A stretch of DNA of 64,000 bases from an uncultured Chloroflexia bacterium. Lineage in GTDB: Bacteria; Chloroflexota; Limnocylindria; QHBO01. This document shows, piece after piece, positions 1 through 64,000 of this stretch. Position 1 is the first letter of the stretch; the number at the start of each line of letters is the position of its first letter. The stretch spans positions 771,021 to 835,020 of the forward strand of contig CAWHEV010000010.1 in NCBI GenBank assembly GCA_963828485.1. Direction: 5' to 3'. The notes under the pieces were generated by a model. That model was not told where the DNA came from. It saw only the letters and a list, made by a program, of their open reading frames with translations, and made no database searches. The position numbers were made by a program, and so were the translations under genes.

Positions 1-3000
1 GTCGTCCCACGCCACCTTGTCGGGCAGTCGTACCAGGCGCGTCGCTCCGGCGACGGAGAGGGACAGCACGACCGGAAGCGGTCCGGGCCGTCCCGACAGG
101 GCCACCTTCACGGATTCGATCGCGCCGAGCAGCTGCTCGGTCGGCACGTCCTCCCCGATGGAAACGGCCACGGTCGCGACCGATGCCTCCGGGGACGACT
201 GGATCGGCACCGCGTCGAGAGGTGCAGGCGGCTCTTCGGCGGGCTCGGGCGCCCCGACCGTCGCCGCAATGGGTCCGACCTCCTGGCCCTCGGCTTCCAC
301 GGGCACGGCCACAGGTGCAGCCGCCTCGACTGCCACCGCCTGGCGTTGCGCGTCGTTCCAGACTCCCTGCGCTCGCTGCTCGCCCACTCCGCGTGCGTGG
401 CCGTTCTGGCCATTTCCCGATCGGCGGCCGCCGCGCGCCGCCAGGAGCCGATCGCGCTCGGCGCCGAACGCGACAGGTCCCATGCGCACGGCGTCGTCCC
501 ACTGGTGCACCGCCTCGCACAGGATCTGGGGCGACTCGTCACGTCGATCGATGCGTCCGGTGACCAGCACGACGGAATCGTCCACCCACGAGGGCGCGGT
601 CTCCTCGAAGACGCGCGGGAAGACGACGACCTCGACCGAGCCGGTCAGGTCCTCCAGGTTGGCGACGAGCATGGTCGAGCCGGCGCGCGTGATCACGCGA
701 CGCGACGAGAGGACGATTCCACCGAGCGTGACCTTGGCCTGGTCCTCCTCCTCGGCCAGGTCGCTGGTGTTGGCGGTCACGTACTCGGGCAGCTGATCGG
801 CGATGTCGCCCAGCGGATGCTCCGACAGGTAGAGGCCGATGAGCTCCTTCTCCCAGCGCAGCCGCTCGCGGCGCGGGATCTCCTCGCCGCCGTCGAGGTA
901 CGCCGTGCCGGACGACTCGGCCGGCAGCGCGAACAGGTCGAAGAGCGTGGATTGACCGGCCGCCACGTCCCGCTGGTGGCGCGCCCCGTTCTCGAGGGAG
1001 GCGTCGAGGGCTTCGAGCAGCGAGCCGGCGGTCCCGAGGGAGACCATGGCGTTGGCCTTGATCAGCGACTCGACCACGCGGCGGTTGATGGTGTGGAGAT
1101 CGACGCGCCGGCAGAAGTCGTCGAGCGAGACGAACGGCCCCGGCTCGGCGCCACGCTCGCGGACCTCGACGATCGCCTCGACGGCACCCTCGCCCACGTT
1201 CTTGATGGCCGCCATGCCGAAGCGGATCGCCTCCGGGGCCCCTTCCGCATCGGTCTCGACGGTGAACATGGCGTGCGATTTCTGCACGTCAGGCAGCCGG
1301 ACCTCGATCCCGAGCCGCCGGCACTCGGCGATGACCGCGGCCACCTTCTCGGCGCGACCCGAGAAGCCGTTGAGCACGGCGGTCATGAACTCGATCGGGT
1401 AGTTCGCCTTGAGGTAGGCGGTCTGGTAGGCGATCAGCCCGTAGCAGGTGGCGTGCGCCTTGTTGAATCCGTAGCGGGCGAAGGGCTCGAAGGCGGCGAA
1501 GACCTGGTCGACGATGTGCGGCGGGATCCCCTTCTTCTTCGCGCCGGCCTTGAACTTCGCCTCATGCTGGCGGAGGACGTCCTCCTTCTTCTTGCGGATC
1601 GCGTAGCAGAGGTTATCGGCCTCCGGACCGGTGTAGTCCGCCATGGCGATGGCGGCGGTCATGATGTCCTCCTGGTAGACGAAGATCCCGTACGTGTCGC
1701 GCAGCGCCGGCTCGAGCGAGTCGTGCAGATAGGTCACCGCCTCCTCGCCGTGCTTGCGCTTGATGTACGAGGGGATGTTCGCCATCGGGCCAGGGCGGAA
1801 GAGGGCGACCATCGCGGCCAGGTCGCGCACCTCGGTCGGCTTGAGCTCCTTGACGTATCGGCGCATCCCCGAGCCTTCCAGCTGGAAGACGCCCATCGTG
1901 TCGCCGCGGCCGAGGAGCTCGAAGGTCTTCGTGTCGTCGAGCGGAAGGTTGTCGACGTCGAGGCTGATGGACCGATGCGTCCGCACCAGCTCGACGGCAT
2001 CGGCCAGGATCGTCAGGTTGATGAGGCCCAGGAAGTCGAACTTCAGGAGACCGAGCGCCTCGCAGGCGTGCATCTCGAACTGGGTCATCGTCGTCTTGCC
2101 GTCGGTCGCGCGCTGCAACGGCATGATCTCGGTCAGCGGGTCTCGTGAGATGACGATGCCCGCGGCATGGGTCGAGGCGTGGCGCGACACGCCCTCGAGC
2201 TGCTTGGCGATGGTGATGAGCTTGTCGACGCGGTCGTCGCCGGCCATCAGCTCCCGGAGCTGCGGGCTCGTCTCGACGGCCCGGTCGAGCGAGATGTTGA
2301 GCTCGAGCGGCACCGCCTTCGCGACCCGGTCCGCCTCGGCGTAGGTGAGGCCCATGGCGCGGCCCACGTCGCGGATGGCCGCCTTGGCGCCGAGCGTCCC
2401 GAACGTGATGATCTGCGCCACCCGGTCGTCACCGTACTTGCGCGTGACGTACTCGATGACCTCGTCGCGACGCGAGTCCTGGAAATCGATGTCGATGTCC
2501 GGCATCGTCACCCGGTCCGGGTTGAGGAAGCGCTCGAATGGCAGGCCGTACTCGAGCGGGTCGACTGGGGTGATGCCGAGGCTGTACGTGACGATCGAGC
2601 CAGGCGCGCTGCCCCGGCATGTCGTCATGATCCCCCGCTCGCGGGCGAAGGCGATGAAGTCGGCGACGATCAGGAAATAGCCTGAGTACCCCATCCGATC
2701 GATGATTCCCAATTCGTAATCGAGACGGTTACGAATTGCATCGGTGATCGTTCCGTATCGGTCCGCCAGGCCGCGCTCGCACTCCTTGCGGAGCCACGAG
2801 CCCTCGGTCTCCCCCGCCGGGACCTCGAAGTGCGGCAGGCGCAGCCCCGAGAAGTCGAGGTTGACCTCGCACTGCTCGGCGATGGTCAGCGTGTTGTCGA
2901 ACGCATCGGGCAGCTCGCCGTTGAACAGGCGGCGCATCTCGGACGCCGGCTTCAGGTAGAACTCGTTGTTCTCGAAGCGCATCCGTCCGGGCGTGTCGAG

Positions 3001-3717
3001 GTTCGACGCGGTCTGGATGCAGACCAGGAGGTCGTGCGCCTCGTACTGCTCCGGGTGCGTGTAGTGCGTGTCGTTCGTCGCGACGAGCGGGATGTTCTGG
3101 CGCCGCGCCAGCTCCACCAGCTGCGGATGGAGCCGCGCCTGATCGTCGATCCCGTGCTCCTGGATCTCGATGTAGAAGTTCCCGTCGCCCAGGATGGACC
3201 GATACTCGTCGGCGGCCTTGGCCGCGCCCGCCTCGTCGCCCTGGCCCAGGCGCTTCAGCACCTCGCCTCCCAGGCAGGCCGATGTGCCGATGAGCCCTTG
3301 CGCGTGCTTCGCCAGCAGCTCCTTGTCGATGCGCGGCTTGTAGTAGTAGCCCTCGAGGTGCGCGGCGGTCGTCAGCGCCAGGAGGTTCCTGTAGCCGACG
3401 TCGTCCTTGGCCAACAGGATCATGTGGTGGTAGTCGGCGTCGGTCTTGCCCTCTTTGTCGGTCATGCCACGGGGGGCGACGTAGGCCTCGATGCCGATGA
3501 TCGGCTTGATCCCCGCCTTCTTGGCCGCGGCGTAGAACGGGATGACCCCGTACATGGACCCGTGGTCGGTCAGCGCCAGCGCCGGCATCCCCTGGTCGGC
3601 GACCCGCTGCGTCATCTCGCCGATGCGGCTCAGACCATCGAGCAGGCTGAACTCCGAGTGGACGTGGAGGTGAACGAAGTCGCCGTCCCGGCTCGGTTCA
3701 GGGGCTCGCAGCGTCAC
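1..3717 (-). CDS. dnaE: DNA polymerase III alpha subunit (partial; C-terminus beyond window start)
   Basis: Minus-strand translation from ~3717 gives VTLRAPEPSRDGDFVHLHVHSEFSLLDGLSRIGEMTQRVADQGMPALALTDHGSMYGVIPFYAAAKKAGIKPIIGIEAYV, the PHP-domain N-terminus of DnaE. The frame stays open to position 1, so there is no stop and the ORF is not in the track. Start is GTG 3717 or in-frame ATG 3750. Confidence 0.85.
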   Translation of the reverse strand, partial: MTLRAPEPSRDGDFVHLHVHSEFSLLDGLSRIGEMTQRVADQGMPALALTDHGSMYGVIPFYAAAKKAGIKPIIGIEAYVAPRGMTDKEGKTDADYHHMILLAKDDVGYRNLLALTTAAHLEGYYYKPRIDKELLAKHAQGLIGTSACLGGEVLKRLGQGDEAGAAKAADEYRSILGDGNFYIEIQEHGIDDQARLHPQLVELARRQNIPLVATNDTHYTHPEQYEAHDLLVCIQTASNLDTPGRMRFENNEFYLKPASEMRRLFNGELPDAFDNTLTIAEQCEVNLDFSGLRLPHFEVPAGETEGSWLRKECERGLADRYGTITDAIRNRLDYELGIIDRMGYSGYFLIVADFIAFARERGIMTTCRGSAPGSIVTYSLGITPVDPLEYGLPFERFLNPDRVTMPDIDIDFQDSRRDEVIEYVTRKYGDDRVAQIITFGTLGAKAAIRDVGRAMGLTYAEADRVAKAVPLELNISLDRAVETSPQLRELMAGDDRVDKLITIAKQLEGVSRHASTHAAGIVISRDPLTEIMPLQRATDGKTTMTQFEMHACEALGLLKFDFLGLINLTILADAVELVRTHRSISLDVDNLPLDDTKTFELLGRGDTMGVFQLEGSGMRRYVKELKPTEVRDLAAMVALFRPGPMANIPSYIKRKHGEEAVTYLHDSLEPALRDTYGIFVYQEDIMTAAIAMADYTGPEADNLCYAIRKKKEDVLRQHEAKFKAGAKKKGIPPHIVDQVFAAFEPFARYGFNKAHATCYGLIAYQTAYLKANYPIEFMTAVLNGFSGRAEKVAAVIAECRRLGIEVRLPDVQKSHAMFTVETDAEGAPEAIRFGMAAIKNVGEGAVEAIVEVRERGAEPGPFVSLDDFCRRVDLHTINRRVVESLIKANAMVSLGTAGSLLEALDASLENGARHQRDVAAGQSTLFDLFALPAESSGTAYLDGGEEIPRRERLRWEKELIGLYLSEHPLGDIADQLPEYVTANTSDLAEEEDQAKVTLGGIVLSSRRVITRAGSTMLVANLEDLTGSVEVVVFPRVFEETAPSWVDDSVVLVTGRIDRRDESPQILCEAVHQWDDAVRMGPVAFGAERDRLLAARGGRRSGNGQNGHARGVGEQRAQGVWNDAQRQAVAVEAAAPVAVPVEAEGQEVGPIAATVGAPEPAEEPPAPLDAVPIQSSPEASVATVAVSIGEDVPTEQLLGAIESVKVALSGRPGPLPVVLSLSVAGATRLVRLPDKVAWDD

Positions 3718-3840
3718 CCGGTCATCGTAGCGACGGCCGCGTCGCCGCATGAAGCGGATCGGCTACGTCCCGCTGCCGGCTCGTATGGCACGCGGCGCTG
3801 CCGTCACTCTCCGAGTCCCTTCCGGCCTTTGCGAGAGAGC

Positions 3841-5670
3841 TCAGGCTGCGACGGGCGCGGTCTCGGCTATTCGGCGCAGCACAGCGGGGTTGTCGATGCG
3901 TGCGGCGAAGACCGACGCGGACTCGAACGCGCCAGGCACACCCAGCGCACCGCGGTGCAGCTGCGCGCGGACGAGCAGCTCGTTCATCCCCGTCCGCGCG
4001 GCGACGGCTTCCAGGTCGCTCACCCATCGGTCGGCACCTGTCACACCCTCCGCGATCGCCTGTTCACACAGCGTATCGAGGCAGTAGCCGTGGATCCACA
4101 GGTAAGCGTCCGGAATGCGGATGCACCGTGTGCGCGCGTCGTCCAGCCACCGAATGCCCTCGGCGACGTCCCCGTTTACGATCTTGACCACGCCGATTCC
4201 ACGCGCGCCCAGGCCCTCCCAGCATGGATCACCGATCTGGCAGCCAAGCGCGAAGGCGCTGTCGAAGGCGTCGCTCGCCTCCTCGATCCGGCCTTCGGCG
4301 AAGTCGACCGCGCCGAGCAGCGACTGGGGGTACGCGATGAACGTCATCCAGCCGGCAGAGCGGACCGCCTCCACGCCCTGCTCGAGCGCCGCTCGAGCCT
4401 CGGGGAACTCCTCCCGCAGCAGGTGAGTGCGGCCGAGAAAGGTGTACGCCCAGCCCGTCAGACGCGGCTTGTCGAGGGTGGCGGCCTCCGCAGCGGATCG
4501 AGTCAGCAGGCCGATCGCTTCGGCGGTCCGGCCGCGATCGTTAGCCACCGCTCCGCTGACCCCCAGCGCCGCGGCGTGCCACGAGGGGTCGGGCGCTTGC
4601 TCGATCGCGCGAGCCAGCCAGGCGTCGGCCCGGTCGTACCGGGCACGCAGCATCTCCACATAGCCGAGCTCGCGGGACGCTTCACTGACCAGCCCTCGCT
4701 CCCCGAGCTCCTCCGCTACTGCGAGGGCGGCATGCAGCGCCGTCGCTCCCTCTCCGTCCCGGCCGCGCCCGCCGTGGATGTAGGCCTCTCCGAGGGCCAC
4801 GAGCGCCCGTGCGGCCAGCGTCCTGTCGCCCGAGTCCTGGGCGTCCGCCACGGCGCGACGCAGGGTGTCGAGTCCGGCCTCGATCGCACCGGCCGCAATC
4901 GCCGCCTCGCCGGCGGCGATCAGGGAGTCCGCCGTCGCGCGCGTCCCCGTCCCCGGCCGGGAAGTAAGGGTCCCCGTGATAGGGTCGGCAGCCCGAACGA
5001 GCGTCGCCGTCGGCTCAATTCCCAGATCGCGACGGAAGCGGTCGAGGGTGGCCGACAGGTAGCGTCGGGCGGCGTCCTGGTTCCCGCTCGCGACGTGCGC
5101 GCGAATCAGGAGCGCATGGGCCTCCTCGTCGAATTCGTCGAGCGCCACCAGCCTCGTCGCGAGCTCCACCGCCGAGTCCGCGTCCCCCGCCGCCAACAGT
5201 GAGACCGCGGCTTCGCGGAGCATCGCTGACGCATGACCGGCATATCGGCGGCGCTCGGCCAGCAGCCATGCTTCGAAGGCGGCGTCCGCAGCCGGCTGGA
5301 TGCCCTCAAGCAGCTCGCGATCGAGCCCGGGAATCTCGAGAGCCTCGGCCCAGGTCCCCGAGACCACGATCCGCACGTCGATCCTGGTATCCCGCGGAAG
5401 CTCGAGCTGCACCGGGTCGCCTCCGAGCCTCGCCCCCGAACCGAGCAGCCGCCGCAGCTCCGCCAAGTTCCAGCGAAGCGAGCCGAGCGGGTCATCGGCG
5501 TCGCCGAACAGCAAGCCCGCCAGTCGCTCTCGGTGCAGGGGCGACGACGACAGCAGCAGGAGGGCAAGAAGCGCCCATGGCTTGTGGCCCCGCGGCGACG
5601 TGCGTGGGACGCCATCGTGATGCACGCTCGGGGCACCCAGGAGGTGGATCTCCAGGCTCATCGGCGTCAT
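3841..5670 (-). CDS. SARP-family transcriptional regulator (OmpR-type wHTH + BTAD + TPR-like C-terminal region, no NB-ARC)
   Basis: MTPMSLEIHLLGAPSVHHDGVPRTSPRGHKPWALLALLLL..LRWNLAELRRLLG is a winged HTH. AFEAWLLAERRRYAGH..DEFDEEAHALLIRAHVASGNQDAARRYL..DLGIEP is a BTAD. The track ORF extends to 5778; the internal ATG at 5670 is the likely start. Confidence 0.8.
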   Translation of the reverse strand: MTPMSLEIHLLGAPSVHHDGVPRTSPRGHKPWALLALLLLSSSPLHRERLAGLLFGDADDPLGSLRWNLAELRRLLGSGARLGGDPVQLELPRDTRIDVRIVVSGTWAEALEIPGLDRELLEGIQPAADAAFEAWLLAERRRYAGHASAMLREAAVSLLAAGDADSAVELATRLVALDEFDEEAHALLIRAHVASGNQDAARRYLSATLDRFRRDLGIEPTATLVRAADPITGTLTSRPGTGTRATADSLIAAGEAAIAAGAIEAGLDTLRRAVADAQDSGDRTLAARALVALGEAYIHGGRGRDGEGATALHAALAVAEELGERGLVSEASRELGYVEMLRARYDRADAWLARAIEQAPDPSWHAAALGVSGAVANDRGRTAEAIGLLTRSAAEAATLDKPRLTGWAYTFLGRTHLLREEFPEARAALEQGVEAVRSAGWMTFIAYPQSLLGAVDFAEGRIEEASDAFDSAFALGCQIGDPCWEGLGARGIGVVKIVNGDVAEGIRWLDDARTRCIRIPDAYLWIHGYCLDTLCEQAIAEGVTGADRWVSDLEAVAARTGMNELLVRAQLHRGALGVPGAFESASVFAARIDNPAVLRRIAETAPVAA

Positions 5671-5701
5671 GGTGGCGTCAAGGTGGCGGATTGGACAAGG
5701 G

Positions 5702-5896
5702 TCAGATTCGACCCCCGCTGTGCCGGCTGATGCTTTGCTCCGGGCTGGGGCCCAGTTGGCCGGAGTCCACGAAGGCATCCCATCGCGAGCCGATGCCGTG
5801 CGCCAGTGAGCCGACGCCGAGGGTCATGCGGCGCATCGCGTGGACAAAGCGATGCCAGCGCCTGGTACCGCGATTGATGGTGGTGGTGGCTGCCAT
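5702..5896 (-). CDS. candidate small ORF (64 aa) upstream of and co-directional with the SARP gene
   Basis: ATG at 5896 is preceded on the mRNA by GGAAGGAAGG-ccgag (strong SD, 5-nt spacer). GC3 is about 79 %. Peptide MAATTTINRGTRRWHRFVHAMRRMTLGVGSLAHGIGSRWDAFVDSGQLGPSPEQSISRHSGGRI has no recognisable domain. Confidence 0.25.
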   Translation of the reverse strand: MAATTTINRGTRRWHRFVHAMRRMTLGVGSLAHGIGSRWDAFVDSGQLGPSPEQSISRHSGGRI

Positions 5897-6102
5897 CTCG
5901 GCCTTCCTTCCATGTTCTGGTCCCTGTGTGTCCGAATGGACCGATGCACGGCAGGATCAGGACGGTGCGTGTGACGGCGCGTGTGATGGGCCACGGCCCG
6001 CGCTGCGGAGTTCAGACTCCTTTCCGCAGAGGCATGGCAGATGCCCTGCATCGAGGCGGTCAAAGGCGCGACACGTCGTCACGCTGTCCGAAGCGTTGAC
6101 TT

Positions 6103-6145
6103 ATATCCGCTATGGATATAGGTTCAGTCCGTCACGGATATAGTG
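6103..6145. promoter_or_regulatory. candidate PadR autoregulatory operator: AT-rich palindrome ATATCC-N5-GGATAT plus second GGATATAG repeat and TATAGT -10-like box just upstream of the padR start
   Basis: gacTTATATCCGCTATGGATATAGgttcagtccgtcacGGATATAGTgcggagacATG. An AT-rich island in a GC-rich genome. TTGACT lies at ~6096. TATAGT is 8 nt before ATG 6153, so the transcript is near-leaderless. Confidence 0.45.
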
Positions 6146-6152
6146 CGGAGAC

Positions 6153-6515
6153 ATGGTGAAGATCGGCAACGAAGCACCCCTCACCCCGGCTGTCCTGCAC
6201 ATCCTCCTTGCAGTCTCCACTGAGGAGCGGCACGGGTACGGGATCATGAAGCAGGTCGAGCGGGAGTCGCAGGGCAAGGTGAAGATGGGCCCTGGCACCC
6301 TGTACGGGTCGCTCGGCCGCATGATGACGGCCGGGCTGATCCGCGAGGGCGACAAGCGGGCTGATCCAGAGATGGACGACGAGCGTCGGATCTACTACGC
6401 GATCACCGGGCTCGGGCAGAACGCGCTCGAGGCCGAGCTCAACCGGTATCGCGAGGTCGTCGCCGTCGCCAGCGAGAAGCACATCACGCCGATCGCCATT
6501 GCCGATGGGATCTGA
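6153..6515 (+). CDS. PadR family transcriptional regulator
   Basis: LHILLAVSTEERHGYGIMKQVERESQGKVKMGPGTLYGSLGRMMTAGLI is a PadR wHTH signature. Confidence 0.85.
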   Translation: MVKIGNEAPLTPAVLHILLAVSTEERHGYGIMKQVERESQGKVKMGPGTLYGSLGRMMTAGLIREGDKRADPEMDDERRIYYAITGLGQNALEAELNRYREVVAVASEKHITPIAIADGI

Positions 6516-7281
6516 GCGCGCGATCGGCCGATACCGGCGCTGGTACTCGCGCCTCATTCGCCTCTACCCGAGACATTTCCGTCAGCGCTTCGGCGAGCCG
6601 ATGGCGCAGACCTTCACCGATCTCATCAGCGAGCGTCGCGACGCGAACCGAGGGCTCCACACCTTCGCCTTCGGTGCGTTCGTCGAGACCTCGGCGGGAA
6701 TCATGAGGGAGAACATGTCACAGCTGATGCAGTCCAAGAACTATCTCCGCTGGGTGCTCATCACCGCGACGCTCCTGGCCGTTCCGCTCCTCGCCATGGT
6801 CCTGAACCTCGCGGTCCCCGATCCCGGCAGCGGCACCGACAGCGTGAACTGGGGCCCGATGGACTTCGCCATCATGGGTGTGCTCATCCTGGGCAGCGGC
6901 CTCCTGTACGAGTACGCGAGCACGCGGGCCGGCTCCATCGTCCAGAAGGCCGCGGTCGGCATCGCCGTCGGCGCAGGCTTCCTGCTGATCTGGGTCAACC
7001 TCGCGGTCGGGATGGTCGGCGACGAGGGCAACGCGGCGAACCTGATGTACCTGTTCGTGCTGTTCGTTGCCATCATCGGCGCCGCGATCTCGCGCTTCGA
7101 GCCGCGCGAGGCATCGATCGCGATGTTCGCTACGGCAGGCGCTCAGATCGCGGTCGTCGTCATCGCACTGGTGGGCGGACTCGAACCGGAGCTGCGGGCG
7201 GACGCGTTCTTCATCGCAGCGTGGGTCGCATCGGGCCTGTTGTTCCGGCGTGCCAGCTTGGAGTCCGCTCCCGCGATCTAG
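6499..7281 (+). CDS. PadR-associated membrane protein with permease prefix domain 1-like N-terminus
   Basis: N-terminus RYRRWYSRLIRLYPRHFRQRFGEPMAQTFTDLI matches the ..LYPR.FR.RFGEEM..F.D. prefix motif. It is followed by about 6 TM helices and overlaps the padR stop. Confidence 0.7.
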   Translation: MPMGSERAIGRYRRWYSRLIRLYPRHFRQRFGEPMAQTFTDLISERRDANRGLHTFAFGAFVETSAGIMRENMSQLMQSKNYLRWVLITATLLAVPLLAMVLNLAVPDPGSGTDSVNWGPMDFAIMGVLILGSGLLYEYASTRAGSIVQKAAVGIAVGAGFLLIWVNLAVGMVGDEGNAANLMYLFVLFVAIIGAAISRFEPREASIAMFATAGAQIAVVVIALVGGLEPELRADAFFIAAWVASGLLFRRASLESAPAI

Positions 7282-7365
7282 ACCTATCCGTATGCTGCAG
7301 GCATGGCAGCAGATGAGGGCCTCGCAAATAAAGGGCCGCTCGTGAGCCAGCTCCCGGCGGATCGG

Positions 7366-8067
7366 ATGATCCCGATCCTGCCGTCCCGGTCGATCGACGA
7401 CCAGATCGACTTCTACGAGGCGCTCGGATTCGAGGTGACATATCGGCAGAAGACGCCGAACGTCTTCGCCGCCGTGCAGCGCGGCGCGATCGAGCTCCAA
7501 TTCTTCGTGCTCAAGGGCTATGAGCCGGCCAATTCGTACAGCACCTGCTACGTGATGGTCTCCAATGTCGACGAGCTGTACGCGGACTTCCGGGCCGGCC
7601 TGAAGCAAGCGCTTGGAAGAATTCCGAGCCGCGGCATCCCCCGCATCGGCGCGATCGGCGACATGTCGTACGGCGTGCGCCAATTCCTGCTGACCGATCC
7701 GGGCGGCAACATCATCCGCATCGGCCAGCCGCTGGAGAAGGCCGACGGCGCCGAGACGGCAACCCAGCCGCTCCCCCGCCTGGAGCGCGCCCTCGAGGCC
7801 GCCAGGCTGCTCCTCTACTCGAAGGTCGACCCCGAGACGACGGCCCGGGTCATCGACGACGCCCTCGCCGCAACCCCCGATGCGTCGAAGGTGCTCCGCG
7901 TCCAGGCGCGCATCCTCCGCGCCGATGCAGCGAACGCAATCGGAGACGACGCGCTCGCTCGAGCGCTGCTGGACGAGGCGGCCAGCATCAGGCTCGGAGA
8001 CGCCGACCAGGCGAGGATCGCCGACGATCTCACGCGCGCCGAGGAGCTGCGCGGCTCACTCGACTGA
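7366..8067 (+). CDS. VOC (glyoxalase/bleomycin-resistance) family protein with Ala-rich C-terminal extension
   Basis: MIPILPSRSIDDQIDFYEALGFEV..GNIIRI is the VOC beta-alpha-beta fold. The track ORF starts at 7303, which is an alternative start. Confidence 0.7.
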   Translation: MIPILPSRSIDDQIDFYEALGFEVTYRQKTPNVFAAVQRGAIELQFFVLKGYEPANSYSTCYVMVSNVDELYADFRAGLKQALGRIPSRGIPRIGAIGDMSYGVRQFLLTDPGGNIIRIGQPLEKADGAETATQPLPRLERALEAARLLLYSKVDPETTARVIDDALAATPDASKVLRVQARILRADAANAIGDDALARALLDEAASIRLGDADQARIADDLTRAEELRGSLD

Positions 8068-8727
8068 CTCGGACGTCTCCCGCATCGGTGCACCATCGGG
8101 CCAGGCGGCGATGCAGACCTTGTTGCCCGATCGATCAGCCAGGATCCACGAGCTCGGCGCCTCTGAATCGTCGACCACCGTTCCACCGGCGGCGACCGCC
8201 GCGTGCATTCGTGCCTCGGCCCGGTCGCGAGCGACCGAGACGTCGATGTGCATCGCGTGGCGGAGCGATTTTTCCGGATCCAGGTCCTGCATCCAGACTG
8301 TGGAGCCCTGACCGTTCGGATCGAGGCAATTGTCCTCGTGCAGCGGCGCATAGCCGAGGACGGCGCGCCAGAACCCGAGGTCGATCGCGTCAGGCTTGGC
8401 GGCGACAGCCACTTGGACCTCCTGAACCGCGCTGCGGTCTGCGGTGGCGCCGTGCTCTCGCGCCAGGGCCGAGATGGCTTTCGCGACCTCGACGTGCCGG
8501 GCTTCCGTCCCCCACATCTCCCTGGTGATCTTCACGGTGAGGCGGTCGGAGGCGGCCGTCAGCAGCGTTCGTGGCTCCAGGCCCGGCACATCGGCCACCG
8601 CCGCCGCCAGACGCGCGGCTTCGGCGAGGCTCCCCACCCTGAACACCGCGGTCGGACCGCCATGGAGGACCACCCAATCGTCGACGTCATCGGCGGAGAG
8701 GAATTCACGCCAGCCCTGTTCGCTCAT
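8056..8727 (-). CDS. PCD/DCoH-like domain fused to VOC domain protein
   Basis: N-terminus DDWVVLHGGPTAVFRVGSLAEAARLAAAV..RLTVKITREMWG is pterin-4a-carbinolamine dehydratase-like. C-terminus FWRAVLGYAPLHEDN..HIDVSV..GGTVVDD..WILADRSGNKVCI is VOC. Paralog of the 35047-35724 gene. Confidence 0.75.
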   Translation of the reverse strand: MSEQGWREFLSADDVDDWVVLHGGPTAVFRVGSLAEAARLAAAVADVPGLEPRTLLTAASDRLTVKITREMWGTEARHVEVAKAISALAREHGATADRSAVQEVQVAVAAKPDAIDLGFWRAVLGYAPLHEDNCLDPNGQGSTVWMQDLDPEKSLRHAMHIDVSVARDRAEARMHAAVAAGGTVVDDSEAPSSWILADRSGNKVCIAAWPDGAPMRETSESVE

Positions 8728-8790
8728 GCGGGCAACAGTAGCCGGTGGCCCGCGCAGAACCTGTCACCAATCCCGCGAGGGGACCCCGCC

Positions 8791-9276
8791 CTACTCGCTC
8801 GTCGGAGCGGAATCCTTGAATAGGTCCGGCTGAGTTTCCTTGAGCGGCTGTGCGAGGCCGATGATGATGCCCGCGGGACCGTGAATGAAGCAGAGCCGGT
8901 AGACATCCTCGTACTGCACGACGTCGCGGACGAGCTCGGCGCCATGCGTGCGGAGGCGAGCCAGGGTGTCGTCGAGGTCATCGACCGCGAACATGATGCG
9001 GCGGTAGCCCAACGCGTTGACCGGCAGGTCCTTCGGGTTGGGACCGACGGCCGCGGGCCGTTCGAATTGCGTGAGCTCGAGCCTGCTGTGGCCGTCCGGG
9101 GTCCGGAGCGTCGCGATCTCATCTTTCGCGCCATCGATCCCAATGGTGCGGTCGACCCACTCTCCCTCGAGCTCCATGCGCCCCTCCAGCTCCATCCCGA
9201 GCTCGACGAAGAACGCGATCGCCGCATCGAGGTCCTCGACCACGATGAGGACGTTGTCCATTCGCAAGAGCGCCAT
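8791..9276 (-). CDS. VOC family protein
   Basis: MALLRMDNVLIVVEDLDAAIAFFVELGMEL..DGHSRLELTQF..YRRIMFAVDDLDDTLARL. The track N-terminal extension (to 9336) uses rare gta/ata codons. Confidence 0.75.
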   Translation of the reverse strand: MALLRMDNVLIVVEDLDAAIAFFVELGMELEGRMELEGEWVDRTIGIDGAKDEIATLRTPDGHSRLELTQFERPAAVGPNPKDLPVNALGYRRIMFAVDDLDDTLARLRTHGAELVRDVVQYEDVYRLCFIHGPAGIIIGLAQPLKETQPDLFKDSAPTSE

Positions 9277-9358
9277 GACCGAGTGTATGCAAGCCTTCGG
9301 CCCGGATACGATCGAGGCGCGGGCTGCCGCACGCAACGGGGGCTAGGAGGACATTGCC

Positions 9359-9790
9359 GTGGACGACGACCTCGCCGGAACGAACGTCAATCGCACGTAC
9401 TCGCTCGGCGCGATGAGCATCGCGATCTTCACGTTCATGCTGATCTTCCTGTATCCGCGATACGCGAGTGGCGAGGTCAACGCCCTGCTCTTCCAGGCCA
9501 CGCTCGTGGTGATGGGGGTGGCCACGTTTTCACTCGTGTTCGCGTCGTTTCACTTCTACGCGGCGTCGCTGGTGAGCCACATGAACGATGCCGAGCGGTT
9601 CCATTTCTCCCGGATCGGCGATCGCTTCTGGCTGGTCGGATCCAGCCTGCTGTTCGTGGCCCCGAGCATGGTGCTTGTCTCGGTCGGGCTCGTGGTCGTG
9701 GGGTCGATCTGGTTTGCGCTGTGGCTCGCCTATGTCGTCTTCGCGGTCCGCACATTCCCCCGCGTCCAGACCCGGCCGAAGGCCGACTGA
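9359..9790 (+). CDS. hypothetical small membrane protein (4 predicted TM)
   Basis: Hydrophobic segments IAIFTFMLIFLY, LVVMGVATFSLVFASF, FWLVGSSLLFVAPSMVLV, IWFALWLAYVVFAV. Good GC3 bias. Confidence 0.55.
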   Translation: MDDDLAGTNVNRTYSLGAMSIAIFTFMLIFLYPRYASGEVNALLFQATLVVMGVATFSLVFASFHFYAASLVSHMNDAERFHFSRIGDRFWLVGSSLLFVAPSMVLVSVGLVVVGSIWFALWLAYVVFAVRTFPRVQTRPKAD

Positions 9791-9814
9791 CCGAGACACG
9801 GTCCGCCGCAGCGG

Positions 9815-10250
9815 CTAGTGAGCCAGCACCTCCGCGGCATGAGAGGCAAAGCGACCGGGCGTGATGCCCAGATGGCGCTTGAACCGATGGGTCAGGTGCG
9901 CCTGATCGGAGAACCCGGAGGCCGCGGCAGCGTCGGCCAATGAATCCCCGGCCAGGATCCGCCCGCGGACCACCTCGAGGTCGTCGACGCACGACGTAGG
10001 CGTGCGGCGGGATTCCGAAGGCACGGACGAAGGCTCGCGTCGACTGGGTGGTCGACACACCGATGCGGGCGGCAACCGCCGCAGGGTCAGCGGCTCGAGA
10101 GCGACCCCTCGAGGATGGCGCGCACGCATTCGGCAACGTCATTGGCCATCGGTGAATCCGGCGCGGATCGGTTGACGCCGAGGGTGCCGCGCACGTGCTC
10201 GACGAGGAACGCGAGTCGTGTCTCGGCCATCGACGCGGAGTCGTAGCGCG
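9815..10250 (-). pseudogene. AraC/XylS-family regulator remnant: N-terminal sensor domain missing and two frameshifts inside the tandem HTH region
   Basis: Three consecutive minus frames read ..MANDVAECVRAILEGS | AADPAAVAARIGVSTTQSTRAFVRAFGIPPHAYVVRRR | LEVVRGRILAGDSLADAAAASGFSDQAHLTHRFKRHLGITPGRFA. This is a single AraC-type tandem HTH split by +/-1 shifts near 10090 and 9990. Confidence 0.6.
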
Positions 10251-10628
10251 TTCGCGATGCGGCTGGCCGGGACGGTCTACCTGCTCTACCTGGCCTGGCA
10301 GATCGCCGGCGCGCACGCCATGGAGCGCGGCGACGTCGCCCATCCGCTGACCATCCTCCAGGCGGCGCTCTTTCAGCCGATGAACCCAAAGGCCTGGTTC
10401 TTCACCATCGGCGCCGTGACGACCTTTCGCCCGGACGACATGTCGATGGTTGCCGGGAGTCTCGTGGTCGCCGCCGTGATGGTCGTGTTCATCGTGCCGA
10501 GCCAGGCCGTGTGGGCGATCGGCGGCGATCTTATCGGACGGTCGCTTACGAGCCCGCGAGCGCATCGGCTCCTCAGCGTGGTGCTCGCATTGCTCCTCCT
10601 GTCGACGATCGTGCTCGTGTGGGTCTGA
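10218..10628 (+). pseudogene. LysE/RhtB-family amino-acid exporter, 5'-truncated (TM1-3 missing)
   Basis: RLAGTVYLLYLAWQIA..LTILQAALFQPMNPKAWFFTIGAVTTF aligns to the central and C-terminal half of RhtB/LysE. The region that should encode its N-terminus is occupied by the AraC remnant on the other strand. Confidence 0.55.
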
Positions 10629-10667
10629 TGCGGTGGTACTGGAATCGATCGTGCTGGCAGAAGTCCG

Positions 10668-11354
10668 ATGGCAACGTACGCGCTGATTCACGGGGCCTAC
10701 GACGTGGGCTGGTACTGGCATCTCGTCGAGCGTGAGCTACAGGAGCGAGGGCACCGCAGCGTCGCGCCCGACCTTCCGATCGAGGACGACGACGCGAGCC
10801 TCGTCGACAATGCGCAGGTCGTGCTCGACGCCATCGATGGGATCCATGACGGTGGCGAGCTGATCGTGGTCGGGCAGTCGTGGGGTGGCTACGTCGCGCC
10901 GATCGTCGCGGACCGGGCGAAGGCGGATCGCCTCGTCCTGGTGGCTCCCATGGTCCCGCGGCCGGGCGAAACGGACACCGAGATGTGGGAGGCGACCGGC
11001 TGGAAGTTCCCGCAGGGTTCCGACGACCCCTTCTATCACGACGTCGACCCGGCGCTCGCGGCCGAGGCGAAGTCGCGCGAGCGTGGGCAATCGGAGACGA
11101 CGGGCCGCGAGCCCTGGCCGCTCGATGCCTGGCCGGACGTGCCCACGCACGTCATCATCGGTCGGGACGACCGGTTCTTCCCGGCCGATTGGCTGCGGGA
11201 GGTCGTCCGCGACCGGCTCGGGATCGAGCCAGATGAGATTGCGGCCGGCCACACGGTGGCGTTGAGCCAGCCGCACGAGCTGGTGGAGCTGATGGAGTCC
11301 TACAGGAGCAGGCCGACGCCGATCGCGATCAGCCAGACAGACCACGCTACGTAG
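10668..11354 (+). CDS. alpha/beta hydrolase
   Basis: Nucleophile elbow VVGQSWGG, HGAYDVGWYW N-terminus, Asp/His region IIGRDDRFFP..AGHTVALSQP. Confidence 0.8.
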   Translation: MATYALIHGAYDVGWYWHLVERELQERGHRSVAPDLPIEDDDASLVDNAQVVLDAIDGIHDGGELIVVGQSWGGYVAPIVADRAKADRLVLVAPMVPRPGETDTEMWEATGWKFPQGSDDPFYHDVDPALAAEAKSRERGQSETTGREPWPLDAWPDVPTHVIIGRDDRFFPADWLREVVRDRLGIEPDEIAAGHTVALSQPHELVELMESYRSRPTPIAISQTDHAT

Positions 11355-11992
11355 GCGATTGGCACGATCGTGCCGGCGATGGACCATCCGGCCCGCTCGT
11401 TCGGCCCGACGAACTCCAGGCTGCCAACCATGAGGGCGACACCGATCGGCACCCCGATCCAGCCGAGCCAGGCGGCGACAGCCTCGGCCGAAACGATGGA
11501 CACGGCGACCAGCAGCGTCCAGAGGCCGGTCAGCAGATACCCGAGATGCTCTCCGATGCCGACCCCCAGGAGCCGGTGCATGGTCGCGAAGACAACCTCG
11601 ATCGCTTGGCGTTCGGCGGCCGCCTCGGGTCCCTGCGCCGCGACATATCGCCTTGCGAGCTCGGGAACGGCGAACGGCCAACGTACGAGGCCGAGCGACT
11701 GGACGATCGCAGCCGCCACCCCGGTCACGATGCCAGTCACCGTCAGCGCCGAGTCGGCTCCCAGCGCCACGCCGACCAGAGCGGCCAGCGGGAGCATCGC
11801 GACTGCGCTCAGGAGCAATGCCTGCCACCGGAGCACCAATGGCGTCCCGCCCGCGGCAAATCGGCTCAGGATCTGCCCGGTCGGCTCACGCAGGATCGTC
11901 GGGTAGTCGAATGTCCGGCCGAGCTCGAAGAACGCGAGGTTGAATGCCACCGGGACAACGATCAGCAGGATGCCTGCGGCGGTTTCCGACAT
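11300..11992 (-). CDS. DUF4386-like integral membrane protein
   Basis: Six hydrophobic helices. LGRTFDYPTILREP motif. Coding GC3 bias. Confidence 0.6.
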   Translation of the reverse strand: MSETAAGILLIVVPVAFNLAFFELGRTFDYPTILREPTGQILSRFAAGGTPLVLRWQALLLSAVAMLPLAALVGVALGADSALTVTGIVTGVAAAIVQSLGLVRWPFAVPELARRYVAAQGPEAAAERQAIEVVFATMHRLLGVGIGEHLGYLLTGLWTLLVAVSIVSAEAVAAWLGWIGVPIGVALMVGSLEFVGPNERAGWSIAGTIVPIAYVAWSVWLIAIGVGLLL

Positions 11993-12011
11993 CGGCTTCT
12001 CGGGCGGCCCG

Positions 12012-12212
12012 TCAGTCGAAGTCCCAGATCCCGCGTCCGGCCGAGAACTGGAGGACGAGCCCGCAGCGCTTGCAGATCTGCAGCACGAGCTTGTGGCTGG
12101 TGATCCCCCAGCGGGAATCCATCCGGCCCTGCTGGCGGTCGAACTCCGCGCTCCCGCACAGCGGGCACTTCAGGACGGGCTTCGAGGCTTCCTCGGCGCG
12201 TTCCCAGGTCAT
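12012..12212 (-). CDS. small C4 zinc-ribbon protein
   Basis: MTWERAEEASKPVLKCPLCGSAEFD..LQICKRCGLVLQF has two CxxC pairs. Confidence 0.55.
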   Translation of the reverse strand: MTWERAEEASKPVLKCPLCGSAEFDRQQGRMDSRWGITSHKLVLQICKRCGLVLQFSAGRGIWDFD

Positions 12213-12272
12213 CGGTGACTCCTCTGACGTGCTCACAAAAGCCTAGCAAGTGCGATCCGGGCGTGGTGCTTG

Positions 12273-12839
12273 TCACGGTCGGGCGTAGACCTGCAACACG
12301 ATCCCCGATCGGAACGGCGTGCATTCGGTCAATGCCAGGCCTTGAACGGTCATGTCATCGGGCATCAGGTTGCGGCCGCGGCTGCTGAGCACCGGGTAGA
12401 CGAACAGCCGGTACTCGTCGACGAGGTCTGCGCGCATGAGTGCGTGAACCACGCTGATGCTGCCGGTCACACCCAGCTCACCACGATCGCCCTGGCCCTT
12501 GAGGGCCGCGACCTCGTCCTCGAGCCGCCCTGAGAGCAGCGTGCTGTTCGACCAAGCCGGATCGGTCATCGTCGAGGACGCGACGTATTTGGGCACCCGA
12601 TTCAGGTGCTCCGTGCTTCCGGACGCGTCGTCGGCCTGCAGCGGCCAGTATCCGCGGAAGTCTTCAAAGGTCTTCCTTCCCAGCAGGAGCGCTTCCTCAC
12701 GCGCCATCTGGTCGCGCATGACCGCAAAGAGATCGTCAGCGTCATCCTGATCCGCAGGGTCGAACCAGTCGTCGATGAACTCGACAACCCCGTTCACGGT
12801 GATGTTTTCGGTCACGACGAGCCGGCGGTTGCGGGGCAT
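12273..12839 (-). CDS. dihydrofolate reductase-like (RibD C-terminal domain) family protein
   Basis: RRLVVTENITVNGVVEF..GRKTFEDF..ELGVTGSISVVHALMRADLVDEYRLFVYPVLSSRG. Confidence 0.75.
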   Translation of the reverse strand: MPRNRRLVVTENITVNGVVEFIDDWFDPADQDDADDLFAVMRDQMAREEALLLGRKTFEDFRGYWPLQADDASGSTEHLNRVPKYVASSTMTDPAWSNSTLLSGRLEDEVAALKGQGDRGELGVTGSISVVHALMRADLVDEYRLFVYPVLSSRGRNLMPDDMTVQGLALTECTPFRSGIVLQVYARP

Positions 12840-13002
12840 GGCAGCCTCTCCCAAGGTGATGGTCGGTACCTGATTCAGACCCTGCACGCTGGCCGAACTC
12901 ATCATCGGCTCTCATTCACGACCGCATCCGCTCAGCGAGGCGCGTCACCTAGAATCGAAGTCGCCATGACTGCCGAACCCAGGCGATGAGCGGAGGGCTT
13001 GA

Positions 13003-13701
13003 ATGAAGATCACGGTCGTGGGGGCGAGCGGGCTCATCGGGACCAGGGTCACGGAGCTGCTGAAGGGCCAGGGCCACGACGTCGTTGCCGCCTCACGCGC
13101 AACCGGCTTGGACGTCCTCACCGGGGCGGGCCTGGCAGATGCGCTTGCCGGTGCCGAGGCTCTTGTCGACGTCACCAACTCACCATCGTTCGAGGCAGAC
13201 GCGGTCATGGAGTTCTTCACCACCTCGGCCACGAACATTGCGGCGGCCGCCCGAGAGGCCGGCGTCGGCCACTACGTCGCGCTGTCGATCGTCGGCGTCG
13301 ACGGCCTGCCGGACAGTGGGTACTTCCGCGCCAAGGTGGCCCAGGAGAAGATCATCACCGAGTCCGGCATCCCCTACTCGATCGTCCACGCCACCCAGTT
13401 CGCCGAGTTCGCCGACCAGATCACCGACTCCATGACAGTCGGCGACGAGGTCCATGTGCCCGATGCGCTGATCCAGCCAGTCCCGGCCGATCAGGTGGCC
13501 GCCGCGGTCGCCATGGCAGCCTCCGGGCGGCCGATCGACGGCATCGTGGACGTCGGTGGCCCGGAGAAGATCACGTTCGAGCAGTTTGCCCACGACGCAC
13601 TGGCACGGAAGGGCGACGAGACGAAGAGGGTCGTCGTCGATCCGGAGGCCCGCTACTTCGGGGCGGCCCTGAAGACTCGCAGCCTGGTCACGCCCGACTA
13701 G
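13003..13701 (+). CDS. NAD(P)H-binding NmrA/SDR-like oxidoreductase
   Basis: MKITVVGASGLIGTRVTELL is a Rossmann GxxGxxG. GGAGGG SD lies before the ATG. Confidence 0.8.
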   Translation: MKITVVGASGLIGTRVTELLKGQGHDVVAASRATGLDVLTGAGLADALAGAEALVDVTNSPSFEADAVMEFFTTSATNIAAAAREAGVGHYVALSIVGVDGLPDSGYFRAKVAQEKIITESGIPYSIVHATQFAEFADQITDSMTVGDEVHVPDALIQPVPADQVAAAVAMAASGRPIDGIVDVGGPEKITFEQFAHDALARKGDETKRVVVDPEARYFGAALKTRSLVTPD

Positions 13702-13732
13702 GGCAGCGCGCTGGTCATCAGGTGCGCCTCAT

Positions 13733-14374
13733 TCACTTCACGACGCGGTACTTGAGGTGCGCCACCCCCGGCGCCTCGATCGTGCGGAGCTCCTCGAGCT
13801 TCAGAGCCGGGCCGACGCCCTCGAAGAGGCGCGCGCCGCCGCCCAGAAGGAGCGGGACGATGTGGAGCTCCACCTCGTCGACGAGGCCGGCCGCCAGATA
13901 CTGATTGATGACGTCGGCGCCGCCGCCGATGAAGACGTCCTTGTCGCCGGCAGCGGCCCGCGCTTGCTCGAGGGCGGACTCGATGCCATCGGTAACGAAG
14001 GTGAAGGTCGTGTCAGACAGGGTCAGTGGCTCGCGCTCGTGATGGGTGAGGACGAAGACCGGCTTGTGAAACGGCGGCTCGTCACCCCACCAGCCACGCC
14101 ACGGATCGTCGCCCCATTCGCCGCGGGTCGCGGGACCGAACTTGCCCCGACCCATGATCTCGGCCCCGACGTTGGCGTGCTCCTCTTTCACGATATCGCT
14201 GCTGGCGTCCTCCTCGCCACCCTCCAGGCCGGCGGCCTCGCGCCACGCCCTCAGCCTGACCAGCCAGTTGTGAAGGTCTTCGCCGCCCTCACCTAGCGGG
14301 TCCTTCTGGCTCTGGTTCGGCCCGGCGACGTAGCCGTCCAGCGAGGTCGAGATGTGCACTCGTACCTTGCTCAT
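13733..14374 (-). CDS. dihydrofolate reductase-like (RibD C-terminal domain) family protein
   Basis: MSKVRVHISTSLDGYVAGPN..FIGGGADVINQYLAAGLVDEVELHIVPLLLGGGARLFE. Confidence 0.8.
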   Translation of the reverse strand: MSKVRVHISTSLDGYVAGPNQSQKDPLGEGGEDLHNWLVRLRAWREAAGLEGGEEDASSDIVKEEHANVGAEIMGRGKFGPATRGEWGDDPWRGWWGDEPPFHKPVFVLTHHEREPLTLSDTTFTFVTDGIESALEQARAAAGDKDVFIGGGADVINQYLAAGLVDEVELHIVPLLLGGGARLFEGVGPALKLEELRTIEAPGVAHLKYRVVK

Positions 14375-14382
14375 GTGCCGGC

Positions 14383-14910
14383 TCACAGCTTCCAGCGGGT
14401 GGCGCCGTTCGGCTCTGCCGTTGCGACAGCCCAGATCGTGGTCGGCGTGATCTCGTACACGTCCCATGGCGGCGGACCGGCGCTCGGTGCGCTGTACTCG
14501 TGCCAGAAGGCACCATCCCGCACCTCCGGACCCCAATCGTCGTACAGGGCGGCGATGCGCTGCAGCTCTCCGTCATCACGAACGATCTTCGCTTCTCCCT
14601 CGGCGACGATGTCGACTCCCCGCGCCGCAATGCTGACCATGCAGCTCGGGTCGTGGGCGAGGTTCTTGCCCTTCTGCGTCCGCGCGCCGGTCGACAGGTA
14701 GAACTCTTCTCCATCCCACACGATGCCGACCCCCATCATGTGCGGACGCCCGTCCGGTCGCGTGGTGGCGAGCCAGAAGTGACTCGCCGAATCTGCGACC
14801 TCAAGGTCGCGGACTCCGTCCAGGGCATCGATCACGCGCTTCCATTCGAGCGGCGGGGAGCCGTAGCGGTCGAGATTCGTCGTCTCGCGCGGGGCGATCT
14901 TCGTGGTCAT
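14383..14910 (-). CDS. pyridoxamine 5'-phosphate oxidase-family protein (probably F420/FMN-binding split-barrel)
   Basis: HFWLATTRPDGRPHMMGVGIVWDGEEFYLSTGARTQKGKNLAHDPSCMVS. ATG 14910 has a GGAGAAG SD 6 nt upstream. The track extension to 15027 is 5'UTR. Confidence 0.7.
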   Translation of the reverse strand: MTTKIAPRETTNLDRYGSPPLEWKRVIDALDGVRDLEVADSASHFWLATTRPDGRPHMMGVGIVWDGEEFYLSTGARTQKGKNLAHDPSCMVSIAARGVDIVAEGEAKIVRDDGELQRIAALYDDWGPEVRDGAFWHEYSAPSAGPPPWDVYEITPTTIWAVATAEPNGATRWKL

Positions 14911-14975
14911 CGGATCTTCTCCTGCGGTCTGCGGGGTCGGCGTCGGTACGGACGGATTCTGAGTGGCGGCCATCC

Positions 14976-15013
14976 TGTCAGCCGATATATCACTACTGAT
15001 ATAACGCGTGACA
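14976..15013. promoter_or_regulatory. AT-rich nested palindrome upstream of the PPOX-family gene (candidate operator)
   Basis: TGTCAgccgaTATATCActacTGATATAacgcgTGACA. Inner arms are 7 bp perfect, outer arms 5 bp perfect. It lies about 65-100 nt upstream of ATG 14910. Confidence 0.4.
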
Positions 15014-15071
15014 GTCGGCGGATTCATCGGTCAGAGGTCTCTCTTAGCCGCCTGCAAGGCAGCGGCCAGCG

Positions 15072-15464
15072 CTATCGAGGGCGGATCGCGGCGAGCTCAG
15101 CGGCCGCGGCGGTGTAGCGCACGAGCGCCTCGGTCGGGATCCGGTCGCCCGGCCCATACGTGACGTAGCGGACCTTCTTGAGGTCCAGGTGGGCGCCTCG
15201 CAGCCGGCGGTCCGGATCGTCCATCCAGACGCCGTACTGGAAGCCCAGATGGACGTGCTCGGGCTCAGGGGCGACGAAGGCGAAGTACCGGGTCCGGAGG
15301 CCGACGGGCACGTCGTAGCCAATCAACCGCCAGCCGGTTCTGACACGCTCCACCGCCTCGGGCACGGCCTCGTGGACCACGGCGCGAAGCCTCTCGGCGA
15401 TGTCGCGGATCTCACCCGGATAGCCGGCGAGAAACAGCTCCGGAGGAATCGGCTCCGAGCCCAC
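15072..15464 (-). CDS. DUF1801 (YdhG-like) domain protein
   Basis: VGSEPIPPELFLAGYPGEIRDIAERLRAVVHEAVPEAVERVRTGWRLIGYD..VHLGFQYG. GTG start with a GAGG SD. Lies 1 nt after the ltrA-like stop. Confidence 0.55.
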   Translation of the reverse strand: MGSEPIPPELFLAGYPGEIRDIAERLRAVVHEAVPEAVERVRTGWRLIGYDVPVGLRTRYFAFVAPEPEHVHLGFQYGVWMDDPDRRLRGAHLDLKKVRYVTYGPGDRIPTEALVRYTAAAAELAAIRPR

Positions 15465-15465
15465 G

Positions 15466-16683
15466 CTACGCCTCGTCGCCGATGTCCGGGTTGCGGCCGG
15501 TCCTCGGGCCGATCCGGCGGGCCTCCTCCGTGGTAAACGCGCCGCGGTGGTCCCGGATCCACGAGCGGGCGTACGGGTAGCGAAGCGCTTCGTAGGCGAT
15601 GAGCGCCACGCACGCCGCGGCGACGAGGGCGATCGCGACAAGGGCCGGCACGACGGTGGCCACCGGCACCAGCGCAAGCAGGACGACCGTCACCACCGGC
15701 CGTCCATGACCCCACCCGCCGCCGGTCCGAAGGCGGTGCGCGACGTGGCCGGCGAAGTACAGCGCCAGCCCGCCACACAGGCCGACGGCCGAGATGACGT
15801 CGAGCGGGTCGCCGACGTGCCCGAGTGTCGTCTTCACGCCGAGCGCGAACAGCACGATGCCGGCGACCATCGGCAGGTGGAGGTAGGAGTAGAGGTCGCG
15901 TGCGAGGATGGCCCGCTCCTCCCCCCTCGCCTCGGCAAGCCGCGCCTGGGCCACGTAGATGACCCAGTCGAAGTACGCCCACCACAGCGCGCACGCCACC
16001 GTGATTCCCAGGAGCGCCGCCGCGATCACCGATGCCTCGAGCTCCACGTCGGCGGCGCCGATGCCAATGGCGACGATCGACTCACCGAGGGCGATGATGA
16101 TGATCAGCCCGTGGCGCTCGACGAAGTGCTCCGCCTCGACACGCCAGCCCCGCATGCCGACGACGAGCAGCCAGCCGTAGTCAAGCGCCAGCGCCACGGC
16201 CCAGACCGCCATCTGTGCCGGGCCGTCGAGGAATCCGGCCACGACGAGGAGCGCCGCGCCCAGCAGGGCACTGGGCAGGATCTTCAGGACCGCGCGCTCG
16301 AGGTCCGGATCGTCGCGACCGGCGATGGCGTACAGGACGAGATGGAGCGCACGCACGAAGAGATAGGCGACTCCGAACAGGACGCCATCGACATCGAAGG
16401 CGTGCGGCGTAGCCAGCGCCACGATCAGCATCGCGCCCATCGAGGCGAACATGGCGATGCGAACCGCACCCTCTTCGGGGTCGAGCGTGTTGGTGAGCCA
16501 GGCATAGGCGGCCCATGCCCACCAGAGCGCGGCGAGGATGAACAGGCCGCGCAGGAGGCCACCCCAGGTCAGGTCGTCGGCGAGGAACGCCGTCACCTGG
16601 GTGATTGCGAACACGAAGACGAGGTCGAAGAACAGCTCGAGGTGCGTGACCCGGTGTTCGGCTTCGCTGCTGTGGTCGGTCAT
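15466..16683 (-). CDS. low-temperature-requirement A (LtrA)-family membrane protein
   Basis: MTDHSSEAEHRVTHLELFFDLVFVFAITQV is the LtrA N-terminal signature, followed by about 10 TM helices. Confidence 0.8.
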   Translation of the reverse strand: MTDHSSEAEHRVTHLELFFDLVFVFAITQVTAFLADDLTWGGLLRGLFILAALWWAWAAYAWLTNTLDPEEGAVRIAMFASMGAMLIVALATPHAFDVDGVLFGVAYLFVRALHLVLYAIAGRDDPDLERAVLKILPSALLGAALLVVAGFLDGPAQMAVWAVALALDYGWLLVVGMRGWRVEAEHFVERHGLIIIIALGESIVAIGIGAADVELEASVIAAALLGITVACALWWAYFDWVIYVAQARLAEARGEERAILARDLYSYLHLPMVAGIVLFALGVKTTLGHVGDPLDVISAVGLCGGLALYFAGHVAHRLRTGGGWGHGRPVVTVVLLALVPVATVVPALVAIALVAAACVALIAYEALRYPYARSWIRDHRGAFTTEEARRIGPRTGRNPDIGDEA

Positions 16684-16809
16684 TTCGACATCCCATCCGG
16701 CTGCCCACGTGCAGCCTGAGCGTAGCCCGACTGCTGGCGAGGCGTCGGGGCCGCGCCGTGCGGTCGCAGGTTCGTGCAAGATCGAGCGGTGCGGAGTAGA
16801 GCGCCGGTC

Positions 16810-17622
16810 ATGGCCAGGCTATCGATTGCGGTAGTCGGGCTCGTCCTGGCCGCATGCGCCGGCGCAGCGCCGGCCTCTTCGAGCGCTGCCGCGGTGCCGT
16901 CGCTCGCTCAGCTCGGACCGTTTCCGAGCGACCTCGTGGGCGGCCTCCGGACTGAGACGGATGTGGCGTACACCGACACGACCGACTGCGGCGGGACGCC
17001 GTGCCAGGTGCCGGGAGACGTCCTGGCACCGACCGAGGGCGGCGACCTGCCCACGATCGTGATGCTGGGCGGCGGCTCGACACCGTTCGCGGAACGCCGC
17101 TACCAGGAGGACCTCGCCATCGCGCTGGCCGAACGCGGGGCCGTCGTGTTCCTGATGTCGTATCGCTCGGCCGTGACCGGGAACTACGACTCCGACGGCT
17201 TCAGCGACGTCCGCTGCGCCGTGCGCTTCGCTCGCTCCACGACCGATGCGTACGGCGGCGATCCGAATCGGGTCGTCGTGGTCGGCCATTCGCAGGGCGG
17301 CTTCATGGCCCTCGAGGTCGCCCTCGAGCCGGAAGCTGAGGCGGACGGTTGCCTGGCCGACGGAAGCGGAAAGCCCGATGGCGTCATCGCCCTGGGCAGC
17401 CCGAACCCCTCGCTCGCCGGGGCCGGCGACTCCGCTCCCCCACTGTGGATCTTCAACGGCGCCGACGATGGGGACGCGGACGGCATCGCCGAGCGTCTGC
17501 GGGACGCGGGCTTCGATGCCGAGAGCCACGAGCTCCCGGGTGTGACCCATGACGGCATCACCGACCCGGCTGCGGCACCCGAGGTCGTCGACCTCATCGT
17601 CGAGGCAATCAACTCGATCTGA
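16810..17622 (+). CDS. secreted lipoprotein alpha/beta hydrolase (esterase/dienelactone hydrolase-like)
   Basis: Lipobox LVLAAC after MARLSIAVVG. VVGHSQGG nucleophile elbow. Confidence 0.75.
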   Translation: MARLSIAVVGLVLAACAGAAPASSSAAAVPSLAQLGPFPSDLVGGLRTETDVAYTDTTDCGGTPCQVPGDVLAPTEGGDLPTIVMLGGGSTPFAERRYQEDLAIALAERGAVVFLMSYRSAVTGNYDSDGFSDVRCAVRFARSTTDAYGGDPNRVVVVGHSQGGFMALEVALEPEAEADGCLADGSGKPDGVIALGSPNPSLAGAGDSAPPLWIFNGADDGDADGIAERLRDAGFDAESHELPGVTHDGITDPAAAPEVVDLIVEAINSI

Positions 17623-17632
17623 AAGGGAACCG

Positions 17633-18046
17633 ATGGATATCATCGATCGGCACTTCGCCGCCGAGAACGCTCACGACGTCCAGGCGACCCTGGACACATA
17701 CACCGATGACATCGTCTGGGACGACGTCACCCATCCCGACTCCCCGTTCCGCGGCAAGGACGAGGTCGCGCGGGTCTACTCCGGAATCATTGAGGCGATT
17801 CCCGACGTCACGCTGACCTCGGTCAGGAGGTTCACCGGCGAGGGCGGCCGCTACGTCGTGGACGAGTCGATCATCACCGGCCACGTTCACGGGTCGTGGG
17901 CGGGCATGGCCGGTGGCGGCGCGCCGGTCGAGGTGCGCATGCTCCACGTGTTCGAGCTCCGCGACGGGCTCATCTGCTACGAGAACGCCTGGTTCGACGC
18001 CTCGGCCGTGCAGCGCCAGATCACTGCCTTTCGCGCGGGCGGCTAG
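17633..18046 (+). CDS. SnoaL-like / NTF2-like (ketosteroid isomerase-like) protein
   Basis: MDIIDRHFAAENAHDVQATLDTYTDDIVWDD. AAGGGA SD. Confidence 0.75.
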   Translation: MDIIDRHFAAENAHDVQATLDTYTDDIVWDDVTHPDSPFRGKDEVARVYSGIIEAIPDVTLTSVRRFTGEGGRYVVDESIITGHVHGSWAGMAGGGAPVEVRMLHVFELRDGLICYENAWFDASAVQRQITAFRAGG

Positions 18047-18507
18047 GCCGACTCCGCCTCGGCCTTTAGGTCCGCCGCGTAGCGCTCGAAGATCGGCTTG
18101 AAGTCGGGCAGCCTACCCGCCGCCATCGGGAGCACCAGGCCGGAGAAGACCTCGATCATCTCGAACTTCGTGATGTCGCCGGACGCTGGCGTCAGCCGGT
18201 ACGTGCGTGCACCGCGGAACATGATCGGGTTGCCCTGGGTCCAGATCATCTCGCGCGGCGGCGTGAACGTCGTCACCTTGACCTCGAAGACCCTGTCGGG
18301 AGCCTCCGGGACCTCCATCCTGACGGTGCCGCCGGGCTCGATGGTCCCCGCCATGCTCGTCAAGGTCGAGTTCCACCGCACCATGTCGTCGGCGTCGGTG
18401 AGGAGCCCCCAGATCCTCTCCGGGGTAGCACGGATCTCTGCCGTAACGGCGCACTCCCGCCGGAAGAGGGAGTTGGAGGTCGTCGCTGCGATCGCCTGAT
18501 CGCTCAC
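18043..18507 (-). CDS. SRPBCC (polyketide cyclase/AHSA1-like) family protein
   Basis: FRRECAVTAEIRATPERIWGLLTDADDMVRWNS. Confidence 0.75.
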   Translation of the reverse strand: MSDQAIAATTSNSLFRRECAVTAEIRATPERIWGLLTDADDMVRWNSTLTSMAGTIEPGGTVRMEVPEAPDRVFEVKVTTFTPPREMIWTQGNPIMFRGARTYRLTPASGDITKFEMIEVFSGLVLPMAAGRLPDFKPIFERYAADLKAEAESA

Positions 18508-18602
18508 GCGCCCATCGTAGCAAGCCGATCCGGCTGCGCGCCCCTTGGTCGAGGTCTTGCTGAGTCGTGCGGCATCGTTCCGACTAGATAGGAGCCCCCA
18601 CG

Positions 18603-18995
18603 ATGCCCGTCACCCACCTCAACCCCGCGTCCCTCCATGCGAATCCCGCGTTCTCGCAGGGCACCCTCATTCCCGCTGGGTCCTCGATCGTCATCGTCGG
18701 TGGGCAGAACGGCGTCGGCTCCGATGGTGAGGTCGTGGGCGACACGCTCGGCGCACAGACGGAGCAGGCGATGCGCAACCTGATCGCCGTGCTCGCGGAG
18801 GCGGGGGCGACGCCCGCCGACGTCGCGAAGCTGACCATCGTCCTCGTCGAGGGAGTCGACGTGAACGAGGGGTTCGCCGCATCCCGGAAGGTGTGGGGCG
18901 ACCAGCCGACGGCGATCACCGTCATGTTCGTGCGCGCCCTCGGCCGGCCCGACTGCCTCGTCGAGATCGACGCCATTGCGGCGGTCGCGGGCTGA
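18603..18995 (+). CDS. RidA/YjgF family reactive-intermediate deaminase
   Basis: AFSQGTLIPAGSSIVIVGGQNGV..ATPADVAKLTIVLV..PTAITVMFVRAL. TAGGAG SD. Confidence 0.85.
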   Translation: MPVTHLNPASLHANPAFSQGTLIPAGSSIVIVGGQNGVGSDGEVVGDTLGAQTEQAMRNLIAVLAEAGATPADVAKLTIVLVEGVDVNEGFAASRKVWGDQPTAITVMFVRALGRPDCLVEIDAIAAVAG

Positions 18996-19011
18996 ATAGG
19001 CCCCAGGTGCG

Positions 19012-19047
19012 GGAGCCTTGACCCCGCGCTCGTCGGTACCGTAGCGT
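19012..19047 (+). terminator. GC-rich stem-loop after ridA-like gene (possible terminator/attenuator, no U-tract)
   Basis: CCCCGCGC-n20-GCGCGGGG. Perfect 8-bp stem, 17 nt after the stop at 18995 and before the permease start at 19076. Confidence 0.3.
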
Positions 19048-19075
19048 CCGCGCGGGGGTCAACGCCGGAGGTGAC

Positions 19076-20569
19076 ATGACCGACGCGACCATGCCCACGG
19101 ACGAGCTCGCACACGACTCCATCGGCTTCGTCGATGCGCTGGTCATCGGCCTCAACGCCACCTCGCCGGCCTATTCGCTGGCCGCCGTGATCGGTCCGAT
19201 CGTCGCCCTTGTGGGCGTCTTCGCTCCCGGCGTTCTGCTCGCCTCGTTCGTGCCGATGCTGCTCATCGCAGCGGCCTTCTACTTCATGAACCGTGTCGAT
19301 CCCGACTGCGGCACGACGTTCTCGTGGGTGACGCGGGCCATGGGTCCGTGGTGGGGTTGGCAGGGCGGCTGGGCGATCACCATGACCGGCGTGCTCGTCA
19401 TCGGCGCCCTGGCCGATGTCGGCGTCCGGTTCGGGCTGCTGACGCTCGGGCTCGACGAGCTGGCCGTCAACAAGGCCGTGATCATGGTCGGCGCCGTCGC
19501 CCTCATCCTCCTCATGACGGCGATCTGTGTCCTGGGCACCGAGCTGTCGGCCCGCCTGCAGAACGTGCTGATCGTCTTCCAGGTCGTCTCCCTGCTCATC
19601 TTTGCCGGTGTAGCGCTCGCCCGCGTCTTCTCCGGCGATGCGACCACTGAGTCGGTCGCGCCCTCGATCTCGTGGCTCAACCCGTTCGCGGCTGGCGGCG
19701 GCGCGCTGAGCGCCGGGCTGCTGCTCGGCGTGTTCGCCTATTGGGGCTGGGAGTCCGCGGTCAACCTGTGTGAGGAGACGACCGACTCGGCGACCACGCC
19801 CGGACGGGCAGCTATTCTCTCGACGGTTCTCCTGCTCACGACGTACCTGTCCGTCGCCATCGCCATCGTGGCGTTCATGGGACCCGACTTCCTGACGGCG
19901 AACGCCGAGGAGGAGGAATTCATCTTCGGCCTCGTGGCGACCGAGGTGCTCGGCGACTGGGCCTGGATCCTCCTGTTCAGCGTCACGACCTCGGCGATCG
20001 CGTCGACCCAGACGACGATCATTCCCGCCTCGCGAACGGCGCTGTCCATGGCGCGCCGTCGCGCCTTCCCGCCGACGTTCGGGCACATCAACCATCGGTT
20101 CCGCACGCCGGACGTGTCGACGTGGTGGGTGGCAGCCATCGCCATCGTCTGGTACGTCGTCATCAACCTGATCAGCGAGAACGCGCTGTTCGACTCGTTG
20201 ACGGCGCTGTCGCTGCTCATCGCGTTCTACTACGCCCTCACCGGCGTGGCGTGCGCGATCTACTACCGCCGACAGCTCACCGACAGTATCCGCAACCTGC
20301 TGTTCATCGGCATCGGCCCGGTCGTGGGGGCCGTAATGCTCGCCTGGCTGCTCGTCCTGTCGATCATCGACATGTCGGACCCGGAGAACTCCTACAGCGG
20401 CCAGGCGTGGCTCGGAGTGGGGCCGCCGCTGGTCATCGGCCTCGCGATGTTCGGGGCGGGCATCGTGCTGATGTTCGTGTGGCGCGCGATCGACGCGCGT
20501 TACTGGGCCGAGCAGCCGTCGGTCGTCGACCCGCGGTTGCTGCCCGGAGCGGAGGCGCCCTCGGCCTAG
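19076..20569 (+). CDS. APC-family amino acid permease
   Basis: 12 TM helices. N-terminal FVDALVIGLNATSPAYSLAAVIGP..FYFMNRVDPDCGTTFSW is typical of the APC superfamily. Confidence 0.85.
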   Translation: MTDATMPTDELAHDSIGFVDALVIGLNATSPAYSLAAVIGPIVALVGVFAPGVLLASFVPMLLIAAAFYFMNRVDPDCGTTFSWVTRAMGPWWGWQGGWAITMTGVLVIGALADVGVRFGLLTLGLDELAVNKAVIMVGAVALILLMTAICVLGTELSARLQNVLIVFQVVSLLIFAGVALARVFSGDATTESVAPSISWLNPFAAGGGALSAGLLLGVFAYWGWESAVNLCEETTDSATTPGRAAILSTVLLLTTYLSVAIAIVAFMGPDFLTANAEEEEFIFGLVATEVLGDWAWILLFSVTTSAIASTQTTIIPASRTALSMARRRAFPPTFGHINHRFRTPDVSTWWVAAIAIVWYVVINLISENALFDSLTALSLLIAFYYALTGVACAIYYRRQLTDSIRNLLFIGIGPVVGAVMLAWLLVLSIIDMSDPENSYSGQAWLGVGPPLVIGLAMFGAGIVLMFVWRAIDARYWAEQPSVVDPRLLPGAEAPSA

Positions 20570-20588
20570 CCCCTGGCGGCGCCGGTGC

Positions 20589-20981
20589 TCATCGACCGTA
20601 TTCGTCGTCGCCGATGAGGTCGCCCCATTCGGATTCGGGTCCTTCTGGCGGAGCCTCCCACATCGCCAGGTGGGTCATGAATCGGTCCGGCGCAGCGCCG
20701 TGCCAGTGCCACTCGCCCGGCTCGGTGTGAATGGTGTCCCCGGCCCGGATCTCGATGATCTCGCCGCCGCGCGACTGGACTCGGCCGACGCCCTCGGTGA
20801 CGTGGAGCGTCTGCCCGACGGCATGCGCGTGCCATGCGTTGCGGGCGCCCGGCGCAAACCGGACGACGTTGACCCGGATGCGCGATGGCGGCTGGCCCTC
20901 GGCGATGACGTCGAACCAGGCGTCGCCGGTGAATCGGTCTGCCGGCGCCCTTACCGTCGCGCGCTTCGGAATGACCTGCAT
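20589..20981 (-). CDS. cupin domain protein
   Basis: VRFAPGARNAWHAHAVGQTLHVTEGVGRVQ..GDTIHTEPGEWHWHGA. GGAAGGAG SD before ATG 20981. Confidence 0.75.
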   Translation of the reverse strand: MQVIPKRATVRAPADRFTGDAWFDVIAEGQPPSRIRVNVVRFAPGARNAWHAHAVGQTLHVTEGVGRVQSRGGEIIEIRAGDTIHTEPGEWHWHGAAPDRFMTHLAMWEAPPEGPESEWGDLIGDDEYGR

Positions 20982-21027
20982 GAGACGTGCTCCTTCCTGA
21001 TCCGCGGGTGCGGGCTTCAGGTGCGTA

Positions 21028-21067
21028 TCTTGGCCGCGGCGGAGGGTGAGCCGCGATGCGGCCAAGA
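21028..21067. promoter_or_regulatory. 10-bp perfect inverted repeat in cupin/MocR divergent intergenic region (candidate MocR operator or RNA hairpin)
   Basis: TCTTGGCCGC-n20-GCGGCCAAGA. Confidence 0.35.
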
Positions 21068-21133
21068 AATTGGATTGGTGGAGGTTCGGCTCGCCCGGCA
21101 CACGAGGCATGCCAATTGCGGTGTCGTGTGCCC

Positions 21134-22594
21134 ATGACCACGAGCTCGAGCGTGCCGATCGAGGTGCACGTCAGCCTCGATGGGCGCACGAACCTCACCA
21201 ACGAGATCTATCGGCAGCTGCGCGCCGCGATCCTCGACGGTCGCCTCGCGCGCGGCGATCGCCTCCCGCCGTCGCGGGAGCTCGCGACTCGTCTCGCCGT
21301 CTCCCGCACGACCGTGATGGACGTCTACGACCGCCTCCTGAGCGAGGGATTCACCGATGCGCGCCCGGGCTCCGGAACGTTCGTCTCCGCCGAGCTGATG
21401 GCTCCTCTTCGCCGCCGGGCTCCGATCAGCGGCGCCCTGCGGCCGCGACCGATCTGGGAGTCCATCCGGATCCCGACCGCGCTCGACCGATCCGCCGAAT
21501 TCGACTTCCGAGTCGGAGTCCCCGATGCGCGTCACTTCCCATTCGACGCTTGGCGACGCCTGGAGGCGAGGGCGTGGGCGCCCTCCGCGATCGGCAAGGG
21601 CTTCTACGGCGACCCGGCCGGAGACCGAGGGCTGCGCGAGGCGATCGCTCGCCACATCACCGTGGCCCGCGGTGTCCGAGCGCGACCGGATGATGTGGTC
21701 GTCACCAACGGCACCCAGCAGGCGGTCGACGTTGTTGCCCGTGCCCTGCTGCGACCTGGCGACGTCGTCGCCGTCGAGGACCCGGGCTACCCGTCGCCAC
21801 GGCGGCTCCTCTCTTCGCTCGGCCTTCGGGTCGTCGGCGTTCCCGTCGATGCCGAAGGGATCGTGGTCGCGGCGCTGCCGCCCGATGCAAGGCTCCTGTT
21901 CGTCTCCCCGTCGCACCAGTTCCCGCTCGGAACGGCGATGTCACTTCGGCGCAGGATGGCGCTGACGGCGTGGGCCGAGGAACACGACGCCGCCATCATC
22001 GAGGACGACTACGACAGCGAATTCCGGCTCGGCGGCCGCCCGATCGAGCCGCTCCAGATGCTCGATCGCACGGGTCGAGCGATCTACGTCGGCTCGTTCT
22101 CGAAGACGTTGCTCGCCCAGCTGCGGATCGGCTTCGTCGTCGTCCCCGAGTCGATCAGGCATGCCGTGACGGCGGCGAAGTACGTAGCCGATTGGCACAC
22201 GGCCCTGCCCGCTCAGCGCAGTCTTGCCGCATTCATCGACGACGGCTCATTCGCACGCCACGTTCGGCGCATGCGCACCATCTACCGTGAGCGCCACGAC
22301 CGCATCGCCGCGATCCTCCGTCGCGACTTCGCCGATGAGCTCCGCCTCCTGCCGGCGGCGGCCGGCGTTCATGTCAGTGCCCTCGCCGTCCGGCACTCGG
22401 TTGACGAGGTCACAGCGATCGTCCGCCGCGCCCGGGCCGCGCGCGTCGCGGTCCACGAGCTGGCGACGTTCGCCGTGGGCGAGGATCGCCGCGCCGGACT
22501 GCTGCTGGGCTACGGCGCCATCGCCACGGAGGACATCGACGAGGGCCTTCAGCGCCTTCGCGTCAGCTTCGACGGAGGAGGCGAAGACGACTGA
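21134..22594 (+). CDS. MocR/GabR-type GntR-family regulator with PLP-dependent aminotransferase-like domain
   Basis: N-terminus YRQLRAAILDGRLARGDRLPPSRELATRLAVSRTTVMDVYDRL is a GntR HTH. C-terminus SFSKTLLAQLRIGFVV carries the fold-type I PLP lysine motif. Confidence 0.8.
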   Translation: MTTSSSVPIEVHVSLDGRTNLTNEIYRQLRAAILDGRLARGDRLPPSRELATRLAVSRTTVMDVYDRLLSEGFTDARPGSGTFVSAELMAPLRRRAPISGALRPRPIWESIRIPTALDRSAEFDFRVGVPDARHFPFDAWRRLEARAWAPSAIGKGFYGDPAGDRGLREAIARHITVARGVRARPDDVVVTNGTQQAVDVVARALLRPGDVVAVEDPGYPSPRRLLSSLGLRVVGVPVDAEGIVVAALPPDARLLFVSPSHQFPLGTAMSLRRRMALTAWAEEHDAAIIEDDYDSEFRLGGRPIEPLQMLDRTGRAIYVGSFSKTLLAQLRIGFVVVPESIRHAVTAAKYVADWHTALPAQRSLAAFIDDGSFARHVRRMRTIYRERHDRIAAILRRDFADELRLLPAAAGVHVSALAVRHSVDEVTAIVRRARAARVAVHELATFAVGEDRRAGLLLGYGAIATEDIDEGLQRLRVSFDGGGEDD

Positions 22595-22606
22595 GGACTT
22601 ACGGCC

Positions 22607-23068
22607 TCAGGAGTCCGTGCGGGTCATGGTCGACTGGTAGCCGCCGCCGCCCGGATAGACCCACTCACCGTCGTTGGTCTTGCCATCGGCACTGAAGGCG
22701 CCCTTGAAGAAGGCGGGCGAGCCCTTCTCGCCGGACCAGATCGTCAGGGTGTCGCCCTCGACCTCGTACACGTAGTCGAGGGTGCTGCCCATGCTGTCGA
22801 AGTAGCGTGAGCGGATCTCCGGCGTCGGCTCCTCGCCGAAGGGCTGCAGATGGCCGATGACCTCGATCCCCGTGACCGGCTGGCCGTCCTGGACCAGGTT
22901 CACGTGCTGGAGGAGGAAGAATCGACCCTCCAACCACTCGTATCGGATCGTTCCTTCGGCCCCGCCGGTGACCCGCCACGTCCCGACGAGACGCTCGAGG
23001 CCGTCGAGGTCGGGGTTGCGCGTTGGGGCGGCGGGATGGTCTTGGGTGGTGGCGTGCTCAACAGCCAT
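22607..23068 (-). CDS. DUF1579-like (lipocalin-like) protein
   Basis: LVGTWRVTGGAEGTIRYEWLEGRFFLLQHV. GAGGAG SD before ATG 23068. Confidence 0.6.
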   Translation of the reverse strand: MAVEHATTQDHPAAPTRNPDLDGLERLVGTWRVTGGAEGTIRYEWLEGRFFLLQHVNLVQDGQPVTGIEVIGHLQPFGEEPTPEIRSRYFDSMGSTLDYVYEVEGDTLTIWSGEKGSPAFFKGAFSADGKTNDGEWVYPGGGGYQSTMTRTDS

Positions 23069-23316
23069 GGTTGTACTCCTCTTGGTAGCGGCCACCTCGT
23101 GGCCGCGGGCCAGCTCCTGAAGACGGGAACGGCAGGTGGTGGACCTTTGGCGTCATGGACGCACCTGGACATCCCGACGATACGTCTCGTTCGGGGCATC
23201 ACAAGCGCCAATTCGCACGGGTCCGACCAAGCCAATGCGGTGAATGGGTCGAGTTCCGCGGCCCCTTCCGGTCCGCTACTTGCACGCGCTTCACCTTGGA
23301 AGGAGCGCCGAAACAC

Positions 23317-23796
23317 ATGAACGCTCGAGACATGCCCGCCCGCTCGGCCGACACCGACGGGGCGCCGCGTTGGGTGACGATGTTCACCCCCCTTGCCAAG
23401 TTGCTGCTGAAAGCGGGCATTCCGCTTGGCCCCAACGGGCTGATCACCATTCGAGGCCGGAAGAGCGGCGTGCCCCGCTCGAACCCGGTCGCGATCATCG
23501 AGTACTCGGGCAGACGATGGATCTGGGCGCCGTGGGGCGAGGTCCAATGGGTCCGCAACCTGCGCGCCGCCCGCAAGGCGACCGTCACCCGACGCGGCCG
23601 GGTCGAGGAGTTCGACGCAACCGAGCTGACTGCCGAGGAGCGCGTCGGCTTCTTCCGGGACGACCTCGGAGGCCTTGCGCGCAGCGTTCCGTTCGGTGTC
23701 TGGTTCATTCGAACCGTTGATGGCGTTGACCTGAACCATCCGGTGGAAGCGGCGCAGGGTCGACCGGTCTTCGAGCTCCAACCCGCTAACGGGTGA
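23317..23796 (+). CDS. deazaflavin (F420)-dependent nitroreductase-family protein (DDN-like)
   Basis: LLKAGIPLGPNGLITIRGRKSGVPRSNPVAIIEYSGRRWIWAPWGEVQWVRNLRAA. Confidence 0.8.
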   Translation: MNARDMPARSADTDGAPRWVTMFTPLAKLLLKAGIPLGPNGLITIRGRKSGVPRSNPVAIIEYSGRRWIWAPWGEVQWVRNLRAARKATVTRRGRVEEFDATELTAEERVGFFRDDLGGLARSVPFGVWFIRTVDGVDLNHPVEAAQGRPVFELQPANG

Positions 23797-23816
23797 AGCC
23801 GGGGCACCACGGGCGC

Positions 23817-24692
23817 TCAGCCGCCGCGGAGCCCGTGGAGCTTCTCCTGGTCCGCGATGATGTCGATCTCGACGATTCGCCCGTTGGAGACGGTGAACGC
23901 GGCGACGAGTGACAGGGCCGGGAACCGGACCAGCAGACCGGCCTCGCCGTTGACGACCACCGGCTCGGCTCGCGGGGCAGTGCCGCGGAATCCGCCGGCC
24001 CCGCGAGCCACGGCTTCGGCACCCCGGAGCGGTGGACCGGAGAACGCTCGCGGTCCGTTCGGCCCGCCATCGACCCGGAGCACCACATCGGGGTCCAGCA
24101 CGCGCAGCAGGCCCTCGAAGTCGCCGTCGCGTGCCGCGGCGAGGAAGGCGTCCACCGCTCGGCGCTGAACGGCGAGATCCGCGTCCGGCTGCGGCGCCTC
24201 GGCCCGTACGCGCCGGCGCGCGCGGCTCGCGAGCTGACGCGCCGCGGCCGGCGACCGCTCCACCACCGGAGCGATCTCGTCGAACGGCACACCGAACACG
24301 TCGTGGAGGACGAATGCGAGCCGTTCCGCCGGCGTCAGCGACTCGAGGACCACCAGCAGCGCGAGGCCGACCGAGTCAGCCATGATCGCGTCGCGCTCCG
24401 GCTCGGCATCGGTCGAGGTGCGGACGATCGGCTCCGGGAGCCACGAGCCGGTCAGCTGCTCACGGCGCGACTTCCGTCGGCGCAGCGCGTCGAGGCAGAT
24501 TCGGCCGACCACGACGGTCAGCCAGCCACGCAGGTCATCGGCCCCGCCCGGAGGGCTGCGGTCGAGCCGCAGCCAGGCTTCCTGCACGGCATCGTCCGCC
24601 TCGGAGACCGACCCGAGCATCCGATACCCAACCGCGCGCAGGTGCCCGCGGTGTCGCTCGAACTCCTGGGCCAGCAGGTCCTGTCGCGTCAC
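23817..24692 (-). CDS. ECF41-group RNA polymerase sigma factor with fused SnoaL-like C-terminal regulatory domain
   Basis: Sigma2/sigma4 regions RAVGYRMLGSVSEADDAVQEAW..LESLTPAERLAFVLHDVFGVPFDEIA. Linker TGSWLPEP resembles YVGPWL. C-terminus VDGGPNG..DQEKL resembles DGGGK/NPDKV. 291 aa. Confidence 0.8.
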   Translation of the reverse strand: MTRQDLLAQEFERHRGHLRAVGYRMLGSVSEADDAVQEAWLRLDRSPPGGADDLRGWLTVVVGRICLDALRRRKSRREQLTGSWLPEPIVRTSTDAEPERDAIMADSVGLALLVVLESLTPAERLAFVLHDVFGVPFDEIAPVVERSPAAARQLASRARRRVRAEAPQPDADLAVQRRAVDAFLAAARDGDFEGLLRVLDPDVVLRVDGGPNGPRAFSGPPLRGAEAVARGAGGFRGTAPRAEPVVVNGEAGLLVRFPALSLVAAFTVSNGRIVEIDIIADQEKLHGLRGG

Positions 24693-24744
24693 GTCGTCGT
24701 CCTGTCTCGGGTCGTCATGAGAGGAACACGGATCGGGCGCTCCC

Positions 24745-24815
24745 GGTGTGACATCGTCGCCGATCGACGTTCGCCGGTCACATCCGGCGGCGGTGCTTCG
24801 TGCTCAGTGTGACAA
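24745..24815. promoter_or_regulatory. divergent ECF41-type promoter pair (TGTCACA-N16-CGTG on each strand)
   Basis: Plus strand: gGTCACA-tccggcggcggtgctt-CGTG about 40 nt before ATG 24840. Minus strand: TGTCACA-ccgggagcgcccgatc-CGTG about 35 nt before the sigma start. A third TGTGACA lies at ~24808. Confidence 0.45.
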
Positions 24816-24839
24816 CGAACCACGACCGGAGGTCGACCC

Positions 24840-25220
24840 ATGCCCATGACCACCACGCCGAGGATCCTCCTGACCGGGGTGATCCTCGAGCTCACCCTCG
24901 CGACGGCGATCATCCACCTGACCCTGGGTGGCACGCTGTTCCTGCTCAATGCGGCGGGCTATCTCGCTCTCGCAGCCGCCTACCTGGTCGGAGCTGCGGC
25001 GCCGATGCCGGCCATCCGCCGGTTCGGCTGGCTTCCGAGGGCAGTGCTGGCGGCATACGCATCGCTCACGATCGCCGCCTACATCGTCATCGGCCCGTAC
25101 TTCATGCTCGGCTGGGCGACGAAGGGCATCGAGGTCGCGATCGTCCTGCTGGTGATCGCCGACCTGCTCATCGGCAGCGATGCGGGACGCGCCTCGCGGC
25201 GCCCACCGCGGAGCGCCTGA
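24840..25220 (+). CDS. small 4-TM membrane protein
   Basis: RILLTGVILELTLATAIIHLTLGGTLFLLNAAGYLALAAAYLVG. Sits downstream of the ECF41-like promoter. Confidence 0.6.
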   Translation: MPMTTTPRILLTGVILELTLATAIIHLTLGGTLFLLNAAGYLALAAAYLVGAAAPMPAIRRFGWLPRAVLAAYASLTIAAYIVIGPYFMLGWATKGIEVAIVLLVIADLLIGSDAGRASRRPPRSA

Positions 25221-25221
25221 G

Positions 25222-25671
25222 ATGGCAGCGACGCACTTCGATCCGTACGCGACCCTCGGCATCCCGGCGCGCGCAAGCCGGGAAGAGGCGGGACGAGCCC
25301 ACCGGCGCCTGGCGAAGGAGTTCCATCCCGACGTCAACCCCGGACCTGCGGCCGCAGAGCGGATGCGGCGCATCAACGAGGCGTGGCGGATCGTATCGGA
25401 CCCGACGGGACGTGCGCGGTACGACGCCGGACGTCATCCCGTGCCGTGGCCAGCCTCTGGCTACGGCACCGGCCACAGCCGGCCCGCGAGCAACGCGACG
25501 TGGACGACGTGGCCGGAGTCGCGCGGTTCAGCGACGAGCCGCATACGCCGCCCGACGCCGCTCCCGGTCGAACCCTCGTTCGGCGACCGGCCGGCGGTCC
25601 TCGTCGGCGTCACCGTGATACTGGGCTTGCTCTACTTGGTGGGAGCGTGGCTCGGAAGCCTCGCTCCGTGA
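25222..25671 (+). CDS. J-domain (DnaJ-like) protein with C-terminal TM anchor
   Basis: DPYATLGIPARASREEAGRAHRRLAKEFHPDVNPG..AERMRRINEAWRIVSDPTGRARYD (HPD motif). C-terminal LVGVTVILGLLYLVGAW. Starts 1 nt after the upstream stop, with a GGAG SD. Confidence 0.75.
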   Translation: MAATHFDPYATLGIPARASREEAGRAHRRLAKEFHPDVNPGPAAAERMRRINEAWRIVSDPTGRARYDAGRHPVPWPASGYGTGHSRPASNATWTTWPESRGSATSRIRRPTPLPVEPSFGDRPAVLVGVTVILGLLYLVGAWLGSLAP

Positions 25672-25761
25672 GCGGCGACGGAGGTCACTCGGCCCTCCAG
25701 CTCAAGCCGCGATGAGTTCCCAGGTCGCCGCCGGTCTCATCTGCAGAGGAGAGGAGGCGAC

Positions 25762-26325
25762 ATGGGCGACGTGGCGATCGACATGAGCATGTCACTGGAC
25801 GGCTACATCGCCGCACCCAACGACGTCCCGGGCGATGGCCTCGGCGAGGATGGGATGCGGCTCCACAACTGGGGATTCGACAACCCTGGCGTGTTCGAGC
25901 GGGTTTTCGACGGCCTGCTGGAGCAGACGGGCGCGGTGATCATGGGGCGCCGGACGTACGACAACTCGATCGTGGAGTGGGGCGACGGCGGTCCCGTAGG
26001 CGACGTCCGGTGCATCGTCGTCACCCACGACCCGCCCACGAGCGCCGGTCCCCTCTTCACGTTCGTCACCGATGGTGTCGAGAGCGCCCTCGCGAAGGCA
26101 CGCGAGTTCGCGGGCGACAAGCGCATCGGCGTCATGGGTGCCGACGTCGCCGGGCAGCTCCTCGCCGCGGGGCAGGTCGACGAGATCCGGATCCACCTGG
26201 TCGATGTACTGCTCGGCGGGGGCCGACGGATGTTCGAGGCGCTTCCGCAGCGGATCGAGCTGAAGCAGACGGAAGCCTACGAGGCCGGCGGTGTGACGCA
26301 CGTGGTGTACCGCGTCGATCACTGA
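25762..26325 (+). CDS. dihydrofolate reductase-like (RibD C-terminal domain) family protein
   Basis: MGDVAIDMSMSLDGYIAAPND..VMGADVAGQLLAAGQVDEIRIHLVDVLLGGGRRMFE. GAGGAGAGGAGG SD. Confidence 0.8.
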   Translation: MGDVAIDMSMSLDGYIAAPNDVPGDGLGEDGMRLHNWGFDNPGVFERVFDGLLEQTGAVIMGRRTYDNSIVEWGDGGPVGDVRCIVVTHDPPTSAGPLFTFVTDGVESALAKAREFAGDKRIGVMGADVAGQLLAAGQVDEIRIHLVDVLLGGGRRMFEALPQRIELKQTEAYEAGGVTHVVYRVDH

Positions 26326-26330
26326 CCCCG

Positions 26331-26771
26331 TCACGCGCCCGAGGTGCGAGCGCGCTGCGCCACGAGCCGGTCGTGGCCGGCCGCGATGAGCGGCATCAAC
26401 GTGATGCGGATCGTCTCGTGGCTCGGGTTGACGATCGAGATCCAGCGCTGCCTCGCGTAGACCGGATGCGGCACGAATCGGTCGAAGGCGGCGTAATCGG
26501 GATCGGTCATCGAGCCGACGAGCCGCTGGAAGGTCTCGCGATCGACGCCCACGTTCACGCGGTAGACGCCCTCGCGGGCGAGATTCGAGGGTGCGCCCTC
26601 GTCATGCTCGTCGGTCCACACGACCGTCGCGAAGTTCGGCCAGTGCTTCTCGTCGAGCGAGTAGAAGGCGGCGCTGTCGATCTGGGCGACGACGGCATCG
26701 GGATACGCGTCGCGGATCAGCTGGAGGACTTCGTCGAGATCCGGGCCATCGGGAAGGGTGTCCGCAGTCAT
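26331..26771 (-). CDS. hypothetical protein (conserved DUF)
   Basis: 146 aa, good GC3. DRFVPHPVYARQRWISIVNP motif. No domain assigned. Confidence 0.5.
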   Translation of the reverse strand: MTADTLPDGPDLDEVLQLIRDAYPDAVVAQIDSAAFYSLDEKHWPNFATVVWTDEHDEGAPSNLAREGVYRVNVGVDRETFQRLVGSMTDPDYAAFDRFVPHPVYARQRWISIVNPSHETIRITLMPLIAAGHDRLVAQRARTSGA

Positions 26772-26795
26772 GCCGTCGAGGCTACGACATGCGTG

Positions 26796-27848
26796 TCAAG
26801 TCCCCTTGCGCGGCTCAATCTCCCACTTCACGACGATCGCCCCATCGATGCCTGGCAGCGGCAGCGTCGCGGCCTCCGCCTCGACCGACTCTCGCTCCAT
26901 CCTTGAGAGGCGGCGCCACGGTTCGACGGTCACGACGGCACCGGCGCGGCGCCAGACGCCGACTATCCGGGCGCTCATGAGCACGGCACCCGGCCAGACA
27001 CGAGGCGTCCACAGACGTGACCGTCGCGCGGCATCGGGCACCAGGAGCTCCCGATCGCTTCCCTGGAGGAGGAAGTAGGTGTCGCCGCTCGGAAGCAGGC
27101 GCGTCCCCCCCGCCGTCTCGACCGGTGCGCGGAAGGCGGCCTCGTCCGAGTCCAGGATCCACCCCTCGCCGACCGCGGTCCTCACCCGAATCAGCGACGT
27201 CTCCAGTGCCTCGAATGCCCGATGGCCCATCGGCGGCTTGATCCCGGCCCATGTGGCGAAGGCATCCGGCGTGGCCGGCCCGAAGACGTGCAGATGGCGG
27301 CGGGCGAGCTCGAGCCGCGCATCGGCGACCTCCATCTTCGGGGCGGGGATGGTCCACACTGTCGGCTGCCGGGCGCCATCCCATCGAATCAGCACCCGGC
27401 CGGTCGGCGCGGCATAGCGCAGAGCGTTCGGATGAAACCGGAGCGCATGGCCGATGTCGGTCGCCGACATCCTCCTGCCAACGAGGAACGCGTCGAGACG
27501 CTCGGCGATCTCTTCGGCCCGTTGCCGGCCGCTGGGGCTCTCGGGATACCGGCCCAGCGAGAAGAGCGGCACGTCATCACGCGCGACGACGTACGCCGAG
27601 TAACGCGGTCCCCACAGCTGGACGAGCGCCGGATCCTCCCAGGATGAAGGACCGATGCCCTCGACCCGCGCGTGCAGCGAGAGCAGCGCCGCGCGCGGCA
27701 TGCTGTCCTGCAGGCCGGCGGACGCCGCGCTCCGAAGAGAGCCTGGGCCCGGCGGCTGCCTTCGATCGAGCCCGCCGGCACGGCGGCGAAAGGCGAGGAT
27801 CCGATCGCGCGTCAACGCCAGGGCCGGCCGGTCGCCGTGGAGCGGCAT
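26796..27848 (-). CDS. winged-helix DNA-binding domain protein of the AlkZ/YcaQ (interstrand-crosslink DNA glycosylase) family
   Basis: LTRDRILAFRRRAGGLDRRQPPG..LQDSMPRAALLSLHARV..ALVQLWGPRYSAYVV..RYAAPTG..TYFLLQGSDRELLVPD. The track ORF extends to 28094. Confidence 0.65.
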   Translation of the reverse strand: MPLHGDRPALALTRDRILAFRRRAGGLDRRQPPGPGSLRSAASAGLQDSMPRAALLSLHARVEGIGPSSWEDPALVQLWGPRYSAYVVARDDVPLFSLGRYPESPSGRQRAEEIAERLDAFLVGRRMSATDIGHALRFHPNALRYAAPTGRVLIRWDGARQPTVWTIPAPKMEVADARLELARRHLHVFGPATPDAFATWAGIKPPMGHRAFEALETSLIRVRTAVGEGWILDSDEAAFRAPVETAGGTRLLPSGDTYFLLQGSDRELLVPDAARRSRLWTPRVWPGAVLMSARIVGVWRRAGAVVTVEPWRRLSRMERESVEAEAATLPLPGIDGAIVVKWEIEPRKGT

Positions 27849-27925
27849 GCGGGCAGAATGCCCGATCGGCCGCCGCGGCGCTGCCGCTGTTACGCTCTCC
27901 GTGCCGAGGCCAGCAGAGGAGACCG

Positions 27926-28288
27926 GTGTCCAAGTACGAGAGCGTCGACGAGTACATGGCCCAGCTGCCGGACGACCGGCGGGCCGCCATGGAGCAGCTC
28001 CGTGCCACCATCCGGGCGGCGGCGCCCACCGCCACCGAGGCGATCTCCTACAACATGCCCGCCTTCCGGATGGATGACCGCTTCTTCGTCTCATACGAGG
28101 CGTTCAAGCGCCACTACAGCCTCTTCCCATGGACCGACGCGATGGTCGATGAGCTCGGGGATGCGATCGAGCCATACGCCGTCGGCAAGGGCACGCTGCG
28201 CTTTCCGGCGGATCAGCCGATTCCGGTCGATCTGGTGACGCGAATCATCGAGGTCCGGCTCCGGGAGTTTGACGTCACGGGAGGATGA
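27926..28288 (+). CDS. DUF1801 (YdhG-like) domain protein
   Basis: VSKYESVDEYMAQLPDDRRAAMEQLRATIRAAAPTATEAISYNMPAFRMDDRFFVSYEAFKRHYSLFPW. GTG start with an AGGAG SD 5 nt upstream. Confidence 0.7.
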   Translation: MSKYESVDEYMAQLPDDRRAAMEQLRATIRAAAPTATEAISYNMPAFRMDDRFFVSYEAFKRHYSLFPWTDAMVDELGDAIEPYAVGKGTLRFPADQPIPVDLVTRIIEVRLREFDVTGG

Positions 28289-29267
28289 TGACCTTGCCGC
28301 TGGCATGGCCGTCCTCGACCCAGCGCAGCGCGTCGACGACCTGGTCCAACGGAAAGCTCCGATCGATCACCGGCTTCAGCTTCCCAGCCGCGATCAGCTC
28401 CTTCAGCGCTTCGACGTCGGGTCGATGCATCGGCTTCCACCACAGCATCAGTCCGCTCCACTTGTCGCCGAACCGCGAGATCACCACGCTGCCGCCGAGA
28501 GACGCCAGGATGCTGGCACTGTCGCCGCCCAGCGTGAGGTACACGCCGCTCGGCTTCAGGGCACGGCGGACGGAGCGGATCGGATGGTGCGAGTCCACGG
28601 CCATGATCCAGTCGTAGCGGGCCTCGCCCTTCGTGTAGTCGACCGCCTCGTAATTGATCACGTGATCGGCGCCGAGCGATCGCACCAGGTCCAGCTTGTC
28701 GCCGCTGGCCACCCCGGTCACCTCGGCGCCCATGGCCTTCGCGATCTGCACGGCGAACGGACCGACGTTGCCCGACGCGCCGTCGATCAGCACCTTGTCG
28801 CCGGCCTTGATGGTCCGACCGCGGCGCATGCGAAGGCCCTGGAGCGCGAGGACCGCCGAGTGCGGCAGCGTGGCGGCCTCCTCGAACGACATGCCCGTCG
28901 GAATCGGCTCGAATGCCTTCTCCCGCGCACAGACGTACTCGGCGAACGCGCCGAACCGCCCCGCCGCGAACAGGTCTGTCATGACCTCGTCGCCTGGCTT
29001 GAAGCGGGTCGCGCCGGGACCGACCGCCTCGACCACTCCGGCCGCGTCGATGCCGACCTCGGGGTTCCTTGGCGCGCGCACCCCCATGAACAGCCGCACG
29101 AAGCCGGGCTTCGGCTTCAGGCCGTCGAGGTCGGCGCGGTTCACCGACGCGGCACGCACCCGCACCAGCACCTGGCCCTCAGCCGGCTCGGGTCGTTCGA
29201 CAGTTCGGACCTGGACGACCTCGGGAGGGCCGTACCGATCCGTCCGTGCCGCCCTCATGGTGCTCAC
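28275..29267 (-). CDS. zinc-type/MDR-family NAD(P)-dependent alcohol dehydrogenase / quinone oxidoreductase
   Basis: MRAARTDRYGPPEVVQVRTVERPEP..GDKVLIDGASGNVGPFAVQIAKAMGAEVTGVAS. Confidence 0.85.
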   Translation of the reverse strand: MSTMRAARTDRYGPPEVVQVRTVERPEPAEGQVLVRVRAASVNRADLDGLKPKPGFVRLFMGVRAPRNPEVGIDAAGVVEAVGPGATRFKPGDEVMTDLFAAGRFGAFAEYVCAREKAFEPIPTGMSFEEAATLPHSAVLALQGLRMRRGRTIKAGDKVLIDGASGNVGPFAVQIAKAMGAEVTGVASGDKLDLVRSLGADHVINYEAVDYTKGEARYDWIMAVDSHHPIRSVRRALKPSGVYLTLGGDSASILASLGGSVVISRFGDKWSGLMLWWKPMHRPDVEALKELIAAGKLKPVIDRSFPLDQVVDALRWVEDGHASGKVIILP

Positions 29268-29507
29268 GACGACACCGTCCCATCCGCCCGCATGCAGGTC
29301 AAGGCTGGGCCGCGCAACTCGACGTTTTGGACTCGGCCTTCACGGGGTGACAGCTATGGAGGGTCGGTGCGTCCGAGCGGTCAAATTCGATGCGTGACGG
29401 TCATCCGGTGGAGATTCGGGCGCTTCGCGCGGCGATTCGGCCGATAAACGGTCACGCCATGAACGTCCGGACCATTCGCGGCACGCCTGCGCCCGCTTGA
29501 GCCCACA

Positions 29508-31094
29508 TCACTCGGTGGCAGGCACCGACGCGGAAGCCCCTTCCGGCTCCGCCTCGGTTCGAGCCGGCACGCCGCGGAGCGCGATCGCGGCCACGATCGC
29601 CGTGCCGACCGCCAGGATGGTCGCGAGCGCCGCCACGAAGTGGAGCGCGTCGACGAACGCGAGCTCGGCCGCAGCCACGAGCGCGGAGCCCAGCGCTTCC
29701 GGCAGCGTCTCGGCGACCGCCAGCGCACCACCAAGCGTGTCGAGGGCGGCATCCATGGCATCTGCCGGGATCTCCGTCGGGAGCGCGTCGGCCACCTCGG
29801 ATCGGTACACCGCGACGCCCACGCTGCCGAGGATCGCGATGCCGAGGGCTCCGCCCAGCTCACCGCTCGTCTCGGACATCCCGGTGGCCGCGCCGGCCTG
29901 CTCCGGAGGGGCGCTACCCACGATGAGCTCTGTGGCGAGCGTGATCACCGGCGCGAGGCCCAGCGAGATCACCACCGAGGCTCCGGCGATGAGATACAGG
30001 TTCCCGGCGCCGTCGACCCCGAGGCCGATGAGCATCGCGGTCCCGATCGCCGCGATCGCCATCCCCGTGCCCATGACCACCGACGGTCGGAAGCGATGGA
30101 TGATCTTCGGCGCCACGGTCGACCCGACGATGAAGCCGGCCGCTGACGGCAGGGACCAGAGGGCCGCGCTCAGCGGCGACAGGCCAAGGACCAGCTGCAG
30201 GTACTGCGCGATGAACAGGAAGTAGCCGACGACCACGAAGATGCCCAGGAAATACGTGCCGAGCGAGGCGCTGAATGCCCGGATCCGGAAGAGGCGCACG
30301 TCGATGATCGGTGACTCCAGGTGGAGCTGTCGGCGCACGAAGACGAGCCCAAGCAGCAACCCCGCGAGGATCGAGCCGATCGGCAACGGCCCGATTCCAC
30401 CCTGCGCCAGCTCCTTCAGGCCGAAGACCACGGCCAGGATGGCGAGCAGTGACAGGGCGGCACTGAGCAGATCCAGGGGCCGGGCGTCCGGATCGCGATA
30501 CTCGGGCAGGGTCCGCGGTCCGATGAAGAGCAGGAGCACCATCACTGGCACGCCGATCAGAAACACCGAACCCCACCAGAAGAACTCGAGCAGGATTCCC
30601 CCGAGGACCGGTCCTATCGCTCCCCCGGCGGAGTACGCGGCGATCCACACGCCGATCGCTGTGGAGCGCTGCTTCGGGTCGAGGAACATGGTGAAGATGA
30701 GGGAGAGGGTGGAAGGAGCAATCGTCGCGCCCGCGATGCCCATGAGCGCGCGGCTGGCGATCAGCATCTCCGAGCTCGTCGAGAAGGCCGCGAAGCAGGA
30801 CGCCACCGCGAAGCCCGCCGCACCGCCCAGCAGGAGCTTCCGACGGCCGATGCGATCCCCGAGCGTTCCCATCGTGATCAGCAGGCCCGCGACGAGGAAG
30901 CCGTAGATGTCGATCATCCACAGCAGCTGCGCGCTGCTCGGCTGCAGCTCGGCGCTGATCCGCGGGATCGCGAGGTTGAGCACCGTCAGGTCCATCGCGT
31001 AGACCAGCGCCGCCAGCGTGAGGACGGCCAGGCCGATCCATTCGCGGCTCGTGGCGCGTGCCGGCACGGCGGTATCGCCCGTCATCTCGTTCAT
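29508..31094 (-). CDS. MFS transporter, DHA2 (14-TM drug:H+ antiporter) family
   Basis: WIGLAVLTLAALVYAMDLTVLNLAIPRIS..TLGDRIGRRKLLLGG. 528 aa, 14 TM. Confidence 0.85.
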   Translation of the reverse strand: MNEMTGDTAVPARATSREWIGLAVLTLAALVYAMDLTVLNLAIPRISAELQPSSAQLLWMIDIYGFLVAGLLITMGTLGDRIGRRKLLLGGAAGFAVASCFAAFSTSSEMLIASRALMGIAGATIAPSTLSLIFTMFLDPKQRSTAIGVWIAAYSAGGAIGPVLGGILLEFFWWGSVFLIGVPVMVLLLFIGPRTLPEYRDPDARPLDLLSAALSLLAILAVVFGLKELAQGGIGPLPIGSILAGLLLGLVFVRRQLHLESPIIDVRLFRIRAFSASLGTYFLGIFVVVGYFLFIAQYLQLVLGLSPLSAALWSLPSAAGFIVGSTVAPKIIHRFRPSVVMGTGMAIAAIGTAMLIGLGVDGAGNLYLIAGASVVISLGLAPVITLATELIVGSAPPEQAGAATGMSETSGELGGALGIAILGSVGVAVYRSEVADALPTEIPADAMDAALDTLGGALAVAETLPEALGSALVAAAELAFVDALHFVAALATILAVGTAIVAAIALRGVPARTEAEPEGASASVPATE

Positions 31095-31175
31095 GCCGTA
31101 TCAGACCGTCGCCATCCGCAAGGCTCATCGGTTCGCGGCCGCCACCACCCTCGGGTGGCGCCCGGATGGGCCGAC

Positions 31176-32630
31176 TCAGCGGATGTTGCGGTTCACACGG
31201 AAGAGGTTGGCCGGGTCGTACTGCTCCTTGGCGCGAGCGAGGCGCTCATAGTTGGACCTGAATGAGGCGCGCGTCCTCTCGTCGGGCTCGTCATCGGTCT
31301 GGAAGTTGACGTAGTTCCCACCCGTCGAGAACGGCTTCAGCGCCTCCCAGGCGGTCCGGACCCACGACCGATTCGCATCGCCCGCCGGCGAGTCCGGCAC
31401 CCACATCGACTGCGCGACGCAGGCAAAGGCCGCATCGCGATTGCCGACGGCACCGTCGTCCTCGGCGTGCTCCGACAGCGCGCCATCCAGGTGGAAGAGC
31501 ACGACCTGGTTGGCCGGCGCCGTGAGCCCTTCGAACTGCTCGTTGTACGTCCGCAAGAGGTCGTCAGACAGGCCGGGGACGAACTCCGACTTCCAGTAGT
31601 AGTGGTTGCCGCGCGGCTGGGTCGCATCGAGCAGCGCCTGCTGCGCCGTGTACTCCCTCGCCTGGATCATGTTGGCCAGCGGCTCGCCGAGGGACGTGAT
31701 CGGCTCCAGGTCGGCCGCGGCCTGGTCCGCGTCGCCGGAGTGGCAGGCCATGATCATGACGATCGGCGTCCCGTGCGCGGATTCCGGAAGCCACGGTGCC
31801 GGCGGAGCGTTCCGCCGGATCGCCACCAGTGTCAGCTCTCGAGGCGCCGACTCGGTGACGCGGCGGAACGCATCGAGGACCCGCTCGGCCTCCGATGCCG
31901 GCCACGCGATCGGCCCACCGGTGATCTGCGGCCCGACCTCGTGCAGGCGAAACGTGAACTCGGTGACGACGCCGAAATTGCCTCCCCCACCACGCAGCGC
32001 CCAGAAGAGGTCTGCGTTCTCATCGGCCGACGCCCGCGTGACCGATCCATCGGCCATGACGATCTCGACCCCCTCGAGGTCGTCTACCGTCCACCCGAAT
32101 CGCCGGGTCAGGTAGCCGAAGCCGCCACCGAGCGTCAGCCCGGCGACGCCGGTCAGCGAGACGAAGCCGAGGGTGGTCGCGAGGCCGTGCTCCTGCGTCG
32201 CCCGATCGACGTCGCCGAGGAGGGCGCCCGCCTGGACCCGAGCGAGCCGTGCGCCTGGATCGACCTCGACGGCGTTCCGACCGGACAGGTCGAGCGTCAG
32301 CCCGCCGTCGGACAGCGCCAGGCCGGCGATGTTGTGGCCGCCGCCTCGGATCGACAGCTCGACACCGTGATCGCCAGCGAAGCGAACGGTGCGGACGACG
32401 TCGTCGGCCGATGCGGCCCGTACGACGATCGCGGGTCGCTTGGCGATCGAGCCGTTCCACAGCGACACCGACTGCGCGTATGCCTCGTCGTCGGGGTGGG
32501 CCAGTGTTCCGTCGAGATCGCCGGCCAGGGCGTCGAGGTGCGACGCGTCCAGCTGGATGCGGCCTCCGTCGAGGCCGGTGATCGGAAATGACGTCGTGCT
32601 CAATGGTGGGTCCTCCATGCCGGCAGGCAT
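31176..32630 (-). CDS. FAD-binding oxidoreductase (PCMH-type FAD-linked oxidase / BBE-like)
   Basis: IRGGGHNIAGLALSDGGLTLDL..WALRGGGGNFGVVTEFTF..YVNF. Paralog of the 35744-37093 gene. Confidence 0.8.
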   Translation of the reverse strand: MPAGMEDPPLSTTSFPITGLDGGRIQLDASHLDALAGDLDGTLAHPDDEAYAQSVSLWNGSIAKRPAIVVRAASADDVVRTVRFAGDHGVELSIRGGGHNIAGLALSDGGLTLDLSGRNAVEVDPGARLARVQAGALLGDVDRATQEHGLATTLGFVSLTGVAGLTLGGGFGYLTRRFGWTVDDLEGVEIVMADGSVTRASADENADLFWALRGGGGNFGVVTEFTFRLHEVGPQITGGPIAWPASEAERVLDAFRRVTESAPRELTLVAIRRNAPPAPWLPESAHGTPIVMIMACHSGDADQAAADLEPITSLGEPLANMIQAREYTAQQALLDATQPRGNHYYWKSEFVPGLSDDLLRTYNEQFEGLTAPANQVVLFHLDGALSEHAEDDGAVGNRDAAFACVAQSMWVPDSPAGDANRSWVRTAWEALKPFSTGGNYVNFQTDDEPDERTRASFRSNYERLARAKEQYDPANLFRVNRNIR

Positions 32631-32721
32631 CAACTCTCGGCGAGCATCGTACGTCCGGGATCGGGCACGGGGCGTCTCCAATGCTCACCCCACGTGTCAG
32701 TTTCGCGACACCCGGCGAGGG

Positions 32722-32756
32722 TTGACAGGCGCCTGATACAACCGTATGGTTGTATT
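32722..32756 (+). promoter_or_regulatory. sigma-A-like promoter (TTGACA-17-TATGGT) with overlapping perfect ArsR-type operator palindrome, abutting arsR start codon
   Basis: gTTGACAggcgcctgATACAACCgtatGGTTGTATtATG. The palindrome ATACAACC-N4-GGTTGTAT spans the spacer and -10. The ATG follows immediately, so the transcript is near-leaderless. Confidence 0.5.
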
Positions 32757-33098
32757 ATGCAACTCGCTCCTCCCGACTTCGATCGCATGTTCGGCGCGCT
32801 GGCGGACCACACCCGCCGCGACATCGTGCGCCGCGCGATCGACAGCGAGGAGGGCATCGCCGAGCTGGCCAGCCACTACCCGATGAGCTTCGCGGCCGTG
32901 CAGAAGCATGTTGCGATCCTCGAGCGGGCAAGGCTCGTCACGAAGCAGCGCATCGGACGGCGGAAGGTCGTCCGAACCAATTTGGAAGGACTGCGGGTGG
33001 CCCGCCGTCTGCTGGACCGATACGAGGAGCTCTGGCTCGGCCGAATCGACCGGATGACCGAGCTCGTCGCCAATGAACCCGAAGGAGATGCCCGATGA
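32757..33098 (+). CDS. ArsR/SmtB-family transcriptional regulator
   Basis: FGALADHTRRDIVRRAIDSEEGIAELASHYPMSFAAVQKHVAILERARLV. Confidence 0.85.
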   Translation: MQLAPPDFDRMFGALADHTRRDIVRRAIDSEEGIAELASHYPMSFAAVQKHVAILERARLVTKQRIGRRKVVRTNLEGLRVARRLLDRYEELWLGRIDRMTELVANEPEGDAR

Positions 33099-33598
33099 CC
33101 GTGACCGCCGTCCGCAAGGACCCCGCTGCCCTGACCATGACCCTCGATGCCGATTTCGACGCCTCGGCGGACCGCGTCTGGCAGCTGTGGTCCGACCCGC
33201 GTCAGCTCGAGCGCTGGTGGGGACCGCCCACCTATCCGGCCACCTTCACGAAGCACGACCTGGCACCTGGCAGCCGCATCGAGTACCACATGACCGGCCC
33301 GGAGGGCGACCAGCCCAAGGGCTTCTGGGACATCCTCGAGGCCGACGCGCCGCATCGGCTCCTCGTGCGCGATGGCTTCGCCAACGACGACGGCACGCCG
33401 AACGAGGAGATGCCGACGGGCGAGATGGAGGTGACGATCGAGGAGTCCGGCGACGGACGCACCCGGATGTCGATCCTGAGCCGCTTCCCGAGCACCGAGG
33501 CGATGGAGCAGCTGCTTGCCATGGGCCAGGAGGAGGGCATGATCGAAGCTGTCGGCCAGATCGACGCCATCCTCGCCGAGGAGCGGGCGGCGGTCTGA
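33095..33598 (+). CDS. SRPBCC-superfamily Aha1-like (activator of Hsp90 ATPase homolog) domain protein
   Basis: DASADRVWQLWSDPRQLERWWGPP..GGEMEVTIEESGDGRTRMS. ATGA overlap with the arsR stop. Confidence 0.8.
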   Translation: MTVTAVRKDPAALTMTLDADFDASADRVWQLWSDPRQLERWWGPPTYPATFTKHDLAPGSRIEYHMTGPEGDQPKGFWDILEADAPHRLLVRDGFANDDGTPNEEMPTGEMEVTIEESGDGRTRMSILSRFPSTEAMEQLLAMGQEEGMIEAVGQIDAILAEERAAV

Positions 33599-33697
33599 TG
33601 GTGGCCACGGCCACGACCTTTCTCTCGGTCGACAGCCGATGACATCCAGCGCCCTACCCAGTCAAACCAGCAACGAGCGAGCAGGAGAGAACGAACC

Positions 33698-34570
33698 ATG
33701 ATCGTTGCCGAAGCGGCGACCCGCACCCTCGAGGCTCCGGGCGCAACGCTGACCTACGACGTCCGGGGTGGAACTTCGAGCGATGAGCCGCCTCTGTTCC
33801 TCATCGGATCGCCGATGGGCGCCGCCGGATTCGTGAGCCTCGCCAGCCACTTTCCGGACCGCACCATCATCACGTACGACCCCCGAGGCTCCGAGCGCAG
33901 CACGAAGGCCGACCCAACGACCGAATCGACGCCGGACCAGCACGCCGATGACCTGCATCGGATCATCACCGCCGTCGGTGGACCGGTCGATCTCTTCGCG
34001 AGCAGCGGCGGCGCGGTGAACGCCCTGGCCCTGGTTGCTCAGCATCCGGAGGACGTCAGGACCCTCGTCGCGCACGAGCCGCCCTCGGCGCCGGTCCTGC
34101 CCGACAGCGAGAACGCCAAGGCCGTCACACGCGCGATCCGCGAGACGTACCAGCGTCGCGGCTTTGGCGCAGGCATGGCGCACTTCATTGCCGTCGTGAG
34201 CCACAAGGGAGAGTTCCCTGACGATTACGCTCGGCAGCCTGCGCCGGATCCCGCGATGTTCGGGATGCCGGCCGAGGACGACGGCAACCGGACCGACGTG
34301 ATGCTTGGGCAGAACATCGTGACCTGCACGCACTACGAGCACGACTTCGATGCGTTGCGGGCGGCCTCGACCCGGATCGTGATGGCCGCCGGCGTCGGTT
34401 CGGAGGGCGAGATGGCGCATCGCGGCGCCGAGGGCGTCGCCGAGCGACTCGGCACCCAGCCGGTCGCCTTTCCAAGCGACCATGGCGGGTTCCTGGGCGG
34501 CGAGTATGGCCAGACGGGCGAGCCCGAGGCGTTCGCCGGCAAGCTGCGTGAGGTCCTCGAGGCGCGCTGA
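33698..34570 (+). CDS. alpha/beta hydrolase
   Basis: LIGSPMGAAGF..DLFASSGGAVNALALVAQHPEDV. Confidence 0.75.
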   Translation: MIVAEAATRTLEAPGATLTYDVRGGTSSDEPPLFLIGSPMGAAGFVSLASHFPDRTIITYDPRGSERSTKADPTTESTPDQHADDLHRIITAVGGPVDLFASSGGAVNALALVAQHPEDVRTLVAHEPPSAPVLPDSENAKAVTRAIRETYQRRGFGAGMAHFIAVVSHKGEFPDDYARQPAPDPAMFGMPAEDDGNRTDVMLGQNIVTCTHYEHDFDALRAASTRIVMAAGVGSEGEMAHRGAEGVAERLGTQPVAFPSDHGGFLGGEYGQTGEPEAFAGKLREVLEAR

Positions 34571-34581
34571 GACTCCCCGCG

Positions 34582-35037
34582 TCAGCCGCGGTCAGCGGTC
34601 GGGTGGCGGGACTCAGTGCGGGTCGCGACGTCGATCAGCGCCCGCAGGGCAGGGTTCCTGACGTCGTCGGCGGAGGCAATCTTCAGGCTGCGCATCGTCA
34701 GCGAGCCGGAGACCTGCTTCCCGCCCGTAGTCGGTAGCAGCCCATCGGGATCGGGGAGCTCGCCTCCGCGATAGAAGCCGAGCGTCACATGCCGCTTGAA
34801 CGGCATCAGGTAGGCGAACTGCTCGGTGAACTTCTTCGGCCCGGTCCCCCACCCGACCGAGCCCTGCCGCGGCCAGACGACCTCGACCGTCTGCGGCAGC
34901 ACATCGTAGACGAGGTCGCGGGCGCGCCGCGCCAGCTCCTGAACCTGGGGCGCCGACGCCGCGATGATGCCTTCGAAGGCATCTCGATTGCCCGCACCGC
35001 GATCGTTGACGACGCCCGCCGGATCACTCATCGGCAC
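34582..35037 (-). CDS. DUF1801 (YdhG-like) domain protein
   Basis: APQVQELARRARDLVYDVLPQTVEVVWPRQGSVGWGTGPKKFTEQFAYLMPFKRHVTLGFYRG. Confidence 0.7.
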   Translation of the reverse strand: MPMSDPAGVVNDRGAGNRDAFEGIIAASAPQVQELARRARDLVYDVLPQTVEVVWPRQGSVGWGTGPKKFTEQFAYLMPFKRHVTLGFYRGGELPDPDGLLPTTGGKQVSGSLTMRSLKIASADDVRNPALRALIDVATRTESRHPTADRG

Positions 35038-35046
35038 AGCGCAACC

Positions 35047-35724
35047 TCAGTCGCGGCCGGCTACCGTGGCGATGTCCGCCTCGTTGCCGGCGGCGTCGGC
35101 CAGCGTCCACCACGAGGGCGCGAAGTCATCGCGAACCATCCGCCCGCCGGCGGCGAGCGCGGCCTGGACGCGGGCCTCCGCCTCTTCGATCGGGACCCAC
35201 ACGCCGACGTGGATCGCCCCGCCACCATCAGGTCGCGGCTCGGCCATGGACTCGAACCAGAACGCCGGGCCGCGGCCGTGAGGATCCACGAGATCCTCGT
35301 CTGGACTGTCGAGCCGCGGCTCGTAGCCGAGAATCGCGCGCCAGAACGGCATGACCTCCTCGCCAACCGGCGCGCCGGGGATGAGGAGGAGGTTCTGGAC
35401 GGCGGACGGATCGGCCCGCAAGCCCATGTGTCGCGCGCGCCCCGATATCTCCCGCGCCAGCCCGACATCGAGCGCGCTCATCCCGAAGTAATCGTCGGCA
35501 ACGGTGATGAGCCTGACCGTCACCCCGCCCTCCCGGACGTCGATGGCGGGTGGGTGGGCAACGGCTCCCGGGACTTCCGAGATCGCCTGAACGAGCCGCG
35601 CCGCGTCGGCAAGCGAGGTCGTGGGGAAGTGCGCATACGCGCCGTCGTCAAGGATGCGCCAGTCCTCGAGACCCGCGGTCGCGTGGAAGTCGCTCGCCGC
35701 GATCGGCGTGATCGAGTCGGTCAT
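35047..35724 (-). CDS. PCD/DCoH-like domain fused to VOC domain protein (paralog of 8056-8727)
   Basis: DWRILDDGAYAHFPTTSLADAARLVQAISEVPG..VTVRLIT then FWRAILGYEPRLDSPDEDLVDPHG..IHVGVWV..RVQAALAAGGRMV. Confidence 0.75.
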   Translation of the reverse strand: MTDSITPIAASDFHATAGLEDWRILDDGAYAHFPTTSLADAARLVQAISEVPGAVAHPPAIDVREGGVTVRLITVADDYFGMSALDVGLAREISGRARHMGLRADPSAVQNLLLIPGAPVGEEVMPFWRAILGYEPRLDSPDEDLVDPHGRGPAFWFESMAEPRPDGGGAIHVGVWVPIEEAEARVQAALAAGGRMVRDDFAPSWWTLADAAGNEADIATVAGRD

Positions 35725-35743
35725 CTCGTCCTTCCCTCGCAGG

Positions 35744-37093
35744 TCATGGAGCGATGTTCTGGTTGAGGTGGAACACGTTGTCGGGATCGTACCGACGCTT
35801 CAGCTCGGCCAGCCGGGCGAGCTTGGTGTCTCCGTACGCGCGCTGCACCCCCTCCACGCCGGTCTCCGACAGCACGTTCACATAGACGCCGCTGGAGAAC
35901 GGTGCGAGTGCGGCCCCGAAGGCACGGGCCGAGGCCATCCGTTCGTCGTCCTCGGCCGGATCGTCCCAGCTCTGGCCGCCGAAGAACTCGACGATCGCAT
36001 CGCGGTGGCTGAACGCGGACTCTTCGTTCGAGACCTCGCCGATGGCGCCGCCGTACGCCTGGAATCCACCGGCCGCGACGCGCGTCCAGTCGACGTCGTC
36101 CACATCGCCCACGGCGACGCCCCGCGAGAGGAATGCATCGATGGCCGCGTCCGAGAGCTCGGTCAGGTAGTGGCCGGTCGAGTAACGCCGGCGGCCATGA
36201 TGATGATTCTCGTCGCCGATGGACTGGAGCTCGAGGTACCGCATCGGCTCCACCGACTCGGCCCTTGGACTCCCGATGCCGCGCATCGTCTCCAGGTAGC
36301 GCATCCCGTCATCGGGGTCTCCGACCCATACGAAGCCGATGATGACCGCGGGCTTCCCGTCGATGGTGACCGCATCGGCCGCCAGCGTGGCTGGCCGCGG
36401 TGCGTCGGACAGCAGGTCACGCCAGCGTCGCATCGGGTCACGAGCGTTCGCGACGTCGAAGGTGAGCTCCACGACGAGGGCCTGGCCCGCCACCGGGTGA
36501 AGCAGGAACTCGAACTCGGTCACCACGCCGAAGTTGCCGCCTCCGCCGCGCAGACCCCAGAACAGGTCGGAGTTGTCGGTTGCCGTGGCGCGAACGGTCT
36601 CGCCATCGGCGGTGACGAGGGTATACGCCGCGACGTTGTCGCAGGCCAACCCGAACTGACGCGCCAGCCATCCCATCCCGCCCCCGAGCGTGAGGCCGCC
36701 CACCCCCGTGTGCGAGACATTGCCCGCTGTCGTCGCCAGCCCGTGCGCCTGCGCGGCCTGGTCGAGATAGCGCAGCAGCGCCCCTCCGCCAACCTTCGCT
36801 CGTCGGGCCCCCGGATCCACGCCCACCGCGGCCATCGGCGTCAGGTCGATCATCAGCCCGTCCTGTGGCACGGACAGGCCGAGCACGCTGTGGCCGCCTG
36901 ACTTCACGCCGATGTCGAGGCCAGCATTCCGGGCATGGCGGATCGCAGCGGCGACGTCGGCGGCGCTCGTGCACTGCGCGATCAGTGTCGGCCGCCGGTC
37001 GACCATGGCATTCCACACCTCGCGGTGCTCGTCGTATCCATCGTCGCCCGGACCGATCAGGTCGCCCGCGAACCCCGGGATCGCCACCTGCAT
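35744..37093 (-). CDS. FAD-binding oxidoreductase (PCMH-type FAD-linked oxidase / BBE-like)
   Basis: VKSGGHSVLGLSV..WGLRGGGGNFGVVTEFEF..YVNV..NVFHLNQNI. Confidence 0.8.
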   Translation of the reverse strand: MQVAIPGFAGDLIGPGDDGYDEHREVWNAMVDRRPTLIAQCTSAADVAAAIRHARNAGLDIGVKSGGHSVLGLSVPQDGLMIDLTPMAAVGVDPGARRAKVGGGALLRYLDQAAQAHGLATTAGNVSHTGVGGLTLGGGMGWLARQFGLACDNVAAYTLVTADGETVRATATDNSDLFWGLRGGGGNFGVVTEFEFLLHPVAGQALVVELTFDVANARDPMRRWRDLLSDAPRPATLAADAVTIDGKPAVIIGFVWVGDPDDGMRYLETMRGIGSPRAESVEPMRYLELQSIGDENHHHGRRRYSTGHYLTELSDAAIDAFLSRGVAVGDVDDVDWTRVAAGGFQAYGGAIGEVSNEESAFSHRDAIVEFFGGQSWDDPAEDDERMASARAFGAALAPFSSGVYVNVLSETGVEGVQRAYGDTKLARLAELKRRYDPDNVFHLNQNIAP

Positions 37094-37184
37094 GAGTCAG
37101 TGCCTCCTGTGCTCTGGTCATCAGACGCCGTCGAAGCGCCAGACTCATCCGGCGCGCCCGCGCAGGCCAGCCGGCCTCTCGGCG

Positions 37185-37691
37185 TCAGTCCCAGGGATCG
37201 ATGAGCGGCAGCCCGGCGGCCGCGAGGATCTCGTTCACCTCGGCGGTGTGGTGGGCGTCGTGGATGAAGACCCGTTGGATGACCGAACCACGGCGGTGCA
37301 CCCAGTCCGGCCCGAACTCGGGGCGCCGGATCTCCTCGTCGAGCTCGTCCAGCGTCCATCGGTCCAGGCAGCCCTCGACGATGCGAAAGGTCGAGTCGAG
37401 CGCCTCGACGAGCTGTCCGGCATCGAGCACGGTCTCCAGGTCATCGTCGCCCGGGCAGTTGTTGCCCGCGTCGGTGAACCGCGTGGTCTCCGCGCCCGGC
37501 TCGCCGGCGAAGTCGCAGAGCCAGAACACGCGCTGGCAGGCGAGGTGGCCGACGGTGGCCCACATCGGCCAGCGCTCCTGGGATGGGCGCAGCGCGAGCT
37601 GCTCATCGGTCAAGCCGGCGATGGCGTCGCGAAGGATTCGGTTGTAGCGCGGCCAGTTGCTGTACGCCGGCCGTATCGATGCAACGCTCAT
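37185..37691 (-). CDS. DinB-family (four-helix bundle, metal-dependent) protein
   Basis: SIRPAYSNWPRYNRILRDAIAGLTDEQLALRPS..ATVGHLACQRVFWL..HDAHHTAEV. Paralog of the 40339-40851 gene. Confidence 0.75.
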   Translation of the reverse strand: MSVASIRPAYSNWPRYNRILRDAIAGLTDEQLALRPSQERWPMWATVGHLACQRVFWLCDFAGEPGAETTRFTDAGNNCPGDDDLETVLDAGQLVEALDSTFRIVEGCLDRWTLDELDEEIRRPEFGPDWVHRRGSVIQRVFIHDAHHTAEVNEILAAAGLPLIDPWD

Positions 37692-37947
37692 GCGTCAACC
37701 GTATCGCCGATTCCCGACGGGCCGTGTCAGAAATGCGCGTCTACCTCGACGGGTCCTGATCAAGGGTCCACCGCGCCCACACGACGATTGCTCGTGCCAG
37801 TAACCAACGGGTAAGGAGCAAGGGCTCGATGGGCGGCAGGTACGACGCGAGAAATCGTCCGACCCATCTCGGGCCTGAATTGCCTCTCGTTGTCCGATGG
37901 ATACCAGCATCGCCAACTCCAGTTGACTGCGAACGGGCGCGCCGTAC

Positions 37948-37984
37948 TTGCATCCACGTAGAACTATACGTATACTCCTACTCA
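37948..37984 (+). promoter_or_regulatory. AT-rich promoter-like element with perfect palindrome TATACGTATA (candidate operator) upstream of EXLDI-like/ABC operon
   Basis: TTGCATccacGTAGaacTATACGTATACTcCTAC. -35-like TTGCAT, then 17 nt, then TATACT. The 10-bp palindrome is nested in the imperfect 24-bp GTAG..CTAC palindrome. AGGAG SD lies at ~38008. Confidence 0.4.
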
Positions 37985-38025
37985 TAGGTCTACATACCCG
38001 CCTGAGCAGGAGCTACGATGCACAC

Positions 38026-38547
38026 GTGCCGAACAGAACGATCTACGTATCAGACGACGACCAGGAGCTCTACGCCCGAGCCCAGGAGCTCTCAGGCGGC
38101 AATCTCTCGGGCGCCATCACGACTGCCCTGCGCCGCTTCGTCGACCTCGAAGAGGGGCGCAAGGCCGGCTTCGAGGAAGTTGTCGTCAAGATCGGCCTCG
38201 GCGCCGGCCGCAAGGTTCGCTTCTCCGGTGTCCTCCTCGGGGAGTGGTTCAGCTCCGAGGGCGAGAAGTTCGAGCACTTCCGCGTCTATCGCGGAAAGAT
38301 GGGCAAGTTCGCGCTCCACATCGAGAACACCGAGTACTTCGAGATGCGCGACTCGGAGGGCAACCCGCTCACCGGTTGGCGAGCCTGGACGGGCATCGGC
38401 ATGGTGTCGGGCGGCGGCAAGCCGGCCAACGCGACCCTGGACGTCTTCGAGACGCTCGAGGAGCTTCGCGACCACATCCCTGCCGAGCTCTTCAGACTGG
38501 TCACCATGTCAGTCAAGCAGCCCGGAGTCGAAGAGATCGACATCTGA
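38026..38547 (+). CDS. hypothetical protein, possibly EXLDI-family (C-terminal ..GVEEIDI), leading a DrrAB-type ABC operon
   Basis: VPNRTIYVSDDDQELYARAQELSGGNLSGAITTALRRFVDLEE...MSVKQPGVEEIDI. Proposed start is GTG 38026 (AGGAG SD 13 nt upstream). The track TTG at 37948 lies in the AT-rich promoter. Confidence 0.5.
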   Translation: MPNRTIYVSDDDQELYARAQELSGGNLSGAITTALRRFVDLEEGRKAGFEEVVVKIGLGAGRKVRFSGVLLGEWFSSEGEKFEHFRVYRGKMGKFALHIENTEYFEMRDSEGNPLTGWRAWTGIGMVSGGGKPANATLDVFETLEELRDHIPAELFRLVTMSVKQPGVEEIDI

Positions 38548-38580
38548 GTCTCACCTCGGCGGCGAGATGGGGGAACGGTC

Positions 38581-39528
38581 GTGACCGCTCCCGCGATCCA
38601 GGCCACCGGCCTGCGCAAGTCGTACGGCGACACCCTGGTCCTCGACGGCATCGACTTCGAGGTCGCCACCGGCTCGGTCTTCGCGCTGCTCGGCCCGAAC
38701 GGGGCCGGCAAGACGACGACCGTGCACATCCTCACCACGATGCTCACGCCCGACGCCGGGGACGTCCACGTCGGCGGACACGACCGGGCGACCGATCCGG
38801 AAGGCGTGCGCGCCTCGATCGGCGTGACGGGCCAGTTCTCGGCCGTCGACAACCTGCTGACCGGCGAGGAGAACCTGCTCCTCATGTCGGACCTCAACCA
38901 CCTGCCGCGCGAAGAAGGGCGGCGTCGCATCGCCGATCTCCTGGAGCGATTCGACCTCGTCGAGGCCGCCGGGCGGATGGTGGCCACCTACTCGGGCGGC
39001 ATGAAGCGGCGTCTCGACCTGGCCATGACGCTCGTCGGCGATCCGCGCATCGTCTTCCTCGACGAGCCGACGACGGGGCTCGACCCCCGCGGCCGCCGCA
39101 CGATGTGGGACATCGTCCGCGCCCTCGTCCGCGACGGGATCACGATCTTCCTGACCACGCAGTACCTCGAGGAGGCCGATGAGCTCGCGGGGCGCATCGC
39201 GCTCCTCGACGGCGGTCGGATCGTCGCCCAGGGCACGCCGGCCGAGCTGAAGCGGCTCGTCCCGGGCGGCCACATTCGCCTCGAGTTCGGCGATCCGCAG
39301 CAGCTCGAGCGTGCTGCCGAGCAGCTGGCGACGGCGCGTCGCGACCCGGACGCCCTCGCCCTCGACGTCCCGACCGATGGGGAGGTCTCCTCCCTTCGGG
39401 CTGTGCTGGATGGCCTGTCCGCAACCTCGATCGAGATCGCAGGTCTGTCCCTCCACACGCCCGACCTCGACGACGTCTTCCTCTCACTTACGGGTAAGAG
39501 CGCCCAAGGAAAGGTGGCCACAGAATGA
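38581..39528 (+). CDS. ABC transporter ATP-binding protein (DrrA-like)
   Basis: Walker A LLGPNGAGKTT, signature YSGGMKRRL, Walker B IVFLDEPTTGLD. Confidence 0.9.
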   Translation: MTAPAIQATGLRKSYGDTLVLDGIDFEVATGSVFALLGPNGAGKTTTVHILTTMLTPDAGDVHVGGHDRATDPEGVRASIGVTGQFSAVDNLLTGEENLLLMSDLNHLPREEGRRRIADLLERFDLVEAAGRMVATYSGGMKRRLDLAMTLVGDPRIVFLDEPTTGLDPRGRRTMWDIVRALVRDGITIFLTTQYLEEADELAGRIALLDGGRIVAQGTPAELKRLVPGGHIRLEFGDPQQLERAAEQLATARRDPDALALDVPTDGEVSSLRAVLDGLSATSIEIAGLSLHTPDLDDVFLSLTGKSAQGKVATE

Positions 39529-40319
39529 CCGGAGCCGCGTTTGCGCTCCAGGACACGGCGACGATGCTGCGTCGCAACTTGCTGCACGCCCGCCGATATC
39601 CCTCGCTGACCCTGCTGGTCGCCGCGATGCCGGTGGTCTTCTACCTGATCTTCGTGTTCGTCTTCGGGTCCACGCTCGGTGCCGGGCTGCCCGGATCCGA
39701 GGGCGGACGGGACGAGTACATCGCGTACCTGACGCCCGGCATCCTGATCATGACGGTCGCCAGCGGCGTGTCGTCGGTGGCGATCGTGATCGCGATGGAC
39801 AAGCACGAGGGCATCGTGCTCCGCTTCCGGACGATGTCGATCCCCCGCTCTTCGGTCCTTGCCGGTCACGTCATCAGCGGCATGCTCCAGACGATGTTCA
39901 GCATCCTGCTGGTCCTGGGCGTCGCGCTGCTCACCGGGTTCCGTCCGACGACCGGACCGATCGAGATCGCGGGAGCGATCGGCATGCTCGCGATCTGCAC
40001 GCTTGCGTTCACCTGGCTGGGCGTGCCGCTCGGCCTCGTCTCGAACAGCGTCGAGACCGCCAGCAACCTGCCTCTGCCCCTGTTGCTCCTTCCGTTCTTC
40101 GGAAGCGGCTTCGTTCCGCCCGAATCCATGCCCGAGCCGATCAGCTGGTTCGCGGCCTACCAGCCGTTCACGCCGATGATCGAGACGGTGCGCGGGCTGC
40201 TGCTGGGCACGCCCATCGGCTGGAGCGCGGTCATCGCGCTGGGCTGGTGCGCGTTCATCGGCCTGGGTGGATTCTTCTGGGCGATGCGTCTCTACGATCG
40301 CGACCCGGTCCCGGCCTGA
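39525..40319 (+). CDS. ABC-2 type transporter permease (DrrB-like)
   Basis: 6 TM. ATGA overlap with the upstream ATPase gene. MLRRNLLHARRYPSLTLLVAAMPVVFYLIFVFVFG. Confidence 0.85.
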   Translation: MTGAAFALQDTATMLRRNLLHARRYPSLTLLVAAMPVVFYLIFVFVFGSTLGAGLPGSEGGRDEYIAYLTPGILIMTVASGVSSVAIVIAMDKHEGIVLRFRTMSIPRSSVLAGHVISGMLQTMFSILLVLGVALLTGFRPTTGPIEIAGAIGMLAICTLAFTWLGVPLGLVSNSVETASNLPLPLLLLPFFGSGFVPPESMPEPISWFAAYQPFTPMIETVRGLLLGTPIGWSAVIALGWCAFIGLGGFFWAMRLYDRDPVPA

Positions 40320-40325
40320 CCCTGC

Positions 40326-40352
40326 GGCGCCCGGGCGATCAGTCCGGGCGCC
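40326..40352. terminator. GC-rich hairpin between convergent ABC permease and dinB-like genes (possible bidirectional terminator)
   Basis: GGCGCCCGG-gcgatcagt-CCGGGCGCC, a 9-bp perfect stem. Confidence 0.3.
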
Positions 40353-40851
40353 ACAGGTCGGGCTGCGGGAGGCCGTGGATGCCGAGCGTCAGTGACAGCT
40401 CGCCCCCATGCCAGGCCTCGTGGGTCAGCAGCCGCTGGAGGATCGAGCCGCGGCTGTGGACCTGGACCGTATCGGCGTAGCGGCGCTCGATCTCCTCGGT
40501 AAGCATCTCGGTCGTCCACCGGTCCAGGCAGCCGTCGACGATAGCAAAGGTCGAATCGAACGCACCGGCGAGCTCGGAGGCCGAGCGCGGCTGGTCGAGG
40601 TCGTCGGCCCAGTCGATGGTCGTCACACCGTCCCAGAAGGGGGTCGTGTCCGCGCCGGACTCGCCAACCACCTCGCACACCCAGTAGACGCGCATGGCGG
40701 CGGTGTGCCCCAGCGCGGCCCAGATCGGCAGGAGGTCGGGCGCCGGACGGATGGCAAGCTGCTCGTCGGTCATCGGCGCAACCAGCTCGCGCAGGCGTCG
40801 GTTGTACTGCGGCCACATGCTGTAGGCGGGTCGGATCGAGGAGGTCACGCG
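40339..40851 (-). CDS. DinB-family protein
   Basis: MRVTSSIRPAYSMWPQYNRRLRELVAPMTDEQLAIRPA..HTAAMRVYWV..THEAWHGGEL. The track extension to 41247 is unlikely to be coding. Confidence 0.75.
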   Translation of the reverse strand, partial: RVTSSIRPAYSMWPQYNRRLRELVAPMTDEQLAIRPAPDLLPIWAALGHTAAMRVYWVCEVVGESGADTTPFWDGVTTIDWADDLDQPRSASELAGAFDSTFAIVDGCLDRWTTEMLTEEIERRYADTVQVHSRGSILQRLLTHEAWHGGELSLTLGIHGLPQPDLWRPD

Positions 40852-40960
40852 CATCTCCTGGGCTCGTTGGGGATGCCACCACCCTAGCGTGGATTCCTGC
40901 CACGGGCTGTCAGCTACATAGGCGACGATGCGGTTGTCCTGATTCAAGGAGAGGCACCGC

Positions 40961-41896
40961 GTGAACGTCATCGACTGGCTGCTCGACTCGGACCCATCCA
41001 TCCGCTGGCAGGTGATGCGCGACCTGACCGATGCACCCGCCGGCGAGGTCGCCGCCGAACGCGCGAAGGTCGCGACCGAGGGCTGGGGCGCGCAGCTGCT
41101 CGCGCAACAGAAGCCGGAGGGCGGATGGGGCGGCGGATACAGCCCGGAGTGGACGTCGACCACGGCGACGCTCCAGCTGCTCCGCCACTTCGGCGTCGAT
41201 CCCACGGCCCCCGAGGTGCAGCGCGCCGTTGCCGGCGTTCGCGCCAACAGCCGCTGGGAGTACGACGACCTGCCCTACTTCGACGGGGAGGTCGAGCCGT
41301 GCATCAACGGCCAGGCGCTAGCGATCGGGTCGTACTTCGGCGAGGACGTGCGGGGCATCGTCGACCGGCTCCTGACCGAGCAGATGGCCGATGGCGGCTG
41401 GAACTGCGAGCAGGAGCGCGGTTCGACGCGCGGCTCGTTCGACACGAGCATCAACGTCCTCGAGGGCCTGCTCGAGCATGAGCGAGCCACCGGAGGCAAC
41501 CCCGACGTTGCGGCCGCACGCGAGCGCGGCCAGGAGTTCCTGCTCGAGCGACGCCTGCTGCGCCGCCTCTCCGACGGTGAGGTCGGCGACCGGAAGTGGC
41601 TCTACCTCACGTTCCCGACCGGGTGGCACTACAACGTCCTGCGGGCCCTCGATCACATGCGCGACGCTGGCGTCACGCCCGACGAGCGGGTCAACGAGGC
41701 GCTCGAGCTCGTCGAGTCGAAGCGCGACGCCGATGGCCGATGGCCGCTGGAGCACGCCCTGTACGACGAGCTGCCGGTGGATCTCGGCCAGGAGGTGGAC
41801 GGCCCGAATCGATTCATCACGCTGCGCGCACTGCGCGTGCTCCGCTGGGCCGGTCGTCCGGCGGAGTCTCTCGAACCGACCGCCACCTCGGCATGA
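40961..41896 (+). CDS. alpha/alpha-toroid repeat protein (prenyltransferase/squalene-oxidase-type repeats)
   Basis: Three DGGW-type repeats: QQKPEGGWGGGY, EQMADGGWNCEQE, KRDADGRWPLEH. Confidence 0.5.
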   Translation: MNVIDWLLDSDPSIRWQVMRDLTDAPAGEVAAERAKVATEGWGAQLLAQQKPEGGWGGGYSPEWTSTTATLQLLRHFGVDPTAPEVQRAVAGVRANSRWEYDDLPYFDGEVEPCINGQALAIGSYFGEDVRGIVDRLLTEQMADGGWNCEQERGSTRGSFDTSINVLEGLLEHERATGGNPDVAAARERGQEFLLERRLLRRLSDGEVGDRKWLYLTFPTGWHYNVLRALDHMRDAGVTPDERVNEALELVESKRDADGRWPLEHALYDELPVDLGQEVDGPNRFITLRALRVLRWAGRPAESLEPTATSA

Positions 41897-42507
41897 CCGA
41901 GGGCATCACCGTCGTTCCCGCCAGCGAGGCGCCGTGGAGAGACCTCGAAGCGGTGTTCGGCACACGCGGGTCGGCGCCGATCTGCTGGTGCCAGCGCTAC
42001 AAGCTCGCCCCGAGGGAAGCGTTTTCCAGGTTCCCGTCCAGCGAGCGCGCCTCGCGCCTGCGCGACCAGACCGACCCCGGCAATCCCGTGGCCAAGCGCA
42101 CCACGGGCCTGATCGCCTACCTCGACGCCGAGCCGGTCGGATGGTGCGCCGTCGAACCCCGCACCGCATACCCGGCTCTCCTTCGCGTCTATCGGACGCC
42201 GTGGGAGGGCCGCAACGAGGACAAGACCGACGAGACCGTCTGGGCCGTGACCTGTGTCTTCGTCCGCGCCGGTTTCCGCAAGCGCGGGATCGCCTATGCA
42301 CTCGCCGACGCCGCCGTCGCACACGCGAGGGCCCGTGGAGCGCGCGCGCTCGAGGCTTACCCGATGCGCACCGAAATCGGCGAAGTGACGTGGGACGAGA
42401 TCCACGTCGGGGCACAGCAGATATTCGATGCGGCGGGGATGAGCGAGGTCAGCCGACCAGGGATCCGCCGCCTCGTGATGCGGATCGACTTCCAGGAGCG
42501 ACCGTGA
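41893..42507 (+). CDS. GNAT family N-acetyltransferase
   Basis: VGWCAVEPRTAYP..VWAVTCVFVRAGFRKRGIAYALADAAVAHARARGARALEAYP. ATGA overlap with the upstream gene. Confidence 0.7.
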   Translation: MTEGITVVPASEAPWRDLEAVFGTRGSAPICWCQRYKLAPREAFSRFPSSERASRLRDQTDPGNPVAKRTTGLIAYLDAEPVGWCAVEPRTAYPALLRVYRTPWEGRNEDKTDETVWAVTCVFVRAGFRKRGIAYALADAAVAHARARGARALEAYPMRTEIGEVTWDEIHVGAQQIFDAAGMSEVSRPGIRRLVMRIDFQERP

Positions 42508-42509
42508 AA

Positions 42510-42914
42510 TCACCCATTGAGGAGCTCGTCCCAGTTCGGAGGAACGCGACCTTCAGGTCCGGGGACAGGCTGCTCCTCGGGATGATGATGCGGGGCCGCC
42601 AGCAGCGGTCCGTCGACGTACTCGTCGGTGCGGTAGTCGTAGAACCACTCTTCACCGGGCTCGAACGACTGGATGACCGGGTGTGACGAGTCGGCCCTGT
42701 GGCGAGTCGCGTGCTGTGACGGGGACTGGTCGCAGCAGCCGACGTGGCCACATTGCGCACAGCGACGCAGGTGGAACCACCATCCGTCGCTCGCGGCACA
42801 CTCGACACACCCCTCCCCGCTCGGCGGCACCGAGGGGTCGATCGCGTCGAAGGATGGCGCCTGGTCTGTCACATGCGATACCTCGATGGCCTGACGCAAC
42901 CACTGTAGCCGCAC
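42510..42914 (-). CDS. UBP-type zinc-finger domain protein
   Basis: CVECAASDGWWFHLRRCAQCGHVGCCDQSPSQHATRHRADSSHPVI..WFYDY is a zf-UBP Cys/His ligand pattern. Confidence 0.7.
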   Translation of the reverse strand: MRLQWLRQAIEVSHVTDQAPSFDAIDPSVPPSGEGCVECAASDGWWFHLRRCAQCGHVGCCDQSPSQHATRHRADSSHPVIQSFEPGEEWFYDYRTDEYVDGPLLAAPHHHPEEQPVPGPEGRVPPNWDELLNG

Positions 42915-42948
42915 GGCCGGCAGCCCCTAACAGCATCTGAGGAGCACC

Positions 42949-43674
42949 ATGGCTGACAATTCCGCACCGATCATTCTCGTCCCCGGGTTCTGGCTCGGGG
43001 CGTGGGCCTGGGACGACGTCGCCGCCGCGCTCCGTGCCGATGGCCACGACGTCACGGCGATCACGCTACCCGGTCTCGAGTCGAAGGACGCTGATCGCTC
43101 GTCGGTCAGCTTCACAGACCATGTCGACGCGATCGTGAGCGCCGTCGAGGCGGCCGCTTCGCCCGTGGTGCTCGCCGTGCACAGCGCGACCGGGTTCTCC
43201 GGATATGCCGCGTCCGACCGCGTGCCCGAGCGGATCGCCGCAATGGTCTATGTCGACACCGCTCCGGGGATCGGACCAGTCGACGCCGACTTCACTGACG
43301 ATGACAAGCCGATGGTGTGGGCGGAGATCGAGGAGGAAGAGAACCTCGACGGGATCAGCGACGAGCAGAAGGAGACGTTCCGCCAGCGGGCCGTGCCGGA
43401 GCCCGGCGGCGTCATGCGCGGCAGCGTCGAGCTGACGAACGAGGCGCGGCGCGACATCCCCAGCACCCTCATCTGCACGGGCTTCAGCGCCGAGCAGTAC
43501 CAGACCTACGCCCGCGAGCATCCGGACTGGGCGTTCCTGAAGGGCATCCCCGAGCTTCGCAACACCACCTGGGTCGACCTGCCGACGAGCCACTGGCCGA
43601 TGTGGTCGCGCCCGACCGAGCTCGCCCAGATCATCGGCGACGTTGCGAGGACGACCGCCACCGCGAGCCGCTGA
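42949..43674 (+). CDS. alpha/beta hydrolase
   Basis: PIILVPGFWLGAWAWDDVAAALRADGHDV..LAVHSATGFSGY. Confidence 0.75.
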   Translation: MADNSAPIILVPGFWLGAWAWDDVAAALRADGHDVTAITLPGLESKDADRSSVSFTDHVDAIVSAVEAAASPVVLAVHSATGFSGYAASDRVPERIAAMVYVDTAPGIGPVDADFTDDDKPMVWAEIEEEENLDGISDEQKETFRQRAVPEPGGVMRGSVELTNEARRDIPSTLICTGFSAEQYQTYAREHPDWAFLKGIPELRNTTWVDLPTSHWPMWSRPTELAQIIGDVARTTATASR

Positions 43675-43690
43675 CTGCCGGCGCGGAGCC

Positions 43691-44173
43691 TCAGTCGCTG
43701 CCGGTCCGAGGCTCGAGCACGACGACGGCGGTTTCGGACGGACGCCGGCTGGCGTAGCCCTCGACATCGTCGCCATGCTCTTGCCACCGTGCCCAGAGTC
43801 GTTCTCGCTCCTCGCCGACGGCGGCGCGCCCGCGGACCGGCAGCGAACGATCCGGCAGCTCGAGCGTCGCCTCGGGGTGGGCCTGCAGGTTGAGCCACCA
43901 CGCGGGCTCGGGTGCTGCCCAGCCGTTCATCGCGAGCGTGATGAGGTTCGGACCGTCCTCGTAGTAGCCGAGGATCGCGGTCCGCGTCCGTCCCGAGCGT
44001 CGGCCGGTCGTGTGCAGGCGCATCGTCCCCCACTTTCCGGGCTTCGCCGGCCACAGGCCGAAACGGCCCGGGGTGAGCCGGTAGATCGACCGGTGGACGA
44101 CCCACGCGGAGCGAACGAACCAGCGGGGAGGGACGCGCGGGGCATGCTCGGAAGCCACTTGGATCTCCTTCAT
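43691..44173 (-). CDS. deazaflavin (F420)-dependent nitroreductase-family protein (DDN-like)
   Basis: MKEIQ..RLHTTGRRSGRTRTAILGYYEDGPNLITLAMNGWAAPEPAWWLNLQAHPEATLEL. ATGA-coupled to the upstream HAAS-protein stop. Confidence 0.75.
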   Translation of the reverse strand: MKEIQVASEHAPRVPPRWFVRSAWVVHRSIYRLTPGRFGLWPAKPGKWGTMRLHTTGRRSGRTRTAILGYYEDGPNLITLAMNGWAAPEPAWWLNLQAHPEATLELPDRSLPVRGRAAVGEERERLWARWQEHGDDVEGYASRRPSETAVVVLEPRTGSD

Positions 44174-45180
44174 CGTGCTGCCTGGCCGGGCTCGCCCAGG
44201 GCGGCCGCGCCGGCGTTGGCACGGCGCGCTCTGCGGAAGCCATCGTAGATCTCCCACCCGGTAACCATGGCGGTCCCGGCGGCCACCCCAAGCATCACCA
44301 AGCCGTCGCCCTCGGCCAGCGGCGGCCACCCGAGCGCGTCGGCGAATGCCGGGTTGATCAGGGTCCCGGTCAGCGCCAGGTAGATGACCGGGATCGAAAA
44401 CCCGAGCTGGAGCAGCGCGAAGACGATGGCGAACGGGATCGTCCATCGGCCGACCAGGAAGATCACGACCTGCAGCCCGGCCAGCAGGATCAGGAAACCG
44501 ATCAGCACCGGCATCCAGAAGCTCCAGATCTCGGGGTTGAAGAGCGGGATGACATCGCCGGCCGCATCGGTGAACCAGGCGGCGCCGGTGAGGAACAGGA
44601 TGCCGCCGATGGTGAAGAGCGTGGTGACGAGCTCGCCGACCAGCTCGCCCGCGGTGATCCGCCCTGTCGGCAGTTCCGGCAGCTGATCCACCGTCCACCG
44701 GTCGGCAGCCTTGGTGAGCTCATCCCGTGCTTCCTTCGCGGCATCGACTCGCTCCACGAGGGCGAACGTCATCGTCACCCAGAAGAAGATGTGCAGGCCC
44801 ACCGTCCAGGCGCCCGCGATCCCCGCGACGATCGCGCCGAACCAGGCCTCGCCCTCGGAGACCTGGACCACAACCTGGATCACGCCGACGATCGGCAGGA
44901 CGATGCTGAGAAGCAGTACCAGGAGCTGCCGGTACTGGACGAAGAGGTCGGGACCGATCAGGTAGAGCGGACGCCCGGTGATTCCGGCTGCCAGCCGGGT
45001 CGGGTCACCGAGACCTTCGAGGACGGCCTTCTCCGCATCGGCCTGGTCCTCACCGGCACTGGTGCGGTCCTCGATCGCGTCGGCAATCGAGGAGCGGAGC
45101 TCGCGCTCCACATCGGTGCGCTTGGCTTCCGGGATACCTCGCAGTGCAGCGGCGAGGTATCGCTCGGTGAGCGGGGTCAT
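44170..45180 (-). CDS. PadR-associated HAAS/DUF1700-type membrane protein
   Basis: MTPLTERYLAAALRGIPEAKRTDVERELRSSIADAIEDR..AEKAVLEGLGDPTRLAAG, then about 6 TM. Overlaps the padR stop (ATGA). Confidence 0.75.
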   Translation of the reverse strand: MTPLTERYLAAALRGIPEAKRTDVERELRSSIADAIEDRTSAGEDQADAEKAVLEGLGDPTRLAAGITGRPLYLIGPDLFVQYRQLLVLLLSIVLPIVGVIQVVVQVSEGEAWFGAIVAGIAGAWTVGLHIFFWVTMTFALVERVDAAKEARDELTKAADRWTVDQLPELPTGRITAGELVGELVTTLFTIGGILFLTGAAWFTDAAGDVIPLFNPEIWSFWMPVLIGFLILLAGLQVVIFLVGRWTIPFAIVFALLQLGFSIPVIYLALTGTLINPAFADALGWPPLAEGDGLVMLGVAAGTAMVTGWEIYDGFRRARRANAGAAALGEPGQAAR

Positions 45181-45518
45181 CGGTCGGGTCCTCCATTCAG
45201 GGCGTGCAGCGACGCCGTCAGATCGGTCATGTCGGTCATCAGTCGGGCCGCAAGGTCTGTGCCGCTCGGGCTGGTCCGGTAGAACTTCCGCGGTCGCGTG
45301 TCGTCCGTGTTCCACTCGCTCGTGAGGAGCCCGCGCTCCTCGAGCCGCCGCAGCAACGGGTAGATCGTGTTCGCGTCGCTCGGGATGCCCGCGGAGCCGA
45401 GGCGCTTCAGCAGCGCGTACCCGTACTCCGGGGCCCGCAGCGCGAGGAGGCACGCCAGCACCACGGTGCCGCGGCGCAGCTCCTGCCTGTGGGTCCCCAG
45501 CAGCTCGTCATCTACCAT
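45177..45518 (-). CDS. PadR family transcriptional regulator
   Basis: LRRGTVVLACLLALRAPEYGYALLKRLGSAGIPSDANTIYPLLRRLEERGLL. Confidence 0.85.
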   Translation of the reverse strand: MVDDELLGTHRQELRRGTVVLACLLALRAPEYGYALLKRLGSAGIPSDANTIYPLLRRLEERGLLTSEWNTDDTRPRKFYRTSPSGTDLAARLMTDMTDLTASLHALNGGPDR

Positions 45519-45529
45519 GTGCGGCACAT

Positions 45530-45548
45530 TACTGTGTGTCGCACAGTA
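45530..45548. promoter_or_regulatory. candidate PadR operator palindrome 12 nt upstream of padR start
   Basis: TACTGTG-tgtcg-CACAGTA with 7-bp perfect arms, inside acaTTACTGTGTGTCGCACAGTATTgtcaag. Relatively AT-rich. Confidence 0.45.
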
Positions 45549-45660
45549 TTGTCAAGAACCCAGTAATGCGAGCCGCGGCTTCCGTGGGCGTGGCCGATGA
45601 GTCGTGAGGCCGCCGCCAGTCTGGGTAGCATCAACACCGCGACGACACGAGGACAGCACC

Positions 45661-46509
45661 GTGACGACCACCTGGACGACCGAGGCTGAGGGCGCCGGCA
45701 CCTTTGCCGAGGTGAACGGCCTCAATCTCTATTACGAGACCCACGGATCCGGCCGTCCGATCGTCCTGCTGCACGGCGGGCTCGGGTCCGGCGAGATGTT
45801 CGGGCCGGTCATCGGTGCGCTCGCGGCAAACCACCAGGTGATCGTCCCCGACCTCCAGGGCCACGGACGCACCGCCGACATCGACCGACCGATCGACATC
45901 CGGCTCATGGCGGACGACGTCGCGGCGCTCATCGACCATCTCGGGCTCGAGACCGCCGACGTGGCCGGCTACTCGCTCGGAGGCGGCACCGCGTTCTTCA
46001 CGGCCGTCAAGCACCCGACCAAGGTACGCAAGCTGGTGGCGGCATCGATCTACTTCCGGTGGGATGCCATCGATCCGGCCCTGCTGGCCCAGCAGGGCCA
46101 GGTGAACGCGGCCGCAGCCGAGTTCATGAAGGACACCCCGATGTGGGAGACCTACCAGCGCCTCGCGCCACGACCGGAGGACTTCGGCCGGCTGCTCGAC
46201 AAGATCGGGGCGTCCATGGTCGACAAGTTCGACTACACCGAGGAGCTCCGCGGCATCGGCGTCCCCACCATGCTGGTCAGCGCCGACGCCGACATGGCGC
46301 CGCCGTCCCACTCGGTCGAGGCCTTCAAGCTGCTCGACGGCGGACTGCGCGATGGTGGCTGGATGGGCGAGAACCGGCCGAAGGGCGGACACGCCCTGGC
46401 GATTCTTCCCGGCCTCACCCACTACGACATCTTCGCCTCGCCGCTCTTCGCCGCGGTGACAGCGGCGTTCCTCGACCATGAGCCGCCCACCGCCGATGCG
46501 CAGAGCTGA
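45661..46509 (+). CDS. alpha/beta hydrolase
   Basis: IVLLHGGLGSGEMFGP..VAGYSLGGGTAFFTAV..LPGLTHYD. GTG start after a GAGGA SD. Confidence 0.75.
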   Translation: MTTTWTTEAEGAGTFAEVNGLNLYYETHGSGRPIVLLHGGLGSGEMFGPVIGALAANHQVIVPDLQGHGRTADIDRPIDIRLMADDVAALIDHLGLETADVAGYSLGGGTAFFTAVKHPTKVRKLVAASIYFRWDAIDPALLAQQGQVNAAAAEFMKDTPMWETYQRLAPRPEDFGRLLDKIGASMVDKFDYTEELRGIGVPTMLVSADADMAPPSHSVEAFKLLDGGLRDGGWMGENRPKGGHALAILPGLTHYDIFASPLFAAVTAAFLDHEPPTADAQS

Positions 46510-46520
46510 AGGGATCCGAG

Positions 46521-47084
46521 ATGGGCCGATTGATCTACCTGATGAACGTGTCCCTCGACGGGTTCATCGAGACGGCTGATCACTCCCTCGACTGGGCGAG
46601 TGTCGACGACGAGCTCCACCAATGGTTCAACGACCACACACGAGGGCTCGACGCGACGATCTACGGGCGGCGCCTGTACGAGGGGATGTCCGCCCACTGG
46701 CCCACCGCGGATGCCGATCCGGCGGCCACCGATGTCATGCGCGAATTCGGGCGCATCTGGACCCCGATGCCCAAGGTCGTCTTCTCGAACAGCCTCGACC
46801 ACGTCGAGTACAACAGCCGGCTGGTTCGAGGCGACGTCCGTCCGGTCCTGGAGGACCTGCGGCGCGAGTTCCCCGGCGACATCGACGTCGCCGGGCCGGA
46901 CATCGCCGGCCAGTTCGTGCGTGCCGGCCTCGTCGACGAGTTCAGGCTCGTCGTCCATCCGGTGACGATCGCGGCCGGCACCCGATACTGGCCGATCCTC
47001 GAAGCGCCGTTGCCATTGCGTCTCACCGAGACGCGGACGTTCGGCTCGGGGGTCGTGATGCTGGCGTACGCGACCGTCACCTAG
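46521..47084 (+). CDS. dihydrofolate reductase-like (RibD C-terminal domain) family protein
   Basis: MGRLIYLMNVSLDGFIETAD..VAGPDIAGQFVRAGLVDEFRLVVHPVTIAAG. Confidence 0.8.
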   Translation: MGRLIYLMNVSLDGFIETADHSLDWASVDDELHQWFNDHTRGLDATIYGRRLYEGMSAHWPTADADPAATDVMREFGRIWTPMPKVVFSNSLDHVEYNSRLVRGDVRPVLEDLRREFPGDIDVAGPDIAGQFVRAGLVDEFRLVVHPVTIAAGTRYWPILEAPLPLRLTETRTFGSGVVMLAYATVT

Positions 47085-48589
47085 GCTTCCTCTTCGCTGA
47101 ACACGACCTCCCGCTGCCTGCGGATGGCCGGCAGGACCGCCACGATCAGCGCTCCGACAGCCATGGCGATCAGCACCGCCGAGATCGGCCTCGTGAGGAA
47201 GATCGAGAGGTCGCCGCGCGAGATGATGAGCGATCTGCGCAGGTGGTCCTCGAGGAGCGGCCCGAGCACGAAGCCGAGCAGGAGCGGCGCCGGCTCGCAC
47301 CCGAGCTTGATGAGCGCGTAGCCGAGGAGGCCGAAGAACGCGATCGCGAAGATGTGCCAGGGGTTGGAGCCGATCGCGAAGGTGCCGATCGCCGCGAACA
47401 CGATGATCGTCGGATACAGGTACCGGTACGGGATCATGAGCATCCGGACCCAGATGCCGATGAGCGGCAGGTTCAGCAGCACGAGCATGAGGTTGCCGAT
47501 CCACATCGACACGATCAGCCCCCAGAAGAGCTCGGGCTCGTCGTTGATCACGTTCGGGCCGGGGCTGATGCCGTGGATGATGATCGCGCCGACCATCAGC
47601 GCCATCACGGGGTGCGCGGGCAGGCCGAGCGTCAGGAGCGGGATGAAGGATGTCTGCGCGGCGGCGTTGTTTGCCGATTCGGGCGAGGCCACTCCCTCGA
47701 TCGCGCCGTGGCCGAACTCATCGGGGTTCCTGCTGAGCCGCTTCTCGATCGAGTAGGCGCTGAATGACGCGAGCACATGGCCCGCGCCCGGCAGGATTCC
47801 CAGGCCCGCGCCAAGCACCGTCCCGCGCGCAATGGGCGCCGCGATCCGCCGGAGGTCCTCTCGGGAGGGCCACAGGTTCGAGATCGCCTTGGTCACGACC
47901 TTTCGCGTCTTCTCGTCCTCGAGGTTCCGGAGGATCTCGGCGATGCCGAACATGCCGACGGCGACCGAGACGAAGTTGATGCCGTCGTACAGCTCGCGCA
48001 CGCCAAAGGTGAAGCGCGGCGTGAGGGTGAAGGTGTCGTAGCCGATGGTGCCGAAGAGCAGCCCGAGCACGATCATCGCCAGCGCCTTGACGGTCGAGCC
48101 GCTCGCCAGCGCGATCGACGCGATCAACCCGAGGACCACAAGGCTGAAGAACTCGGGCGAGCCGAACGTCAGCGCGATCCGGGCCAGCGGCGGCGCGAAT
48201 AGGACGATGACGAGCGTCCCGACGGTGCCGGCGATGAAGGAGCCGATGGCTGCGGTGGCCAACGCCGGCCCGGCCCGGCCCTTGCGCGCCATCTGGTGTC
48301 CGTCGATGGCGGTGACGGCGGCGGACGACTCGCCGGGCAGGTTGATGAGGATCGCGGTGGTCGATCCACCGTATTGAGCGCCGTAGTAGATGCCGGCCAG
48401 CATGATCAGCGCCGTCACCGGCTCGAGTCCGAACGTGATCGGCATGAGGAGCGCAATCGTCGCCGTCGGTCCGATGCCGGGCAGCACCCCGACCGCCGTC
48501 CCGAGTACGACGCCGATGAAGCAGTAGAGCAGGTTCTCCGGGCTCAGGGCCGTTTGCAGCCCGAGCGCGAGGTTCTCGAACAGCTCCAT
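47081..48589 (-). CDS. tctA: tripartite tricarboxylate transporter permease TctA
   Basis: MELFENLALGLQTALSPENLLYCFIGVVLGTAVGVLPGIGP. 502 aa. Confidence 0.85.
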   Translation of the reverse strand: MELFENLALGLQTALSPENLLYCFIGVVLGTAVGVLPGIGPTATIALLMPITFGLEPVTALIMLAGIYYGAQYGGSTTAILINLPGESSAAVTAIDGHQMARKGRAGPALATAAIGSFIAGTVGTLVIVLFAPPLARIALTFGSPEFFSLVVLGLIASIALASGSTVKALAMIVLGLLFGTIGYDTFTLTPRFTFGVRELYDGINFVSVAVGMFGIAEILRNLEDEKTRKVVTKAISNLWPSREDLRRIAAPIARGTVLGAGLGILPGAGHVLASFSAYSIEKRLSRNPDEFGHGAIEGVASPESANNAAAQTSFIPLLTLGLPAHPVMALMVGAIIIHGISPGPNVINDEPELFWGLIVSMWIGNLMLVLLNLPLIGIWVRMLMIPYRYLYPTIIVFAAIGTFAIGSNPWHIFAIAFFGLLGYALIKLGCEPAPLLLGFVLGPLLEDHLRRSLIISRGDLSIFLTRPISAVLIAMAVGALIVAVLPAIRRQREVVFSEEEA

Positions 48590-48598
48590 CTCCGCTCC

Positions 48599-49063
48599 TC
48601 AGACCGGGATCCACGGGCCGACGAGCGGCAGCCGCAGCTGAAGGGCGATGATGAAGATGACGACCGAGAGGGCCGTCAGGGCGACGGCGGTGATGACGGC
48701 GTCGCGGACGGTCGTCCGCGAACGGGCAAGGGCGGCGAGCAGCGCAGTCCCGAACAGCGCGCCGACGACGCCGAGGCCGCGAACCGTGATGCCGAAGAAC
48801 AGGAGCGACGCGGTGACGAGGATCACGGCACGCCAGTCCACGTCGCCGATGGGCTCGCCCTCACCGGCGATGAATCCCTTGACGACGATGAGTACGCCCA
48901 GGCCGGCGAGCAGCATCCCGAGCGCCAGCGGCACGTAGCCCGGGCCCATGTTCAGCGGCGAGCCGATCTTGTACGCCAGCGATCCGATGGCGAAGGCGAG
49001 ACCGAACGCGATGAAGATCCCCCCGGCGAGGATGTCCTTGAGCGCGCGACGGACTGCCGGCAC
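48599..49063 (-). CDS. tctB: tripartite tricarboxylate transporter TctB small membrane subunit
   Basis: 154 aa, 4 TM, between tctC and tctA. Confidence 0.7.
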   Translation of the reverse strand: MPAVRRALKDILAGGIFIAFGLAFAIGSLAYKIGSPLNMGPGYVPLALGMLLAGLGVLIVVKGFIAGEGEPIGDVDWRAVILVTASLLFFGITVRGLGVVGALFGTALLAALARSRTTVRDAVITAVALTALSVVIFIIALQLRLPLVGPWIPV

Positions 49064-49126
49064 CGCTTCCTCCTCCTGATAGGCAGATGGGGCGGCGTGG
49101 CCGCCGCCCCATCCCGACTGCTTGGG

Positions 49127-50152
49127 TTAGCCCGCGGTCACACCTGCCTCTTCGATGATCGGCCGCCAGAGCTCGATCTGCGACTCCAGCTGCTCGGTGT
49201 GCGCCGCCGGGGTCGCGCGATCCTCCGGTACGGGCGCCGTCCCGAGCTCGCCGAGCCGCGTAACGACGGTCTCGTCCTGGAGCGCGACCAGGAGCGCCGC
49301 ATTGAGCGCATCGACGATCTCCTGCGGCGTCTCAGCTGGCACGTACAGGCCATGCCAGACGCTCACCTGGAGATCGGTCAGGCCGACCTCCTCGGTCGTG
49401 GGGACGTCCGGCAGGGACTCGACACGCTCCGGCGTCGTGACGGCGTAGGCCTTCACATCGCCGGCGAGGATCGGCTCGGACGTGTTCGTGGTCTGGTCGC
49501 ACATGAAGTCGACCTGGTCGCCGAGGAGGTCGTCCATGGCCGGACCGGTCCCGTCGTACGGAACCTCGGTCAGGTCGAGCCCGGTGGCCGTCTCGAACAG
49601 CAGGCCGCACAGCTGCGACGCGGCGCCGATGCCGGCGTTCGCGTACGTCACCGTGTCGAGGTTGTCTCCGACGTAGGCGATCAGCTCCTCCATCGTGTTC
49701 GGCTCGAAGTTCGGGCTGCCGATGATGGTCATCGGCACCTCCGTCACCAGGCCGATCGTCGCGAAATCGGTGAGTGGGTCGTACGAAAGCTCGGGGTACA
49801 GCGTCGGCGCGGTCGACATGCCGATGTGGTGCATGAGCACGGTGTAGCCGTCCGGCTCGGCGTTGGCGACCTGGTCCGCTGCCACGGTCCCACCGGCGCC
49901 CTCGACGTTCTGGACCACGATCTCGACGCCGAGCTCTGCCGCCATCGGCTCAGCGATGAGCCTCGTGACGGTGTCCGTTGGCCCGCCGGCCGCGAAGGGC
50001 ACCACGACAGTGATGTCGCTCTCGGGGTAGCTGCCCGCATCCCCGCCGCTGGCCCCATCGCCTCCCTGGCAGGCAGCCAGGAGCAGGGCAAGGGCCGCCA
50101 GCGATGCGGCGATCCGGCCGCCCACGGCGTGGGCGGCGCGTGCGTCGTGCAT
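49127..50152 (-). CDS. tctC: tripartite tricarboxylate transporter substrate-binding lipoprotein TctC (Bug family)
   Basis: Lipobox LLLAAC. YPESDITVVVPFAAGGPTDTVTRL..NVEGAGGTVAADQV. GGAGGAAG SD before ATG 50152. Confidence 0.8.
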   Translation of the reverse strand: MHDARAAHAVGGRIAASLAALALLLAACQGGDGASGGDAGSYPESDITVVVPFAAGGPTDTVTRLIAEPMAAELGVEIVVQNVEGAGGTVAADQVANAEPDGYTVLMHHIGMSTAPTLYPELSYDPLTDFATIGLVTEVPMTIIGSPNFEPNTMEELIAYVGDNLDTVTYANAGIGAASQLCGLLFETATGLDLTEVPYDGTGPAMDDLLGDQVDFMCDQTTNTSEPILAGDVKAYAVTTPERVESLPDVPTTEEVGLTDLQVSVWHGLYVPAETPQEIVDALNAALLVALQDETVVTRLGELGTAPVPEDRATPAAHTEQLESQIELWRPIIEEAGVTAG

Positions 50153-50290
50153 GGTGTCTTCCTCCAGTTGTCGACACGAGGCTCGGGCGCCCTGCAACCT
50201 AGCAGCCCGCGTGCCGCGCTGGAGTGGTCCACTTCGCGGCCCTCGCCTGTTCATCCTCGGAAGGTGGCCTTCGGCAAGGTCCGGGCGATT

Positions 50291-50440
50291 TCTTCGCGAG
50301 GTGACCGTTACGGGCCGAGACAGCTAGCGAACCGTCTGTCTCTTCACCACGTGACCGTTTTGGACCGATGCACCAATCGAATCGTCCGAGTGTTCACCGG
50401 GTGAACGTCACGGCGCGGAATTGACGGTTGGGGGCGCGGA
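50291..50440 (+). repeat. approximately 2.5 copies of a ~50-bp imperfect tandem repeat in the tctC-upstream / VOC-divergent intergenic region
   Basis: tcttcgcgagGTGACCGTTacGGgCCGAga.. / tcttcaccacGTGACCGTTttGGaCCGAtg.. / tgttcaccggGTGAACGTCacGGcgcgg. Copies 1 and 2 are 35/50 identical. Exact 50-bp phasing of the GTGAMCGT cores. Confidence 0.5.
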
Positions 50441-50536
50441 CTGCTCATAGCCTTCACCTGATGAAGATCCGGGCCGGTGGCGAGCCACACAGGTTCTTGA
50501 CCAACCGTGGCACGAACTCGGACTACCCTCTCCGTC

Positions 50537-50950
50537 ATGAACTACCGAATCGAGGCCATCACCCTTCCCGTCAGCGATGTCGATCGCGCCAAGGCGTTCT
50601 ACGAACAGGCCGGCTGGAATCTCGACGTCGACACCGAGCCGACTCCTGGCATGCGCGTCGTGCAGCTGACGCCGCCCGGATCCGACTGCTCGATCACCTT
50701 CGGCATCGGCATGCCGCAGTCGGAGCCCGGGTCGTACCGCAACACGTACCTGGTCGTCGCTGACATCGAACCGGCCCATGCTGAGCTCGTCGAGCGCGGC
50801 ATCCCGATCAGCGAGATCTTCCACTTCGGCGCCGAGGGCCAGATGTCAGGCCCGGATCCGAACCGCGGAGACTACGGCTCGTACGCGACCTTCGAGGATC
50901 CTGACGGCAACACCTGGCTTCTCCAGGAAGTTCCGAGTCGCGCCGCCTGA
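50537..50950 (+). CDS. VOC (glyoxalase) family protein
   Basis: MNYRIEAITLPVSDVDRAKAFYEQAGWNLDVD..DPDGNTWLLQE. Confidence 0.8.
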   Translation: MNYRIEAITLPVSDVDRAKAFYEQAGWNLDVDTEPTPGMRVVQLTPPGSDCSITFGIGMPQSEPGSYRNTYLVVADIEPAHAELVERGIPISEIFHFGAEGQMSGPDPNRGDYGSYATFEDPDGNTWLLQEVPSRAA

Positions 50951-51134
50951 TCCGGGAGTCTTCATCACGGGTCGACAAACGATGGTCGGCTACTGGGTCA
51001 TCGACGTGACCGTGACGAGCGATGACCTCACCGATCGCATCCGCTTCGGGCTCGAGCTCTGATCTCGCGCCGATGAGTTTCGACGCCGGAGGCGGTCCCA
51101 GCAGGCGACGGACTGCCGTGATGAGGAGTCGAGG

Positions 51135-51518
51135 ATGGAGAGCTGGCCCGGAGGCATCGGAGCCATCACCCTGTTCGTGGAGGATGTCGAGGCCGCGAAG
51201 CGGTTCTACCGGGACACCTTCGGGTTGCCGATCCACTACGAGGATCACGCGTCGGCCGTCTTCAGGTTCGGGAGCACGCTCGTCAACCTCCTGGCAGAGA
51301 CCGAAGCCCCGGAGCTCATCGCGCCCGCGGCGGTCGCGCCCGCCGATGCCGGCGCGCGCATGCAGCTCACCATCGCGGTGGACGATGTCGATGCCGTCTG
51401 CGCAGAGCTGAGCAGGCGCGGCGTGGAGCTCCTCAACGGACCGATCGATCGGCCCTGGGGCGTCAGGACGGCGGCGTTCCGCGATCCGGCCGGCCACATC
51501 TGGGAGATCGCGAAGTAG
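51135..51518 (+). CDS. VOC (glyoxalase) family protein
   Basis: IGAITLFVEDVEAAKRFYRDTFGL..DPAGHIWEI. Confidence 0.8.
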   Translation: MESWPGGIGAITLFVEDVEAAKRFYRDTFGLPIHYEDHASAVFRFGSTLVNLLAETEAPELIAPAAVAPADAGARMQLTIAVDDVDAVCAELSRRGVELLNGPIDRPWGVRTAAFRDPAGHIWEIAK

Positions 51519-51639
51519 AGCGATCTGGCAAGCGGCACGCGTGCCATGCCGTCGATGCGGTCACATTCGCGTGGGTGCCCACGTGTTGTGTGGGACAGGC
51601 GCCACTCAGCCAGTCCCCTTTCGGAGGCTCCCAACATCC

Positions 51640-52059
51640 ATGTCACACGCTCATCCGCCCACACGCGGCGGAGAGGTGACGCGCGCGATCGCTCGTGTCA
51701 CCGCTCCACTGGGTCGTCCTCTGGCCGGACGGCGCTTCTTCCCCCTCTGGGCCGTGGTTCACCACCGCGGCCGCCGCACCGGAAGCCGGTACGAGGTCCC
51801 CGTCGCCATTCGAGTCTCCGACGAGGCATTCGTCGTCCCGCTGCCGTGGGGTGACCGCACGCAATGGCTCCGCAACGTCGTCTCGGCGGGCGGGTGCTCC
51901 ATCCGGTGGCGCGGGGTCGACCACCACGTCACGGATCCGCGGATCATCGGGCTGCCCGAGGCCGGTCCGGCGTTCAGCCCGGTCCAGCGCTGGGCGCTTC
52001 GAAACGCCGGCGTTTCCAGCTTCCTGCACCTCACCCGCGGCCCTGATGGCCGTGCCTGA
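51640..52059 (+). CDS. deazaflavin (F420)-dependent nitroreductase-family protein (DDN-like)
   Basis: FFPLWAVVHHRGRRTGSRYEVPVAIRVSDEAFVVPLPWGDRTQWLRNVVSAGGCSIRWRGV. Confidence 0.7.
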   Translation: MSHAHPPTRGGEVTRAIARVTAPLGRPLAGRRFFPLWAVVHHRGRRTGSRYEVPVAIRVSDEAFVVPLPWGDRTQWLRNVVSAGGCSIRWRGVDHHVTDPRIIGLPEAGPAFSPVQRWALRNAGVSSFLHLTRGPDGRA

Positions 52060-52098
52060 CATCTCCGGCGGTTGAGCCTCGGCGGCTAGAGTTGACCG

Positions 52099-52452
52099 AT
52101 GCTGACCATCGGCTCCATCGTCATCCGCGTCGACGACATCGAGCGTCAGAAGGCGTTCTGGACCGCGGCGCTCGGCTATGTCGCTCGCGACGGCGACGAC
52201 GAAGGTTTCGCGCTGCTCCACCCGCCGGATCGCGTCGGCCCGAACGTCTCGCTCGATCGGGTCCGCTCGACGCTCCAGATCCCGCCGCGCATCCATCTGG
52301 ATCTCTATGCGAAGGACCAGGCGGCGGAGGTCGAGCGCCTCATCGGCCTCGGCGCTACCGAGGTGCACTGGGACAAGCGTCCGGCGGATGCCGACTACGT
52401 CATCCTCGCCGACCCCGAGGGCAACAGGTTCTGCGTGATCGACGCCGGATGA
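52099..52452 (+). CDS. VOC (glyoxalase-like) family protein
   Basis: MLTIGSIVIRVDDIERQKAFWTAALGY..DPEGNRFCVID. Confidence 0.8.
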   Translation: MLTIGSIVIRVDDIERQKAFWTAALGYVARDGDDEGFALLHPPDRVGPNVSLDRVRSTLQIPPRIHLDLYAKDQAAEVERLIGLGATEVHWDKRPADADYVILADPEGNRFCVIDAG

Positions 52453-52461
52453 CGGCCGCGG

Positions 52462-53133
52462 CTAGAGCTCGGCGCGCTTCCCGAAGAGCGTGAGCCCGAC
52501 GACCCGCGAGATGACGAGGGCGACGTACATGAGCCCGGCGACCTGCTCGATCATGACCACGGCCCTCGCCTGGGGCGTGATCGGGATGACGTCGGAGAGG
52601 CCCGTGCTCGTGAGCGTCGTGAACGAGAGGAAGAGCAGCTCCATCCAGCTGCGGGGCTCGTTCGGTGCCACGGCCGCGGTAAATGATCCGGGCCAGATGA
52701 TCTGGACGGCGGCGAACACGTAGGCGAACGCCCAGGCAACCACCGTGAAGGTCGCGCCCACCGCGAAGAGCTCGTCGGTCGTGACCTCGCGGTCCTTGAA
52801 CAGGTATCGAAGCAGGCCGTAACTCGTATAGAAGTAGAAGGCGGCGTGGAGGATCGCCGACCACAGCGCGATGGTCGCGTTCTCCGGCCGGAATGCCTCG
52901 AGGAGCGTGAGCGCGAAGACCGGGACGCCGAGCAGCAGGGCGACCCAGGTCCATGCCGGCGTCGTCCGGATGGCGCGGACGGCGAGGACGAGCACCACCA
53001 GCGTGAAGATCGAGAGGAGGCCCTGGCCGATGGGCGAGTCGCCCATGAAGGGGTACAGGAGCACTCCGAGCAGCTGGGCAGCCAGGAGCACCGCTGACGG
53101 TCGCGCCCAGATCGATTGGAACCACGCTGACAC
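52462..53133 (-). CDS. ion-channel (Ion_trans_2 / K+-channel-like) family protein with degenerate selectivity filter
   Basis: Pore region FLSFTTLTSTGLSDVIP, where the canonical filter would read TTVGYGD. Flanked by TM helices. Confidence 0.6.
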   Translation of the reverse strand: MSAWFQSIWARPSAVLLAAQLLGVLLYPFMGDSPIGQGLLSIFTLVVLVLAVRAIRTTPAWTWVALLLGVPVFALTLLEAFRPENATIALWSAILHAAFYFYTSYGLLRYLFKDREVTTDELFAVGATFTVVAWAFAYVFAAVQIIWPGSFTAAVAPNEPRSWMELLFLSFTTLTSTGLSDVIPITPQARAVVMIEQVAGLMYVALVISRVVGLTLFGKRAEL

Positions 53134-53213
53134 GGATCCACTCTACCGGCGTCGGATTGAGCTGAACGCCAACCGCCGACTGCCCGAAGGTCCTGCTTGC
53201 CTCGCGCGGACGC

Positions 53214-53239
53214 ATCGGTAATACTTCGGTGTAACCGAT
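53214..53239. promoter_or_regulatory. imperfect 10-bp inverted repeat upstream of marR (candidate MarR operator)
   Basis: ATCGGTAATAC-ttcg-GTGTAACCGAT, about 60 nt before marR ATG 53298. Confidence 0.35.
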
Positions 53240-53297
53240 CTATACGGATGGAACGAAGATTTCTGCCACGACCCGGGCGGAGGCGATCGAAAGCGCC

Positions 53298-53717
53298 ATG
53301 GAGGCGTTCGAGCGCTTCCACGAACGCCTCTTTGCCCTGAACACTCCCGACGTCCTGGATGTCAACCTGACGCTTGCCCAGCTGAAGGCGACCTACGTGA
53401 TCGCGTTCGCGGGCCCCCTCACCATGGGGGCGCTCTCGGAGCGCCTCGGCACGGCGTTGTCGACGACCAGCGAGGCCGTCGACCGCCTGGTCCGCCGAGG
53501 CTTCCTCGAGCGGCGCGACGACCCGTCGGATCGGCGACAGGTGCTCGTGGAGGCCACGGCCGCCGCGCGCGAGCAGATCGAGCACATGTCCGAGCTCAAC
53601 CGCACGCGCCACCGCCAGATGCTCGAACGGCTCGATCCCGCGGACGTCACGACAGTTGAACGCGCCATCAGGGTCATGACCGCCGCGATGGCCGACCTGA
53701 ACGAGGAGACCCGATGA
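53298..53717 (+). CDS. MarR family transcriptional regulator
   Basis: VNLTLAQLKATYVIAFAGPLTMGALSERLGTALSTTSEAVDRLVRRGFLERRDDPSDRRQVLV. Confidence 0.85.
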   Translation: MEAFERFHERLFALNTPDVLDVNLTLAQLKATYVIAFAGPLTMGALSERLGTALSTTSEAVDRLVRRGFLERRDDPSDRRQVLVEATAAAREQIEHMSELNRTRHRQMLERLDPADVTTVERAIRVMTAAMADLNEETR

Positions 53718-56700
53718 CCTGGCTCACCCGCGCAGCCGTCAACAGGCGGAGCGTCACCATCCTGATCGCCGCGGGGCTCTTCCTCGGTGGCCTGCTCTCG
53801 TGGGGGAGCCTCAAGCAGGAGCTGCTGCCGCCGATCTCGTTCCCGATCGCGACGGTCATCGCTCCCTATCCAGGGGCCGCCGCCGAGGAGGTCGTCGAGG
53901 ACGTCGTCATCCCCATTGAGAACGCGGTGCAGGCGCTCGAGGGGGTCGACGCGGTGAACTCCACCTCCGCGAACAGCATCGGCTTCGTCATCGCCCAGTT
54001 CGACTACGGAGTCGACGTGGACGAGGCCGTCGCCGACCTGGAGCAGGCGGTAGCCGGACTGACACTGCCCGATGGCGTCGATCCGGTCGTTACGCCCTTC
54101 GATTTCAACCAGTCGCCGGTTGTCATCGCCGCGATCTCCTCGCCGACCGCTTCGCTCACCGAGCTCGGCGCCATCGCGTCCGACGAGATCCTGCCCGAGC
54201 TGCTCGCGATCCCCGGCGTCGCCACCGCCGAGGTCACCGGTGGGCTGACCGAGCAGGTCGCCATCACCCTCGATCCGGTGGCCGTCGCGCAGTACGGCAT
54301 CAATCCGCAACAGCTCCAGGCCGCTCTGGCGACCGCCAACATCACCGTGCCGGCCGGTGAGCTGACGACCGACGAGGGTGCGCTGCCGGTCACGGTGCGG
54401 GCCCAGGTCGAGTCGGTCGAGGCGCTGAACGATCTCGTGGTCGGTGCCGACCCGTCGAGCGGCGCCCCCGTGCCCGTGACCCTTGGACAGGTCGCGGAGA
54501 TCGAGGTCGTCGAGGTCGCCAGCTCGGGCTACGGGCGAATCAACGGCAGCGAGGCGCTCGGCCTGACGGTCACCAAGACCCAGACGGCGAACACGGTCGA
54601 CGTCTCCGAGGCGGTCGACGAGGTCCTCGACGATATCGTCGAGGACAGCACCGCGGATCTCGAGATCACCCGGGTGTCCGACCAGTCGGACTTCATCATC
54701 GAGTCGCGGGATGGGCTGCTCCGCGAGGGCGGGCTCGGCGCGATCTTCGCGGTGCTGACGATCTTCTTCTTCCTGTTCAGCCTGCGATCCACGTTCGTCG
54801 CCGCTCTCAGCATCCCCCTCTCGCTGCTGGTGGCGCTCATCACCATGCAGGTCACCGGCATCACGATCAACATCATGACGCTCGGTGGCCTTGCGGTGGC
54901 CGTTGGCCGCGTCGTGGACGACTCGATCGTCGTCCTCGAGAACATCTACCGGCATCGGGCTATGGGCGACAACCGGCGCGACGCCGCGATCCGCGGGGCA
55001 TCCGAGGTCTCGGGCGCGATCACCTGGAGCACGCTCACGACGGTGGCCGTGTTCCTGCCGCTCGGCCTCGCCGGCGGCTTCGTGAGCCAGTTCTTCCTAC
55101 CCTTCGCGCTGACCGTCACCTTCGCGCTCCTCGCGTCCCTCGTCGTCGCCCTCACGCTGGTTCCTGTGCTCGGCTACCTCTGGGTCGGCAAGCCCAAGGG
55201 CGACATCGACGCCTCCGGCGAGCCACGACGCTCGATCTGGGTCCGGCTCTACGACCCAACGATCCGCTGGGTGGTCAGCAGGCGCTGGCATGCCGCCGCC
55301 GTCATCGGGATCTCGTTCGCCCTCTTCGTCGGCTCGCTGTTCCTCGTCCCGCTGATCCCGGTCCAGTTCATCAACTCGGGGGGCGAGAACCTCCTGAGGG
55401 CCAGCCTCGCTCCCCCGCCCGGCCTGAGCTCCGAGGCCGTCCTCGAGCGGGTGATCGAGGCTGAGGAGATTCTCCTCGCCGACGATGAGGTCCAGCTCGT
55501 CCAATCGACCGTGCCGCCCGAGGGCGACACCGGCTTTGGCACGCTCATCGCGGCCACGTCGGGTCAACCGGCCAACTCGGCTCAGATGTTCATCCGCCTC
55601 GTCCCGGAGGCGAACCTCGAGGCGGCCACGATTCGGCTGGACGAGGCGCTCAGCGTGCTCGACACCGACGGCTGGGATGCCGTGATTCAGCAGACAACCG
55701 GCCCCGGTGCCGGGACGGCGACCTCGCTCGTGGTCAGCGGCCCCGACGGCGACAGCGTCGAGGAGGCTGCCCTCATCATCGTGGACGCGCTCGAACCGAT
55801 GGACGGCCTCTCGAACGTCACCAGCGATCTCGTCGCCGAGGCGAGACAGGTCATCGTCCTGGTCGACCCGACCAGGGCCGCGGCCGTCGGCGTGACCGCC
55901 CCGCAGGTCGCGGGAGTCGTCGGTGGCGTGCTGTCGCCGACCGAGGTCGGGACCATCGCTCCAACCGACGCGGATGAGCCGCTCGCCATGATCATCAGCT
56001 TCCCGGCCGAGACGGCTACGTCGGTCGACGACCTGAGCGCCCTGCCGGTCGGGCCGGGCGTCACGGTCGGCGACGTCGCCGAGGTGGAGGAGGTCGAGGC
56101 GCGACCCACGATCGCTCGGGTCGACGGCGCGCCGTCGGTGACCATCACGGCCGACATCACCGACGAGAACACGGGCGCCGTGTCGACCGCCATCGCCGCC
56201 GAAGTCGCGCGGCTCGATGATGCGGGCGAGCTTCCCGCCGGGACGGACGTCCAGGTCGGCGGTGTGAGCGAGCAGCTGGCCGAGTCCTTCGGCGGGCTCT
56301 TTGCGGCCATGGGCATCGCGGTCATCCTCGTCTTCCTGATGCTCGTCCTGGCGTTCAACTCCCTGATCACGCCGTTCGTGATCCTCTTCAGCCTGCCCCT
56401 GGCGACCATCGGCGCCTTTCCCGCGCTTCTCATCACCGGACGCCCGATCGGCATCAGCGCCCTCATCGGCTTCCTGATGCTCATCGGCATCGTCGTGACG
56501 AACGCGATCGTGCTGCTCGACCTCGTCGAACGGCTCCGCAGCCAGGGCGTGCCGCTGCGTCAGGCGATCGTTCGCGGCGGCCACACCCGCGTGCGGCCGA
56601 TTCTCATGACCGCGATCGCCACGATCTTCGCCCTCATCCCGCTCGCCGCGGGCCTCAACGAGGGCTCCATCATCGCCGCCGAGCTCGGCACGGTCGTCGT

Positions 56701-56818
56701 CGGCGGCCTGCTCAGCTCGACGTTCCTGACCCTCATCGTCGTCCCTGCCGCATACCTGCTCATCGAGGCCTGGCGGAAGCGGACGCTGGAACCCGAGTCC
56801 GAAGGGAGCGCGCAATGA
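53714..56818 (+). CDS. RND-superfamily efflux transporter permease (AcrB/HAE-type), no adjacent membrane-fusion protein
   Basis: 1034 aa, 12 TM with two large loops. MTWLTRAAVNRRSVTILIAAGLFLGGLLSWGSLKQELLP..VDDSIVVLENIYRH. ATGA overlap with marR. Confidence 0.85.
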   Translation: MTWLTRAAVNRRSVTILIAAGLFLGGLLSWGSLKQELLPPISFPIATVIAPYPGAAAEEVVEDVVIPIENAVQALEGVDAVNSTSANSIGFVIAQFDYGVDVDEAVADLEQAVAGLTLPDGVDPVVTPFDFNQSPVVIAAISSPTASLTELGAIASDEILPELLAIPGVATAEVTGGLTEQVAITLDPVAVAQYGINPQQLQAALATANITVPAGELTTDEGALPVTVRAQVESVEALNDLVVGADPSSGAPVPVTLGQVAEIEVVEVASSGYGRINGSEALGLTVTKTQTANTVDVSEAVDEVLDDIVEDSTADLEITRVSDQSDFIIESRDGLLREGGLGAIFAVLTIFFFLFSLRSTFVAALSIPLSLLVALITMQVTGITINIMTLGGLAVAVGRVVDDSIVVLENIYRHRAMGDNRRDAAIRGASEVSGAITWSTLTTVAVFLPLGLAGGFVSQFFLPFALTVTFALLASLVVALTLVPVLGYLWVGKPKGDIDASGEPRRSIWVRLYDPTIRWVVSRRWHAAAVIGISFALFVGSLFLVPLIPVQFINSGGENLLRASLAPPPGLSSEAVLERVIEAEEILLADDEVQLVQSTVPPEGDTGFGTLIAATSGQPANSAQMFIRLVPEANLEAATIRLDEALSVLDTDGWDAVIQQTTGPGAGTATSLVVSGPDGDSVEEAALIIVDALEPMDGLSNVTSDLVAEARQVIVLVDPTRAAAVGVTAPQVAGVVGGVLSPTEVGTIAPTDADEPLAMIISFPAETATSVDDLSALPVGPGVTVGDVAEVEEVEARPTIARVDGAPSVTITADITDENTGAVSTAIAAEVARLDDAGELPAGTDVQVGGVSEQLAESFGGLFAAMGIAVILVFLMLVLAFNSLITPFVILFSLPLATIGAFPALLITGRPIGISALIGFLMLIGIVVTNAIVLLDLVERLRSQGVPLRQAIVRGGHTRVRPILMTAIATIFALIPLAAGLNEGSIIAAELGTVVVGGLLSSTFLTLIVVPAAYLLIEAWRKRTLEPESEGSAQ

Positions 56819-57240
56819 CCATCACGACCTTCAGCGCGGATGCCGATCGACCGCGAGACCTCGCGAACGCCTATGAGGCTGGCGTCTGCAACATCGGCCC
56901 GGACGAGATCAACCGGCGACGGATGGCCGGACACGTCGGCGCTGCCCTGACGGTGGCCGGGCTGGCCGTCCTGGTGGCGATCGACGCGCCCCCGGCGGCA
57001 CGCCTGCTGCTGGCCGTCCCGGCAGCCATCTCGGCATCCGGCTACATCCAGGCACGGCTGAGGTTCTGCGCCGCATACGGTCAGCGCGGGGTCTTCAACT
57101 TCGGCGCGCTCGGCGACGCCGTCAAGATCGCCGATACCGAGGCACAGGCCATGGATCGGCGGCGGGCCCGACAGATCAGCCTGGGGAGCTTCGGCATCGG
57201 CGCGCTCGTCGGCGTTGCCGCCTTCCTCCTGCCGGTCTAG
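56815..57240 (+). CDS. hypothetical membrane protein, translationally coupled to RND gene
   Basis: ATGA overlap with the RND stop. TM segments AALTVAGLAVLVAI and SFGIGALVGVAAFLL. Confidence 0.5.
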   Translation: MTITTFSADADRPRDLANAYEAGVCNIGPDEINRRRMAGHVGAALTVAGLAVLVAIDAPPAARLLLAVPAAISASGYIQARLRFCAAYGQRGVFNFGALGDAVKIADTEAQAMDRRRARQISLGSFGIGALVGVAAFLLPV

Positions 57241-57253
57241 CTTCGGGTCGACC

Positions 57254-57628
57254 TCAGGCGGGGACCTCGGCCGGCATCGGGCTCATCAGCTGGAAGTAGT
57301 TGCCATCCGGATCCGCGAACGTCGCGATCAGGTCGCCCTCGGACGCCTCGTCCATGCCATAGGGCTCGGCGACGACGGTCGCCCCGGCGGCCTTGAAGCG
57401 GGTGTACTCGCCACGGACGTCGGAAGTCTCGATGTTCCAGATGATGCGGCCGGGCTGGGCAGTCTTTCCACTCACCTCGGAGTGCGCCCCGACCGTGACG
57501 TAGCCGCTGCCGATCTGCCAGACGGTGTACCCGCCCTCCGACATTGCGGGCTCGCCGAAGAGCCGGGTGTAGTACTCGACGAGCCGTGCTGGATCGTCGG
57601 ATCCAATCAGGATCCCGTTCAGGTTCAC
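57254..57628 (-). CDS. VOC (glyoxalase) family protein
   Basis: MNLNGILIGSDDPARLVEYYTRLFG..DPDGNYFQLMS. Confidence 0.8.
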   Translation of the reverse strand: MNLNGILIGSDDPARLVEYYTRLFGEPAMSEGGYTVWQIGSGYVTVGAHSEVSGKTAQPGRIIWNIETSDVRGEYTRFKAAGATVVAEPYGMDEASEGDLIATFADPDGNYFQLMSPMPAEVPA

Positions 57629-57756
57629 GTTGGTGTCTCCTCGCTGGATGCGGTAGATCGTCGGTGTATTGGACCTCCGGGGCCAGCCGATCTCATCGGC
57701 GACCGGTCATCCATTACCTGCAAGGCGCAGACGGTGCCGGCCGCGGGCGCCGCACC

Positions 57757-58314
57757 CTAGGCGGCGGCCGGCGCCGAGCGGGCCGAGAAGCCGAGCACGA
57801 TCCACATGATCCCGGCAAAGAGCAGCTGCAGCCCGACAAAGAGTCCGATGACGATGCCCGAGACCGGGATGCCGGTCCAGAGCCATGCCCCGAGCAGGAT
57901 GTTCAGCACGCCGAGCAGGAGCACCCAGACCCAGCCTTCGCCGCGGTCCATGATCGCCGACACGATCCGGATGATGCCGTCGATGATCAGCATCAGGGCC
58001 ACGACAACCGTGAGCGTGATGGCGCCCGCGATCGGGTCGTACACGATCTCGATGCCGACGACGATGTAGAGAATCCCGAGCAGGCCCTGGAGCAGGCGCC
58101 AGCCGAGGCTCGCTCCGCCGGCGAAGATGCTCACCAGGTGCATGACACCGGCGAACACCAGCAGCCAGCCCACGATGATGGTCGTGACAAGCGTGGCGTC
58201 CAACACGTTCCCCAACGCGATCAACCCGAGAATCACGAGCACCGCGCCGATGCCGATGAGCCATCCAGAGCTCAGCTGGGGTCCGGCACCCTCCTGGTCA
58301 ACGCTCAAGGTCAT
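57757..58314 (-). CDS. HdeD-family (DUF308) acid-resistance membrane protein
   Basis: Six TM. LGILYIVVGIEIVYDPIAGAITLTVVVALMLIIDGIIRIVSAI. Confidence 0.7.
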   Translation of the reverse strand: MTLSVDQEGAGPQLSSGWLIGIGAVLVILGLIALGNVLDATLVTTIIVGWLLVFAGVMHLVSIFAGGASLGWRLLQGLLGILYIVVGIEIVYDPIAGAITLTVVVALMLIIDGIIRIVSAIMDRGEGWVWVLLLGVLNILLGAWLWTGIPVSGIVIGLFVGLQLLFAGIMWIVLGFSARSAPAAA

Positions 58315-58429
58315 TGATCACACCTCGTTCTGCCGCCAATGCTCGGGAGCACAGCTCGACGGCGGCGCCCGTCGAGTATGCACCCCGACGGACCATTTCC
58401 GCCGGTCGAGAGCGGTAGGCTGATCGGCG

Positions 58430-59629
58430 ATGGGCGGATACAGCGCAGAGGTCGCGGCTGAGCGGTCGGGCGCCTCGACCGAGGAGATCGCGCACCTCAC
58501 CGAGCTCGGGATCCTGAACGGCACCGACGGGTATAGCGATGCCGATATCCGGCGCGTGCAGGTCGTCCAGGCCATCGAGCGAGCCGGCCTGGGCGCCGAC
58601 GACATGGCGCGGCTGCTCGAGGGTGGCAACTTCTCGCTCGACTTCATCGATGCCGCGGGCGCGAACGTCTTCGCCGCGCTGAGTGACCGCACGTTTGCGG
58701 AGCTGTCCGCGCAGACGGGCATCCCCGTCGAGCAGCTGACCGTGCTCAGGGACGTGACCGGAGGCAAGACGGCGCGGCCCGATGACCGGGTCCGCGAGGA
58801 CGAGCTCGAGATCATGCCGCTGATTCAGTTCCAGCTCGAGCTCGGCTTCAGCTGGCAGGCCATCGAGCGTGCGCTGCGCGTCTATGGCGACAGCCTGCGG
58901 CGCGCGGCCGAAGGCGAGGCGGAATGGTGGCGCTCCGAGGTCCAGGCGCCGATCCTGGCCAGGGGCGGACCGGCGGGCGAGATCGGGCGCATCGCCGCTG
59001 AGGTCTCGCCGCGCCTGTCGGAGGCTTCCGACCGCGCGGTCATGGCCATTTACCACGCGCAGCAGATGCACGTGTGGTCGGTGAACATCGTGAACGGCAT
59101 CTCCATCGCGCTGGAGCAGGCGGGCCTGCACGAGCACGCCGTGGTGGAACCGGCCATCTGCTTCCTGGACCTCACCGGCTACACGCAGCTGACGCAGCAG
59201 CAGGGCGATGCGGCCGCCGTGGAGCTGGTCGCGCGACTCAGCCGGATCGTGCAGCCGATCTCTGTCGAGCACGGCGGACGCCCGATCAAATGGCTGGGCG
59301 ATGGAGTCATGTTCCATTTCCCCGATCCCGGACCTGGCGTCGTGGCCGCGCTGGCGATGATCGAGGCCCTGGCGGCCGCCGGCCTCCCGGCCGCGCACGT
59401 CGGCCTGGATGCCGGCCCGATCGTCATCCAGGAGGGCGACTTCTACGGCCAGACCGTGAACCTCGCGGCGCGCATCGGCGAGTACGCGCGCCCCGGGGAG
59501 GTCCTGGTGAGCCGGGCCGTTCTCGAGGTTGCGCGGGGAACGGCACTCACCTTCGAACCGATCGGTTCGGTGGGGCTGAAGGGCGTCTCGGGGCTCGTCG
59601 ACCTCTACGTCGCCAGACGCTCGACCTGA
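58430..59629 (+). CDS. MerR-like HTH domain fused to class III adenylate/guanylate cyclase catalytic domain
   Basis: N-terminus YSAEVAAERSGASTEEIAHLTELGIL plus a second HTH-like TFAELSAQTGIPVEQLTVL. C-terminal cyclase motifs FLDLTGYTQL, KWLGDGVMFHF, GQTVNLAARI. Confidence 0.75.
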   Translation: MGGYSAEVAAERSGASTEEIAHLTELGILNGTDGYSDADIRRVQVVQAIERAGLGADDMARLLEGGNFSLDFIDAAGANVFAALSDRTFAELSAQTGIPVEQLTVLRDVTGGKTARPDDRVREDELEIMPLIQFQLELGFSWQAIERALRVYGDSLRRAAEGEAEWWRSEVQAPILARGGPAGEIGRIAAEVSPRLSEASDRAVMAIYHAQQMHVWSVNIVNGISIALEQAGLHEHAVVEPAICFLDLTGYTQLTQQQGDAAAVELVARLSRIVQPISVEHGGRPIKWLGDGVMFHFPDPGPGVVAALAMIEALAAAGLPAAHVGLDAGPIVIQEGDFYGQTVNLAARIGEYARPGEVLVSRAVLEVARGTALTFEPIGSVGLKGVSGLVDLYVARRST

Positions 59630-59651
59630 CCGACTCGATGCCTCGGCGCTC

Positions 59652-59813
59652 TCAATCGAGCACGACCCGCGTCGGGTCGCGGGAGATGTCGGTCCACGAG
59701 ATCACCTTTCTGGTGCGGACGGCCATCGCCCCGTTGCGGACGTAGAACTCGGGCTTCATGCCGTACTCGGGGTACTTGCAGTTCGAGGCATCCGCCAGGC
59801 GCTCCGCGATCAA
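59652..59813 (-). CDS. candidate small ORF (53 aa from TTG, or 35 aa from ATG 59759) downstream of LLM oxidoreductase
   Basis: MIAERLADASNCKYPEYGMKPEFYVRNGAMAVRTRKVISWTDISRDPTRVVLD. Nearly every codon ends in G/C (about 92 % GC3), typical of real genes here. Below the 60-aa track cut-off. No domain recognised. Confidence 0.3.
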   Translation of the reverse strand: MIAERLADASNCKYPEYGMKPEFYVRNGAMAVRTRKVISWTDISRDPTRVVLD

Positions 59814-59845
59814 CGTGCGGTTCCGTCATTCCGCCGACGGCCGGC

Positions 59846-60841
59846 TCAATCCGCCACGCCGGCGGGCTCGCGGCTGATCTCCCGGCCGAGCGCCGGCTCC
59901 AGCTCGCGGCGCCAGAACTCGATGAAGCCCGCCTGGTCCGGCCCGACCTGGTGGACATAGACGCTCGACGCGCCGGCCTCGGCCATCTCGCGGATGGCGT
60001 CGATGTAGCGAGCCGGGTCCGGCCCAACGGGGATCCGCTCCGCGAGCGCGTCAGGGGTGACGTTCTCCGCCGCCTGTTCGAAGTGCGTCGGCAGGGGCAG
60101 CTCCTGCGAGAGATCGCCGGGAACGCCCGCGTTCGGCCATACCCGATGCAGCGTTTCCTTCGCATCCGCCTCGTTCGATGCCCAGCAGACGGTGACCTGT
60201 CCATAGACCGGCTTCCGTTTGCCGCCGGCCGAGCGGAAGGCCTCGACAACCTCGGCCTGCGGCGCCACGACGATGAGCCCGTCACCGTGCTCGCCGGCGA
60301 CGGTCCCCGACTCCGGCCCGGACGCGGCCACGATGATCGGCGGCGGCTCGTCGGGCAGCGTGTAGATGCGGGCGTTCTCGACCACGTAATGGTCACCCCG
60401 GTGGCTGTACAGCTCCCCTTCCCACAGCCCACGCATGACCTCCATCGACTCGATCAGCATCTCGCGGCGGTCCGCGTACGGCGGCCAGTGGTCTCCGAGG
60501 ATGTGCTCGTTGAGGTTCTCCCCGGTCCCGACGCCCAGGAAGAAGCGCCCGTCGAACAGGTCGGCGGTGGTCGCCGCGGCCTGCGCGATGATCGCTGGAT
60601 GCGTGCGGATCATCGGGCACGTGACGCCCGTGCCGACCTCCAGCGTGCTGGTCTCCTGCGCGATGCCACCGAGCACCGTCCACACGAACGGCGAGTATCC
60701 CTGCGCATCAACCCATGGATGGTAGTGATCGCTGATGAGGGCGAACTCGAACCCGGCCTCCTCGGCGGCGGCGGCGTTCCGGATGAGGTCAGCCGTGGGG
60801 TGCTCTTCGCTGCTCAACGCGTACCCGAAACGAACGCTCAT
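59846..60841 (-). CDS. LLM-class F420-dependent oxidoreductase
   Basis: MSVRFGYALSSEEHPTADLIRNAAAAEEAGFEFALISDHYHPW..FFLGVGTGENLNEHILG is a luciferase-like monooxygenase fold of the G6PD/F420 subfamily. Confidence 0.8.
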   Translation of the reverse strand: MSVRFGYALSSEEHPTADLIRNAAAAEEAGFEFALISDHYHPWVDAQGYSPFVWTVLGGIAQETSTLEVGTGVTCPMIRTHPAIIAQAAATTADLFDGRFFLGVGTGENLNEHILGDHWPPYADRREMLIESMEVMRGLWEGELYSHRGDHYVVENARIYTLPDEPPPIIVAASGPESGTVAGEHGDGLIVVAPQAEVVEAFRSAGGKRKPVYGQVTVCWASNEADAKETLHRVWPNAGVPGDLSQELPLPTHFEQAAENVTPDALAERIPVGPDPARYIDAIREMAEAGASSVYVHQVGPDQAGFIEFWRRELEPALGREISREPAGVAD

Positions 60842-60993
60842 GCCTGACCTTTCCTCCTCTCGCCGATGGCCATCGTCGCTCTCCCGATGCGGGTATCGTC
60901 AGGCTCGATTGCACGCGACGTGCCGCGCGCCCGTGGGCTTCGCGGTCCGGAACGTGCACTCGCGCCGTCGCCACGTTGCTGGAGACCTGATCC

Positions 60994-61596
60994 ATGCCCG
61001 ATCGCCGCCTCATCGCCGCCGCGCTCCTCACCTGGAGCGTCATCGGGCTCGTGCTGATCGGTGCCGGGCTGACGGTCGGACTCGACGCGGCCGGACGCAT
61101 GGAGACGCTGATCAGCTCGAGCGACGAGGCGCTTGCAGCCGCCGCGTCGTCAACCGAGCGGGCGGCCGATGCGCTCGACGGCGTCGGGGTCGGCATCGAC
61201 CAGGCGGTCGCTTCCTCGCAGCGAGCTGCCGCACTCGCCGACAATGCCAGCGCCACGCTCGATTCGATGGCGTCATCGATGACGCTCAGCATCCTTGGCG
61301 CACAGCCCTTCCTCGCGCTGGCGGACGACTTCTCGCAGAGCGCCGACGATGCGGCTGCCCTCGCCGACGAGCTCGAGGCGCTTGCCGGATCGCTCGAGAC
61401 GACGGCGACCGATACCGACCTCCTCGCCGCGGAGCTGACTGGCCTCGCCGACGCCCTGGCCGGCTCCACCCGGGAGCGCGAGGAGGCACCCCCGCTCAGG
61501 CTGGCCCTGATCGTGATCCTCGCCTGGATGGCGATTCCGACCCTCGGCGCGCTCGTCGCAGGCGTGGCGATCCTCCGAGCCGACCCAAGCGCCTAG
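60994..61596 (+). CDS. hypothetical membrane protein (2 TM flanking Ala-rich coiled region)
   Basis: LLTWSVIGLVLIGAGLTV ... LALIVILAWMAIPTLGALVAGVAIL. Confidence 0.5.
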   Translation: MPDRRLIAAALLTWSVIGLVLIGAGLTVGLDAAGRMETLISSSDEALAAAASSTERAADALDGVGVGIDQAVASSQRAAALADNASATLDSMASSMTLSILGAQPFLALADDFSQSADDAAALADELEALAGSLETTATDTDLLAAELTGLADALAGSTREREEAPPLRLALIVILAWMAIPTLGALVAGVAILRADPSA

Positions 61597-62786
61597 GCGG
61601 CGCTGCGCAGCGTCCTCCGCATCAGGATGACGGCGACGCCGAAGAGCCCGATCGCCATCGCGGCCAGGACCGGAACCACCCAGGTGCTCTGCAGCTCGCC
61701 CCTGAGCATCGACTCCTGGAGGCCGGCGATGCCATGGGTCACCGGCAGCAGGTACGCGATCGGCTCGATCCAGGACGCGAAGTCGGTAACCGGCAGGACC
61801 AGACCGGAGAGGAATACCGACGCCAGCAGGAGCAGCATCGCCAGCTGGACGGCCTGCCGCTCGGAGTCGGCTATGAGCGAGATGACGATTCCGGTCCCGA
61901 GCGCCGCGAGGGTCAGCAGCCCGGCGACGGTAGCCGGGATCAGCCAACCGCCGATCATCGGGACGCCGAGGACGCCCACGAGCAAGGCGGTGACCGCGAC
62001 CCCGACGAGGATCGAGAGCAGCGCGTAGGCAAGGTACTTCCCGATCAGGATCTCGCTGGCCCTGACCGGAGCAACGCGGTAGCGATCGATCTGCCCGCCG
62101 CGGCGCTCGCGCACGAGCGACAGCGCGGTCAGGCTCACCCCGAGGTGCTGGATCACCAGGGCGAGCACCGCCGGGCCGTAGAAGTTGACGACGGATGCGT
62201 CGGTCGGCGCCACGTTCTCGGTCTCCGCCGTGCTGGGACGGGCGATGACCTCGGCAGGGATGGTGTTCACGTCGGCGTCGAGCTCGTCCTCGGCCTCGGC
62301 GATGCCACGAATCGCGGCGCGCTCGATGATCTCGGCGTTCACGTTCCCGACGAGGATGGCGGTGAGGGCGTACGTGAAGCCGTCGGCCAGCGGGTCGATC
62401 TCGTTCCAGGCAACGCGGATCACCGTCTGCTGCCCCGACCGAAGGAGCGCCTCGGCGTCGGCCGGTGCCACGATGAGCAGGTCGATCTGGCCGTCGGCGA
62501 GGCGTTGCTCCGCCGCCTCCGCATCCCCGCCGATCCGCACGACGCTGATGCGATCCTGGACCAGGTCGGCGTAGTACTCCGGATCTCGCGGCAGGTCGAC
62601 GTCGTCGGGGATGACGATCTCCGTCGTGATCGGGTCGCGGAAGCCGGTCGTGCCCATGCCGAACAGGAACATGATGAGGAACGGGCCCACGACGACACTG
62701 AGCAGGACGCCCGGCCGGCGCCCCACCTCACGCAGCTCCTTGCCGAAGAAGGCCGCGATTCGCGTGATCCCGCCGAACAGGCTCAT
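61593..62786 (-). CDS. ABC-2 family transporter permease (YhgE/Pip-like, large extracytoplasmic loop)
   Basis: N-terminal TM, roughly 170-aa loop, then 5 C-terminal TM. ATGA overlap with the upstream ATPase. Confidence 0.8.
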   Translation of the reverse strand: MSLFGGITRIAAFFGKELREVGRRPGVLLSVVVGPFLIMFLFGMGTTGFRDPITTEIVIPDDVDLPRDPEYYADLVQDRISVVRIGGDAEAAEQRLADGQIDLLIVAPADAEALLRSGQQTVIRVAWNEIDPLADGFTYALTAILVGNVNAEIIERAAIRGIAEAEDELDADVNTIPAEVIARPSTAETENVAPTDASVVNFYGPAVLALVIQHLGVSLTALSLVRERRGGQIDRYRVAPVRASEILIGKYLAYALLSILVGVAVTALLVGVLGVPMIGGWLIPATVAGLLTLAALGTGIVISLIADSERQAVQLAMLLLLASVFLSGLVLPVTDFASWIEPIAYLLPVTHGIAGLQESMLRGELQSTWVVPVLAAMAIGLFGVAVILMRRTLRSAA

Positions 62787-63742
62787 GCCGCTTCCGCGCT
62801 CGCCTGTCCGCGTTCACTGCGACGCCGCTCGACGAGAACCTCGAACGTCTCGTCGAACGAGGGACGGTACTCGACCAGGCCCACAACCTCGACGCCCTTG
62901 GCCTTGATGCCATCGATGATGCGCGGCGTGGCCGTCGCGGCATCCTCGACGACGATGAGCAGCCGGCGGGGCGCCGCTTGACGAACCTCGAGCACGCCGG
63001 CGACGCCAGCGAGCGCATCCGGTTCGAGCGCGTGACGCGCCTCGAGCTCGAGCAGCTCGCCTCCGAATGCCAGTCGCCGCAGGTTGGCCGGCTGGTCGAG
63101 GGCCACGAGCTCTCCGTCGGTGATGAGCGCGACCGCATCGCACTCCTCGGCCTCGGCCACGTGCTGCGTCGTCACCAGCAGCGTGCAGCCGTCCCCGCGC
63201 AGGCGACGCAGCTCATCCCAGATCGCCTGGCGGAGGATCGGGTCGATCCCGGCCGTTGGTTCGTCGATGAAGAGCACGCGCGGGTCGTGGACGAGGGCGC
63301 ACGCCAGCTCGAGCCGGCGCTGCATCCCGCCGGACAGGTCTCGCGCGAGACGGCGACGCGCCGGCCACAGGTCGACGACCTCCAGGGCTCGCCGCACGGC
63401 CCGACCCCTGTGGATGAAGCCGACCCCGAAGAGCGCTGCCACGAATCCGACGTTCTCGGCCGCGGAGAGATCGGGCGAGACGCTCGTCAGCTGGGGCATG
63501 TAGGCCAGCCGGCGGCGGACGCCTCGGCTGAACTTCGCCGGATCCTCGCCCAGCACGCTGAGGGTTCCCGAGTCGCGGGCCAACGTCCCAGCCAGCATGC
63601 GGACGGTGGTCGTCTTGCCCGACCCGCTAGGCCCGATCAGGCCGAGGATCGTTCCCTCGGCGACGTCGAACGTCAGGGAGTGGACGGCGACGTGATCGTC
63701 GAATGACCGGGACACCTGGCCGGCGCTGATCACCGGCGTCAC
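62783..63742 (-). CDS. ABC transporter ATP-binding protein
   Basis: Walker A LIGPSGSGKTT, signature LSGGMQRRL, Walker B LFIDEPTAGID. The track start at 63862 is rejected because codons there are CTT, GTA, TTA, AAA. GTG 63742 (or 63733) leaves about 43 aa before Walker A. Confidence 0.8.
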   Translation of the reverse strand: MTPVISAGQVSRSFDDHVAVHSLTFDVAEGTILGLIGPSGSGKTTTVRMLAGTLARDSGTLSVLGEDPAKFSRGVRRRLAYMPQLTSVSPDLSAAENVGFVAALFGVGFIHRGRAVRRALEVVDLWPARRRLARDLSGGMQRRLELACALVHDPRVLFIDEPTAGIDPILRQAIWDELRRLRGDGCTLLVTTQHVAEAEECDAVALITDGELVALDQPANLRRLAFGGELLELEARHALEPDALAGVAGVLEVRQAAPRRLLIVVEDAATATPRIIDGIKAKGVEVVGLVEYRPSFDETFEVLVERRRSERGQASAEAA

Positions 63743-63832
63743 CGGAGGGCTACTCGAGTTCGATGGTGTGGCTGCGTTCACGGGGCCGCCGATTGCACCT
63801 GCCGTGCCACCACCCCGCCGTGGCTCCTTGCG

Positions 63833-63872
63833 TTTCGGTAAGCATCGGTTTACGGTAAGCATTCATTTACCG
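63833..63872. promoter_or_regulatory. repeated CGGTAAGCAT / TTACCG motifs upstream of ABC operon and divergent SRPBCC gene (candidate operator cluster)
   Basis: TTTCGGTAAGCATcggTTTACGGTAAGCATtcatTTACCG. Two 13/14-bp direct repeats 16 bp apart, plus the inverted half-site CGGTAA-n8-TTACCG. Confidence 0.4.
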
Positions 63873-63886
63873 AATGGGAACCGCCC

Positions 63887-64000
63887 GTGGACGCATTCGA
63901 AGCTTCAGTGACCATCAAGGCTCCGGCTTCCCGAGTCTGGGAGATCCTGACCGATGGAGCCAGCTATCCGACGTGGGACTCAGGTGTGACCCGGGTCGAC
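63887..64000 (+). CDS. SRPBCC-family protein (partial, continues past window end)
   Basis: VDAFEASVTIKAPASRVWEILTDGASYPTWDSGVTRVD. GTG start. Confidence 0.55.
   Translation, partial: MDAFEASVTIKAPASRVWEILTDGASYPTWDSGVTRVD

Follow-up and report, generated by a model that had tools for sequence, protein, structure and literature searches.

Sigma factors of group ECF41 are among the most widespread ECF sigma groups. In B. licheniformis, R. sphaeroides and S. meliloti the characterised members have one target gene apiece, which encodes a carboxymuconolactone decarboxylase. A SnoaL-like domain is also borne by the ECF groups ECF56, ECF294, ECF295 and ECF205. Membrane-anchored J-proteins of bacteria are represented by DjlA, DjlB and DjlC of E. 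coli. A WLPEP motif in the linker of sigma-2 and sigma-4 is an ECF41 trait (PMC3426412). About 65% of the ECF41 members are associated with carboxymuconolactone decarboxylase, oxidoreductase or epimerase (COE) genes, about 30% are 'orphans', and the neighbours that bear the promoter motif include hypothetical proteins, too (PMC3426412). Wecke 2012 listed 55 divergent '<ECF< >COE>' loci with the motif before the ECF gene in 36 and before the COE gene in 41 of them (Table 4, PMC3426412); TGTCACA/CGTC promoters were confirmed by experiment in the same study (PMC3426412).

The locus described here is part of a 64-kb stretch of DNA, which in its full length is called the window. The host is an uncultured soil Candidatus Limnocylindria (Chloroflexota) known only as a metagenome-assembled genome. 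A gene for a sigma factor of 291 aa (23817-24692, minus strand, from GTG 24692) and a gene for a four-helix membrane protein of 126 aa (24840-25220, plus strand) diverge from an intergenic region of 147 bp (24693-24839). The latter is followed on the plus strand by a gene for a J-domain protein of 149 aa, predicted to be tail-anchored (25222-25671). According to the translations the three reading frames, including the J-domain frame that ends at 25671, are as stated in a preliminary description of this DNA, and the divergent region indeed contains three elements of the TGTCACA/TGTGACA type, one of them as GGTCACA and the third at 24808-24814. The locus is probably a self-contained ECF41 module, in which an autoregulated sigma factor would drive a divergent membrane/J-domain operon with a chaperone output.

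The product of 23817-24692 is by its sequence an ECF41/SigJ-type sigma factor. It consists of sigma-2, the WLPEP linker (LTGSWLPEP), sigma-4 and a SnoaL-like extension of about 125 aa ending in IADQEKL. Sigma-2 and sigma-4 alone make up the ECF core (Pfam Sigma70_r2, residues 11-75, and Sigma70_r4_2, residues 111-161), and the tail matched Pfam SnoaL_2 at residues 180-248 with 28.0 bits against a cut-off of 27. The score with the sigma70-ECF model TIGR02937 was 62.4 (cut-off 42.9), and the 277.9 bits with NCBIfam NF007214, the model of the SigJ subfamily, were above the cut-off of 271, which separates the protein from the other ECF groups with a SnoaL-like domain. The older model TIGR02957 yielded 247.6, which is under its cut-off of 323, and TIGR02960, which we take to be the ECF56-type model, yielded 91.5 only. 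The top match in the PDB was SigJ of M. tuberculosis (5XE7) with an E-value of 9e-49 over residues 8-285 of 291, and the alignment spanned the whole C-terminal extension. The linker, which reads REQLTGSWLPEPIV, aligned with TGTWLPEPVV of SigJ. Thus SnoaL_2, WLPEP, NF007214 and 5XE7 all match the ECF41 hallmarks claimed earlier, i.e. the SnoaL-like C-terminal extension and the TGSWLPEP linker.

The genes around the sigma factor encode an F420H2_quin_red protein, an unannotated protein of 162 aa, the 4-TM protein, the J-protein, a RibD_C protein and a DUF6194 protein (Pfam, NCBIfam). None of these neighbours had a recognisable anti-sigma domain in a scan with Pfam and NCBIfam, which agrees with the proposed absence of an anti-sigma gene. 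Core, WLPEP motif, SnoaL tail and the lack of a recognisable anti-sigma gene are shared with the characterised ECF41 systems Ecf41Bli/ydfG, Ecf41Rsp/RSP_0606, S. meliloti RpoE9/SMb20029 and M. tuberculosis SigJ, as are a bipartite TGTCACA-N16-CGTx motif before the sigma gene and its divergent neighbour and a small local regulon. Unlike in the '<ECF< >COE>' class, the predicted target is a DUF7475-like membrane protein together with a tail-anchored J-domain protein. The gene of the F420H2_quin_red family (23155-23796) is convergent to the sigma gene and has no ECF41 motif; the motif-bearing neighbour is a non-COE gene, and F420H2_quin_red is missing from the list of oxidoreductases of Wecke (PMC3426412). 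Between 23700 and 25900 no intrinsic terminators were detected, and the region had no match to a known RNA family in Rfam at E<=1.

Two ECF41-type promoters are predicted in the intergenic region. The putative autoregulatory promoter of the sigma gene (24727-24753, minus strand) combines TGTCACA at 24753->24747 with CGTG at 24730->24727; its -35 box reads TGTGACA on the plus strand (24747-24753) and is a perfect TGTCACA on the minus strand. The predicted promoter of the membrane/J-domain operon (24776-24802, plus strand) combines GGTCACA at 24776-24782 with CGTG at 24799-24802, and many relatives, too, have a -35 box that begins with G. Spacing is exactly N16 in both, where ECF41 target promoters have N16(+/-1). 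The preliminary description was correct in that CGTG follows after 16 nt on each strand, but the match of 6/7 + 3/4 to the consensus TGTCACA-N16-CGTC that it quoted holds on the plus strand, while the minus strand is better with 7/7 + 3/4. With at most one mismatch the motif occurred five times on both strands of the 64-kb window at an expectation of 2.25. For a stretch of 147 bp the expectation is about 0.005, and the intergenic region has two copies, each facing one gene. Both predicted -10 boxes end in G where the ECF41 consensus has C; we know of no ECF41 sigma factor that was assayed on CGTG. The two promoters stand back-to-back, and 22 bp separate the two -35 boxes, whereas many ECF41 relatives have face-to-face promoters. 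Transcription on the plus strand is predicted to start near 24809, resulting in a 5' UTR of about 31 nt, a length similar to the 31-32 nt given for ydfG and RSP_0606 (Wecke 2012, Table 5, PMC3426412).

An alignment of 10 orthologous loci of Candidatus Limnocylindria was used to assess the conservation of the promoters. In the sigma promoter the -35 and -10 boxes both had a mean identity of 0.97 and the spacer one of 0.76, and indels were absent; the operon promoter had 0.99 in the -35 box, 0.97 in the -10 box and 0.79 in the spacer, again without -35/-10 indels. Overall the boxes had identities of 0.97-1.00, while the spacers and the stretch between the -35 boxes were at 0.74-0.79 with indels. 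Sigma gene, membrane gene and J gene were syntenic in 10 loci with unrelated flanks, confirming the grouping of the three genes that had been claimed. In locus L003 an F420H2_quin_red-like gene replaces the membrane gene, yet both promoters and the J-protein are retained, so that the J-protein is the partner that is always kept. The 11 loci are all from a single class, Limnocylindria, with 82-91% identity among the sigma proteins. Conserved boxes, N16 spacing and synteny support in silico the predicted autoregulation and control of the membrane/J-domain pair. The view that both intergenic motifs act as ECF41 promoters and that the sigma factor is autoregulated is thus supported at the sequence level.

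In a set of 80 ECF41 genes that are more distant, about 35-40% have the CGTC form of the motif next to them. GTCACA-N15-17-CGTC was found no more than about 100 nt from the start of the sigma gene on the sigma strand in about 34 of 87 loci, where it precedes the gene by about 60 nt, and on the opposite strand in about 25; elsewhere there were only 8 matches in about 0.7 Mb of flanks. Every orthologue from Limnocylindria had CGTG, combined with the sigma-2 loop LDR(S/G)DPGGTDDLRGWLTV, while the loop of the CGTC-type relatives reads LSRxDxxx(V/I)ENLGGWLTT. The last base of the -10 box co-varies with the sigma-2 loop, which at the level of the clade amounts to one evolutionary event and not to independent replication. 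Both the clade-wide CGTG in place of CGTC and the changed sigma-2 loop set the locus apart from known ECF41 systems. Besides genes for carboxymuconolactone decarboxylases and epimerases, the motif of the relatives faces genes for MFS_1, DoxX_2, ABC_tran and other membrane proteins. Most of the sampled ECF41 relatives have no J-protein nearby.

Among the other copies of the motif in the window, GGTCACA-N16-CGTG at 51559-51585 (plus strand) is a third predicted ECF41-type promoter, 54 nt upstream of ATG 51640. The gene that follows (51640-52059) encodes a protein of 139 aa of the deazaflavin (F420)-dependent oxidoreductase family; the match to Pfam F420H2_quin_red was weak with 17.5 bits, and homologues are named deazaflavin-dependent oxidoreductases in their source annotations. 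GGTCAC[A/G]-N16-CGT[A/G] is present at the equivalent position upstream of the orthologues in L089-L092, and the oxidoreductase orthologues of L090 and L091 each have a divergent neighbour that encodes an ECF41 paralogue with 60% identity. The promoter at 51559 may belong to a distal member of the regulon or to a target of a paralogous ECF41 sigma factor. TGTCACA-N16-CCTG at 42867-42893, 55 nt upstream of an alpha/beta-hydrolase gene, is unlikely to be a promoter because the CGT core of the -10 box is broken.

The third TGTGACA box of the intergenic region (24808-24814), which reads TGTCACA without mismatch on the minus strand, starts 5 nt past the plus-strand -10 box, i.e. at the predicted start site. 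It was invariant in 7/7 positions in 10 loci, which makes it the most conserved element of the region; it is kept in L003 despite the different downstream gene and is absent from CGTC-type ECF41 loci. Neither strand has a conserved CGT at N16 that could serve as its -10 box. An ECF41 promoter on the minus strand was rejected for the box because GCCG follows after 16 nt, within sequence that varies, and there is no CGT at N15-17. A role in an RNA structure of the 5' UTR was dismissed, too, since the hairpin predicted by RNAalifold excludes the box and L003 retains the box before unrelated sequence. A CRP-like TGTGA-N6-TCACA operator was likewise discarded because inspection showed no matching half-site at N6. 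The third box does not fit a simple model of two promoters, and another factor might bind there. A predicted small hairpin, CGACC-GGA-GGTCG (24823-24835, plus strand), in the 5' UTR overlaps the Shine-Dalgarno sequence GGAGG at 24828-24832. RNAalifold predicted 5 pairs and -5.7 kcal/mol, and a single compensatory change (C-G to U-A in L002) was seen; this is weak evidence for a hairpin at the Shine-Dalgarno site.

On the minus strand a conserved ATG (24718->24716) is located 8 nt past the -10 box of the predicted sigma promoter. It is present at this offset in 9 of the 10 loci having the motif and is replaced by ATT in L084. In L001, L002, L081, L082, L086 and L088 the ATG shares the frame of the sigma gene and would extend the N-terminus of the sigma factor by MTTP..DD. 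It is out of frame with a TGA/GTG overlap in the window, L003 and L087; in the window it opens a uORF of 9 codons, MTTRDRTTT* (24689-24718), whose TGA overlaps the GTG start of the sigma gene (GTGA). Because the ATG is out of frame in the window, the start codon of the sigma factor is ambiguous. The conserved ATG at offset 8 suggests that the sigma mRNA is leaderless or nearly so. Such an mRNA and the additional invariant -35-like box at the predicted start site would both distinguish the locus from known ECF41 systems.

The membrane protein (24840-25220) had no match in Pfam or NCBIfam. Pfam DUF7475, with a gathering score of 31.3 bits, gave no hit at E<=1. The protein has 430 close homologues and 209 cluster representatives at 50% identity; 13 of 72 scanned relatives matched DUF7475 with a best E-value of 1e-7, while 5 of the 72 had a C-terminal Cupredoxin_1 domain. 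This is indirect evidence, by way of the homologues, that the protein is a distant relative of DUF7475, with which it shares a small size and four helices although it misses the model itself. A paper search for DUF7475 found no mention. The residues H26, N37, Y41 and E98 are near-invariant. The AlphaFold model (pLDDT 92.9) showed four helices in agreement with the 4-TM protein postulated before, and a fold search against the PDB with this model returned generic helical bundles only (E>=0.6). Fusions of the membrane protein to a J domain were not found among distant homologues; the longer ones have cupredoxin domains. A metagenome scan with the membrane protein yielded 5 loci only, and the more distant homologues were on contigs of about 1 kb with little context. 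A 66%-identical homologue on another contig has cGTCACA-N16-CGTA upstream.

The J gene most likely starts at ATG 25222 behind GGAG, a start at 25180 being improbable. This ATG is 1 nt past the stop codon of the membrane gene (TGA 25218-25220, TGAgATG), and the identical TGAnATG junction was called in L086, L087 and L088; the junction and its recurrence are in accord with the translational coupling of the two genes that had been proposed. The protein matched Pfam DnaJ with 59.3 bits (cut-off 27.8) at residues 7-68, and its HPD motif at residues 35-37 was invariant in 8 aligned orthologues. A linker with the conserved WTTWPESR...PSFGDRP follows, and the single hydrophobic segment found by hydropathy is at the extreme C-terminus (residues 126-144), so that the predicted membrane anchor of the preliminary description would be a C-terminal helix. 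No match to DnaJ_C or the zinc finger was obtained with Pfam, the scores with the DnaJ equivalog models of NCBIfam were far under the cut-offs, and the NCBIfam model of DjlA gave an E-value of 0.0065 across 31 residues only. On the basis of its sequence it is a class-C J-domain protein, having a J domain with HPD and lacking the G/F region, zinc finger and C-terminal domain of DnaJ. It resembles DjlA, DjlB and DjlC of E. coli in being a class-C protein with HPD and a membrane anchor that presumably localises DnaK at the membrane. Unlike DjlA, it has an N-terminal J domain and a C-terminal anchor, i.e. the opposite orientation, and no similarity outside the J domain; unlike the Djl proteins, it has a gene that is coupled to those of a 4-TM protein and an ECF sigma factor.

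We propose that the fused SnoaL-like C-terminal domain restrains the sigma factor in place of an anti-sigma partner, in analogy to characterised ECF41 proteins. Active sigma factor with RNA polymerase would then start at both back-to-back promoters of the 147-bp region. The leftward TGTCACA-N16-CGTG would lead to positive autoregulation by way of an mRNA that is probably leaderless or nearly so, and the rightward GGTCACA-N16-CGTG to expression of the two-gene operon of the DUF7475-like membrane protein and the coupled J-protein. By its J domain with the intact HPD, the J-protein would bring DnaK/Hsp70 to the membrane on the cytoplasmic side. The module would thereby probably provide local chaperone capacity at the membrane under the stress that activates the sigma factor, and by analogy to proposals for other ECF41 regulons we infer that this stress is probably redox or electrophile.

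The membrane/J-domain pair could also primarily regulate the sigma factor, with the tail-anchored J-protein presenting either the sigma factor or just the SnoaL domain to DnaK at the membrane; the pair would thus substitute for an anti-sigma factor in a chaperone-titration feedback like that of sigma-32. The conserved adjacency fits regulation of the sigma factor instead of, or besides, an output function, and it is the J-protein that even L003, with its different first gene in the operon, has kept. Furthermore, a cytoplasmic N-terminal helical domain with a linker and one TM helix superficially resembles single-pass anti-sigma factors, and ECF41 is without a known partner protein (PMC3426412). 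Yet, what the protein has at its N-terminus is a genuine J domain with HPD and not an anti-sigma domain, the J-protein is missing near most ECF41 relatives, and the promoter before the pair makes it at least a target. Characterised ECF41 proteins are governed by their own C-terminal extension with no second protein (PMC3426412, PMC8999054). Thus we consider this reading improbable. There is similarly a small chance that the J-protein closes a chaperone feedback loop, in which DnaK recruited to the membrane would couple the activity or stability of the sigma factor to the folding load of membrane proteins and the third box would act as a self-limiting decoy of the holoenzyme; such a loop, with sigma-32 as the parallel, would introduce a mode of control that is new to the ECF41 group.

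The three alternating TGTGACA/GTCACA boxes might instead be operators of a dimeric repressor or activator, the resemblance to ECF41 promoters being incidental or reflecting a dual role. TGTnACA is near-palindromic, the centres of the boxes are 29.5 and 31 bp apart, i.e. about three helical turns, and it is the box without a -10 partner that is conserved best. We regard this as unlikely, since CGTG follows two of the boxes at exactly N16 on the strand that suits the adjacent gene, free of indels in 10 loci, the last -10 base varies together with the sigma-2 loop and the sigma factor is the sole regulator gene in the conserved module. Moreover, the bipartite motif occurs beside dozens of ECF41 genes from other phyla and has been verified experimentally as an ECF41 promoter (PMC3426412). 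That the motifs are relics, with both genes transcribed by a housekeeping or other sigma factor and the linkage being neutral synteny in a narrow clade, is very improbable. Some of the conservation could be due to shared ancestry because the 11 loci with their closely similar sigma proteins are from Limnocylindria only, and Wecke 2012 saw predicted extra promoters that had no response (PMC3426412). On the other hand, the spacers have diverged while the boxes have stayed, and the flanking genes vary between loci. A scan of 23700-25900 for sigma-70-like promoters revealed none, which is a weak point because it used the E. coli consensus. We therefore favour the self-contained ECF41 module.

The predicted autoregulation is not new because the divergent layout with the motif before both genes was described by Wecke 2012. 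A full-text search joining J-domain, extracytoplasmic function and membrane-anchored found no paper on a J-domain co-chaperone as a neighbour or target of ECF41. Thus the J-domain co-chaperone as a conserved neighbour and target of an ECF41 sigma factor looks undescribed, as the preliminary description had held; its argument that the pairing is new because it is not a COE gene is weaker, since the sampled relatives also drive MFS, DoxX and ABC genes, so that non-COE targets are not rare, and Wecke lists hypothetical proteins as well. New features are the J-domain target, the CGTG -10 box with a matching sigma-2 loop, the invariant third box and possibly the leaderless sigma mRNA. The known model of ECF41 is not overturned by the locus. 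The switch from CGTC to CGTG with the changed sigma-2 loop constitutes a natural pair to study or engineer the promoter specificity of ECF sigma factors. The locus adds a candidate regulon to Candidatus Limnocylindria, to our knowledge an abundant soil lineage with no cultured members, and its predicted conserved output, a membrane-tethered Hsp70 co-chaperone and a small membrane protein, points to a role in membrane proteostasis.

The sigma gene (23817-24692, minus strand) encodes a protein of 291 aa with the Pfam domains Sigma70_r2, Sigma70_r4_2 and a C-terminal SnoaL_2. The NCBIfam model NF007214 for the SigJ subfamily scored 277.9 bits at a cut-off of 271; TIGR02960 reached only 91.5. The closest solved structure was M. 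tuberculosis SigJ (5XE7), which aligned with residues 8-285 at E=9e-49 and included the WLPEP linker. No anti-sigma domain was detected in any neighbour of the sigma gene by Pfam or NCBIfam. The same domain and linker features and the absence of an anti-sigma gene define ECF41 (Wecke et al. 2012, PMC3426412). Thus membership in ECF41 is well supported by the sequence, and the SnoaL-like tail, the linker and the missing anti-sigma gene named in the preliminary description were all recovered. It is the only ECF41 gene in the window. The nearest genomic relatives, with sigma identities of 86-88%, were metagenome-assembled genomes of Chloroflexota/Candidatus Limnocylindria, and those membrane-protein homologues that carry names belong to the same Limnocylindria lineage. 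At locus L001, from a Chloroflexota genome bin, a second ECF41 paralogue of 52% identity (7272-8132, minus strand) is found some 3 kb away from the sigma orthologue.

The divergent genes were likewise found where they had been placed. The membrane-protein gene (24840-25220, plus strand, 126 aa) is followed by a J-domain ORF ending at 25671 (plus strand, 149 aa), which most plausibly starts with the ATG at 25222, 1 nt past the TGA of the membrane gene and preceded by GGAG. The same 1-nt junction occurs in the gene calls of three other genomes. The 126-aa protein had no match in Pfam or NCBIfam. AlphaFold predicted a confident four-helix bundle (pLDDT 92.9), in line with the 4-TM protein proposed earlier, and a fold search of the PDB with this model gave no significant match. 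A search at E<=1e-3 gave 209 cluster representatives, which makes this a small family. Among 72 relatives scanned, 13 carried Pfam DUF7475, a name that no paper mentions, and five a C-terminal cupredoxin domain; a cupredoxin-like C-terminus was seen in the distant 4-TM homologues P0128, P0172, P0212, P0216 and P0223. H26, N37, Y41 and E98 are near-invariant. The cupredoxin domains together with the near-invariant His and Glu of the helices hint at a possible copper or redox link of the family. The 149-aa protein comprises a J domain with the invariant HPD, a linker with conserved WTTWPESR...PSFGDRP and one hydrophobic helix only, at the extreme C-terminus. Because of these features we assign it as a predicted tail-anchored class-C J-protein, which agrees with the membrane anchoring claimed before.

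The 147-bp region between the sigma and membrane genes (24693-24839) contains the three boxes reported from first inspection: TGTGACA at 24747-24753, read on the minus strand as TGTCACA-N16-CGTG, GGTCACA at 24776-24782 as part of GGTCACA-N16-CGTG on the plus strand, and a further TGTGACA at 24808-24814. The spacing to CGTG is exactly 16 nt, once per strand. TGTCACA-N16-CGTS with up to one mismatch occurs five times on both strands of the 64-kb window compared to 2.25 expected from shuffles; two of the five matches lie within the 147 bp, each pointing to a gene, where about 0.005 are expected by chance. We aligned this region with those of nine orthologous loci (L001, L002, L081-L084 and L086-L088). 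Mean column identities were 0.97 and 0.99 for the -35 boxes and 0.97 for each -10 box, compared to 0.76 and 0.79 for the spacers and 0.74 for the indel-containing stretch separating the two -35 boxes. No indel separated any -35 box from its own -10 box in these ten loci. Judging from this alignment, both predicted promoters are real footprints. In a wider scan of 80 loci with ECF41 relatives of 51-66% identity from Actinomycetota, Chloroflexota, Acidobacteriota and Proteobacteria, roughly 34 had GTCACA-N15-17-CGTC about 60 nt ahead of the sigma gene and roughly 25 had it on the opposite strand near the sigma start; the remaining flanks gave only eight matches. A scan of the window locus with the E. 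coli consensus detected no sigma-70-like promoter. Transcription starts are predicted some 7-9 nt past each CGTG; the 5' UTR of the membrane gene would then measure about 31 nt, close to the 31-32 nt given for ydfG and RSP_0606, whose promoters were mapped by experiment (PMC3426412).

Synteny of the sigma, membrane and J genes was present in ten loci with unrelated flanking genes. At the homologous locus L003 the intergenic region is retained through and including TGTGACAACG, and an F420H2_quin_red-like gene takes the place of the membrane gene with a J-domain/TM protein still downstream. Thus the J-protein is the constant partner. On an unrelated short contig a membrane-protein homologue (66% identical) is preceded by cGTCACA-N16-CGTA; a sigma gene is not adjacent.

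The -10 box is CGTG at both promoters of the Limnocylindria orthologues, with the exception of one CGTT, and CGTC in all other relatives. A comparison with L001-L088 showed that the sigma-2 loop (residues ~44-62; 24507-24563, minus strand) reads LDR(S/G)DPGGTDDLRGWLTV in the CGTG clade and LSRxDxxx(V/I)ENLGGWLTT in CGTC-type relatives. This is consistent with co-evolution of sigma factor and -10 box, though as one evolutionary event, and makes the loop a candidate for setting the last -10 base. On the sigma side an ATG is located exactly 8 nt past the -10 box in nine of the ten loci having the motif; L084 has ATT instead. Six loci have this ATG in frame, so that the sigma protein gains MTTP..DD at its N-terminus. 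A 9-codon uORF begins with it in the window, L003 and L087 (MTTRDRTTT* in the window, 24689-24718 with the overlap, minus strand), and the TGA of this uORF overlaps the sigma GTG. The position of the ATG hints at a sigma mRNA with no leader or almost none and leaves the sigma start codon ambiguous. The window promoters stand back-to-back, whereas many CGTC-type loci (L008, L015, L028, L030, L040, L058, L061 and L065) have face-to-face pairs. There, about 60 nt ahead of the sigma start, the -35 of the divergent gene (TGTGAC on the sigma strand) separates the sigma Shine-Dalgarno from the ATG, while both -10 boxes together make up the near-palindrome CGTCAT...ATGACG.

Taken together we consider it likely that the locus is a self-contained ECF41 module, in which the sigma factor would drive its own gene and induce the membrane protein along with a membrane-tethered Hsp70 co-chaperone. 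The boxes might instead be operators of another regulator. The two-promoter reading leaves the third box without explanation: it lies 5 nt past the plus-strand -10, where transcription of the membrane/J operon is predicted to start. The box is invariant (7/7) across all ten aligned loci, and L003 keeps it despite the different downstream gene. It has no -10 partner, falls outside any predicted RNA structure and is missing from CGTC-type loci. It might serve as a competing sigma-4 site or as an operator for a different factor, or the first transcribed bases might themselves have an effect. However, the fixed N16 spacing to CGTG, the occurrence of the motif across phyla and the co-variation with the sigma-2 loop make operators an improbable account of the boxes as a whole. 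Equally improbable appears a control of the sigma factor by the J/membrane pair via chaperone feedback; the J-protein is the sole partner always kept and no result speaks directly against this idea, yet conserved linkage is all it draws on. Relic motifs with neutral synteny are less probable still, because the sequence separating the boxes has diverged and the boxes have stayed conserved, even though one narrow clade supplies all loci.

Apart from the proposed module, a third good motif, GGTCACA-N16-CGTG (51559-51585, plus strand), is located 54 nt upstream of a gene of the deazaflavin (F420)-dependent oxidoreductase family (51640-52059, plus strand), 27 kb from the sigma gene. An equivalent motif precedes its orthologues in four other contigs (L089-L092), and two of these, L090 and L091, have an ECF41 paralogue of 60% identity divergently beside the gene. 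The site may mark a distal regulon member under cross-regulation or else belong to a paralogue whose gene lies beyond the window. Another match, TGTCACA-N16-CCTG at 42867-42893 (plus strand), precedes an alpha/beta-hydrolase gene (42949-43674) by 55 nt and is probably not a functional ECF41 promoter because its -10 core is broken. The neighbourhood is rich in small redox/detoxification-type genes (F420H2_quin_red, three RibD_C paralogues, DUF6194 and glyoxalase-like ORFs, the latter near 50.5-52.5 kb), e.g. at 23155-23796, 25762-26325 and 46521-47069 (plus strand) and 13742-14374 (minus strand). With the exception of the gene at 51640 none of those in the window carries an ECF41 motif.

The autoregulation and divergent control predicted in the preliminary description are backed by a motif before both genes, but neither the divergent double promoter nor the predicted autoregulation is new. 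Wecke et al. (2012) described 55 '<ECF< >COE>' loci, where COE denotes a carboxymuconolactone decarboxylase (CMD), oxidoreductase or epimerase, with the motif before 36 ECF and 41 COE genes (PMC3426412). Where ECF41 factors have been examined by experiment, in B. licheniformis, R. sphaeroides and S. meliloti, the target is in each case a single CMD gene, in contrast to the membrane protein and J-protein here. In our sampled relatives the gene facing the divergent motif was a CMD (L008, L041, L045), an epimerase (L059), an MFS transporter (L028), a DoxX_2 protein (L040), an ABC ATPase (L069, L077) or another membrane protein (L030). Thus non-COE and membrane targets are fairly common, and of the novelty claimed for the target pair only the J-domain partner appears to stand. 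A full-text literature search combining J-domain, extracytoplasmic function and membrane-anchored returned no paper, and a J-domain co-chaperone as a conserved ECF41 partner appears to be new. Within the reach of sequence analysis the original observation is correct and its interpretation supported. The module is an extension of the known ECF41 system and not a new system of its own.

Follow-up and report, generated by a model that had tools for sequence, protein, structure and literature searches.

A low-copy dispersed module of dyad units in intergenic spacers of Candidatus Limnocylindria, possibly phased sites for an unlinked DNA-binding protein

The 64-kb window (the whole stretch of DNA analyzed here) contains a divergent gene pair whose spacer holds regularly spaced repeats. 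The question raised by this locus is whether the repeats control the adjacent tctCBA operon or belong to something else. The first gene of that operon, tctC (49127-50152, minus strand; Pfam TctC), is followed by tctB and tctA, and its ATG at 50152 is preceded by GGAGGAAG. On the other side is a VOC/glyoxalase gene of the glyoxalase/bleomycin-resistance-like type, called VOC1 here (50537-50950, plus strand; ATG at 50537). From ATG to ATG, the spacer measures 384 bp (50153-50536), one less than the 385 bp given in the preliminary description. That description saw about 2.5 copies of a 50-bp unit and proposed either binding sites for an unlinked regulator of the tct genes or a small minisatellite. 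The repeats are real, but they were undercounted: there are four sites, and the fourth is inverted.

Array 1 spans positions 50281-50477, with units D, C, and B on the plus strand, unit A inverted, and core centers at 50299, 50349, 50399, and 50459. Unit s1 (D; 50281-50314, plus strand), an extra distal unit, has the core TTCGCGAGGTGAC at 50293-50305 and the extension CGTTACGG. Unit s2 (C; 50331-50364, plus strand) has the core TTCACCACGTGAC at 50343-50355 and the extension CGTTTTGG. Unit s3 (B; 50381-50414, plus strand) has the core TTCACCGGGTGAA at 50393-50405 and the extension CGTCACGG, and contains the perfect dyad GTTCAC-CGG-GTGAAC, which is the palindrome previously reported for copy 3. 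Unit s4 (A; 50444-50477, minus strand; core at 50453-50465) reads TCTTCATCAGGTGAAGGCTATGAG on the minus strand and is centered 78 bp upstream of the VOC1 ATG. Its orientation, opposite to that of the other three, is judged by the asymmetric extension (GTGAn-CGTTAC-like).

The previously described phasing of the cores is also present, as GTGACCGTT occurs at 50301 and 50351 and GTGAACGTC at 50401, in steps of exactly 50 bp. Array 1 also contains GTTCACCGGGTGAAC at 50392-50406 and CTTCACCTGATGAAG at 50452-50466. A repeat search of the spacer returned 50-nt units at 50291-50340 and 50341-50390 with 70% identity, reproducing the earlier value for copies 1 and 2. The same search returned a four-copy, 22-nt family with starts at 50293, 50343, 50393, and 50453 (spacing 50, 50, and 60). 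Likeness over the full 50 nt is limited to s1 and s2, and the motif of array 1 as a whole is about 22-35 nt long with the core TTCAC-N3-GTGAA.

The clustering in array 1 far exceeds what chance would give. Of the four occurrences of TTCAC-N3-GTGAA in the 64 kb (one mismatch allowed), three are in array 1. The degenerate 18-mer YYCAYNNNRTGAVNGYTW, derived from the units, has four matches in the window against 0.02 expected, all of them in array 1 or in the second array described below, and GTGAMCGTY has nine matches against 2.4 expected. Tandem Repeats Finder made no call on array 1, even at a score of 30; the array is therefore too diverged to be a classical tandem repeat. In a second sample, whose VOC protein is identical, the spacer is of equal length (384 bp), and an exact look-up of the TctC protein gave no match. 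A sigma-70 promoter scan of the spacer returned no sites. By eye, TTGACC boxes lie ahead of VOC1 and of the gene beside the second array; since the box in array 1 is 21 nt from any TAnnnT, we did not assign promoters there.

The motif recurs within the window. We built a weight matrix only from the four array-1 sites and used 200 Markov sequences as the null. In the rest of the window, the two best hits are at 29391 (score 22.6) and 29337 (score 21.0), compared to a null maximum of 20.6, and a hit at 29449 ranks fourth. All three lie within a single 240-bp spacer, and a cluster of three sites was seen in 0 of the 200 nulls. The matrix scan found no single sites of the unit motif in other promoters of the window. 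This spacer is upstream of a Zn-ADH/quinone-oxidoreductase-like gene (ADH; 28275-29258, minus strand) and downstream of the stop codon of an MFS gene (29508), 21 kb from array 1.

Array 2 (29327-29475) has three units, with A on the plus strand, B and C inverted, and core centers at 29345, 29406, and 29457 (spacing 61/51). Unit t1 (A; 29327-29360, plus strand), with the sequence CCTTCACGGGGTGACAGCTATGG, is centered 87 bp upstream of the ADH ATG at 29258. Units t2 (B; 29391-29424, minus strand) and t3 (C; 29442-29475, minus strand) read TCTCCACCGGATGACCGTCACGC and CGTTCATGGCGTGACCGTTTATCG, respectively, on the minus strand. The reverse complement of array 1 is colinear with array 2 over about 142 nt with a score of 90, compared to 24 ± 3.7 (maximum 38) for shuffles. 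Units s4, s3, and s2 correspond to t1, t2, and t3, with center spacings of 60/50 and 61/51. The two arrays are about 66% identical and are paralogues within the window. In both, unit A is 78-87 bp upstream of a start codon, and VOC1 and ADH both read away from their arrays; the start codons of these two genes were compared with those of orthologues.

Two further arrays were found in related Limnocylindria MAGs. The first (L203/L213, on a MAG contig of 1.4 Mb; E = 1e-29) has a spacing of 74/51 and cores of the form CTCAC-N3-GTGAG, and is located between the 3' end of a methyltransferase gene and a small AraC-type gene, which is followed by glyoxalase and RibD_C genes. The second (L223; E = 4e-10) has a spacing of 62/50 and the left half-site TTCCCAC, and follows an AlkZ-DUF2255 pair and precedes an unknown gene. 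The neighbors of the arrays in these MAGs are small detoxification-type genes. A solitary, well-matching unit is present in L207, just past an APH gene. Two weak profile matches were not counted: a pair of GTGAATTCGGACG units 51 nt apart in L001 (11860-12000; E = 0.06) and a match in L043 (E = 0.12), both of which may be diverged relatives. All arrays lie in spacers that include at least one gene start. Their orientation is inconstant, as the A end is toward the gene in both window arrays and the C end is toward the gene in L203 and L223. The arrays share no regulator gene as a constant neighbor.

The AraC-type gene next to the L213 array encodes a 150-residue protein with a DNA-binding domain only, which is 85-92% conserved across many Limnocylindria (L213, 12249-13823; L215-L225). 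It is always the first gene in a cluster with glyoxalase and RibD_C genes, and an array precedes the L213 copy only. In L001, the 50 nt at 11786-11835, beside the weak unit-like repeats and upstream of a 187-residue gene, are AT-rich, which is unusual for that genome, and contain the nested palindromes GTAGGATACCTATGCGCATGAGTATACGTATAGCCCTACGTATG; this stretch looks operator-like.

The arrays are absent at orthologous promoters. Eight loci with VOC1 orthologues (L205-L212) at 88-90% amino acid identity have no array, and neither do two loci with ADH orthologues (L201, at 91% identity, and L204). At the VOC1 and ADH loci, homology to the window extends no farther than the start codon. At such a distance, a conserved regulator usually still has its operators. 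Outside these genomes, blastn searches of plasmids and phages returned no match to the arrays, and a scan of viral contigs with the unit pattern gave three isolated matches, of which two are on low-GC contigs and one is at the end of a 783-residue ORF; these matches are uninformative. A metagenome scan for two dyads 30-60 bp apart produced, among the matches listed, none resembling the spacer; those listed are unrelated coding 21-nt repeats and CRISPR-like arrays. A TTCACC-NN-GTGA dyad with a 21-nt period is present on several unrelated high-GC metagenome contigs (L095, L098, L120, L151, L183, and others), probably as heptad-type coding repeats unrelated to the arrays. A literature search on the motif found no description of it.

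Next to these distributions stands the anatomy of the unit. Thirteen units aligned in site orientation give the consensus ...CGAnCCGTCCGnATn-TTCAC-CGG-GTGAn-CGTTAnG..., in which columns C23, G31, and A32 are the same in every unit and T30 almost always is. The unit is about 35 nt long, roughly GTCCG-rATT-YYCAC-NNN-GTGAS-CGTTAC, with a dyad TCAC-N3-GTGA whose arms are only 4-5 bp and with asymmetric flanks. The window has seven units at about 60-66% identity, and arrays from different genomes are 45-54% identical. In an alignment of the four arrays, mean pairwise identity falls from 66% in the cores to 53% in the flanking motif and 44% in the linkers, a gradient partly inflated by anchoring the alignment on the cores. 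The left half-site is TCTTCAC, TTCTCAC, or TTCCCAC, depending on the genome, and uniform within each genome; such concerted change fits co-evolution with a genome-specific binding protein.

The architecture is conserved as well. Unit A is inverted relative to B and C (and D where present) and is 60-74 bp from B in all four arrays, while B and C are 50-51 bp apart in the four arrays and C and D likewise where D is present. Given the expected indel rate, the constant B-C step is compatible both with a constraint on spacing and with simple common descent. The earlier proposal that a 50-bp period places the sites on one face of the DNA is only approximately right: with 10.5 bp per turn, 50 bp makes 4.76 turns, and steps of 50-51 bp leave neighboring sites about 50-85 degrees apart rather than on a single face.

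With slightly more doubt than belief, we read the arrays as copies of a low-copy module, dispersed among intergenic spacers, whose units would be phased binding sites for an unlinked DNA-binding protein; the module family is found in Candidatus Limnocylindria. The sequences show the motif, its phasing, its copies within the window and in other genomes, its absence from orthologous promoters, and the lack of an RNA signal; from these we infer that a protein binds, which protein it might be, and that neighboring genes are affected. Each module consists of three or four units, A being inverted relative to B, C, and D, and would most likely act at the DNA level, its units serving as phased sites for an unlinked, sequence-specific protein. 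The putative binder would probably be a dimer that recognizes the dyad, and its cooperative occupancy of the sites would influence the adjacent promoters. A DNA-level motif that is recognized by a protein and under selection is suggested by the dyad with its asymmetric flanks, the greater conservation of cores than linkers, the concerted half-site, and the location in promoter-containing spacers. The short dyad with an asymmetric extension does have the look of a protein site, so this part of the original regulator proposal stands. No linked candidate for the binder emerged; the regulators encoded in the window are two PadR proteins, one MarR protein, an ECF sigma factor, a MocR-type GntR protein, and a BTAD protein. 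If the units are phased binding sites, they would represent a hitherto unseen regulon, or a nucleoprotein architecture, of a soil Chloroflexota class that is abundant but uncultured, and an example of a regulatory module that spreads between promoters as a unit.

Operator arrays of the Lrp/AsnC, DeoR, IclR, and TetR (EthR) types have dyad sites at fixed center distances and support cooperative binding, looping, or wrapping, usually with a period of 20-33 bp. The arrays described here likewise have several similar dyad sites at fixed spacing, upstream of or between promoters, in spacers with gene starts and with cores better conserved than linkers. However, their period of about 50 bp is longer, their linkers are homologous between loci, and their sites are not kept at orthologous promoters. 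This absence from the orthologous promoters of tctC, VOC1, and ADH, together with the homologous linkers, argues against a classical operator. Since the linkers can be aligned, the arrays appear to have a copy-and-paste origin rather than to be independently evolved operators. Alignable linkers at unrelated loci, absence at orthologous promoters, and variable orientation together show that spread and loss involve the module as a whole. Also weighing against a binding platform are the inconstant orientation, the lack of a consistently adjacent regulator, and the lack of single sites in the other promoters of the window.

The main rival is that the arrays are a selfish or neutral dispersed repeat (REP/BIME, BOX, or MITE-like) with no regulatory role, which we regard as possible but somewhat doubtful. 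The arrays would then be a non-autonomous element, spreading and being lost in intergenic DNA, with inverted end units (A versus C or D) and internal tandem modules; a transposase or recombinase, rather than a regulator, would recognize the motif, and effects on neighboring genes would be incidental. The outermost units are inverted copies resembling terminal inverted repeats. Presence or absence differs at orthologous sites of sister species, linkers align between unrelated loci, gene orientation varies, and both solitary and arrayed units are found, all of which this explanation accommodates. It also accommodates genome-specific motif variants, as in REP families, the extra 50-nt unit of array 1, which fits tandem expansion, and the inversion of one unit, as in REPIN doublets (PMC3337134). 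However, copies within one genome are only about 66% identical, unlike active REPIN or MITE populations, and the copy number is low in the roughly 0.5 Mb of Limnocylindria DNA examined, at about 16 units, with most loci having none. Hairpin potential is not significant, and the dyad lacks covariation. Inspection of arrays 1, 2, L203, and L223 revealed no consistent target-site duplication or TG/CA termini; array 1 is flanked only by an imperfect AAGRTCCGGGC pair (AAGGTCCGGGC/AAGATCCGGGC) that overlaps the unit motif itself. No transposase, RAYT, or Y1 transposase was present among the ORFs scanned in the window, which covers 64 kb of a contig of at least 973 kb. Lastly, the higher conservation of cores than of linkers argues for continuing selection.

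Comparison with known repeats of this kind gives a similarly divided picture. REP/BIME sequences and REPINs of Enterobacteria and Pseudomonas are short extragenic dyad motifs that occur singly, as inverted pairs, or in regularly spaced clusters, and their sequences are species-specific and differ in presence or absence between relatives (PMC3116915, PMC3337134). They share with the arrays the dyad, the single, inverted, and clustered units, the genome-specific sequence, and the patchy presence. In contrast, the stems in the arrays are 4-5 bp without significant hairpin energy, which does not amount to a stable hairpin; the copies are few and about 60-66% identical, no RAYT is found in the 64 kb, and the arrays are mostly located in promoter-containing spacers. 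The pneumococcal BOX element (boxA-boxB(n)-boxC) is modular, with an internal module of about 45-50 bp that is tandemly repeated in variable number, and the extra s1 unit of array 1 parallels this variable module. BOX elements are abundant (over 100 copies) and have stable secondary structures, whereas the arrays show neither property and have no sequence similarity to BOX. The ends of Tn7 (TnsB sites) and Mu (MuA sites) have about three sites of about 22 bp over about 150 bp, with the two ends inverted. The arrays have a comparable number, size, and extent of sites, but without target-site duplication, TG...CA termini, or a nearby transposase, and an internal dyad is atypical for transposase sites. 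If the arrays are only REP/BIME-like, they would be the first such family noted in the lineage and a possible strain marker, and otherwise ordinary.

A more specific and rather unlikely form of the binding-site reading is that the arrays are portable cis-regulatory cassettes, each a ready-made platform on which one lineage-specific protein would bind three or four phased sites, copied between promoters. The target promoters would belong to small genes for detoxification or genotoxin resistance (VOC/bleomycin-resistance-like, quinone oxidoreductase-AlkZ, and AraC-VOC-RibD_C), a proposal that we hold just as speculatively. If true, a stress regulon would have been rewired by moving whole site modules rather than by point evolution of operators.

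Control of tctCBA by an unlinked TctD-like regulator, with the repeats as its operator or activator sites, is improbable. Position speaks for it, since array 1 is in the divergent tctC/VOC1 spacer, 90-260 bp upstream of a conserved tctC -10-like box. As previously noted, no tctDE genes accompany the operon: none was found among the window ORFs scanned, which also have no response-regulator or histidine-kinase domains. However, the motif is absent upstream of tctC in 40 of the 40 best orthologous loci, some of which encode a TctC of 89-91% identity, and the module also occurs at loci without any tct genes. The closest TctC relatives (77-91% identity) are in MAGs labeled Chloroflexia or Candidatus Limnocylindria, and in the 876 kb that surround 80 tctC loci, a weight-matrix scan found neither a cluster nor an array. 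Nucleotide homology of tctCBA to its relatives stops at about 50215-50222 of the window, about 70 bp from the ATG and short of the repeats.

Inside this homologous stretch, the tctC upstream alignment has an invariant, extended -10-like TGCTAGGYT (50196-50204, minus strand), which in the orthologues is within about 75 bp of the tctC start codon. A CCCGAGC box (50181-50187, minus strand) follows about 9-10 nt downstream. Both elements are kept in seven Limnocylindria tctC loci and both are outside the repeats. Thus, tctC has a conserved promoter region of its own, and the conserved control region of tct does not include the repeats. The two elements probably represent the actual promoter and leader of tctC, and perhaps the site at which its true regulator would act. 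The comparative data have thus already largely refuted the TctD-like model, and the tct link in the original regulator proposal falls with it; array 1 is more likely to belong to the VOC1 side than to tctCBA. Whichever of the other readings is correct, annotating the repeats as a control region of tctCBA would be a mistake. The motif family is new but of a known general kind (species-specific intergenic repeats or phased site arrays), and the main value of the analysis is that the tct-specific reading is corrected and a testable motif is defined in an uncultured lineage.

A structured RNA, either a 5' leader of the riboswitch type or an sRNA with repeated hairpins, is very unlikely. The short inverted repeat in each unit, the location of arrays upstream of genes, and the moderate conservation of the entire module beyond the cores would suit it. 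However, fold energies do not differ from those of shuffles (z = -0.63, -0.28, and -1.8), and the 5-bp dyad shows no covariation, with 80.0% of cells paired compared to 79.6% in shuffles. Mismatches are uncompensated, as in the T-to-C change at core position 2 in L223. Predicted folds differ between the arrays, and gene orientation differs between loci. Searches of three regions against Rfam 15 gave nothing credible: for the region of array 1, the only hits up to E = 10 are three eukaryotic miRNA models (E = 0.24-6.4), which fall outside the repeats and far under their gathering scores, and the other two regions gave nothing up to E = 1.

A functionless local tandem duplication (the minisatellite of the preliminary description) or chance similarity would explain the 70% identity of s1 and s2 over 50 nt, but is scarcely credible and is refuted by the dispersed homologous copies of the same architecture elsewhere in the window and in other genomes, with the missing Tandem Repeats Finder call, the equal spacer length in the second sample, and the four matches against 0.02 expected also opposing it.

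Several named elements were also considered. The half-site TTCAC/GTGAA is common to the units and to the ParB site parS, which is TGTTTCAC-GTGAAACA with no spacer between its half-sites; the units instead have a 3-bp spacer, asymmetric flanks, 50-bp arraying, and locations in promoter spacers of accessory genes. Along with parS, we rejected the DnaA box, LexA boxes, the Rex operator, the BldD box, and the PHO box on spacing or sequence. A CRISPR array was rejected on three features: the repeats are about 65% alike, one is inverted, and the "spacers" are homologous between arrays. We also dropped a reading as ECF-type promoters (GnTCAC-N16-CGG), as only about five of eight unit sets point at a gene.

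Additional features of the window were observed in passing. The VOC1 ATG (50537) has no Shine-Dalgarno sequence upstream (ccctctccgtcATG), and the alignment of orthologues begins exactly at this ATG. Translation of VOC1 may use a leaderless or unconventional start. Within tctC, near its 5' end, is an 18-nt tandem repeat at 50030-50070 (Tandem Repeats Finder, 2.3 copies, consensus GCTGGCCCCATCCCCGCC), which corresponds to a Gly/Asp/Ala linker of low complexity that follows the signal or lipoprotein region.

Positions 6000-58000 are densely filled with small genes of accessory or detoxification type. At least eight VOC/glyoxalase genes (8056, 8791, 35047, 50537, 51135, 52099, 57254, and others) are found there, as are four of the RibD_C type (12273, 13733, 25762, and 46521), together with SRPBCC/AHSA1, SnoaL, DinB, alpha/beta-hydrolase, BBE-type FAD oxidase, and F420-reductase-like genes. 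Gene order differs between related MAGs, which gives this region the appearance of a variable "detox island." At 53298-56818, a MarR-family gene has a stop/start overlap with the gene for a 1,034-residue RND (AcrB-like) transporter, and no membrane-fusion or outer-membrane partner was noted among the adjacent ORFs scanned. A PadR gene (45177-45527) is paired with the gene for a HAAS-domain protein (44170-45453), both on the minus strand, and a second PadR gene is at 6153-6515. In L208 and L209, the PadR-HAAS pair is divergent from the VOC1 orthologue. The ECF sigma factor (23817-24692, minus strand) has a fused C-terminal SnoaL-like domain (ECF41/SigJ-like), and its counterpart in a related MAG (L214, 14310-15212) is near an ADH-AlkZ-DUF6194 cluster.
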